DNA of 64,000 nt. Source: Reclinomonas americana ATCC 50394. Taxonomy: Eukaryota. Below, in pieces: positions 1 to 64,000 of the stretch (positions are counted from its first letter, which is position 1; each line of letters begins with the position of its first letter). The notes under the pieces are model-generated. The model was not told where the DNA came from. It saw only the letters and a list, made by a program, of their open reading frames with translations, and searched no databases. The stretch spans positions 334,093 to 398,092 of the forward strand of contig PS015059.1 in NCBI GenBank assembly GCA_048213135.1, written 5' to 3'. The position numbers and the translations under genes were made by a program.

Positions 1-23
1 GTGTGTCGTCGTCGTCGTCGTCG

Positions 24-150
<127 letters not shown>

Positions 151-157
151 TGCATAC

Positions 158-249
158 CTGAGTCAGGGAGCGCAAAGAACTCTGGCTGCGGAGTCGATCC
201 TGTTGCCGAGCGCTGCTCACTGTGCACATGCATACACACACTCATTCAG

Positions 250-287
<38 letters not shown>

Positions 288-438
288 GAGACACACACCG
301 CAGTTCGCGCAGTCGCTCAATCACATCTGGTGTGATTGCTGGCTTCGCAGGTCGGTCTCCGTCGCGGGCGACCTCCGGTGGAAGCGAGGAGTCCACGAGA
401 GGAAAGAGAAAGCCTCCGTTGGCCTCGAGAGTGCTCAT
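158..438 (-). CDS. 5' part of an unknown spliced gene (exons 438-299 and 219-158); continues off the left edge
   Basis: ATG at 438. The CG|GTGTGT...CACAG|T junction is in frame and gives MSTLEANGGFLFPLVDSSLPPEVARDG...LRELREQRSATGSTPQPEFFALPDS, followed by donor G|GTATGC at 157. Confidence 0.55.
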
Positions 439-872
439 TGAAGTGACAGAAAATGGGAATGAGTCCTGCATGTGGAAGGACTTTGCTAGGCTCGTCGACG
501 TATGTTTCTTCTCAACAGAGGAGAGACGAAGTGAACTGCACGATTGTCTGCCTTCACGCTCGATCCGTTCCCCTGCATCCGCGGCCCTCGACCCTTGTAC
601 ATGGCAGGATAACGGGTCAAAACTCGTCGACCCTACCCTTGACCCTTGATCCATAAGGTTGGTCAAAACTCCGTCCCCAGTATGTACACTCGACCTTTGT
701 GCCCTCACCCTTCTGTCCTTGCATCCATAATCCTGAATCCTAATGATTGGTCACGACATCGGGCCCAGCATGCTTGACTCACCGACCCTTGTGCCCTTGT
801 TGCATCCATACCCCTCGACCCTTGGGAACAAGTACACCCTTGCCTCCACGGTCCTACAAACGTCACGTTTCT

Positions 873-3109
873 TTACGAGGGAATAAACAGATTGCAGTTG
901 TTCACCGAGCCCGTCAGCCGGTCCCAGCCTGTCAGAATCCACACTTGGCCTCTGTAGTAGAAGGTCGCGTTTCTTTTCAGTCACAGGCTACGCTTTCTCA
1001 CCCCCCTGCTGCCCTGCTCCACACCACGCAACGGATAGCTGGCGAATGCGAAAATGGCGATCAGGACCAAGTAGAAGATGAGGAAGGAGCGCATCGAGTC
1101 GTCGGTGTGGGCGGGTTTGCGACACACGCGGAACAGGCGATACCGATCCTTGTAGGTTCTGCGCTCGTCATCAAACAAGATTCAGGCGTCACCGTCGGAG
1201 ATAGTGAGTTGCCCTCCCAACGCAACTCGAGAATGTTGGCCACAATCGTCATGAGAGTAATCATGGGGAAGGTGGTCATGCCGATCCACATGATGAACTG
1301 GCGGTAGAGAACAGATAGATACTCCTCGGCAATGTCGAACTCGGGCTGCGAGAGGTGACAGCGTGAGCAACGCGCATTCAACCCTAATGGCTGCAATAGA
1401 CGTAACTCGCTTCATGTCATCGGCCATCTTGTCGAGCTTCTTGCGACACAAGCAGTAGCGGATGCGCGCGACAATGGGCGGCATGATCAGCTCCACCAGA
1501 TTCAACACAAAAATGTCGATAATGACGACCCAGAAGAACTGCCCGTGATTACACAATAGTGAGTGCACCAGCACACAATGTCAGTCTCATTCGCCGACAC
1601 CGCACCTGATCTGCACGCCCAGCACACACACACATAGTCAGCAATCACAACGACTCAGCGCCCGCAATCAAACCACCTCACCTCCGATCTTATTCATCGG
1701 GCAGTTGTTTGGATCGTCGGGGTACGACTTGACCACGTAGACGACCACAATGTTGCACATCTTGAAGGCCATGAGCTTGAAGAGCAGCTGCTTGTGCTTC
1801 TGGCTCACAGTGCGTAGTCTGCACGTACACAAACAGAGAGACAGTGAGTACATCACACAGAAAACCACAGCACTTCTCAAGGAAGAAACCTCTCAAAATT
1901 AGTGAGAATGTACGCCAGCCGCTTCCAGATCAGGTTGAGAATGACCATGACAATCACAATAATAATGGACTGCGTGGTGTTATTGTTGCTGCTGCCGATG
2001 CGGGAAATCACAAACGTGCCGACACCCTGCATGCACACACAGCGATTCAGCAACTGCAGTCGTCAGCTCGCTCTTTGTCGCGCGTAACTTGCACGCCGAG
2101 TGTCAGCGCAAACACAAAGTACGAAATGACGATACGCGCCGTGCGGTACGACACGTGACGGTTCTCCGGAATATCATCCTCGCCCTCCTCACGGAACCGG
2201 AGGTCGGTGCTCTCCTTGTGTCGTGCGGCATACGCACCCTTCAACCACAGTGCGTAGAGCGGCGCAAACGCCGCCATAATGACCACCGCCACAATGTTGG
2301 TGATTAGCCAGTACGGACGCGTCTTCACAAGGTACGAGCCCACAAAGAGAATGTAGTTAAAGTCGACCTTCTGCTTGATCTCGGCGCCATGCACAAAGTG
2401 CAGAACCCAGTTGATGGCCTCTGCATCACCCCGTGAGAAAGCCACAGACGCCGGGGGTGGCAGCGGAGGCAACGCAACGAGCGGCAAACACCAGCATAGT
2501 GACGTACGTCATAAAGTTGACAAAGTTAAAGTACAACCACACGCCCATGCCGTACGTCTCCTCCACCTCGGCCAACGAGCAACACATGGAGAGATCCGGT
2601 CGCTGATGCTCATTCTGTGCATCGCGCGTCTTGCTGGCGCCACCACGTGGCGACCGCGGCCCATCCAAGTGCTCACGCGCAGCCGCCTGTCGACTTGTGG
2701 TCATGCGTCCCGATGGCGACGCCAGTGCGTACTCGTCCGCTGCCTCCTGACCATTGACTGCTCTTGCAATCAGTGAAAACAAGCAAACAAACGAGCAAAG
2801 GGCCCAAGCATCGCGCAACTATCAACACTGGTCTCTGGCACATGACCTGTGCATGCATGCCTGTTGATTAGCATGACAGTGAGCATGAGGAGCCCTTGAG
2901 GCACTGTACTGACCGATCGGATGCATCTCTCGAGGTCCGTTGGGATTAAGCGCGCGGATTCTGGCCGGTGATGCAGCACCGCCGAGAGGTAATGGAGGTG
3001 GAGGCGCAGGCACCATTGCAGTGCTGTTGTGCACCACAGAGACATCGACCGGAACATGATTGGCGTACTCATTGGCCGCGAGAAAGCGCGAGTTGTTGGG
3101 GTCCTGCAT
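873..3109 (-). CDS. TMC (transmembrane channel-like) family protein, about 11 exons, roughly 520 aa
   Basis: Spliced translation has TMC-like motifs YGMGVWLYFNFVNFMTY, LTNFERLRT, CPMNKIGDQFFWVVIID and PEFDIAEEYLSVLYRQFIMWIGMTTFP. All junctions are GT-AG and in frame; stop TAA at 873-875. Confidence 0.8.
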
Positions 3110-3489
3110 GTTGGTGAGGGCACTCTCTCTGTGTGTGTGCGCGCGTGTCTCTGGTGAAGAGAGAGAGGAGGCACACGCTGCGCTCTCTCCGTGTCTGGTG
3201 TGCGACGGGCGAGTGTCCGATTGTCCGGGCGCTCGACGTTGAGAAACAGAACTCTTGTAAAGGAAAAGTCTGAGAGGCTCACATACACCAGTGCAACAGG
3301 TTCATCATGTGCGAAGAGTGCAGCGATCTTGAATTCCTTCAGTGGATTTCTGCAGCGCGACGTCGACCACAATACTGGACGTCACGACGTCGATGACTCA
3401 GTGCCCTCTCGATCTGTTCCTTGCATACCCGAAACTCTGAGAGCGAGCACAGAACACTGTTATGAAACCCAATGGCCACCGCTGCCCAT

Positions 3490-3560
3490 GTTTTGGAAGG
3501 TTGGAGATGGTCCAAGCCAGCTGTTGCTTGTTGTTGGTGAATGAATTGTTGTTGTTGATA
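3490..3560 (-). repeat. Dispersed intergenic element, inverted 5' fragment
   Basis: Reverse complement reads AACAACAACAATTCATTCACCAACAACAAGCAACAGCTG..TCCAAAAC, matching 9866 onward. Confidence 0.75.
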
Positions 3561-3599
3561 TAAACCGAGCTAGTGCGACCGTTCACTCGCAGCGATATC

Positions 3600-5985
3600 T
3601 CACTCGGATAGCGAGGCGATAGTGTCGGCAATGGTGACCTCGGGGGCGTGCCAGTGAATGTCAAGATCGCGCACGGCCTTGGTGCAGTGGACGACTGGGC
3701 GTGCGTCGGGCGCGGAGAAGCCAGTCGGATCGAATTTGGTGGTGCCGAGAGACTTGGCCAGCAGCTCGCCGAGTTCCTGTGCTTTATGCGTCAGCAGCAA
3801 GAGAGTGGTGCGAGCGCGTGTGGACACAAAAAATGCTCACCAAAGCAGAGACGACGTACGGGCACAGGCAGTAGCGACCCGAGGCCGTGTCGGCGCGCTC
3901 GAACGCCCGCACGTGCGCCTCCACCACGTCGCGCACATCGACAAACGACAGGAAGGCGTTGGGCTTGCGAGTGCCGTCGTGGAAGCCCGCCAGCATTTGA
4001 ATCGAGGTCGACGAGGGCGGATGGCGATCCAGCGGGTTGATGACGGGTCCCCAAATGAGGCACGGGTTCATGGTCACCAACTTGGTGGTGCACGACGCCT
4101 GCACGCGCCACGCATGTCAGCGAGCGAATACACACAGAGAGAGGACGTGCCACGCAACTCCGGCGTCAGCAATCATGGACCACGCAGCCTCCTCCGCCAT
4201 GCGCTTCGACAGCGGATACCACTGGCCGTTCTCGGGGGACGACGACCGATTCCACGACTCCTCGTCGTACTCGACGCCCGGGCGAGGTGGCGAATCGTAC
4301 ACGGCGGCCATGGAGGAGGTGAGAATTACCTGAAGACAAGGAAGCGTCAGAGCGCACAAAGAGGAGGCGAGGGCGAGACAACCAATGTATGAAAATCGAA
4401 GAATGCACGCTGAAGCACAGCGGAAACGAGAGAGAGAGAGAGAGAGAGAGAGAGTGTGTGAGAGAGAGAGAGAGAGAGTAGTGCGTAGGAGAGGTCGGAC
4501 GAAGGAGGAGAGAGAAGAGAGACGTAGGAAAGGGAAAAAGGAGGCGTGGACAGTACGGACGGGTACGTAGTAGGTAACTACAACGTAGGAGTAGGTTACG
4601 ACCAAACGAAAACGAAANNNNNNNNNNNNNNNNNNNNGAGAGAGAGAGAGAGTGTGTGAGAGAGAGAGAGAGAGAGAGTTGCGTGGAAGAGTGGGCCAAG
4701 AGGAGAAGCGAAGAGAGACTGAGGGAAAAAGGAGGCTGGCATGACGGGTCATGATCAACTGAGAGTTGCACAAGAACTAAAAACCCGAGAGAGAAAGCAA
4801 AAACACGATCTCGCATGGCGAGTGGAGGGCGGAGTACGAACAGCTGAAGGAGCTTGAACGAGAATAGCACGCAAAAGGGGGAGAGAGAAGAGCAAAAGAG
4901 CATGAACCCATGAGAGCATCGGAAACGAGCGATGTGAGACCACGACAAGAGCAGGAGAGAGGAGAGCATGACGAGCAACGAACATGAACCCTGAAAAGCA
5001 TCGGAGCACGACAAGAGCACGTGAGCTGAGAGACTTGCGACGACCAAAAGAGCATGAACTGTGAAAGAAGCGAAACGAGCGAGATTTGTGCCACTTCGAC
5101 GAGAACGGGAGAGAGAAGAGACTCGCATGACGAGCAAACGAGTATGAACCCAAGAGAGCGTCAACAACGACTGCGATCAGTGCAAGACCTACGCATCCAG
5201 GAGGCCAAGCGAAGACAACGAAAGCCAGGAGAAGCACACATGGCAAGCAACGGAACGTGAACCCAAGAGAGAATCGAAAACGAACGCGACTTGTGCCACC
5301 ACGAGAAAGGAGAGACTTGCGTGACGAGCAAAGGCATCAGGAACGACTGAGAACGGAGAAGACCCAATACAGGCCAAGCGAAGACCAGGAGAAACACACA
5401 TGACACGAATCGAAGAGAAAACCGAGCGAGACTTGTGCCACCACGAGAAGGGAGAGACTCGCACGACGAGCAAAGGCATCAGCAAGCAAAAGTCCCCGCA
5501 AGACAAGTGACCCCTTCTCCCCCTTCTCCATTCCCCATCGCCCTCACCTGCGGAACCTTGGCCTCCAACGCCGCCCGCATCACCCTCTGCGTGCCATGCA
5601 CTGCCGGCCGAATCAAGTCCTCCTCCGGATCAGAGGTGTGAAAGAAGAACGGCGACGCCGTGTGAAACACACAAGCACAGTCGCGGAAACACTCCGCAAA
5701 CGTCGCCGCGGTGCTCTCCTCCTCGCCCAGCAAGCTCGCCTCCACCAGCTGCAAGTGTGTCTCTGCGTGTGGCAACTCGCGCAGGTAGGCAACGCGGTCG
5801 GGGCGCGACAGGTCGCGCACGGTGCCTCGGACCTTTGTGTGCACAGGTCAGTGACATGCAGAGAGAAATGCATTCGTTGTTTGTGGCATGAGACGCACTT
5901 GGTAGCCACGTTCCAACAGGAGTTTAACCAGGTGGCCGGCGAGGAAGCCACTGGCGCCGGTGACTGCAACGGGGGGAGAGCTCAT
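3600..5985 (-). CDS. NAD(P)-dependent epimerase/dehydratase, flavonoid-reductase/CCR-like extended SDR (5 exons)
   Basis: [30 protein letters not shown] Rossmann motif, FHTASPF, VILTSSMAAV, catalytic YPLSK, FVDVRDVVEAH. Confidence 0.92.
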
Positions 5986-6386
5986 GAGACTGACAAAGTG
6001 GAGTTACTCCGAAAGACGGGCTTGTCCTCCGCGGTGGAAGGGCAACTTGCACTCGAAGGCGAGGTGGCTGCGAACCGTGCCAGTTGTGCTTCTTGTCTGC
6101 AGCTGGATCGAGAAGAGAGTTTGCTGTTTCAACAGTCGTGCACGTGATCAACTGCAAGCCAGCACTCCATCAGAACGCAGTTGCAATTGACTTCTCGTTT
6201 GCAACTGGTTCGAGAAGTGAGTTTTGCTTTGTCACTTCGCGGTCGGGGACTCGAGCGTGCAGTACTGTGCCACGATGCAATCGACAGATGAGTTCCGCCT
6301 CACTATGGACAGGGAAGGGAGCAGTGCAGTAGTGCAGTCGACGACGAAGTGCAGGTCAAGACACGTCGAAGAGAGTTCACTGCTTT

Positions 6387-7806
6387 TCACTTTGGAACCC
6401 ACGTGCAGTCGTGACGACGAAGCATGTTGCGGAAGAGCGGCCAGAACTCAAAGGTGCGGTACTGCAGCACACACACACAGAAGGCAAGAAACGGTGAGGC
6501 CAATGTGCATCTCGTTCTCTCTGCTGCAGCGCGCGCAACTTCGATGCCGAACTCCTTGCAGGTCTGACGCAGCACGGGGTCGAGAGCGTGCAGTCGCGAG
6601 TGGTCTACTGTGGGGAACAGGTGGTGTAGGATGTGGTAGTTGAGTAGCGCGAAGCCGAAGAGCGAGAGCGCCAGGTTGGCGGTCACAGAGTGGTCGGAGC
6701 TGGCGGCCACGATGTGTCGGCCAAAGTCGAGTTGCGGGTTGGCGTCGCCCTCTGCATCCCAGCATGGTTGGGGAATTGCAAAATAGGGGAAGCGCGCTAA
6801 TGCACTGGGCTCACCTGTCCACGCGAAATCGGTGCGGTGCACGGAGAACGAGGTGGCCACCAGCATCCACGACGCAGTCCACTGCATCACAAAGAAGAGC
6901 AGGAGACCGCGGCCCACGCCGAGACTTCCCATGCACACGGCAGCCTCGGCCACCGACAGCATGATCTCCGGTCGCATGTGCTCCCGTCCCAACACGATGC
7001 ATCCCCACCGACGGACGTAGTCGATCGTGCTGGCCAGCGCGCACACAATGTGGAACGACACGTTGACAATCACCGGATTGCGTGGCTTGTTGGTCATAAA
7101 GTACAGGAACGGCTCAATGCTCTGTAGGCGAGGGTGAGGATTTCTTGTCGGAGAACACGGCTGCCATCGTGCACCACGCAACGCTAATCTCCGTGTCCAA
7201 CTCGGTGTTGGTGAAAAAGTGGTGCGAGATGGCATGCGAAATGCGCCAGTCTGTATGTGCGTATAAGGGAGGGTGAATAGTCGCGGCAGGTGATGGGAGG
7301 GGAAGGGAAGAGGGCATCGGCAGCAACGATGATGTGAGAAGAGCGTCAGGTCGAACGTGTACATCCACCAATTGTCGGCCTTGTGGAAGAAGTTGTGCCC
7401 GACTCCAATCAGGCCGTGCTGTGAGGGCGCGAGAGAATCAGGGACTTGTGAGGAGAAGAGGGGAAAGCGGAGAGCGGAGGCAAAATGGAAGCACAGCAAA
7501 TAGCAGAACGAATCCGGCTCAGTGAATGCGACAAGGAGGCCGGGACACGACAGGGAGGGGAAACAGAATGCATGAGGCAGGTAACAGGAAGCGGAGAGAT
7601 ATGGCTGGAGCGAGAGAGAGAGAGAGAGAGAGAGAAGGAGGAGGGGCAGCAGGAAGAAGAAGACGAACAATGAGGAGGGAGGGAAGGGGAGGGCGGACGA
7701 AATTAGAACCGGAGATCACCAGAACATGGCAAAACATAGTCAACAGGAGAGAGCACGCCAGACGGAACGGGAAACACAGCAGAGATTGTCACGTACATTC
7801 ACAAAG

Positions 7807-7839
<33 letters not shown>

Positions 7840-8806
7840 NNNNNNNNNNNNNNNNNNNNTGCAAACGAAAAGAGAAATGGAGACCACTGGAATACGAGCG
7901 AAAACAAAGGAAACGGGAGAGGAGCCGGGAGACACTGCAAAAGATAAGCGTGAGGCAAGTGCAGTACAAAGGAGGGGAGAGAAAGGGGAGAGAGAGAGCG
8001 CGCGCAAGAGAGAGAGAGAGAGAAAGGGGGAGAGAGAGAGAGAGAGAAAGCGGAGAGAGAAACAGAGTGCGCATGACGAAATAGGGATGGAAGGAACAGC
8101 ACGAGAGAAGCAGAAGAACAGGCAGACGATCGCAGCAAGACAGAAGCCTGCCCAAGAACACAGAGTGAGAAAACGAGCCTGCAAGACAGCCCCCCTCTCT
8201 CTCTCCCCTCCCTTTCCTCCTTTTCTCTACATCTCCTCCCCCTTTCCCCCGTTACCCCCGCTCACCAAAAACACCCCCGCCACCGACGCCATCCACATCG
8301 AGTCCCACGCACACATGAGCGCCACGCTCGCCGCCCACCCCAACAGCGCAAACCAGCACAGCGCCAACATGTACGCCGTCGGGCCCGTCACCAGCTCCTT
8401 CTTGCCCGACGATTGCTGCAACACCGCTGCGGCACGACGTTTCATGGTCTTGTAGAAGCCTGACTCCTCGAACGTGTACCGCGGCGGAGCGAGAGGTCTC
8501 TCCGCATCGCACACGTAGTACTTGGCGAGAATGGCGTCGACCTTTTGCTGGTTAAAGTGGTGAGTCTCGTAGGCCTCGGTGACGTCGGAGCCCCTGTGTG
8601 GATGCAGAGAGAGGAGGGTGAGGAAGGAGAGGGAAATGGAGGGAAAAGGGAGCGTAGGGGAGAGACAAGAAGACAGACAGTCAGGTAGCGAGTCAGACAG
8701 CGAACACTGAGAGAAGAAGGTGAAGAGAAGCAGTGTGCACCAGAAGGTGACACTGAGATGGGAGACGAGAAAGAGAGGGCTGGAGAGAGAGAGAGAGAGA
8801 GACAGA

Positions 8807-8877
<71 letters not shown>

Positions 8878-9182
8878 GGGTTCGAAATGATGATTGTGAT
8901 GCATTCTTCCTTTCTTCGCAACTTGGTCAACTGCAACCAGGCATTGCCACCAGGATGGTCAAAGGTCGACAGATCATACCACTTGCCATGCACACACCAC
9001 AGCGAGTGTGCGGCGTTCTTGCTGGTCGCCTCCGGAGGCCACCTTTTCCCGTCGATTTCGGCTTTTTCGCGCGCCCACACCACGGGCGATTCCATCAACT
9101 GCGAATTGCGAGAGGGCAGGGGTTCGCGCCCGGGAAGAGGCTGTGGAGAGCGAACGGGGCCGCGTGGAACCGAGTTGCCCAT
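6387..9182 (-). CDS. Cytochrome b5-fused fatty acid desaturase-like protein (Cyt-b5-related type)
   Basis: Cyt b5 motif WYDLSTFDHPGG...GSDVTEAYETHH; His boxes GHNFFH, WRISHAISHH and HILHHLFPTVDH; N-terminus MGNS. Confidence 0.9.
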
Positions 9183-9865
9183 TCGCACACACAAAAGATA
9201 CGGTAATCGGACAGACGGACGCAAGCGAGTGCGTCAGTGTCTTTGTGTGATCGTCAGTCGCCTCGGGGGTCATTGAAGCCTTTACGAAGAAGTGTACATG
9301 TCGAATAGAATATATACCTGCGCATGTCCACAAGTCCAGCACAAGTAATCTTCTCCTCACTCGTGCAAACAGCATCAGCACGCACGCTGCGCATGCGCAT
9401 GCCTGCGCGTTCCAGGTCGTGTTCCAAAGAACGGGGCTTGAGCAGTCGCTGGTCGCTGTCCGAGATCAACTGCAACGATTGTGTACGAATTCGAACGCTC
9501 GCTGCGTGCGGAAACTTTCTTTTTGGCGACATCAATCGCGAAGCACGTGCACTGTTACGGCACGACTCGCTGTGTACCTGCGATTGACCACAAGCTAAAG
9601 TCAGAAGAATTTGGACACATGTGCTTGAGCTTGGCATCATAGCACTTGCCATTGAAAGCAGGCGTGAATATTCAAGTGCATTGAAAGTCCATATATACAT
9701 CAAAACCGGGTACATTATAACACAGCTGAACAGTAGTTGCGGCAGTCCGCATCACAGCCAGACACTCCTAGGGTGGGTTAGTCAGTGCCACCTCCGTTCG
9801 AACCCAACTTGACAACGTGGGCGCGCGCCGAAAAAGGAAAACACCAACCGCTGCTGCTATCCGTT

Positions 9866-9971
9866 AACAACAACAATTCATTCACCAACAAACAAGCAAC
9901 AGCTGTCTTGATGACCAAGTTCAACCGTATCCAAAACATCAACACAGACACCAATCTTGAGGCAGCAGCAG
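9866..9971 (+). repeat. Dispersed intergenic element, 5' fragment
   Basis: CACCAACAAACAAGCAACAGCTGTCTTGATGACCAAGTTCAACC..TCCAAAACATCAACACA..TCTTGAGGCAGCAGCAG matches the starts of the 28938 and 32508 copies. Confidence 0.85.
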
Positions 9972-10431
9972 TAATTATACACGTACACGCCAGTGCATGC
10001 AGTACACCGTTTCTTCTCCAACACCGAACGCCAGTCAACCTCACCAACACTCGACGGTCTGGTGAACGACAGGGTGTGCCACCACCCCGGTACGGTTGCG
10101 CAGCAGGCCGCAAAATCACAGCGCGCACGCATGCGCGCGTGCGCCTTCGCCTTACGAAATCGATCGCGATCGCTCAAGGCCAAACTCGCTGCATTGCACG
10201 ATGCAGGCGCACGTGCGTGCCTCCTCCTATCTGTGAACTTCAACAGCAACCCAATGGGCACAATGCAGCACGCGGCAATTGGTTCTGTTTTCTTGCTATT
10301 AGCCAAAAGATTGTTGGCCAAACTCCGCAGCGTTTTATCCTTCGTCGTCTGAGAAACAGCAACACCAACCGCTAAAAACACGTTTTTCTATTCACACGCG
10401 CACGCTGAGGCATAACGAAGTGCATGCCACC

Positions 10432-20443
<10,012 letters not shown>

Positions 20444-20682
20444 AGCGCTGCGCGTCACGCTGGGACCTAATAATCAACGTAATAAGGCTGTACAACTGTG
20501 ATATACATAAAGTGTGTTTCTAGAACAAGATGTACCGTAAGCACAGACAGCGCGTAAGGGAGAGTGTTCCTCCACAGACGTGCAGTGGACATTCGCAACG
20601 AGCGTAGCCAACGTCAGTCTTGCGCAGCGCTGTGAAGCTGTGAATGAATGCGTCGGAACATGCTTGCGGCACAGTCGGCGCT

Positions 20683-21167
20683 CTATTGTGAAGATGATGA
20701 TGACGAGGAGGAGGAGGAGGAGGAGGAGGAAGAAGAAGAGGAGCCAGCCTCCTCCGGCGTCTGCGTGCGCAGCGACAAGGCGTGCACATGCGACGCCAGA
20801 TCGTCCTTCAACAACGTGTTGACCATTCTGTGTCGCTGCATCAGCGTCTTGCCCGCAAACGCCGACGACACCACATGAACGCTGCGTCGAGGCAACACAA
20901 CGGCTAAGACAGACGCGGAGAAGAGAGGGTGGGAGGCGTGAGGCGCACGCAACGTAAAGTGGGTTTCGGTGGCGTTGAGACCCTTCATCGCCGCGTGGCC
21001 AGCGTGCTCCGCAGAATTGTCGTCGATGGTGAGGGCAAGTGGGGCGAGGCTGGCGAGGGGGCAGAGTGAGAAGAACGAGAAGGGGAAGGAGGAGGAGGAG
21101 GAGGAGGAGGAGGAGGAGGAGAAGGAGGAGGAGGAGAAGAAGAAGAAGAAGAGAGAGAAGAAGAAGA

Positions 21168-21222
<55 letters not shown>

Positions 21223-21425
21223 GACGACGACGTACGTACGTACGTACGTACGTACGTACGTACCGTNNNNNNNNNNNNNNNNNNNNNNNNNNNNNNNNNN
21301 NNNNNNNNNNNNNNNNNNNNNNNNNNNNNNNNNNNNNNNNNNNNNNNNNNNNNNNNNNNNNNNNNNNNNNNNNNNNNNNNNNNNNNNNNNNNNNNNNNNN
21401 NNNNNNNNNNNNNNNNNNNNNNNNN

Positions 21426-21511
<86 letters not shown>

Positions 21512-21723
21512 AAGAGAAGAAGAAGAAGAAGAAGAAGAAGAAGAAGAACAAGAAGAAGAAGAAGAAGAAGAAGGAGGAGGAGGAGGAGGACGAGGAGACA
21601 CGATCTCTCTCTCATTCTCTCTCTCCAGTCTCACCCTTCCAACAACTTGCGCCGCATGGACGCATACACAGGTCGCGCAAGCGCTGCTGCAGAGGACGCC
21701 ATATCACTCTCTTCTGCGCTCAT
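20683..21723 (-). CDS. BOLA1: BolA-like protein (BolA1 type), 3 exons
   Basis: RKLLEGLAPLALTIDDNSAEHAGH...ETHFTVHVVSSAFAGKTLMQRHRMVNTLLKDDLASHVHALSLRTQTPEE. Confidence 0.93.
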
Positions 21724-21805
21724 GCACCACAACAAACAATGAAAGACAAAGACGAGGACACAGAGAGTGAGAGGACACACTAAGTGAGAGACAGACGGAG
21801 AGAAA

Positions 21806-23545
21806 ATGGACTCTGGGCCTCTGCGCTTCATCAGTGAGAAGGAGGTATGCAAGTAAGCAAAGCGAGAAAGAGAGAGAGAGAAGGAGGGAGGGAGAGAGAC
21901 AGAGAGACTGAGAGTGGCGTCTGAAGCAAGAGAGAGAGAGAGAGAGAGGCAGGAAGAGAGACAGAGGAAGAGACTGGGAGAGAGGTCCTCCCTTGCCTTT
22001 GAATGCAAAGAGAACTGAGAGAGAGAGAGAGTCAGGCATCAGTGTCATTCTTCTCTCTCACTCTTCACTCACTCTCTGTGAATAGCTTGCGGAGAAGCAT
22101 GCGAACGAGGAGGCAGCGCATGTGGGAGCACCGGATGCGCCGTATGATCCGCGACCGCTGTTTGAGAAGCTGCAGGAGCATAGGCAGGCGGCGGAGGATA
22201 AGTTCATGGAGCGATTCAAGAATCGTTGCGCGTGATAGGAGACAGGGAGGGAAAAGGGGAGGAGAAGGGCAGTCGTGGGGATAGGTGCAGAGGGAGAGAA
22301 TGGCTTGTCAGGAGCTGATTCGGCGCTGGGCATGAGAAGAGAACGATGCGGAGACAGGCGCAGGGAAGAGAAGAACGGTGCTGGGCTGAGAGGGAGAGAA
22401 TGGGCTGATTCGTCACTTGGGATAAGAAGAGAATGATGCGGAGACAGGCGTGGGAAAGAGGCTGTCACTGAGCATGAGAAGAGAACGATCGGGCGACAGG
22501 CACGTGGGATGCGGATCTTCACCTGGGAATGGCTTGTCAGGAGCGGATTATGTGTGGAGACAGGCGTGGGAAGAGAGGAAGGCTGCTGGGCTGAGAGGCT
22601 TGCAAGGAGCTGATTGGTCACTGGGGATAAGAAAAGAACGATGCGGAGACAGGCGTGGGAAAGAGGCTGCTGGGGGAGAGAATGGCTTGTCAAGAGCTGA
22701 TGCTTCAACGGCGATTAGATGCGGAGAAAAGCGTGTGAAAGTGAGAGAGAGAAAAGTGGCTTGTTCGGCTCTGGTACAAGACGAGAACAGTGCTGCAACT
22801 TCCGGGCTGTGAAACATGATTGAGTAACAGCAGCGTGAGGGATAAAAGGGCACTGGGAGGGGGTCGTTGACTGAAGGCGAGAAAGGGAAAGCAGAGTTAT
22901 GGCTCACATTTCCTCTCCCTTTTGCCCTTTCCCTTCTCCTCGCAGTTCCGCCGGCGGCCATCAGCGACGAAGATGCGGCGTTTCTCAACTCACAGCTGGC
23001 CGCGCAGCGCATGAAGGAGAGAATGCAGTACAGCCGCGATGAGGACGAGCTGCGACACTTTCGAGTTGCGCCTCTGCTTCTTCTTCGTCGTTGTCGTCGT
23101 CGTCGTCTCCTCACCATCTCTTTCACAGCTGGCCGTCTCCTCGATTGTGCGTCACGATGTGCACGAGCCGAGTGAGGTGCTGTTGCCGCCCACGATCCAG
23201 GCTCCGCTAGAGACAGTAGACAGCGCGTCGCCCACGTCGCTCTTTGCCGGCGTGTTGGCCACGCAACGTGCTGGCGGGGCCGCAAAAAAGACTGGATTCG
23301 GTCCGGTGGTGGTGGCGGCGCGACCAAAGAAGCCCGGTCAGCCGTCGTCGCCCGCTGTGGTGCTGGTGGCGCCGGCGGAGAAGAAGCGACCGCGCGAGGC
23401 TGGGGCCGACGAGGCGGAAGAGGAGCGTGCCACAAAGAGAGCCAACAATGCCACCACAGCCAAAGGCGAAGACGTCGATGATGCTGGCGTGCTGGGTGCG
23501 CTGGCTGGGTACGGGTCGGGCGACGACGACGATGATGAGGAATAG
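21806..23545 (+). CDS. FAM192A: FAM192A/NIP30/Fyv6-like nuclear protein, 4 exons
   Basis: RFISEKEL...PYDPRPLFEKLQEHR...FMERFKNLPPAAISDEDAAFL and C-terminal LGALAGYGSGDDDD. Confidence 0.85.
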
Positions 23546-23655
23546 ATGAATCAATGGGGATGTGTTGTTGGGGAAAATAAGAGATGCCGCGTGCGTTCAT
23601 TAATCTATGGTGAGTGAGCGAGCAAGCGAGCGACAAAAATGGGCCAGCGGAAAAT

Positions 23656-26056
<2,401 letters not shown>

Positions 26057-26154
26057 TTCCTCGCGCGTTGTGTTGATGAAGAGAAACGATTGATTGGTTC
26101 ACTGGTGGATCAATGTGACTGCTTCTCTCTCTTGTGTGTTGTGGTGGGGGGCGA

Positions 26155-28488
26155 TTATTCCTCCAGAGCGGCGCGGGCTGCGGCCAGCTCGCGAGCGTCC
26201 TCGAAGCTCTTCTGCGCGTGGTGTGGGGAGGGAGGTGTTAGTTGCGAGGAGAAATGTGTGCGCGCGAGAGAGAAAGAGAGGCACGGAGAGCGAGAAGGAG
26301 AGGGATTCAACGCCCGAGAAGACGAGATGTGGGATGAACATGCGGAGATATCGATGGGAGACGGGCAGCGTCAAGAGCACGGAATGCGAGAGACGGACGG
26401 GGTGAGGAGAAAGAGAGAGAGATTCAGAACAAGAGCAGACAGCTGTGGGAAGCAAGACTGCTGTGCATGGAGACGGCGCACCAGCAGAGACGCATTGACG
26501 AGGAGGCAGGCAGTGTGACGAGCGCTGAAGGCGAGGGACGGACGGTAGGAGAGGCAGACAACGAGGGGAAGAGATGGGAGGGAGTAAAAGTGAGAGGAGG
26601 AAATAATATCGTGGAATGATGAAGGCAAACAGAAGAGGAGAGCAGACCTGCAGCGGTCGGACAAACAGGGAGAGAGATAGGAAAGGGGAAGACGATGCAC
26701 AGGATCTGAGAAAGAGATGACGAGTACATATTCGATGGAAAGAAAAAGAGCAGGAAAAGAGGCAATAGACCGCAAAAGGAGGGGGGGGGGGGAGGCGAAT
26801 AGACTTGCAGTGGACTGAATCGGGGAGACGTCGCACAGGATCTGAAATGAGAGGAGCGACATGACGTGGAAAGGTGGGCGCGCACGAAAACGGAGAGGCA
26901 TTGACAGGAAGGCGGGCGGCGTGCAGAGCGCTGAAAGCAAGGAGAGGAGCGACTCTGCACATCGTCTGCCTCCGTCACGCACATTCACATGCATGCACAT
27001 GAGAGAGACACACTTCAGAACACACGCTACAACGACGACAGGAGCCACTGGCATCTTTGCCTTGAGAGGCGAGATGAGGCGAGAGAAGGGGACATGACAA
27101 TGCGGCGCGGAGCACGTTCCACTTGAAGAAATGCAACGAGGAAAGGCCCGCGCGACAATGCGGAAGAGACGTGCACACGGAACCACAAGATGGGCGAGGC
27201 ATGGAATCGAGGCAAGGAGTGACCGACGGAGACACGGAGTGAATCAATCGCCGATACTCGGCAGTGCATGCAGATGATTGACGCACGAAAGAGCGATACA
27301 CACACAACCTGCAGACAAAGTGATGGCGAGAAAGGCGAGCAACGAAGAGAGAACGAGCGCATCGATGTGAGACAGGAAGGATGTTTGCTGCAATCGTTGA
27401 AGCACGTGCATAACAGACGATGGACACAAAGATGCAAGTGCGAAGGAGGGAAGAGCAAGTGTGGAAAGAAGGAGAGAAGCAAGGGTGGAAGAGAGAAGAA
27501 GAATGAGCAAAGAGGTGACAGCAATGATGCAAGTGACGCACGAGTGAGGGGGAGAGAGAGAGGGAGAGAAGAAGAGTGAACAAGTGACAGCAATGATGCA
27601 AGTGACGCAGAGTGAGGAGAGAGAGAGAGAGAGAGAGTGAGCGAGGAGAAGCGTTGACCAGAGAGAAGGAGAGAGTCAGAGTGAGAGATACGATCACGAA
27701 TGCAATCACAAAGCTGACGCAATCGCTCTCTCTCTCTCTCACTCTCTCTCACTCTCTCTCTCTCTCTCTCTCCCTCTCTCTCCCTCTCNNNNNNNNNNNN
27801 NNNNNNNNNNNNNNNNNNNNNNNNNNNNNNNNNNNNNNNNNNNNNNNNNNNNNNNNNNNNNNNNNNNNNNNNNNNNNNNNNNNNNNNNNNNNNNNNNNNN
27901 NNNNNNNNNNNNNNNNNNNNNNNNNNNNNNNNNNNNNNNNNNNNNNNNNNNNNNNNNNNNNNNNNNNNNNNNNNNNNNNNNNNNNNNNNNNNNNNNNNNN
28001 NNNNNNNNNNNNNNNNNNNNNNNNNNNNNNNNNNNNNNNNNNNNNNNNNNNNNNNNNNNNNNNNNNNNNNNNNNNNNNNNNNNNNNNNNNNNNNNNNNNN
28101 NNNNNNNNNNNNNNNNNNNNNNNNNNNNNNNNNNNNNNNNNNNNNNNNNNNNNNNNNNNNNNNNNNNNNNNNNNNNNNNNNNNNNNNNNNNNNNNNNNNN
28201 NNNNNNNNNNNNNNNNNNNNNNNNNNNNNNNNNNNNNNNNNNNNNNNNNNNNNNNNNNNNNNNNNNNNNNNNNNNNNNNNNNNNNNNNNNNNNNNNNNNN
28301 NNNNNNNNNNNNNNNNNNNNNNNNNNNNNNNNNNNNNNNNNNNNNNNNNNNNNNNNNNNNNNNNNNNNNNNNNNNCCCTACCGTTGTCGTTCCGTCGTCG
28401 TACGTCTCGACGACGACGTAGTAGACGTCGTCGTCGTCGTTACCGTACTACGTACCGTCCGTCCGGTCCGTACGAACGACGTACGCGA

Positions 28489-28543
<55 letters not shown>

Positions 28544-28867
28544 CTCTCTCCTCCTCCTCCTCTCTCTCTCTCTCTCTCTCTCTGTGACACACACACACGC
28601 AACTCCCTTGTTGGCCTCGTTCCACATGAAATCAAACGACTTGTTCACCGCAATGTCGCCCACAATAGCACCACCAATAATGTACGCCACGTACACCTAA
28701 GACAAACACACACAAAGAGAGAGAGAGAGAGAGTGCCATGTCAGTGTCAGCCATGTGCGCGCGTGCACATTCATTTCTCTTGCTTATGCGCGCGCGCAGT
28801 TTGTGTGAGTGTGTACCTTGTTGCTCCTGAACAGAGTGTTGTAGACGCTGGATGACAGGCGCTCCAT
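26155..28867 (-). CDS. QCR9: Cytochrome bc1 complex subunit 9 (exons 28867-28817, 28696-28604, 26211-26155)
   Basis: MERLSSSVYNTLFRSNKVYVAYIIGGAIVGDIAVNKSFDFMWNEANKGKSFEDARELAAARAALEE matches the YN.LF.R / W...N.GK.. pattern of QCR9/UQCR10. Confidence 0.9.
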
Positions 28868-28937
28868 TTCCCGACTTTGTGAGTGTGATTGTTGCGTGTC
28901 CTGTGTAGGACGTTTCCAAAACGTCGTCGAATTGTCT

Positions 28938-29478
28938 CACCAACGAACAAGCAGCAGCTGTCTTGATGGGTCCTTTTCCAAAACATCAACACAAAAACCA
29001 GTCTTGAGGCAGCAGCAGGTTTCCTTGTGTGTGTGTGTGTGTTCGTTCTCGGAGCTCCGAACAAGTCGTGAACTGCGATCTTCACCGCATGACCAGTGGC
29101 TTTNNNNNNNNNNNNNNNNNNNNNNNNNNNNNNNNNNNNNNNNNNNNNNNNNNNNNNNNNNNNNNNNNNNNNNNNNNNNNNNNNNNNNNNNNNNNNNNNN
29201 NNNNNNNNNNNNNNNNNNNNNNNNNNNNNNNNNNNNNNNNNNNNNNNNNNNNNNNNNNNNNNNNNNNNNNNNNNNNNNNNNNNNNNNNNNNNNNNNNNNN
29301 NNNNNNNNNNNNNNNNNNNNNNNNNNNNNNNNNNCAAAGCAAAGCCGGGTCCGGAACCGAGATGTAGGCAAAGCAAAAGTAGTGGTGGTGTCGTAGTTGG
29401 TGGCGTGGTTGAAACAGAAGAGAGCTTGTCATGTTGTTGGTGGGGCTCATATCGGTGGTGGCTTGAGCAGATGTTCGG
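28938..29478 (+). repeat. Dispersed intergenic element, copy interrupted by an N gap
   Basis: Both sides of the gap align colinearly with 32508-32890. Confidence 0.85.
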
Positions 29479-29645
29479 CGCATATCGATCAGAATTCGTT
29501 CTTACCTTCCGCTCTACCAGATGCTTCTCTGAAGTACTCTGCTTCCTCTCTCCACCGGCGCGCATTACCGCGAAAAGAACTTCAAGCCTCTTTACCCTTC
29601 ACCCTTTCCACTCCCTCTCTCACTCCCCTCTCCCTTCCCCTCCTC

Positions 29646-31933
29646 TCAGCTCCTCTCCACCTCTCCATCCGAATCATCGTCAGCCCCACCTGACGAGCCG
29701 CCGCCGAGCTTGGCCAGCTGTGCCCTCAGCTCCTGAATGGTCTGGTTCTTGCTGTCGAGCATCTTGCGCAGGTTCTTGAACTGGGAGCTGTCCTGCAGGC
29801 GGCCATTCAGCTCGCCCTCCAGCTGCGCCACCTGCGCCGTCCGTCGATCGACCTCGGCACGCGCCTCGGCCAGCTCGCGCTTCAGCGTGTTCACCTGCTC
29901 CTGCTGCGCGGCGGCGGCGGCACCCGACTGCACCGACGCGTCGGCCGACTTGGAGGCGTGCTCCGACAGGCGCGCCTGCAACGCCTCCACCTGCTGCTGC
30001 AGCTCCCTCTCTCGGCTCTGGCTGGCCGCGTTGGCATCGCTCAGCTTGTCCCGCAGCGCAAACACCTCCTCATTCAGCTGCGACTTGTCGTGCATGACAG
30101 TCACCAACTGCTCCTGCAGCTTCTTCAGTTTCTCGCTCTCCTCCGCCGCCGACATGGCCGCGGCTGCGGGTGCGGCGGCAGCGGCAGGTGCTGCCGACGA
30201 GCTGGACATGCTCGGCAATCCCCTCCCCCCGCCCGCCATGGGCGCCATCAGCAAGCGCTGTGCCGCACCCGACGCCTCGGCCTTGGCCATGGCCAGCTCC
30301 AGCTTCACGGCGTCGACACCGCGCGTCGATTGCGAGTCGAGGGTGGTGAAATCGATGGGCGGGTTGATCGGGCCCGGCACGTGCGACATGATGCGGCGAA
30401 TGAGTTCTGCGTGCACCTTGGCCTCGTCCTCGAACTCGGTGTCTGGGGGGAGGAGGGGAAAGAAAAGGGGGAGGAAAGGGGTAAGGGGGTGAGGGGCGAA
30501 AGAGAGAGAATGGACAGATCATAACGAGAAGGAGTCAAAAGAGGTTTCGGCAGAGAGGAGCAAGAAACCAGATCAATCGTGCTTTGTACCACGATGAAGG
30601 AGATGAGAATGGAAATGGGTAAAATGAAAGGAGGACAGGGAGAGAGACCAAGAGCGCGGACAATCAATAAGACAACTCGAAAAACGGAGCAGAGAGGAGT
30701 GTGCAGAGCAGGGCTGCACGCAGAGAGACACACACATGAAAAGAGGGACCGCATGAGCGAGTATGATGCGTGTGGGCGAGTGAGAGAAAGAGAGAGACCG
30801 ACAGAGACTGAGTGAAGCGCGTATAGAATAGGACTACGCACCGAGTGTCACACATACAAAAGAGAGACAGCAAAAGCGAGTATGATGTGTGTGTGTGAGA
30901 GAGAGAAACCGTGAAACAGAGAGAGAAAGTGAGTGATTGTGCGAGTGAAGGGGGGAGGGAGGGAGGAGTGAGGGAGTGAGTGAGAGNNNNNNNNNNNNNN
31001 NNNNNNNNNNNNNNNNNNNNNNNNNNNNNNNNNNNNNNNNNNNNNNNNNNNNNNNNNNNNNNNNNNNNNNNNNNNNNNNNNNNNNNNNNNNNNNNNNNNN
31101 NNNNNNNNNNNNNNNNNNNNNNNNNNNNNNNNNNNNNNNNNNNNNNNNNNNNNNNNNNNNNNNNNNNNNNNNNNNNNNNNNNNNNNNNNNNNNNNNNNNN
31201 NNNNNNNNNNNNNNNNNNNNNNNNNNNNNNNNNNNNNNNNNNNNNNNNNNNNNNNNNNNNNNNNNNNNNNNNNNNNNNNNNNNNNNNNNNNNNNNNNNNN
31301 NNNNNNNNNNNNNNNNNNNNNNNNNNNNNNNNNNNNNNNNNNNNNNNNNNNNNNNNNNNNNNNNNNNNNNNNNNNNNNNNNNNNNNNNNNNNNNNNNNNN
31401 NNNNNNNNNNNNNNNNNNNNNNNNNNNNNNNNNNNNNNNNNNNNNNNNNNNNNNNNNNNNNNNNNNNNNNNNNNNNNNNNNNNNNNNNNNNNNNNNNNNN
31501 NNNNNNNNNNNNNNNNNNNNNNNNNNNNNNNNNNNNNNNNNNNNNNNNNNNNNNNNNNNNNNNNNNNNNNNNNNNNNNNNNNNNNNNNNNNNNNNNNNNN
31601 NNNNNNNNNNNNNNNNNNNNNNNNNNNNNNNNNNNNNNNNNNNNNNNNNNNNNNNNNNNNNNNNNNNNNNNNNNNNNNNNNNNNNNNNNNNNNNNNNNNN
31701 NNNNNNNNNNNNNNNNNNNNNNNNNNNNNNNNNNNNNNNNNNNNNNNNNNNNNNNNNNNNNNNNNNNNNNNNNNNNNNNNNNNNNNNNNNNNNNNNNNNN
31801 NNNNNNNNNNNNNNNNNNNNNNNNNNNNNNNNNNNNNNNNNNNNNNNNNNNNNNNNNNNNNNNNNNNNNNNNNNNNNNNNNNNNNNNNNNNNNNNNNNNN
31901 NNNNNNNNNNNNNNNNNNNNNNNNACGACGACA

Positions 31934-32006
<73 letters not shown>

Positions 32007-32290
32007 TCACCCCTCTCACGCACCCACATTGCCCTTGATAAATCCACACAAATCATCAATCAAGTCCACGACCTCTTTCCGTGAGTATGCCTCGTCAAAC
32101 AACCTACACGAAATACATGAGTGACATGCACACACACAGAGAAAGAGCAAGAGAGAGAGAGAGAGTGTGTGACACACGCGCACCTCGACTCCTTCACATC
32201 CTCAAACGGTTTCTCAATCTCCTCCACGTGCAACTGCCGACGCGCAGTGACGTATGTCGAGTACACTCGCAACAACTGCGCTGCCTCCAT
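29646..32290 (-). CDS. LZTFL1: LZTFL1/BBS17-like coiled-coil ciliary protein; one or more middle exons probably lost in the N gap
   Basis: N-terminal ARRQLHVEEIEKPFEDVKESR and C-terminal ELNGRLQDSSQFKNLRKMLDSKNQTIQELRAQL resemble the LZTFL1 termini; central coiled coil. Confidence 0.75.
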
Positions 32291-32507
32291 GGCCTTCTCT
32301 CTCAACACACTAACAACACTGTAAATTTCGAACGTTGCAACGGTGAGCAGGACATCTCGTGAGGTGCGTGACTTGCAGTTCTGCTTGCCTCTCACAAGGC
32401 ACGAGGTTATGCCAGTCGGTCGGGAAACGTAGAGGCGCTGGGTGCTTTTGGAGCTTCTACAGATGAAGTGAAACTGGTGACGTCGACGTCGATATTTGTT
32501 CGTGATC

Positions 32508-32890
32508 GCCAACAAACAAGCAACTGTCTTGATGACCAAGTTCAACCCTTTCCAAAACACCGCAGCAGCAGGTTTCTTGTGTATGTGTGTTCGCTCTCGG
32601 ATCCGGAGCTCCGAACAAGTCGAGAACTGCGATCTTCACCGCATAAGTGTGGTTGACCAGTGGATTTGACACACTTGCATAGACGCATAGCGTTTTTCTG
32701 CGATCGTACACGGCACATCGAATCTCGCGAAATGGCCAGAGCCAGGCAAACAAAGCAAAGCCGGGTCCGGATCCATGAAGCAAAGCAAAGCAAAGCAGTG
32801 GAGGCGTCGTCATTGATGGTGTGGTTGAATGCAAGAGAACTTGTCATGTTGCTGGTGAGGCTCATATCGGTGGTGGCGTGGGCAGGTGGT
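32508..32890 (+). repeat. Dispersed intergenic element, fullest ungapped copy
   Basis: Shares CCAACAAACAAGCAAC..GTCTTGATG, GGAGCTCCGAACAAGTCG.GAACTGCGATCTTCACCGCAT, CAAAGCAAAGCCGGGTCCGGA and CTTGTCATGTTG.TGGTG.GGCTCATATCGGTGGTGGC with the copy at 28938-29478. Confidence 0.85.
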
Positions 32891-33009
32891 GCGCGCATTT
32901 GCTGCAGCAGTGATTCCAACACTGTGACAGCCACTGACCTGTAGCCGTGTAGCATGCCACAGCGGACGCACCAGTCAAAGTGACACGTTCTTCGCCTTGG
33001 ATACATACT

Positions 33010-35216
33010 TCAATCATATGCGTCACTCAATTGCTTCCTGAATGAATCAAACGTCTCGACAAGAAGCACAATCTGCATCCAAAGGTTAGACGACAACACC
33101 ACTCCCATGCTGGCCAGCAGCTTGTCGGCCAGCAACACATGGTAGATTTCGAACAGTAGCACACGATGCAAGGTTGAGCACGCGAAACCGCGCATGACGC
33201 CACCCGGCGCCAGCATTCTAACCAGCGGAGACTCGATATCGAAGCAGCAACTTCGACGATTGCTGCGGTACATGCGACGGGCATCTCCGACAATTAAAGT
33301 GTCGATCAGACGGCGGAACACGTCAGACGACGGCGCCGCGTCTTGTCGTGGCGGTGCAATGGCGCAGCTGAGCTGCACAAGTGGGAACGGCGACGGCACC
33401 GAGTAATCCGCGGCCGCTTCAAGCACCCACCTGAGCTCGCTGGAGGCGAGAGCACACTTGCACTGATCAGCCCACTCGCTCGCAGTGTGCTCCTCGGGCT
33501 CGCTCGTCAGCTGCACGAAAACGCCCGCGCCACGTTAAGCAATGTGCAATACAAGAGACTTGCTCACGCACACACACAAACGACAATGGCACAAACCTCA
33601 GCTACGTGAGCACCAGTAAGACAACAAAAGGCGAGCTGGTCAAGGTCCCAGCCAGGCCGCTCACCGCTCTCAATTTGACAGTCAATCCTTTTCATCTCTT
33701 TCTCCAACAACCCATCGTTCACCACGGGCAGGACATACGATAAGGAGTACAGAAGCCGTAGCGGCGAGATGTCGCCGTCGTCGAAGCGATCTCTAATCAC
33801 GTCCTGAAGAATCGCAACCCACTGGCCGCGGCTCTCGGCCTCCACATGCACTGCATCCATAATCTTGGGAAACACCAATTCGCTCGACAACTCTCTTCCC
33901 TGCATGCAGCCATCCTGAAGACAGTCTATAAAGGCAAGAGCGAGATCATCCAAAGTCACATGCGATCGGTACTGCGGATACTCCAGCAAACAGTGAACCG
34001 TGATCGCCAACGGAAGAATGCTCTGCTGCAAAACGCACTCGGCAACCTGTCCATCGTCAAGAGCTCCCTCCATGAACCGAGGATTGTCCAGAACAACCCG
34101 CAGCACGCGTGCATCACTGATAGTGCGAAGAAGTTGCTGCAGCCAACTGGTCCTGCGCGGGTGGCATGAGAGATCGCTCTGCAGCAGTGTCCGCAGCATG
34201 GTACAATCAGACGTTTGCGCGGCCACCTCAAACGGTGTTCCTGGCGGCACATCGCCATCGAACAAGCGCACCAAGCGCCCATCTCTTCTGACACAAATGT
34301 CCACGAGTTGGTCATCGGCATCCGCCGGTGTGGTAGCATCCCGAGCCCAGCTGGCGCGAGTGAACATTACACCGGAACCGTCACCCACAACGACCTCGTC
34401 TCGCTCCAGCAACAGTGACACAACATCCGCATGGCCATTCAAGCACGCTTGCAGCAGAGCAATATTATCCGGTTGTCCCGGGTACACCCTATCGTCGGCG
34501 AGCAACGCCGCCACCACTGTTGTGTGGCCGCGAGATGCCGCCTGTCGCAACGGCATATTGTCGGCAACGGTAGGGTCGGCGATGCCTTCGTCCAGCAGCA
34601 GCCGCAAAGTCTCCACATCGTTGGTGGCGGCCGCCAACTCAAGTCGCACGCTCGCCTCCAGGTTGTGCAGCGGCCACGCCTCACGGAGGTCGTCAAGGAC
34701 GGCCTTTTTCCGGCAAATCATGCAGTGTCGCACGGACTTGATCAACATCAACTCGACAAGTTCGGGGTCGACATGAAGACCGAGACCGCCCAGACGTCGG
34801 ATGGCGAAGCCATCAGACACACTGACAGCGGCCCGCAATGCCACATCCAGTGCCTGCGGGCTCATCGCATACTCAATCAGCGGCGTGCGACCGTGCTTCC
34901 GCTCTTGCATAACATTCAGCACGTCTTGCAGGCGACCGCCGACGACTGCGGCAACAGGCCACCACGGACACCATTTGGCCACACTGTCAAAGAATGCGAC
35001 GGGCACCAGGTGGAGGAGAGCAGTGACAGACGCCGTCGGCGCCATCCACAAGCAATGGGCTACTGCGCTCACCCACAAATGCTCCTTGAGCTTCTTCGTC
35101 TTCCACAGACGTTCAGCCGCCGCCTTGTCCACGCGCCCACGCACAGCTTGTGTCAGAAGTGTGGTTGCCTCGCGCCAGGAATGCTGTTTCGCGCAGCAAG
35201 AAAAGATGCAAGTGAG

Positions 35217-35272
<56 letters not shown>

Positions 35273-35531
35273 ATACCTGTGCATCCACATAAGCTGGGGG
35301 AGGCCTCGGTTCCGTACCAGCATCGCGACACAATATTAATGCCGTATACACAGCCCATGCCGCGCTTTCACACTCGTGGGCGTCGATCTTCAGCCGCACA
35401 CTGTCGCAAGTTTTCTCGACAGTGCTCGCCTTATGCAGCAGTTCTTCAAGCAAGTCGGAGGGTGACAGAGGGGCGGATGATGAAGCCGTGGAATGTGTGT
35501 GTGCAAGAGGACGTGAAGTTACAATCTTCAA
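33010..35531 (-). CDS. Ankyrin-repeat protein, intron-poor; start codon not resolved
   Basis: 526-aa ORF with DPTVADNMPLRQAASRGHTTVVAALL and DNIALLQACLNGHADVVSLLL repeats; in-frame junctions to exons above 35277 and below 33510. Confidence 0.75.
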
Positions 35532-35702
35532 GCTTCGCGAACCTCGCTACATGAGCCAGGCGGAACGTCTGGTGTAAGCTGTCACAGTATGATAAGTTCA
35601 ATGAAGCGTCAAGATACAAGGAAGCGCTGCGCGTCTGAAGGCCGCCTACGTTTGTCGAAACGCTTCACCAAGAGTCGCCGCGTTTGATCTCTCGTCGTTT
35701 CA

Positions 35703-36330
35703 CTAACTCGAACAACAATCACACCTCCCTCGCGCAGTGCACTGGCAACACCCCGCCCAGTCCATCACCCGCGGCCTCCCGCGAGCCTCCACGCACTGCG
35801 GACACGTGCACGTCTCGCCTGCGCACGCCATCTCCCACCCCGACATTGCCGAGGGATCCACATAGTGATACCGACCACACAGCTTATGACCGCACTTGGA
35901 GCAGGGTGGTAGCGGGCAAGGGTTGCTGGCCAGTGCGTCCCGTTGAGCGCGCTCACGAGCCGCCAGCGCCTCCTGCTCGAGGGCATGCACGACAGCTTCT
36001 CGCTCCCGTTGCATCGCGAGGCGTGCGCGGTTCCTTGCCATCTTCTCTTCCACCGCGCCGCTGTCCAGCGCCGGCAGCAGATCGTCGAGGGTCAGATGCC
36101 CGAGGCTCTCCGACACGGCGCGCTGTCGTTCCGCACTCATGTCGAGTGCAGTGCGGAGGTGATAGAGCGCGTTGCGGACGCCTGACGCAGGGTGCGCATG
36201 AGCTATCGCGCGACATAAGATGATGACGAGCGAGGCTGGTGGCGACCTTGCTGGTGTCGGGCGTCTCGGCTGCCGAGGTCCTCCAAGTGGGTGAGCACGA
36301 GGCATAGGATTTGCTCGTCGCGGTCGGCGG
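35703..36330 (-). CDS. Unknown protein with helical region and Cys-rich C-terminus (last two exons; 5' end unresolved)
   Basis: Acceptor at 36331 and in-frame CAA G|GTCGCC...CAG|GC junction; tail CPLPPCSKCGHKLC...CTCPQC...CCQC..RCDCC. Confidence 0.55.
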
Positions 36331-37484
36331 CTGCACGAAAGGGAAAGAGGGGAAGTAAAGGGGGGGGGGGAGTAAAGGGGGAAGGAAAGGGGGAAGGGGT
36401 GAATTGGGGAGGGGGGGAAGGGGGAAGGGAGAGAAGAGTGATTAGTGAGGGACAGAAGCGAGGAGGTGGACACCACCACCGCCTGCCCTCTCTTCCTCTA
36501 TCTTTCTCCCTCCCTCTCTCTCTGTATATGTGTGCGTGCGTGTCTCTTCGCGTGTACGAGGCAAGAATGACTGATAAGACGAAGTGAACTTGCTCCGTAG
36601 CAGTGCTGTCCCTTCGAGTTCTCTCCACGATCGCGAGCGTCTGTGAATGTATGACAATGAAAGAGCGTGGCGGAAGCAAGTTTGATGCAAGCATCGTTAC
36701 AGCGTGTTCTCTAGATCTCTCCGAATTCCTCTCGCTCTCCCTCTCCCTCTCCCTCTCTCTCTCTCTCTGTCTGCATGTGTGTATATGTGTGCGTGTGTGT
36801 CTCCTCGAGTGTACGAGGCAAGAATGGCTGATAAGACACAGTGAACTTGCTCCGTAGCAGTGCTGTCCCTCCGAGTTCTCTCCGAACGTATGTGAATGTA
36901 TGACGATGAAAGAAGCAAGTTCAATACAAGCATCGTTGCAGCGTCTTCTCTCTCCGAATTCCTCTCTCTTTCTCTCTCTTCACGGCAAGGAATGCGGATA
37001 TGAGAGAGAGAGAGAGAGTGAATTTTGAGAAAGTGCTGGATGTAAGGTCTGCCTGAGTTCCTCTCTCTCTCTTCACGTGTACACGGCAAGGAATGTGGAT
37101 GAAGGAGAGAGAGAACGTCTGCGCACGCGCGCTCCTGCAGGGGAGAGCGAATGCATGACTGAAATGTGATGGGATAAGTGCTCAGTTCTCAACTACCTGC
37201 ATCTCTCGTTCTTTTGTGCGCTAGTATCTCTGTCCATGTGCATGCGAACACAAGACATGACTCTCAACTTCTCATCCTGCAAACATGTGCTCTTCCGAGT
37301 GAGTGCGAAAGTGCACGTTCCCTTCTCTCTCTCTCTCCTGCTCCCTTTCCTCTCTTCTCATCACAAGCCACACAAACTCACCCGCCATCCTTTTCTCGCA
37401 CAACAAACACAAACTTCGAGCGCGACCGTTACACACAGGACAGCAATCAACGTCCACACGCACAACCACACACACGCAGAGACA

Positions 37485-37898
37485 ATGGCTGACGAGGGAC
37501 GCATTCCGCAGGGCACACAGGAGCTGACCAACTACGTTGCGTTGCTGAGTGAGAAACAGAGAGGGAGAGAAAGCAAGTGTGTGAACATGGCCTCACTCAT
37601 GTCACACTCTCACGCAGGTGCAAGGTCTGCTGGGTGAGATGGTGCGTGACTGGTCTCTCACTGTGCGTGTCTGTCTCATGTGATTGTTTGCTCACTCTGT
37701 GTGTGCGAGAACAGCAAAGTCGATTCCAGGAAATGTCGACGGCGATCATGGGTCGCAGTTGCGCTTGTGGGCGAGGAAGAGAGTTGTTGTTGTGTGTTGT
37801 GTATGTGTGGGAATGGGGCTGGGTTGAGTTGGACGTGAGTGGGAGAGGTGGTCGGCGTGTGTGTGTCATGAGTGTGGCAGTTGTCTGAGAGGGACTGG

Positions 37899-37931
<33 letters not shown>

Positions 37932-38122
37932 GAGGAGGAGGAGAGAGAGNNNNNNNNNNNNNNNNNNNNNNNNNNNNNNNNNNNNNNNNNNNNNNNNNNN
38001 NNNNNNNNNNNNNNNNNNNNNNNNNNNNNNNNNNNNNNNNNNNNNNNNNNNNNNNNNNNNNNNNNNNNNNNNNNNNNNNNNNNNNNNNNNNNNNNNNNNN
38101 NNNNNNNNNNNNNNNNNNNNNN

Positions 38123-38177
<55 letters not shown>

Positions 38178-39368
38178 GATGGTGGGGTGCGAGTTTGCTG
38201 GTGCACTGGCAGGCACGCACATAGTAAGTGAGAAAGGCGCACATATTGGTCTTCTGTGCAGTGAGGATGTGGACTCTCATCTCTCTCCCTTCGCTCTCAT
38301 GTCTTCCTCGTTGTGCTTCTCGTCATTCGTGTATGTCTGTGACGTTCTTACCCGTGCGCTCTCTCACTCATTTGCTGGTCAGACGCATCGTCTCTCGCTG
38401 CTGTTTTCTCATCCCATCTCTTCTTGTTTGCGTGCCTGCAATGATTTGAGTTCTTTCTCTCCCCTGTTCGTCTGCTTGTCAGGCGCAACCTCTCTCACCT
38501 TCTCTTCCTGGGATGTGGACTCTTCCCTCATCCCTTCTCTTCGTGCGCTTGTCTGTCTCATTCTGGTCCTCATTCGTCTGCTTGTCAGACGCATCGCTAC
38601 TATTCTTGTGTGCGTTCCTTCAACTTCCGGGTCTATTCGCGTTCACATTCGTTTGTGTACCAGGCGCAACCTCTCTCGCGGCTGTATACTCATCGCTTCT
38701 CTTCTCTCCCTCTCTTCCCGCTTGTGCGCTGTTTCTCGTACTTCTTGTCTTTGTACATGCGTGCCTGCCACATTCTGGCAGCCGCATCATATCTCGCCTC
38801 TTCTTTCCGTCTTGTGAGCTGTCTTGCTTCTCCCTGCTCTCTCCCTTCTCGCTCGTCGACAGTGCGTGGATTGCTGTCGATCTCTCATCCTCACTTGGTC
38901 AGCGATTCAGCCTCGTACACTGTCTCGTCCGCCATTCGTTATCTGTCGTCTCTCTGACTGCACGTTTGCGTGAATCGGTTGTCCTCTCGCCCTCTGTTCT
39001 CAAACTCAGCGATGAACTCTCCAGACGTCCATACTTGTCTTCAAGATATTTCTCGCCACGCTTCGCCCGCCGTTGTCTCTTTCTGTCCCCCTTGTACACT
39101 CTCGATGTCTGTGCGTCTGTGTGTGCAACTCTCCTTCTCTACCCATCACCGTTCACTCTCCTGTCGTCTACTTCCAGCACAGATTATTCGTCACTCATTC
39201 GCATCACTTTCTCTTCATCTCCCTCCCCATTTCCCTCCCCATCTCGCTCACCCCCCTTCCTCCCCTTTCCCCTCTCCAGTCGACGACATGAGCGGCCGCA
39301 TCGACGACCTGGAGCGGAGCCTAGGCGAACTCATGAGCCAAGCAGGCGTGGACGACGAGGGCAACTAA
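37485..39368 (+). CDS. HSBP1: Heat shock factor binding protein 1 (exons 37485-37535, 37618-37641, 37715-37757, 39280-39368)
   Basis: QELTNYVQGLLGEMQSRFQEMSTAIMGRIDDMSGRIDDLERSLGELMSQAG is the HSBP1 signature. Confidence 0.96.
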
Positions 39369-39738
39369 TACCCTTGTTTTCTCTCGAGGATGGACCCTCC
39401 TTTTTCTCGCCATGTTTGCACTCCCACCATTGTGCACGCAGGCGGCGGCGGTGGCGGCGGTGGCGTGGAGGGTTCATCCTGTCTGACACAACTTTTTTGT
39501 AAAATCGAGAATGGTGGAGGAATACCAGTCGGCACACGATACATTCGCGATCTCCTGGATCGAGAACGCGCCCGATGCGCACGCAGGTTCACATCGTGAC
39601 AACAACAGCAATAAGAGAGAGAGAGGCACACGAACACAGAAACAGAGAGAGGGGATACAAAACTGGGTAGCAGAACGATACAATAGGAACGATTACAAGC
39701 CTACAGGCGGCGGTGGCGTAGTGGTGGTGACCTTGTTG

Positions 39739-39842
39739 TCACTTGAGCAGGCACACGTACTTGTGCGTGCGGAGCCAGTCTTCGGTGACGACGTTTTTGA
39801 TCTGCGCGAGGGCGGGGAATTGACGAGTGAGCGACACTGAAA

Positions 39843-39878
<36 letters not shown>

Positions 39879-42407
39879 GCAGTCGCATGGAGCGAAGACG
39901 ACGGAGAGAGAGACGCCAACCAGCCATTGTATTCGCAAGCAGAGAAATCAGAGAGACGAGATAGAACTCAGAGACAATGGGCACTTCTCTAGGAAGAGAC
40001 ATCAGCCCCTCGCAGCGAAGACGACAAAGACGAGAAAGAACAGACTACGCTTGTTACTGCCACAGAGCCGAAGGGAAGGAAACACACAGCAGACACCGAA
40101 GACTGTCGCACGCTACGAATTCGACGAAGACGATTGAGAACTGACAGTTGATGACATAAACACTGCAATAAATAACGAGGCAGAAGACACAGAAACAAAG
40201 ACAGCACCTCCTCGATCGACACAACTGCTTTCTCAGCACCAATAATAGCACGACTCAGCATCGGTTACGCACCCATCCCTGCTCTGTCTCTCTCGCTCTC
40301 TCCATCGCACACTCGTTCCCCACTTCCTTCCCCTCCTATCTACTCTTCCCACATCCCCTCCCCGCAATCTCCTTCACACTCAGCGCCAACAAATTCGCGG
40401 CACAATTTCTATGGCGCATCCATCCCTGCTCTCTCTCTCTCTCCATCACACACTCCTTCCCCACCTCCACCTTCCTCTCCTATCTCCTCCTCCCTCCCTC
40501 CCCTTCCCCTCCCCGCAATCGCCTTCACACTCAGCGTCAACAGTAGCACGCCTCACTTTCGCTTGGGCATCTATCCACTCTCTTGCTCTCTTTCTGTTCA
40601 CCTCTCAACTCGCCGCTTTCTCCATCATTCTCTCACTCATTGAAAGCCTTCCATCCTTGTTCTCTCAATCACACAATTACAGTCACACAGCATCACTAAA
40701 TTCCCTTCCTCCCATCCTCTTCTCGTTCACTCTCACTGCGCCTCTCTCTCTCTCATTCGATTCAGTCTTCTTTTCTCTCGTCTTGACTTCTCTCTTCTGC
40801 ATACCTCTCGAATCATCACTGTCCCTTCCTCCCTTTCCAAAACACAGCTTGTTCCTTCCCTTCCCTACCACCCCTCTCCGCAATTGCCTTCACACTCAGC
40901 GCCAACAACAACAAGACATAGCTTCGCTTGGACATCTATCCCGCTCTATCTTCCTTTACTTCTTTTCTCTCCTCTTCTGGCCTCCTCTCTCATGCCCCTT
41001 TCCTCTCTCTCTCTCTCTCCCTTCTCNNNNNNNNNNNNNNNNNNNNNNNNNNNNNNNNNNNNNNNNNNNNNNNNNNNNNNNNNNNNNNNNNNNNNNNNNN
41101 NNNNNNNNNNNNNNNNNNNNNNNNNNNNNNNNNNNNNNNNNNNNNNNNNNNNNNNNNNNNNNNNNNNNNNNNNNNNNNNNNNNNNNNNNNNNNNNNNNNN
41201 NNNNNNNNNNNNNNNNNNNNNNNNNNNNNNNNNNNNNNNNNNNNNNNNNNNNNNNNNNNNNNNNNNNNNNNNNNNNNNNNNNNNNNNNNNNNNNNNNNNN
41301 NNNNNNNNNNNNACACTCAGCGCCAACAACAACAAGACATAGCTTCGTCTTGGTACGATCTATCCCGCCTCTATCTTCCTTTACTTCTTTCTTCTCCTCT
41401 TCTGCTCCTCTCTCATGCCCTTCCTCTCTCTCTCTCTCTCCCTTCTCCCCCTTGACCCCCTCCTTCCCTCCCCCTTCCACCCTTCCACCCTTCCACCCTT
41501 CTCCCCTTCCCCACTCACCCCATGCCGACTCCTATGCGACGCCAGCTCCCGCGGCGACATACTCGCCACCTCCCTCCCCACCCCCGCCGAACTCGTCTCC
41601 GCCAACCCATACAACGTGCGCAGCCGCTCCCGTGCCGACGCCGACGCCGTCGTGCCCATCGACACCGCTCCATCGACATCATCGCTCTCCTCGACCGGCA
41701 TTCGCCGCGCCGACGGCGACGGCTGCGGCAACGTCGGCAGCAGCGCGTTTACATAACGCGGAGACGGAGCCTCGTCCCTCCTCGCATGATGATGATGATG
41801 ATGATGATGACTGTGACTGTGACTGTGACTGTGATGATGCCGCGGCGATCTCACTTCCCCATGATGATGATGACGATGATGCCTGTGATGATGATGCCTG
41901 TGATGACGTGGCGACGACTGCTGCTCCAGCACAGGCGGAGGAGGCGGCGGAGGGCCTCCTCCCGTCAACGCATTCAACGCCATTCGATCGGCCGCTCGCG
42001 TTCTCATCGTCGCCGACGGCGATAGTCCCACTGGCGGCAACACCAGCTGCTTCTTCGCATGCTGGTGCGGTCGATGTCGACCCTCTGCATCATCATCGCC
42101 GCTGTCATCATCATCATCGCTGTCCACTCGCACAGTGAGCTGATGTTGTGCTTGTGCAAAGGGCGTAGCGTCGGCTTGAATGCGCGTGTCAGGCACCGTG
42201 CTCCGTCGGTCCACTAGACGCGCGAAGGCGGCCATGCGCGGGGAGATCAGAGTCGACACGTCGGGCATGCGATGATACCTTTTGAGAGAGTGAGAGTCAG
42301 TGAGAAATTTTCGTGTGAGAGTTTTGTTGTGTGAGAGAGAGGGAGAGTGTCATGCGCAACAGCTCGTCGCGCTTGGTGACTTGGCGCTGGAAGAGCACAG
42401 ACTCCAT
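39739..42407 (-). CDS. Unknown low-complexity His/Pro/Asp-rich protein
   Basis: ATG 42407; CT|GTTGCGC...AAAG|G junction into a long exon with poly-His and HS tracts ending at a GTGAGT donor. Linking the last exon (..QIKNVVTEDWLRTHKYVCLLK*, below 39840) is tentative because a gap intervenes. Confidence 0.55.
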
Positions 42408-42564
42408 GGTCAAGGGGTCCACATGCCCAAGCAGCTTTGACATTTAATTCTCACACTCGCGTCAGTCGATTGAGAGCCGGTTCGCGGTTGTCAGAGGGGA
42501 CAGACGTTTCATTCTTTCGCGATCGTTGTCGTTCTCATTGCCTGTTTCACAAGGGCACTTCTAA

Positions 42565-45500
42565 TCAGTCGGCTTTCCCGCCCGGAGGCACCAACGCGGT
42601 CTCTTCGACGAGTAACACAGTTTCGACGTCGACTGTGGGAGCCGGTGAGTGCTGCCGGTGACCGTACGTTGGCGACGTCGAGGTCGAGCTGGAGGCGGAG
42701 CCGGAGCCGAGAACGCCACCGCTGCTGCCGCGTTCGGCGGAGATGCCGGACGTGCCGCGGATGAGCGGGATGACCACGGTCTCGAAGAGGCGGTCGAGGA
42801 AACCGGAAATGGTGAATACGCCACCGACCACGGCGCACAGCTTGACGAGGAAGTGCACGAAGGGTGGGCGGGCGACGTGGTGGTTGATTTGGATCGGGTT
42901 CATCTCGAAGATGAAGAAGACGCCTGTTGTGGGAGTAGGGTGAGGGCGGGCACGACACGAGGGGGAGAGATGTGGGGTGGATCGACTCACCAGGCAGGTA
43001 CGGGCCGCGCTTGTTCATAATCTTCAGCATGTGCTCCGTCACCGAGTACGAAAAGGTGGAGATCGGCTCGCCGCCGTGCATGGGGTAGTACTTGGTCGGC
43101 ACCACCTTGACGAAATACTTGAAGGTGGAGCTGCCGGCCTCGGACATTTTCACCACGCCGTCGAGAGGGGTCTGTCGAGGAGGAGGTGGTGGTGGGCAAA
43201 GAGGGAATGGAAAGGGGGAGAAGGGAAGGGGCGCACCTTTTGCACCGTGGGGTCTTCGTCGACGGGGTCGCCAAAAGACAGGTGGTTGATAATGTGCGAG
43301 GGGTCAAAGGTGGCCATGGCGTCCGGGTCGAATTCGTGGACGTGGTGGATGCGGCCTGAAAAAGGGTAGGGGAAGGGTGAGAAAGGGGGAAGGGTACTTG
43401 CGTGTGCGCGGATGTGTGCGCATTATCAACTCTCGCTCCCTTGTGCCAGACTGGTGCGTGTTGTCGGTGTACTCTGTGCATGCGCGGACGTGTGTGTGCG
43501 TATGTGCATCTTTATATCTCTCTCCGTTGTGCCAGATACTCATGAGTGTTGTTGTTGTACTCTGTGTACCCAATGTATGCCTATGAGATGGACAAGAAGG
43601 AGCAAGGATGAGACGGAGAAAGAATGCGACAACAAGGGGCGAGCAGCCAGGAGAGCGGGAATCGGGCTGCAGGAGCGAGATTGAGAAACAAGAGAAATGG
43701 AGAAGGAGGAGAGGCACAGAATCAGCAGGTGCCAACGGGGACAGAGGGGAATGACCGGCGGGAAAGGGGAGATATGAAAGTCGTCAGTAAGCAGGAGAAT
43801 AGGAGAGACAATGAGGGCGAGCTCGCTTCTCAGGCAATGGGAACAGAGGGGAAGGAACGGCGGGAAAGGAGAGAAAGGAAAGTCGTCAGTCAGCAGGAGA
43901 AAACGAGAGACAGCGAGGGCGAGTTCGCCTCTCAGCAAATGGGGACATAGGGGAATGAGCGGCGGAAGCGGAGAGATATGAAAGTCGTCAGTAAGCAGGA
44001 GAAAACGAGAGACAACGAGGGCGAGTTCGCCTCTCAGCAAATGGGGACAGAGGGGAAGGAACAGCGGGAAAGGAGAGACAAAGAGGGTGAGTTCGCTAAT
44101 GTGGAAGCGGAGAGATATGAAAGTCGTCAGTAAGCAGGAGAAAAGGAGAGACAGCGAGGGCGAATTCGCCTCTCAGGCAATGGGGACAGAGGGGAAGGAA
44201 CGGCGGGAAAGGAGAGAAAGGAAAGTCGTCAGTCAGCACAAGAAAGGAGAGACAACGAGGGCGAGTACGCTTCTCAGCCGAGCAAATGATGAGGTGGAAA
44301 GAGAAAGGGAGACTGCACACAGACGGCCGCGCCCTCTCCGTCTCAAACATGAAGCGATAGATGATGAAGAACAAAGCGTTCCGTGACACCGCAGCATACA
44401 TCGCTACGTGTTCCTGCTTCTCTCTCTCTCTCTTCTTTCATCTCCCTCCAATCCCCTCCTTCCGCCCCCCCCCCCCTTCCCTCTCCCAACAAACCTCCCG
44501 CCTGATGCTCAAACGAGTGCCCGGGCGCAAAGTGGAAGTTACCGGCCACACGCTTCACCTGCACGTCGCCACGCACGCGGCATCCAGTGCTCTGCGCCAC
44601 AATGGCAGCCATTTGCGCTGCACGCGAATTGCGCTTCTTCTCGTGATGATGGTGATGGTGATCGTGGTCGTGGTCGTGGTGATCATGGTCGTCGCCCTCG
44701 GCCTCGCGCTCCGCAAAACCCTCCTTCTCGTTGTCATCGGCGTCCTTGTGGTCGTCCTCGTCGTCGTCGGGCACCGCCACCAAATCCTCCGGCGTCATCA
44801 ATGCCTTCCCGTCGCCATCTAGCGGCGTACGCTGCAGCGCACGATCGTAGCCGATCTCCTGATCGCCGGCTACGTCGACGACGTCCAGCGACAGTGCTGT
44901 GGGAGAGGGAAAGAGAGCGGGAAAAGGAAAGGGTGGTGAGGGGCAGGGGAAGGGGGGAAGAGGTGAGGAATCGTTTTTCTTTCGTTCTCGCTCCCTGTTC
45001 TGCTTTTCTTCATCTTCTTCGGAGCTTGTCGTCGATGCTGTTCAGTTGCTGTTTCTTGTCTTACTTCGTTCCTGTCGCTGTTGCGTCTCCGTGCGTTTCT
45101 CCTCCATTTTCTCTTCCTCTTTTCTCGTTCTCCTTGCTGCTCCTTGAATTGTTCAGTCTCTTTATCCTTCTCGTCTGCTTCTTCTTCTTCTGCGTTTCTT
45201 CTTCCATTTCTCTCCCTCTTTTCTTGTTCTCCTTGCTGCTCCTTGAAGTGTTCAGTCTCTTCATCCTTCATGTCTGCTTCTTCTTCTTCTGCGGCCATGC
45301 TTCTCCACTTTCTCTTCCTCTCTTCTCGTTCTCTTTGTTGCTCCTCGTCTGCTTCTTCTTCTGTGACAACCACTTTCTGGCTCACTCCGCGGTCTTCTCC
45401 TCACTCTTCATTCGTGCAATTCTCTTTCTGGTTCTTCTGCTTCTTCTTCTGCGGCCATTCTTCTTGCTCGCTCTGTGTTCTTCTCCTCACTCTTCTTTGC

Positions 45501-46384
45501 TATCCTCGCTGTCTTTCTGCTCGTTCTTCATGCACCCTTTGTCGGTCTCCTTCTCGTGGCTTGTTGTACAGTTTCTTTCTCCTTGCCGTCTGTATCTTCT
45601 TCTGCGACCATCCATCCTGCTCCCTGGGAGAAAGGTCGAGAACGCAGAAGACGGCAAAGTAGGACCAGACATGGGGAACGACAAAGGGTGCACGTACAAC
45701 GAGAAGAAAGAAAGCGAGGTAAACAAGAGGAGAATTGCACGACACGAAGAGAGAGGAGAATATCGACGCTTGCCTTTCTGCGTTGATGCTACAGAGCTAC
45801 ATCCGCGTTCTTCTCGATCATGTCGTGCATGCGGTTCTTCGCACATACTTCTCTCTCGTTTGCGCTTCTTTCGCTTGCTGTTCCCTCCTCTCGGTTGCAG
45901 CTGGTGCATGTCTCCGCGTTCTCGTTGCTTTCTTCTCTGCTTCTTGCTGTTCTCGCTATTCGTCTTCTCCTTTCTACTCCTCCTCCCTTCCAACCCACCA
46001 TCACACTTGGTTCGCGGGAAGGTAATGTCAAACGCGATGCGCAGCTTGCCGCCAAACGACGTGTCCACCACCAGCTCATCCATCGGCACCGGTTGCAGAT
46101 ACGCAAACAGCTCAATGAGGAACAGCAGGCCCATGATTGTCAGCGACACAACGGAAACTGTGACGGAGAAGAGTCAAGTGAGAAAAAGAGACATGATATG
46201 CAACACGTGGCAATCAATAGTGTGGATGTGCAAGGGTGGATGTGTGTGTGGAGTGAGTGAGGGAGTGTGTGTGTGTGTGCGTGTGTGTGCGTTCGACAAT
46301 CAGTTGCGCGTAGGGCATGTTGTGCAGGGTGCGAGTGAGTGAGTGAGTGAGTGAGTGTGTGAGTGAGTGAGTGAATGAGTGAGT

Positions 46385-46431
<47 letters not shown>

Positions 46432-46752
46432 TGAATGTGTGTGCGTTCCACTCTCTCACTCACTGCTCTCACTCACTGCTCTCTCTCTCCCTCNNNNNNN
46501 NNNNNNNNNNNNNNNNNNNNNNNNNNNNNNNNNNNNNNNNNNNNNNNNNNNNNNNNNNNNNNNNNNNNNNNNNNNNNNNNNNNNNNNNNNNNNNNNNNNN
46601 NNNNNNNNNNNNNNNNNNNNNNNNNNNNNNNNNNNNNNNNNNNNNNNNNNNNNNNNNNNNNNNNNNNNNNNNNNNNNNNNNNNNNNNNNNNNNNNNNNNN
46701 NNNNNNNNNNNNNNNNNNNNNNNNNNNNNNNNNNNNNNNNNNNNNNNNNNNN

Positions 46753-46824
<72 letters not shown>

Positions 46825-47104
46825 GCAATCACACATTCATCTCTTCCCCTTCCCCTCTCCCCCTCCTCTCTCTCTCCCTCCCTCTCCCCGCCACACAACT
46901 GATTCCTCCCGCATTGGTCTTCTGCTTGGCAAAGCGCTGCGCCTTTGGGTACATGTCAAACTGTTGCAGCTTTCGCGCCAGTGGTGTGCGCGAGAACTCT
47001 GCCACGCGCTCCGCGAGCTTTGGTCGTCGTTGACGCACTCCAGCAGTGCCTCCTGCGGCGGCGGCCGCGTCGCCTGCGGGCCGCGATTTCGCGTCTTTCA
47101 CCAT
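42565..47104 (-). CDS. ERGIC/Erv41-Erv46 family COPII/COPI cargo receptor, 6 exons
   Basis: LQQFDMYPK, TNAGGIISVVS, LVVDTS..KLRIAFDITFP..CDALSLDVVDVAG, GCRVRGDVQVKRVAGNFHFAPG, SHIINHLSFG, YFVKVVPT, PGVFFIFEMNPI, LCAVVGGVF. Confidence 0.93.
43735..44280 (+). repeat. Intronic degenerate tandem repeat, about 100-130-bp period
   Basis: GAAAGTCGTCAGT(A/C)AGCA and GAGGGCGAG(T/C)TCGC recur five times. Confidence 0.85.
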
Positions 47105-47684
47105 TGCTCGTGACACACAGAGTGAGAGTGAGTGAGAAACGAAATTGAGGTGCGTGAATTTTTACAGTGGTGTGACTTCCTTGTCGTTGTGGACCAGCGG
47201 GGGAGGAGGCGTATTTGCGTGCGGGGTGGTCTACGTAGAGGCGCGATGCAAGGTGATTCGAAATTCGAATTCAGGATGTTGAGAACGAACAACAACAACA
47301 ATCTTGCTCATGCATATGGTGGTGTATAACAGATTTAGTTGTAGAAGGAAAGCACACGAGACTTGTTGGCGAGCACTGGTAGATGCGCATGCATATGCTC
47401 ATTGTTGTATTTGTCAGTGAAGTTTCTATTATTAATTTAAATGCAATGTCGCGAGTGAAGTGTTTTGTTGTTTTGCGAAAATATCACTCCCTGCAGGTGA
47501 GCCACAGCGCTGCGTGCTTGCACATTCGCAGCGAAATGGCTCGGGATCGTGGCTCATTAATTGCAAATCCGGCGCATTGCCGGGTCGCAACTTCCCGCCA
47601 GGTTATTTTAGGCTCGGAGTTTTCCGGCAACAATCATTCGCTTCTTCCTCTTTTTGTGAGCACACACCACTACACAACAACATC

Positions 47685-48479
47685 ATGCAGACGCTGACGG
47701 GCAAGACAATCACTCTTGACGTGGAGGGCGCCGACACCAGTGGTGCGGAGGAAGTAGGCGCAAATCAGGATCAGGATACCTGGGCCGTCATCGACGCCGT
47801 CCTCGGCCAGCGACCAGAATTGGCGGACGACATAGAGTATGTCCTAGGTGATATAGAAGCTCTTCTGCTGCAGGGATCAGCAGCCTATGACCTTTGCGTA
47901 ATGGAAGGGCACTGGATGCGCCTTGGCCGCATCACAGTCATCGCCGCAGCTGCAGTTCCCGAGCATGCGCAAGAGCTGAAGCACGCCTTCTGGGTAGCCA
48001 TCAAGGTCGTGGAAGATCTCCTCTTCCGCTTGCAGAAGCAACGCTTCCTGACAGAACAGCAGACAACTCTGCATCCTCTCGACTTCTCTGCTCTCGAGCT
48101 CGAGCGGCGACACTCTTTCACTGCTGCTACAGCTGCAGCCCCTTACTCGAACGCAGAACGGATTCCTGACGAGCTTGTCCCCAGCACACTCATAGCTCTC
48201 CTCAACTGCCTACTTGAGACCGGCACGAACCTGTCGGGACAAGTTGATCGCATGTTGCGCCAAGATCCTGCCAAGATAACTAGTGACGTCCAGAACACGT
48301 TGATGTGCGGCCTCGCTCGGCAGGAGCTCACCTGCGCGCGGGCGGCCATGCAGGCTGTTCAGGAGATACAACGAGAGGAGGAGGACGATTCGCGATGCCT
48401 GCCAGAGATGGTGCTGCGGTGTTTCATCGTCGAGGAGGCAGAGTTGGTGGCATATCGGTGTTTCTCCGACTGGTCATGA
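47685..48479 (+). CDS. Intronless ORF with a ubiquitin-derived N-terminal 18 aa fused to unrelated helical sequence
   Basis: [18 protein letters not shown] versus ubiquitin [22 protein letters not shown]; open for 264 codons. Confidence 0.6.
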   Translation: [264 protein letters not shown]

Positions 48480-49142
48480 AGTGTTGAGCTTGTGTTTGTT
48501 TACTGCCATGCAAAATGAATCGCATCAGCAGAGCTCAGCAGCTGTAGGCCCTGTGAGAGGGCAGTGTAGGCGCAGTCATCAAGTGAGAACTTCTGTGTGG
48601 CGCAAATAGTGTCAGCGGCCCGTAGACGCGTACGCGTATACGCTGAACTCGTTGAAGCTGGGTGCTGCAGTAGCGACGCGATGGTTCTAGTTGCCCTGAG
48701 GCTGCGGCGCAGCTGCTGCGGGTGGGGGGATTGTTTGCTTGAGCCTGATTGCCACCAGCACAGCGGAAAGCGAACTCCACGCAGCACCTGTCCACCACTC
48801 GGCGCAATTGGCCGCTCTCGATGCCCATCTTCTTCAACGACGCCCGGGTAGTCTGCGCGCACGATCCAACTTGCGTGAAACGCCACCATTCACCGCAGCA
48901 TCCCACACTGCTGTTGGGATTCAACGAGCATCGATATCGATCGCGGTTGTCGACGTCGCAAAACAAATGGTCATTGCAGCGACGTTCCTTTTGATCTTTC
49001 CGTCTCGGTCCGCTGCCAATACACAACGCTCTACGCAGTGACCACTTTAAACCACCGCATACCACGCTCTTGGGCTCGGAGTTGTCAACGTCGCCGTGTC
49101 CCACACACTCTCTCACTCCGTCTCTCTCACCAACGAGCACAC

Positions 49143-49554
49143 ATGGCCTCGCCATCTGCCGCACGCGGCATCATCAAAGAAGGATAGTTGCGTGCCTCTG
49201 TGCAACAACACAAACAGCATTGTGTTGGTCGCAAAGGGGGTCAGTGATGTCGACATGACTGTGACACTCACTCTCTCTTTGTGCTCAGTCTGGTGAAGCA
49301 AGGCGAGAGTGTCAAGTCATGGAAGAAACGGTGATTTGCATGCAGCAGAAGAGTGTGAGAGAGAGTGAGTCACTTATGGTGATTGTTCCGTGTTGTTGTT
49401 GTTGTCTCTCTTTGCGCAGGTGGTTTGTGCTGTTTGATGTGACGATGCAGTACTTTACGGAGAGCGACAAGGCGACGTTCAAGGGCGAGGTGCGATTTTT
49501 GATTGATGGATTGATGTGATGATGATGGAATTAGTTTGACTGCAGTCATTCTCT

Positions 49555-49610
<56 letters not shown>

Positions 49611-52600
49611 CCTCTGCCTTTATTGCATGCTGTTGTCGCCCACCTTGCATTATCAGTTTCTCCTCTTATCTTGCACCCTTTGCTTTTCTCTCTTGTGTCA
49701 TCTCCCTCTCTCACCCTCCTGCCTGTTCCTGCCGCCCACCGCGTTTCTCANNNNNNNNNNNNNNNNNNNNNNNNNNNNNNNNNNNNNNNNNNNNNNNNNN
49801 NNNNNNNNNNNNNNNNNNNNNNNNNNNNNNNNNNNNNNNNNNNNNNNNNNNNNNNNNNNNNNNNNNNNNNNNNNNNNNNNNNNNNNNNNNNNNNNNNNNN
49901 NNNNNNNNNNNNNNNNNNNNNNNNNNNNNNNNNNNNNNNNNNNNNNNNNNNNNNNNNNNNNNNNNNNNNNNNNNNNNNNNNNNNNNNNNNNNNNNNNNNN
50001 NNNNNNNNNNNNNNNNNNNNNNNNNNNNNNNNNNNNNNNNNNNNNNNNNNNNNNNNNNNNNNNNNNNNNNNNNNNNNNNNNNNNNNNNNNNNNNNNNNNN
50101 NNNNNNNNNNNNNNNNNNNNNNNNNNNNNNNNNNNNNNNNNNNNNNNNNNNNNNNNNNNNNNNNNNNNNNNNNNNNNNNNNNNNNNNNNNNNNNNNNNNN
50201 NNNNNNNNNNNNNNNNNNNNNNNNNNNNNNNNNNNNNNNNNNNNNNNNNNNNNNNNNNNNNNNNNNNNNNNNNNNNNNNNNNNNNNNNNNNNNNNNNNNN
50301 NNNNNNNNTTTCTCCCCCTCCTTCTCCAGTGCCTCGGTCTCTTGTTGCTTCGCCCTTCTGTTTTCTTTCACTCTCCTTTCCTCCTTCTCGCCTGCTCCTG
50401 CATCCTCTTCTCCTTTTCTCTCACTTTTCTCCGTCTCCCATTCTCTCTCCTCCTCGCCCGCTCCTGCCTGTTCCGTGCTCCATCTTCTTCTTCGAGTTCT
50501 TATCTTCTCACGTGCCCTGCGCCCTCATCTCCATCTCCCTCGCCTCCCGCTCTTCCCTTATCGCTCCCCTATCCCTCCTCTCGCAGTTCTCCTTCTCGGA
50601 AGACGCACCCGTTCGCCGCCGCGAGGACATTCCCAAGCGCACCTTTGTCTTCTCGCTGACCAGCACACTCGGGAGAGAGTACCTCATGTCGTGCAACTCG
50701 GAGGAGGAGCGCGCAGCGTGGATCGGCGCCATCAACGAAGCACAGGTACTGGCTGGTGTCACGTCGCATCCTTCAGCCAAAATCCCTTCGTGACTCTCTT
50801 CGTTTGCGACAGCTCCGCGCCCGCGAAGCCAGCACCATGGCCGAGCTGAACCGAGTGGTGACGACACAGGCTGCCGAGTTGTCTCGCCTCTTTGGCTCGC
50901 AGCTGGCCGTGGAAATCAGCTGGTCCACATTTGTTGGACCGCAGGAGCGTATCGAGAAGGCACCGGAGGCCGTGGTGCAGTGGTTTGCGAGGCAAATTGT
51001 GCCCGAGTTCCGCGCGTGTCAGCTGGTGAGCGAAAGTGCGAGGTAGCGGGGCGCAGCACACTTGCTGTCTCGCATTTCACTCCATGACATCCGTTCTGCC
51101 CACGGGCTTTGTCGACTTGTCAATCTTTTGCAATCCAGCTCTCTCTCTCTCTCTCTCTCTCCCACTCCTTTNNNNNNNNNNNNNNNNNNNNTCCCCCACT
51201 TCGTCTCCCCCACTTCGTCTCCCCCACTTCGTCTCCCCCGCTTCGTCTCCCCCACTTCGTCTCCCCCACTTCGTCTCCCCCACTTCGTCTCCCCCACTTC
51301 GTCTCCCCCACTTCGTCTCCCCCACTTCGTCTCCCCCACTTCGTCTCCCCCACTTCGTCTCCCCCACTTCGTCTCCCCCACTTCGTCTCCCCCACTTCGT
51401 CTCCCCCACTTCGTCTCCCCCACTTCGTCTCCCACTTTGTCCCTCTCCCCTCCATCCTTCTCCCCCGTCTCCCACCTCCTTCTCCCTCCCTTCCCCCTTC
51501 CCTCCTTCCCCCTTCCCTCTTTCCCCCTTCCCCCTCCCACCTCCTTCCCCCTTTCCCCCTTTCCCTCTTCCCCCCTTTCCCCCTCTCCCACCCTCCGCCC
51601 ACCCACTTCCACCACAGCGCTCCTTCGACGCGACAGTCATCCAAAGACTACGCCGCCTCGTCGTCGCCAACCGCACCAGTCCGACCGACGAATCGCGCAT
51701 CTCGGACGACTTGCGCGCCATCACGTTTGTGTTCCCGTCGCCCGCGCAGGCCGTCTTCCGACAGCTTCTCGTGCAACTGCGCATGGAGGACGAGCAGTTG
51801 AAGGTGCTTCTTCATGCGTGTCGAGGAAAGCGAGTGCTGCGCTGACTCTTGTTGATGTATCAGAGAGTGGTGGAGGAGTTTCAGAATTCGGCCACGTTGA
51901 ATGTCGGCGTGCGTCTGCAACAACCGGGCGTGGTCATGGTGGTCGTGGACCTGCGATCGGTGGCGGAAACGGAGGATCCTCAAGTGTCGTGCCATCATTT
52001 CGAGTCGAACGCCTTTACGGCCATTCTGGCGGGTGCATTTGCGCGTCTGTCGGAGGATCCGCGCCACCGTGCTGTGGTGCTGTCGAATCTGAAGCGAATC
52101 ATGTTGCGTTGGACGCGGTGTCTGTGATGCAGCTTTTCCCCGTATTCTTAACTCTGTACAATCGTAGCGTGCGCGTGGACACGGGTGATGTGACTGTTTC
52201 CGTCACGGATCAACACGAGCTGGTGATTGGCATGGTGGTGGATCGCTCCAATACGGCATTCCCCGACATGGATGCGATTGTCAACGAAGTTCGCAGGGTG
52301 CGTTGAGGAACTGGGAGGATTGTTCATCTTGATCACATGTGTGCTTGATTGTGTGGAGGAGTTGATCTCCGTTTCGTGCATCTCTCTCTCTCTCTCTCTC
52401 TCTCTCGTGTGCATGTGACATGAGCATTGTCTGCCCTTCTTTTCCCAATTGTAATGATTCTTTTTCCTCTGTCCTTGTCGCTCATTCTCGCTTGTGTCAA
52501 AGTGTTTGCTCTCACATGAGCGGTGTCGGCGCTCATTCGTCGCAAAAATGTCTGTGTGTGTCTTCTCTGTCTCTCTGCCTCTCAGTGCGTGTGTAATGGT

Positions 52601-55600
52601 GTGAAATGTGTCTTTTCGCTCTCCTTTCGTCTTGCCTCATTCTGCCTCCTTGCTATCCTGCATTGTGTTTCCGCGCCCTTACTTCGTTTCCCTTTTGTTT
52701 CCTTCTTCTCTTCCCAACTTTTGAAATCCCTTCTCCCATCTTCTCTCACTTCTCCCTCCCTTCTCCCTCCGTTCTCCCTCCGTTCTCCCTCCGTTCTCCC
52801 TCCTCTCTCCCTCCTCCCTCCCTCCTCCCTCCCTTCTCCTTCCCTTCTCCCTCCCTTCTCCCTCCCTCTCCCTTCTCTCCCTCCATCTCCCTCCCTTCTC
52901 CCTCCCTTCCCCCGTCCCTTCTCTGTCCCTTCTCCGTCCCTTCCCCCTGTTCCTTCTCCCTTCTCCTTCTCCCTTTCTTCTCCCATCTTTCTCCCTCCCT
53001 TCTTCCCTCCCTTCTTCCCTCCCTTCTTCCCTCCCCGTTCCCCTCCCCTTACCCTCCCCTCACCCTTCTCCCCCGCGGCAGTGGTGCGTGGCAATGGATG
53101 GCGTGGCCTACGTCATGGAGGAGGTCTTGCCGATGCTGCAACGCTCTCTCTTTGATCGGCTGCATGGCTTCGAGGTACGGCGCGCCACTCCCGCACCCCC
53201 TCCCGCTCCGTGCGTCTCACTTCCTTTTTTCGGCAGCCGGTGTGCGAATTCGACGCTCCCTCGCTGGAGTCTCGTCGGGAGACCATGATTGAGAACATTT
53301 CGTACCTCCGAGACAAGTTCGTCCGCAACTTTGTGGAGGTTTGGCAACTTGGTGAATGGTGCAGTTGTGCGTGAATGCGATCGCTCATTCCATCACCACA
53401 GGCATTGTGCCAAGTTTTTGATTCCTCGTCGGCGGTGGCGGTGCTCAAGGATGCCGTGCACAAGATCATGATTCGGTGCGTGAGTCGGTCGGCAGCTATT
53501 GCTTCCCATCAGAGTCATCTCACTCGTTTCTCTCGCAGCATTGTTAAGAAGCGACCCGGAGAGGCCGTGGAGTACAACGGCCCCACCAAGCAGATTACGT
53601 GTAACATCTTTGAGCAGCACAGTCTCGGTGCGTTGATCACTTCAATGGCCCAGTGTGCCCTCTCATTTTTTCATCCTTCTTCATTCACTCCTTGTCCTTC
53701 ATTCCACACTTCTCTTGCTGCTCCGTTCGCTCCACGCAGCGAGTTTCTCGGACGTCGCGACGGCGGCAGGTGCCATTGAAGACGGTATCGTACCGAATCG
53801 TCGCGCTCTGGAGTTGGTCGAGAGGATTCTCGGCCAGCGCACGCACACCACCTCGGCGCGCCTCACCCACGCACTCGGACTGGATGAAGTTATCAAAGTC
53901 GACGTTGCGTTTCTCTATCTTTGCTTGAATCGCTGCGCCTTCATGTTGACGACCTGCGCGCCTCCCAGTACCCTATCGACGGCGTGTTTGCCATGGCCTA
54001 CCCCATGGCGGCACTCGATGCCTTGCTAGCGCAGGAGCCAATGGATGCTGAGCTGCTGGCCGCCGCGATTGAAGATGTTGCGTCGCCGAGTCTGCGCACA
54101 GTCCACTCTTTGAATGCTCTCCCTCACTCCACACCGACCGACAGCACTGCCGCCAACACCCCCACGAGCGGCAGCGATTGGCGTTGAAGATTCGCCAAGT
54201 GCGCGTGGTGAATGTTCCACTGTCGCGCGACGACGCTCCCACGCGAGACGACATTGACTCGCAACTCTCCCACACCCGCATGTCCCGCAAATTGACAGAA
54301 ATCACCAAGTGCGTCTCACTTTCTCTCATGGTATTGTTCTCCACTCTTACACATCCGATTCTGTGCAGTCGCGCGGACCTGGCCTGCCAACACTCGTTCA
54401 TCACCCTGTTCTCTTCCGGCGTGCTGACACTGGTCTCATGCTTTGAGTGCACCGACTATCCGGGACCGAACGTCACCGAAATGCAAGAATTCCTCAATCT
54501 CGTGCTCACCCCGGATCGCGCGCTGCTGTCACACTTGGCGGAGTTGGTGAATTGGAGACGAGACGAGTATCGTGCTGATCTGCTCTCGGTGTCGCCGGGC
54601 ATTGCGCTGGAGGTGCGTCGGAATCCTGGTTGTTCATTTGCAGTGGGCGCAGCTTAGTGAGTGTGTTTGTCAGATGAATGGTTCCTCGTTTGAGAATCTG
54701 CTGGAGCCGGAGATGGCTGCGGAGACGTTGCGGTCGACTGCGCGAATTGATTTGCGGGCGGCGATTGATGCTTTGCGTGATGTGAGTGTGGGGGAGGGGA
54801 AGGGAGAAGGGAGGAAAGGGGAGAGGAGGGGGAGGGGGAGGGAGAGGGAGAGGGAGAGGGAGAGGGAGAGGGAGAGGGAGAGGGAGAGGGAGAGGGAGAG
54901 GGAGAGGGAGAGGGAGAGGGAGAAGGGAGAGAGAGGGCGTCTCTTGTGCTTGTGCCTCACGGCATCTTGTTGCCCAGGTGGAAGCCTCACAGGGCACTCT
55001 TGTATCATCGGCGGTGGCCAGTGTGCTCCGAAGTTACGGGCATGCACTCACACATTCATCTGCTGCATGCTCATCCTCTACTTCTCCACACGCACACAGC
55101 CATTGCGCTTGTCAACTTTCCGCTGCCTTCCATGGGCCTGCCAGACAATGAGGTGGAATTGTTGCAGAAGCAGCGACTGCAGGAGCTGATTCTGTTGCGT
55201 GAAGCGTGCTCACGGTGCACTGTCGGTCGACGGCAAGCTGACTTGCCTATCACAGCGATCCATCATTCGGTCAGGTCGATTTGAAGTTTGGCCTGTGCGC
55301 GCTCTCCAAGAGCGGCAAGCTCATTATCATGATGGTGTACGAGAGACCTGCACGACCGGGCGCCGCCACCAGCGACATCAAGAAGATGATTCAGGTGTGC
55401 TATCTGGCACAGACCTTGTCATTGCACACGCTCCTGTCACCTTAACGCTCTCTCTTCTTGTGCGCGCAGGAAATCGCCAGTCGCGAACAGGCACGCATCG
55501 CCGCCGGCGCTGCCCCACCTCCGGTGATTGACGACGGTGGGTGGCTGGTGTTGTTGCAGCAGGGTGGCGTGTTTGTGAAGCACGGCAGGCGCGGCGATCC

Positions 55601-55954
55601 GCACTTGCGCCGTGTGTGGACCGACGCGTCGCTGGACAAGCTTTTTTGGGCCAAGTTGGATGGCTCACGGAAACGCGAGTTGCCGCTGCGTAGCTTCACG
55701 TCGTTGACGCAGGGCATCAGCACCAAGATTTTCGAGCGCAGTGGCCAAGGTCTGTTTTCTGCCGGTGGTGGCGGTGAGGATCCAGACGTTTATCACTCAC
55801 ATCTTGCCTCCTCCATTCACCAGCTCACAAGGCTGGCTTGTATTTTTCGTTGGTGGGCTCCGATCGCTCGTTTGATTTGGAGGCAATCGAGCCGGCGGTC
55901 AAGGAGAAGTGGCTGGATGCGCTGTCGCGTGCGTTGAGATGCTCTCGACCATGA
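49143..55954 (+). CDS. Protein with N-terminal PH domain and C-terminal PLC-type PH domain, many exons
   Basis: IIKEGYLVKQGESVKSWKKRWFVL...GREYLMSCNSEEERAAWIGAI; C-terminal GGVFVKHGRRGDPHLRRVW...FSLVGSDRSFDLEA..KEKWLDAL. Confidence 0.85.
51192..51436 (+). repeat. Intronic minisatellite, 14-bp unit CACTTCGTCTCCCC, about 17 copies
   Basis: Unit read directly; translations repeat every 14 aa (3 units). Confidence 0.95.
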
Positions 55955-56084
55955 GAAGACGATAATCGTAAAATAAAACACCAGTCTTCGTTTTGTTGGT
56001 GGACACTGACGGTGCGGAGTAGTGTTCTTCACTCACGCACACATGTAGAGAGACACGTACAAGGCTGGGGGGGGAGGACGGAGC

Positions 56085-58293
56085 TCAGAGGAATGCGTTT
56101 TCCATCTCGTCCGACACACCAAGCAACGAGCGATCCTTGTCGGCCGTGCGACGGTAGTGCATCAGCGCGCCGATTTGCAGCACCTAAAAGGGGAAAGGGG
56201 TGAGGAGGGGAAAGGGAAGGGGGGAGGAGGGGAAAGGGGGAAGGGGGGAGGAGGGTAGAATGTGAGCGAAGGGGAGAGTGGGGAGCGGAGAAAGTAACAG
56301 AGTGGAGAAAAAGCAGGATAGAAAAAGAAAGAGAAAGAAGACGAGTAGAGGAAGGTGGTAGACATAGAAAGAGAGAATGGACGAGACTGTGGAACGGTGG
56401 GAAGGTTGGAGTGGAGAAAGTGAAGGCGACAAAGAGGATGAGAAAGTGAAACAGAGGTAAAGGAAAGGTGAGAGAATGAGAGAGAAACAAGACTGTGGAA
56501 GAGTAGGAAGTATGGAGAGGAGAAGAGACAGTGCAAAGGCCACGAATCACCGAGAAATAGAGAGGAAGGCGGAAAGACAGGTGAGAGAAGAGAGAAAGAT
56601 TGTGGAAGAGTAGAAAGCATGGAGTGGAGAGAGTGAAGGCGACAACGAGGATAGACAGTGCGAAAGGCTCTGAATCACCGAGAAGTCGAGAGGAAGGAGG
56701 AAGGAGAGGTGAGAGAATGAGAGAGAAAAACAAGACTGTGGAAGAGGGGAAAGAATACGAGAGAGTGAAGGCGACAATGAGGAAGAGACAGTGACTGAAT
56801 CAGCGAGAAGTCGAGAGCAAGGAGAAAGGAAGTGTGAGAGTGCACGGGCGAGGAAGCAACAGGAAGAAGAAGAGTAAAGGAGGAAGCAGGACGGAAAACG
56901 AAAGAAGAGAAAGAGAAGGTATCCAGACAAGTTGAGAGGAGAAGGAGGCAAGGCGAGAAACGAAGCAACAAGGAGAGAGTGAGAATCAATGAAGAAGGCG
57001 CGGAGATCACTTGCCATGACGAGTCCAGCCAGGATTTCCGCTGCGGTGACACAGAAAGAGCAGTCAGCATCATTGTACGAAAGCGCATGTGAGGCTTCGA
57101 GAGCTCACCTGCAAACACCAGTCGCACAGTGCTGCAGACATAGCCTGGAAGGAAAGAGTGAGGTGAGATACCAGTGTGCCTCGCAGAGTGGCCTATGAAT
57201 GACAAAACTGCTGAAGGCCGGGCCCGTTGACAGGTCGGGCCACATGCAACGGTTGCGCAGATCATCACCAAAGTTGCTGATACTGGCACCGAGCAGTCCG
57301 AGCGTGAGGGCGAGGCAGACGATGGACTGTGAAGCGGTGAGCAGGGGGAAGTGGCAATAATCGCAAGGGATGGCGAGGAGGCGTACCATTTGGGCGACTC
57401 TTGCGCTGCGGGTGATGATGTGCCTGCGGGCATGCAGAGAGGGACATCAGTGAATATGGGGGAAGGGGGAAGGCGGCGTGGAGAAGGGAGTGGAGAAGAA
57501 AGTGGGTGTTGGGAAAGGGAGGATACGGTGTAAAGGAAGGGCAAAGAAAGCGCGAGGAAGGGAGAGCAGAGTGTGGAAACACATCCAAGAACGAGCATCA
57601 TCAGCGACAAGTAAAGAACTGAAACGAGAAAGAAAAGCGTCTCTCACAGACCCGTCCTTTCGGCGAGAGGCCACTCATTCTTCTGACACTTCAGCAATGC
57701 ACAGCATCAGCTTCTGTTCATCCTCAACTACCTCGCCTCCATCTCTCTACCTCGCCCTCCAACAAAACAGAAATGCATGACACTACAACCTTTCAAGCTC
57801 TCGCTCCCCGGTCTGACTCGTTCCCCTTCCTTGGTTGTTTTTATGCATGAGAAGCTCTCCTTCTTTCGTCGTTCATCCTCTCCCACTCGCTCTATCAGTT
57901 GGCCCTCTGCATATGCCCTCTTTCCACGCTGAGGAAGTGAGCCTGTTGCTCTCTGACTCCGACCTCCTTCTATCGTCGCAGCCAAGCTGTTTTCCTCAGG
58001 AAGAGGGAGAGGCGATTTCATGATGAAAACCAGATTGTCTGTCATTCACCCTCTCCCACTCGCTCTATCAGTTGGCCCTCTGCATGAGCCCTCTTTCCAC
58101 GCTGAGCAAGTGAGCCTGTTGCCACCGCACTCCGACCCGCTCCTCTGTCAACGTCAAGCTGTTTGCTTCAGAGAGAGGGAGAGAACGGTTGTTCTAATGC
58201 ATGAATACAACTCCCCCGAGCCCTTCCATTCCTCCCACAGAATGCACTCCACAGTGTGCATAAGGAACCCTTGCGTCTTCCTCAGCGAGAGGC

Positions 58294-58331
<38 letters not shown>

Positions 58332-58751
58332 TCTCTCGTCAGTCATTCACATCTTCCATATCTCGCTCACTCTCTCACCCATGATCCTCTCCCTCCCTCC
58401 CTCCCTCTCCCTTTCCCTTTCCCCTTCCCCCTTTCACCCCTCCCTTTACCCATCCTCAGCACCCACCACGCCAAAAAGATAATCGACTGCGCAATGAAGC
58501 ACAGCGCGAGGTAATCCGGCACTCTGTGCTCCACCTTGTCGATCCACGTTGGATCTTCACTGCTGCGGCTGACCTCATACAACCGCACACCAACCGCAAA
58601 CGCAATGAGGAACGCCTGCACACACACAGAGAGAGAGAGAGAGTCAGGCACTTTAGTCAGAGAATCAGTGACCAACTGTGTCGCACACACACACCAGCAA
58701 GAAGGCGTCGAGTATTATGAAGGTGAACACTCGTGGTCTACACGAGCACAT
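56085..58751 (-). CDS. Small multi-pass membrane protein of unknown family
   Basis: Spliced hydrophobic segments FTFIILDAFLLAFLIAFAVGV, YLALCFIAQSIIFLAW, SIVCLALTLGLLGA and LVFAAEILAGLVMVLQIGAL; one internal junction unresolved. Confidence 0.65.
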
Positions 58752-58912
58752 GCTTGCTCCCTACTCTGCGTTTCACTTGCGCACACTCTTTTTCTCTCAC
58801 AATCCCAGAAATCAGAGTATAGCCGTTACTGCAATCTCATTTCCCGCCAACTTCGCGTTTCACTTTGTCGTCCGCGCGGCTGTGTGATGCAAGAAGAGCA
58901 CGGCAAAGTCTT

Positions 58913-61900
58913 TTATTGAGAGTGTGACAATGCCTGGCTGGCGTATCTTCCGTATCCCGGCTGTGCGCGCGCAGCGATCAGTCAGCAGAAAGTTATGTAT
59001 GCCTTTCTGTAGATCCTCTTTTATCTCTCCATCTTCCTGTCTCTCGTCTCTCAATGTTCTCCCTCACTTCGATCAGTCAGCAGATAGTTTCATACACTCT
59101 GCATTATCTCTTCTCTTCCCGTCAATTCATGCACTTTTCTTCTCTCTCCCCCTCCATCTCCCTGTCTCTAGTGTCTCTCTCTGTCATCCCACTCTCTCCT
59201 TCATTTCGATCGGTAAGCAGAGAGTAATGCATGTTCTTCTTCCGATGTTTGCTTGTCTTTGACGCTGTGCTGCCCACCGTTTCTTCTTTCCACTATCTCC
59301 CTGTCTCTTGTGTTCTCCAGATCCTGCCTCTCTCTAGCACACGTCAGTCAGTCAGCAGAGAATTGTGCATCCAATCAGCATTCTGCTCTTCATCCATCAC
59401 TGCTTCTCCTGTCTCTCGCTATGCCATCCACTCTCTCCCTCGGTATGCTCTGCATTGCTCAGTCAATGCTCCTCTTTCACAATGCCCACAGTTTCCTCTC
59501 TCTCTCTCTCTCATTCCCTCTCTCTCTCCTCCTCCCTCTCCCGTCACCACCCTTTCCCTTCGCCTCCCTTCCCCTTCACGCACCTGACCACGGCGCCTCA
59601 CGCTATCGGGCCGCACAAACAGACCCTGCTTGTCGTCGCATCTAAAATACACGCGGCCGTCCACGCGCCCATCGTTCTTGCCCATGCCGGTTTGGTCGAC
59701 CTCGACGCCCACCCACATGCCGTCGGCAAAATCGGTCGGACCCACGTAGCGCACAGTCGCGCTCAGCATGCGCGAGGTCACCAGCACACGGTCGCCGACT
59801 TGAATCGATGGCGTGTCGCCGCGCGAGGAGCTGCCCGACGAACCGTGCGAGCTGCGAGGCCCCGATCACAGTCAGGGTGGGATGATATGTACGTGGAGGA
59901 ACCGAGAGACAATGACACACCTGTGACCGGCGAATGGTGCGTGCGAGTCGTCGAGTGGTCGGCAGTGCTCAAACGGCTTGCACAGCATTTCGATTTTGCG
60001 CAGCCTGCAGACAATGAAATGAATAAAAATGCAAGGGACGACCTTTCAGCCATCGCACGCAACTCGCGCTGCCGAGCCAAGTCGTACACCGAGCCGAGCA
60101 TTCCCTCCAGCTGCGCAATGCGAGCCGCCATGGCCGCCAGAGTCTCCTGCTCGTCCATCAGCGCCTGCTCGCCCAACAGTTGTGCATCGCCGTTGACGTC
60201 GTCCTCCTCCAATTCGTCGTGTGTCATGGGCGGCCGTGGATCGGGGGCGATTGGCGACTCCACCGCTGCCGTCGTCTCGCGGTCGTGCGATGACGGATTC
60301 ACTGCTGGAGGCAAGAACTGGTGTCGGTATTCGGGAAACGCGGCGGCCATGACATGCGGCGGCACGTGCTGCTGCGCTTCAGGGCCGATGCGCTCAATCG
60401 CATTAGCCAGTCGCGCGCGCAGCGGCTGCACCGTGGCCACCAGGTCGCCGCACTCGGTCATGCTCGTCACCCATTGTGACAGGCCGCCGGCAGGACGACA
60501 CACCAGGCGAATGTACTGCGGCGGGATAATGAGAATGGGGGAGAGAGGGCGCATTCTCTTCACAGCTGCCACACCTCGGGCGATGGATCTTTCAACTTGC
60601 GGAGAAGTGTGCGAATTGCGCGCACTTTGGTCATGGAGATGGCGTCGACATGCAGATCCTCGATAGCATGCCGGAAAGCTGCAGCGTGTTTCGTGGTTAG
60701 CGAAACACAAGGACTCTGTCCACATCAGCAAAAACGCACCAGCTGCGTCCGCCAGCTCCACTCGCACACTGCGCATGCTTTGATCACGATCCAACAGTAC
60801 CATGATGGCCGCCATGACGGCGGTGCACTGCATGTGCGAGAGAACTTCAGAAGCGGCAGCGGAAATAAACAAAAGATGTATGCAGTTCGGTACCTCCACT
60901 GGCGGCGCTGGCATCAACCGAATCTCCTTCAAGTCGGCATCGCGCACATCGCGCAGTCCACGCATCCGCAGCAAGTCGATTTCCGCCTGCAGCGTCGCGC
61001 GTTGTGACTCGAATTGCGAGTACAAGCTCACCACCTCCTCCAACTCGGCTTCGAGGTCAGCCGTGGTGGGAGGCGGTGGTTGCGTGCCGTGATCGGTGCT
61101 GGCAGGTGGTGCTGCTGCTGCTGCGACTGCTGCTGCTGCTGTGGCCTCCTGCCCGACTTGATCGCTTCCGCGGTGTCGACGAGGCCGCCACGTGCGGCGA
61201 CCGGCTGCACCCACCGTGCGCAACTGCAGTTGCACCTCGTGCAAGTCGCGCTCCCGTCGCTCCGCCTCGATTTCCTTTTCCACCACCGAGTCCAGCAGCG
61301 CCACTTTTTGAACGACGGCTCGGATCCACTTGCACATTTCCGCTGCCGCCATGGAGGAGCGACATACGGCCTGTGGGGAAGAGGCGAGAAGGAGTTGAGC
61401 GCAGGTAGGGGGCGGGATGGGGAAAGGGTGCGTACCTCAGGCTCAAAATCTGGGTGATCGAGAAACATTTGCATGCGCTGCGGGAGGTCGCGGGGTAACC
61501 TGTCCAGCTGCATGTATCGCAGTTCCTCAAAGAGTTCCGCTGTGTGTGTGGGAGGGGGAAGGATAATGAGGAAAAAGGATTAAGGAGAGTCTTTGTAACA
61601 GCAATATTTTCCAGCACTTCTTCGCAAGTGATTCTAACTCTCCTGCGAACTCGTGAATGCATTCTTCCGTACCATAGTTGCCGTTCGATGTCTTCTCTGT
61701 GAATCACATGCTATGCACACTTGACAGCCCCTGTTTGCTCCTCTGATGTATGAGGTTCTGTGCGTTCTGATGCAGCTTTCTCTCACTGTCGCAAGTTGCA
61801 TGCGGCCTTCTGCTGTGGCGAAACAGTTGCCTTCTCTCCCTCTCTCTACTTGCTCTCTTACAAAGGCATTTCGCGCTTTGTGACTGTGCACTCGTTGCTT

Positions 61901-63166
61901 TCTGGCGCTGTTCCCTCACTGGAGGCTTCTGCGTGGATGTCTCTCGTGTCGCTGTTCTGCTGCCTCACGTCGCTCTCTCCTCTTCTGAATGCAGTCGTGT
62001 CTCCATTAACTCGCGGCGCAGACCAGCCTGTTCTGACGCGTTCTCCCTCACGTGACGACCCACCTGCAGAGTTCTCCAACATTGCCGGCTGTTTGTGCCC
62101 AAGCAGCACGGCCAGTGCATCAAGAACAAGCTTAACCTGCTCCAACGTCGTCAGGGACGACAGAGAAGTTACAGAGGAACGACTGCGGACGAAACCTTGG
62201 TGGGCGGCTTGCGCATGGCACGCAGCTCGTTGACCGTGGCCAGCGAGAGTCCATTCAGCGTGTCGCTCAGCGCGTGCAAGGGCGCCTCGATGGCGCGGCG
62301 AGCAGAGCGCGCAGCGAGAAGGGCCTGATAGAGAGATAGGGAGGAGGGAGAAGGGCAAGGGATGAGAAGCGGAGAAGGTGAGAAAGGGAGACAAGAGCTG
62401 CATCCGTATATCATCACAAGACAAGGTTACTCTCTGCAGTGCACACACGCCTTGTCCTGCTTCTCTCTGTGTGCATGTGAAGAAGAACGAAGAGATGCGA
62501 GGCATGCAGACGTATCTCACGACACAAGACAAAGCTTCTCTCTGCAAACGAGTGTGCATGCACATGCAGAGCCTTTTGCCCTTCGATTCTCTCTCTCTCT
62601 CAGAGTAAGATGATGCGAGGCATGCATCCATCTCGCTGCAACACAAGGCTTCTCTCTGTGAATGAGTGTGCATGCACATGCAGAGCCTTTTGCTCTTCGT
62701 CTCTCTCTCAGAGTAAGATAATGCGAGGCACGCATCCATCTCGGCAACACAAGGCTTCTCGCCGCGAATGAGTGTGAATGCACATGCAGAGCCTCTGCCC
62801 TTCGTCTCTCTCTCTCTCTCGCTCTGGTTGCAACACAAGGCTGCTCGCTGCAAATGAGTGGGTGCATGTACATGCAGTGCCCTATGCTCTTCATCTCTTT
62901 CTCTCTCTCTCTCTCTCAGAGGAAGATGATGCGAGACATGCATCCATCTCGTTGCAACACAAGGCTTCTCTCTGCGAACGACGCATGCGACTTGCTTCTC
63001 TCTTTCAAGAGCAAAGAGGAATGCACGAAGACAAAAATCACGAAAAGACGATGCCTGTGCCATGTGTGTAAGCATGCTTGTGTGTGTGTGTGTGAGAGAG
63101 AGAGAAAAAGACAAGGTGATTGCATGCAGAGGATTGATATCTCCTGGGTTTGCATGTCATGTGCCC

Positions 63167-63205
<39 letters not shown>

Positions 63206-63316
63206 NNNNNNNNNNNNNNNNNNNNGTAGTAGTAGTAGTAGTAGTACGTACGTAACGTACGTACGTAGTACGTACGTACGTCGTCTCGTCCTCTACTACT
63301 ACTCGTCTCTCGTCTC

Positions 63317-63364
<48 letters not shown>

Positions 63365-63530
63365 CGCGCATATGTGTGACAGCGTGTGCATGCGCGTGCA
63401 TCAAGACAACTACGATTTCAAAACCCACACGCATCTCTCTCTCTCACACACTCACTCACTCTCTCACACACACCTTCATATAAGCAGCCTCATAGGCCAC
63501 CAGTCGACTCTGCAACTCTGCCTCACTCAT
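58913..63530 (-). CDS. Motorless protein with two dynein stalk microtubule-binding domains and a C-terminal CAP-Gly domain
   Basis: Stalkhead motifs LSLATVNELRAMRKPPTKVKLVLDALAVLLG...HPDFEPEAVCRSSMAAAEMCKWIRAV and LRDVRDADLKEIRLMPAPP..VMAAIMVLL...VCRPAGGLSQWVTSM..VQPLR; CAP-Gly ATVRYVGPTDFADGMWVGVEVD..GKNDGRVDGRVYFRC...GLFVRP. Last exon tentative. Confidence 0.82.
62530..63000 (+). repeat. Intronic degenerate tandem repeat, about 115-bp period
   Basis: GAGTGTGCATGCACATGCAGAGCC and CATCCATCTCG..CAACACAAGGCTTCTC recur. Confidence 0.8.
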
Positions 63531-63619
63531 TACGAAAAAAAAAACGACTGCTCATTTTCGCTCGAAAATCTCACTCACTCACACAACTTCTCACTCTCAG
63601 AGAGAGAGAGAGAGAGAGA

Positions 63620-63709
63620 ATGAGGGCGGCGAGTGGCTCCTCTGGTGCTAGTGGAAGCGCCTCTGCTCCTCCAGACCCGTTCTTGGTCGATTCCTCAATG
63701 TCGTACTCG
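63620..63709 (+). CDS. Probable first exon of a gene continuing off the right edge
   Basis: ATG...MRAASGSSGASGSASAPPDPFLVDSSMSYS followed by G|GTGAGT donor at 63710. Confidence 0.5.
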
Positions 63710-63733
63710 GTGAGTGAGTGAGAGAGAGAGAGA

Positions 63734-63764
<31 letters not shown>

Positions 63765-64000
63765 TGTGAGAGAGAGAGAGGGAAAGAGCGAGAGTGAGAG
63801 AGAGTGTGAGAGAGTGAGAGGGAGATTAGGCGAGGATAGTCGTCGCCTTACACACTTAATCTCTCGCCTTATCCTTGCCTTCCTCACTCTTTCTCTCTCT
63901 CTCACTCTCTCTCTCTCTCTCACTCACTCTCACTCTCTCTCTCTCTCTCTCACTCCAGTTCCTTCCTGTGTCACTTCCTGCTTTCCTCTGATGCCTCTCT

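What the first reader, a model, noticed from the sequence alone, without database searches (positions are those of the whole stretch)
58913..63530. Motorless tandem dynein-stalkhead plus CAP-Gly protein
Seen: two separate copies of the dynein stalk microtubule-binding signature (EL..M.KPP..V..V..A...LL ... AA..C.W..A), then a CAP-Gly domain with intact GKNDG. The gene has its own start (MSEAELQSRL, ATG 63530) and a probable divergent gene starts at 63620, so there is no room for an AAA+ ring. Established: the stalkhead normally sits within dynein heavy chains, and CAP-Gly binds tubulin and EB tails. Inference: a three-site microtubule crosslinker or dynein competitor made by domain recruitment. 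I do not recognise this architecture from any characterised protein.
Basis: partly seen in the sequence, partly recalled or inferred. Interest (0 to 1): 0.72.

Follow-up and report, generated by a model that had tools for sequence, protein, structure and literature searches.

The report
Motorless double dynein-stalkhead, CAP-Gly protein
A spliced eukaryotic gene appears to encode a small protein carrying two copies of the microtubule-gripping tip of the dynein motor plus a third tubulin-binding domain, without any motor, which would make it an unusual microtubule binder built from borrowed parts.

Summary
The sequence features are real. A 10-exon GT-AG model on the minus strand (63530-58913) gives an in-frame 606-aa protein.

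- **CAP-Gly:** certain. Pfam PF01302 scores 85.4 bits, E 2.5e-24, over profile 1-65/65, and GKNDG is present.
- **Stalkhead repeats:** two units resemble each other (blastp E 8e-4; 2 of 2000 shuffles reach the score). They share intron positions and phases.
- **Dynein link:** family-specific but below threshold. PF12777 scores only 13.4 bits (cut-off 24) on the one exon piece that matched. Small profiles of the H1 and H6 pieces retrieve mostly dynein heavy chains from the PDB, at collinear stalkhead positions: 10 of 11 hits, and 7 of 12. Best E-values are 0.035-0.24. The H2-H3 and H4-H5 pieces retrieve none.
- **What could not be done:** the spliced protein could not be given to Pfam or structure tools.
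- **Motor domains:** none found in the window.
- **Relatives:** one environmental fragment (P0001) conserves the H6-linker-H1 junction.
- **5' end:** unproven.

Most likely a non-motor, multivalent microtubule binder. Function is inferred.

The parts
63474..63530 (-). Exon 1 (aa 1-19, MSEAELQSRLVAYEAAYMK); proposed start codon at 63530
   Evidence: ATG preceded by an in-frame TGA at 63554-63552 and followed by a GT donor. No transcript evidence; the start is an inference.
62325..63473 (-). Intron 1 (1149 nt), containing an assembly gap of 20 N (63206-63225), a 114-bp tandem repeat x2.7 (62525-62820) and TC/GTAC microsatellites
   Evidence: The gap has unknown true size, so a hidden exon cannot be excluded.
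62196..62324 (-). Exon 2 (aa 20-62): helix CC1a and stalkhead helix H1 of unit 1 (ELRAMRKPP)
   Evidence: GT-AG flanks. The profile with its unit-2 counterpart hits dynein H1.
62064..62136 (-). Exon 3 (aa 63-86): H2-H3 of unit 1 (VKLVLDALAVLLG...)
   Evidence: GT-AG flanks. It aligns with exon 6. It continues the dynein alignment across the splice junction when compared with the target string printed.
61436..61539 (-). Exon 4 (aa 87-121, 104 nt): H4-H5 region of unit 1
   Evidence: GT-AG flanks. Same length and phase as exon 7. No dynein hit on its own.
60894..61370 (-). Exon 5 (aa 122-280): H6 and CC2a of unit 1, a low-complexity linker with a TGC/GCA repeat, then CC1b and H1 of unit 2
   Evidence: Pfam PF12777 E 0.041 at profile 191-240. 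Homologous to P0001 at 37% identity, E 5.8e-06. TGC repeat at 61110-61141.
60740..60827 (-). Exon 6 (aa 281-309): H2-H3 of unit 2
   Evidence: GT-AG flanks; aligned with exon 3.
60575..60678 (-). Exon 7 (aa 310-344, 104 nt): H4-H5 region of unit 2
   Evidence: GT-AG flanks; aligned with exon 4.
60043..60515 (-). Exon 8 (aa 345-501): H6 of unit 2 (AGGLSQWVTSM), short CC2b (VQPLRARL), a proline-rich stretch, then a long helix-like segment
   Evidence: GT-AG flanks. Used as a row of the H6 profile that hits dynein H6-CC2.
59584..59851 (-). Exon 9 (aa 502-591): serine-rich linker and CAP-Gly domain
   Evidence: Acceptor cag and donor gtgcgt. Pfam PF01302 85.4 bits.
58913..58960 (-). Exon 10 (aa 592-606 plus TAA); the least certain exon
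   Evidence: Acceptor cacag and in-frame TAA at 58913-58915. The alternative is read-through of the exon 9 donor to a stop near 59422.
61308..62240 (-). Stalkhead (dynein MTBD-like) unit 1, aa 48-142, spread over exons 2-5
60453..60938 (-). Stalkhead (dynein MTBD-like) unit 2, aa 266-365, spread over exons 5-8; more diverged
59599..59799 (-). CAP-Gly domain core (Pfam match, profile 1-65/65), with GKNDG
63621..63710 (.). Ambiguous exon-like stretch upstream of the ATG. On the + strand it reads ATG...|GTGAGT. On the - strand a (CT)n tract and AG precede a frame that is open down to 63574.
   Evidence: Read; (GA)n at 63712-63825. The coding strand, if any, is undetermined.

Best explanation
This is an intact, spliced eukaryotic gene for a non-motor microtubule-associated protein of about 600 residues.

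**Layout**
- Two diverged copies of the dynein stalk tip (the six-helix microtubule-binding domain, MTBD). Each is flanked by short helical arms of about 30-45 residues in place of dynein's long stalk.
- The two copies are joined by a low-complexity linker.
- A proline/serine-rich tether then leads to a C-terminal CAP-Gly domain.

- Each stalkhead docks in the groove between alpha- and beta-tubulin on the microtubule lattice, as the dynein MTBD does.
- The CAP-Gly captures an acidic-aromatic C-terminal tail, of alpha-tubulin or of an EB-type protein.
- With no AAA+ ring to switch the stalk register, the heads would sit in one fixed affinity state. The protein would then act as a static, high-avidity, three-point lattice binder that stabilises, bundles or crosslinks microtubules.
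- It would incidentally occupy the site used by dynein and kinesin.

**Origin**
- The pair of heads arose by tandem duplication of a four-exon unit.
- The arrangement is conserved in at least one other organism.
For: **Gene model (shown)**
- Ten exons, all with GT-AG borders, give 1821 nt in frame and 606 aa ending at TAA 58913.

**Internal duplication (shown)**
- Unit 1 against unit 2 gives blastp E 8e-4.
- The Smith-Waterman score is 58, against a shuffle mean of 33.7 (z 4.3). 2 of 2000 shuffles reach it.
- The three introns inside each unit fall at equivalent positions and phases. Exons 4 and 7 are both 104 nt.

**Dynein link (shown, sub-threshold)**
- PF12777 is the best family for exon 5, at profile 191-240/344, E 0.041.
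- CC1-H1-H2 profile A6: 11 PDB hits at E<=10. 10 are named dynein heavy chains and the 11th is a 4,625-residue AAA+ chain. All match at H1; best E 0.035.
- CC1-H1 profile A3: 5 of 14 hits are dynein, including the top two (E 0.075 and 0.31).
- H6-CC2 profile A2: 7 of 12 hits are named dynein heavy chains. Two more are chains of over 4,000 residues matched at the same relative place. Best dynein E 0.24.
- Combined profile A7: the DNAH1 stalk construct 8i3j_A is hit in two collinear stretches, 80-102 (H1) and 186-225 (H6-CC2).
- Across the exon 2/3 junction the spliced sequence matches 10 of 20 positions of the 8i3j_A string printed. This is my own by-eye count.

**CAP-Gly (shown)**
- PF01302 scores 85.4 bits over the full profile.

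**Motorless (shown within the window)**
- No dynein or AAA-ring family appears in 109 scanned frames of 90 aa or more from 40000 on (of 122 listed; 13 frames inside the gene were left out).
- None appears in 121 scanned frames of 100 aa or more before 40000 (frames whose three commonest residues make up 42% or more were dropped).
- The heads are followed by CAP-Gly and a stop.

**Conservation (shown)**
- P0001, a 162-aa fragment from an 838-bp contig, matches exon 5 at E 5.8e-06 against 1.84 billion proteins.
- Identity is 14/29 in H6+CC2a, 22/55 in CC1b+H1, and 13/50 in the linker.
- P0001 diverges from the window protein exactly at the window's exon 5 donor position.
Against: **No dynein match reaches a conventional threshold**
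- PF12777 scores 13.4 bits against a cut-off of 24. It is absent from every other exon piece.
- The best PDB E-values are 0.035-0.24.

**Two-row profiles can give better E-values by chance**
- The H4-H5 profile hit SZT2 at E 0.0053 and no dynein (0 of 6).
- The H2-H3 profile hit only Inscuteable (0 of 1 dynein).
- The top hit of the H6 profile was DRC2, a coiled-coil protein (E 0.12).

**Other gaps**
- Single-sequence phmmer of exons 5 and 8 against the PDB gave nothing meaningful.
- The spliced domain could not be scored against Pfam or folded, so the six-helix fold is untested.
- My heptad-periodicity test of the flanking helices was uninformative.
- No full-length orthologue was found. There is no transcript evidence.
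- The 5' end and the last exon are inferred.
- Microtubule binding is not tested at all.
Confidence: 0.6

Rival explanations
1. The model is 5'-truncated. The real gene continues upstream of 63530, beyond the window or inside the assembly gap of intron 1. The double stalkhead plus CAP-Gly would then be the C-terminal part of a larger protein, with other domains or, least likely, with AAA modules.
For: - Only 470 bases lie upstream of the ATG, and no genome is held.
- On the minus strand a long (CT)n tract plus AG at about 63705 precedes a frame that stays open to 63574 and contains GT donors in phase with exon 2.
- Intron 1 holds a 20-N gap.
- Searches restricted to 291-928 aa found no orthologue. 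This would also be expected if the true protein were longer.
Against: - An in-frame TGA lies 8 codons upstream of the ATG, with no convincing acceptor between them.
- The N-terminal helix (47 aa before H1) is already longer than its presumed partner CC2a (about 30 aa), so the first hairpin needs nothing more. This is inference.
- The candidate upstream exon is largely encoded by a CT repeat.
- Even if extended, the protein lacks AAA5, AAA6 and the dynein C-terminal domain after the stalkheads. It could not be a conventional dynein.
Confidence: 0.25
2. The resemblance to the dynein stalkhead is coincidental or reflects generic helical composition. The protein would simply be a coiled-coil CAP-Gly protein with an internal repeat.
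For: - All dynein matches are below threshold.
- Two of four segment profiles give no dynein hit.
- Chance hits of equal or better E-value occur with such small profiles (SZT2 at 0.0053; DRC2 at 0.12).
- The protein-language-model search of exon 5 returned prefoldin-like coiled coils at 0.82-0.85.
Against: - The hypothesis was stated before any search.
- Two independent segments (H1 and H6) then pick the same family, in the correct order and spacing, on the same 277-residue PDB chain.
- The matches fall on the globular helices with signature residues (R-x-M-x-x-P-P; C-x-W-[IV]-R-A), not on heptad repeats.
- 10 of 11 hits are named dynein heavy chains.
- Dividing E by the library size gives per-comparison probabilities of about 2e-7 and 2e-6. 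This is my arithmetic, not a tool output.
Confidence: 0.1
3. The locus is a decaying remnant, such as pieces of a dynein heavy-chain gene duplicated and joined to a CAP-Gly exon, and makes no functional protein.
For: - Unit 2 is more degenerate than unit 1.
- Repeats and an assembly gap surround the locus.
- No expression data could be obtained.
Against: - Ten exons stay in frame with canonical borders and no internal stop.
- The CAP-Gly is full length with intact GKNDG.
- A homologue at 37% identity keeps the helices better than the linker and appears to share an exon border, which points to purifying selection.
Confidence: 0.03

Closest known systems
Dynein heavy chain stalk and microtubule-binding domain (Pfam PF12777, 'MT'). 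Solved examples hit here: 8i3j_A (DNAH1), 6rza_X, 6l4p_B, 2rr7_A, 6kjo_A
   Same: - H1 and H6 signature helices in the right order and spacing.
- Each head sits between two helical arms, as between dynein CC1 and CC2.
- Unit 2 keeps a V-x-P-L-R turn after H6, like the chain aligned.
   Different: - No AAA+ ring, linker or C-terminal domain.
- The arms are about 30-45 residues rather than the roughly 100 per arm that I recall for dynein.
- Two heads lie in tandem on one chain.
- The region between H2 and H4 is shorter in unit 1.
- The Pfam threshold was not reached on the pieces that could be tested.
CAP-Gly proteins with coiled coils: CLIP-170/restin and p150Glued (dynactin 1)
   Same: - A full CAP-Gly with GKNDG combined with helical segments.
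- The nearest CAP-Gly sequences by score were a restin homologue, KIF13A/B and unnamed proteins.
   Different: - The CAP-Gly is C-terminal, not N-terminal.
- Pfam scans of the exon pieces showed no dynactin, CLIP zinc-knuckle or kinesin family.
- The lattice-binding part is dynein-like rather than a basic or serine-rich region.
Tubulin-folding cofactor B (architecture recalled, not tested: ubiquitin-like domain, coiled coil, C-terminal CAP-Gly)
   Same: A small protein with a helical middle and a C-terminal CAP-Gly.
   Different: - No ubiquitin-like domain was detected in any exon piece.
- The protein is about 2.5 times longer.
- It contains the two stalkhead units.

Membership tests
Dynein heavy chain | Ring of six AAA+ modules, with the stalk leaving AAA4 and returning to AAA5 | tested here: not met
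   - No dynein or AAA-ring Pfam family in the 109 and 121 stop-free frames scanned across the window. The only P-loop hits belong to an adenylate kinase at 25702-26109.
- After the second head come CAP-Gly and a stop.
- Sequence upstream of 64000 was not available.
Dynein heavy chain | A single stalkhead per chain, at the tip of a long antiparallel coiled coil | tested here: not met
   Two heads in tandem. The flanking helical segments are about 30-47 residues (segments).
Pfam PF12777 (MT, microtubule-binding stalk of dynein motor) | Score at or above the gathering cut-off of 24 bits | tested here: inconclusive
   - Only exon-sized, contiguous translations could be scanned. The best was 13.4 bits, E 0.041, at profile 191-240. 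Other pieces gave no match.
- The spliced domains could not be submitted.
Dynein MTBD fold | Six-helix bundle with H1, H3 and H6 facing tubulin | not testable with these tools
Dynein MTBD (sequence level) | H1 and H6 signature helices, collinear with solved dynein stalkheads | tested here: met
   - Profiles of the H1 and H6 pieces hit dynein chains at H1 and at H6-CC2. On 8i3j_A these are residues 80-102 and 186-225.
- E-values are 0.035-3, so this is weak as statistics but consistent as a pattern.
CAP-Gly domain (Pfam PF01302) | Full-length profile match above the cut-off (26.5 bits), with the GKNDG loop | tested here: met
   85.4 bits, E 2.5e-24, profile 1-65/65. GKNDG is read in the sequence.
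CLIP-170 / p150Glued | N-terminal CAP-Gly followed by a long coiled coil and the family-specific C-terminal parts | tested here: not met
   The CAP-Gly is at aa 519-585 of 606. Pfam scans of the exon pieces showed no dynactin or CLIP-specific family.

The most novel reading that the evidence does not exclude
The dynein microtubule-binding stalkhead is not exclusive to dynein motors. In at least one protist lineage it was excised with a stub of its stalk, duplicated in tandem and fused to a CAP-Gly domain. The result is a passive, three-point microtubule staple that sits on the dynein/kinesin footprint of stable microtubule arrays. It is conserved across at least two organisms.
Probability: 0.5. 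Interest if true: 0.78.

Novelty: new variant of a known kind. Interest (0 to 1): 0.62.

Why it matters
- The stalkhead is normally studied as the output end of an allosteric machine, with its affinity set by sliding of the stalk helices under control of the AAA+ ring.
- A natural protein that keeps the head on a short stub without the ring would show what register and affinity the head adopts when left alone.
- It would be a natural counterpart to the engineered fixed-register constructs used in structural work.
- It would also add a new class of lattice binder to the microtubule-associated proteins of a protist lineage whose very stable microtubule arrays are only partly explained.
- It would be a clear case of domain recruitment from a motor into a structural protein.

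Tried and rejected
**Orthologue and relative searches**
- Word-indexed protein searches with the exon 5-8 read-through gave none at 291-928 aa. The same search restricted to exon 8 also gave none.
- The CAP-Gly exon against longer proteins gave 10 hits, all ordinary CAP-Gly proteins (restin, KIF13A/B, unnamed), none with a stalk family.
- Full HMMER against 1.84 billion representatives gave 1 hit, the fragment P0001. It is unnamed and comes from an 838-bp contig.
- Locus scans with alignment A1 found none in metagenome, genome or viral contigs.
- The CAP-Gly exon in metagenomes gave 1 locus, L002. It is an unrelated protein with an N-terminal CAP-Gly, and tblastn with the whole model found no stalkhead there.

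**Other data sources**
- Sequencing runs: none was listed, and no RNA holder was listed.
- Whole genome: not held.
- Protein atlas: exon 5 gave prefoldin-like coiled coils below 0.9. The CAP-Gly exon gave 30 of 30 CAP_GLY-only clusters.

**Sequence comparisons that led nowhere**
- phmmer of exons 5 and 8 against the PDB gave no meaningful hit.
- Profiles of H4-H5 and H2-H3 gave no dynein.
- Heptad periodicity by Fourier power was uninformative and is not used.
- I fetched a phage lambda locus only to obtain a handle, to see whether the control genomes of the genome search hold PF12777. Nothing matched anywhere.

**Literature: nine full-text searches**
- Searches: CAP-Gly + dynein + microtubule-binding domain + Toxoplasma; 'CAP-Gly domain-containing protein' + Toxoplasma; dynein + stalk + CAP-Gly + apicomplexa; 'coiled coil stalk domain-containing'; 'dynein MTBD' + CAP-Gly; PF12777; 'microtubule-binding stalk of dynein'; MTBD-like + dynein; CAP-Gly + conoid.
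- I saw search listings and abstract starts only. For PMC4446032 and PMC2758671 I also read the single passages that hold 'CAP-Gly', which are reference-list entries.
- None describes this architecture. Supplementary tables were not opened.

**Errors corrected**
- Two exon pieces (proteins 4 and 6) were given one base out of frame. They were repeated correctly.


Full report
**What the region is**

The window is eukaryotic DNA. It is about 54% G+C, rich in GA/CT microsatellites, and broken by 14 runs of N. No whole genome is held for it. My impression of a coccidian-type apicomplexan genome is recall only; no call tested the taxon.

On the minus strand between 63530 and 58913 I built a gene model by reading the three frames and joining open stretches at canonical borders. 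The result is ten exons, every intron GT...AG, 1821 nt in frame, and 606 aa ending at TAA 58913.

Introns are 1149, 59, 524, 65, 66, 61, 59, 191 and 623 nt (computed from the exon coordinates). Intron 1 contains a 20-N assembly gap, a 114-bp tandem repeat and microsatellites.

**CAP-Gly**

Exon 9 matches Pfam PF01302 over the whole profile (1-65/65) at 85.4 bits, E 2.5e-24 (8e-24 with a longer piece). GKNDG is intact.

**Two repeat units**

- Residues 1-175 and 216-395 resemble each other. blastp gives E 8e-4 over H1-H2. The Smith-Waterman score is 58, against 33.7 +/- 5.6 for shuffles, and 2 of 2000 shuffles reach it.
- The three introns inside each unit lie at equivalent places and phases. 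They fall after ...KPPTK / ...APPVE (phase 0), after ...ENSA / ...ADAA (phase 1), and after ...FEPE / ...PSPE (phase 0).
- Exons 4 and 7 are both 104 nt.
- The pair is therefore an old tandem duplication of a four-exon unit.

**Are the units dynein stalkheads?**

Each head is split over four exons in different frames. The family and structure tools take only unspliced translations, so I could test pieces only.

Pfam:
- PF12777 was the best family for exon 5, at profile 191-240/344. That is where H6 and the start of CC2 should lie. The score was only 13.4 bits, E 0.041, against a cut-off of 24.
- No other piece matched PF12777.
- Two pieces were out of frame and were repeated correctly.

I then built small profiles from equivalent pieces of the two units, adding P0001 where it overlaps, and searched the PDB sequences:
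- **CC1-H1-H2 profile (A6):** 11 hits at E<=10. 10 are named dynein heavy chains and one is a 4,625-residue AAA+ chain. All match at H1; best E 0.035.
- **CC1-H1 profile (A3):** 5 of 14 hits are dynein, including the top two.
- **H6-CC2 profile (A2):** 7 of 12 hits are named dynein heavy chains, plus two chains of over 4,000 residues at the same relative position. The top hit was DRC2 at E 0.12, and the best dynein was 0.24.
- **Combined profile (A7):** 4 of 5 hits are dynein. The DNAH1 stalk construct 8i3j_A matched in two collinear stretches, 80-102 and 186-225.

Against this:
- The H4-H5 profile gave 0 of 6 dynein hits, and a chance-looking SZT2 match at E 0.0053.
- The H2-H3 profile gave 0 of 1.
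- Single-sequence searches of exons 5 and 8 gave nothing.

E-values from such tiny profiles are therefore unreliable on their own. The weight lies in three things. The family was named before any search. Two independent segments pick it. They do so in the right order and spacing, on the globular helices rather than on heptads.

One further detail supports both the homology and the splice model. Read across the exon 2/3 junction, the protein agrees with 10 of 20 positions of the 8i3j_A string printed. This is my by-eye count.

I put the stalkhead assignment at about 0.8.

**Motorless?**

- Pfam scans covered 109 of 122 stop-free frames of 90 aa or more from 40000 to the window end. I left out 13 frames that lie inside the gene and had already been examined.
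- They also covered 121 frames of 100 aa or more before 40000. Frames whose three commonest residues make up 42% or more were dropped.
- No dynein domain and no AAA-ring module appeared.
- The neighbours found are ERGIC/ERV, Leu_zip, ankyrin, adenylate kinase, guanylate cyclase, fatty-acid desaturase, TMC and HSBP1.
- The second head is followed by a proline-rich stretch, a helix, CAP-Gly and a stop. The AAA5-AAA6 half of a dynein ring is therefore absent, whatever lies upstream.

Upstream remains open:
- There is an in-frame TGA 8 codons before the ATG and no convincing acceptor between them.
- Only 470 bases remain in the window.
- The stretch 63621-63710 is exon-like on both strands.

**Conservation**

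An exhaustive HMMER search of 1.84 billion representatives with the exon 5-8 read-through found one protein, P0001. It is 162 aa, E 5.8e-06, 37% identical, and comes from an unnamed 838-bp contig.

- It covers H6 of unit 1, the linker, and H1 of unit 2. The tandem arrangement therefore exists in a second organism.
- Identity is 14/29 in H6+CC2a, 22/55 in CC1b+H1, and 13/50 in the linker.
- The similarity ends exactly where the window's exon 5 donor lies.

No full-length orthologue was found anywhere else. These collections hold few protist proteins, so this says little about rarity.

**How it most likely works (inference)**

- Established for the families: the dynein stalkhead binds the alpha/beta-tubulin groove on the lattice. 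Its affinity depends on the register of the two stalk helices, which the AAA+ ring controls.
- Also established: CAP-Gly domains bind C-terminal acidic-aromatic tails of alpha-tubulin and EB proteins.
- Here two heads on short stubs and one CAP-Gly are strung on flexible low-complexity linkers with no ring.
- The simplest reading is a static, multivalent lattice binder that stabilises or bundles microtubules and occupies the motor footprint.
- Whether the heads bind the same microtubule or bridge two of them cannot be told from sequence.
- None of these steps was tested here.

**Comparison and novelty**

- It works like a structural microtubule-associated protein, and its parts belong to known families.
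- It is not a dynein heavy chain: the ring is absent, there are two heads, and the stalk is short.
- It is not CLIP-170, p150Glued or cofactor B: the CAP-Gly is C-terminal, and no family-specific domains were detected.
- Nine full-text literature searches found no description of a non-dynein protein with dynein stalkheads, or of this combination. I saw listings and abstract starts only, plus two passages that were reference-list entries.
- I could not query InterPro architectures, so the protein may already sit in databases as an unstudied 'CAP-Gly domain-containing protein'.
- I rate it a new variant of a known kind.

**Verdict**

- The architecture is probably real (0.6 for the whole reading).
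- The function is inferred.
- The 5' end, the last exon and the stalkhead fold need transcript data and a fold of the spliced protein.

Noticed in passing
window 62525-62820 and 63168-63362: Intron 1 of the gene carries a 114-bp tandem repeat (2.7 copies, 84% matches). TC and GTAC microsatellites flank a 20-N assembly gap at 63206-63225.
   Followed up: partly
window 42512-46173, minus strand: Exons of an ERGIC/ERV-type vesicle transporter: PF07970 in three frames, and PF13850 ERGIC_N at 45490-46173.
   Followed up: no
window 29649-30518, minus strand: A 290-aa open frame matches Pfam PF15294 'Leu_zip' at E 5.5e-11. From memory this family is linked to ciliary trafficking, which would make it a second cytoskeleton-related gene in the window. 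That link was not checked.
   Followed up: no
window 33567-35216, minus strand: A 550-aa uninterrupted frame with ankyrin repeats (PF12796, E 2.6e-09). It is unusually long for a single exon in this intron-rich window.
   Followed up: no
window 1064-1411 (-), 6390-7715 (-), 19510-19992 (+), 25702-26109 (-), 38958-39365 (+): Single-exon Pfam matches to the TMC domain, fatty-acid desaturase, the adenylate/guanylate cyclase catalytic domain, adenylate kinase and HSBP1. An HPGG-containing frame at 8442-9233 looks like a cytochrome b5 module upstream of the desaturase (read, not scanned).
   Followed up: no
P0003: An unnamed 1381-aa protein from an ENA record combines a CAP-Gly domain with a myosin head (PF01302 + PF00063). 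Its CAP-Gly is 50% identical to the window's.
   Followed up: no
window 60828-60893 (intron 5): This 66-nt intron is in frame and stop-free, so an unspliced reading stays open. The PDB alignment ran a few residues into it. The spliced version fits the dynein H2 pattern better, so I kept it as an intron.
   Followed up: partly
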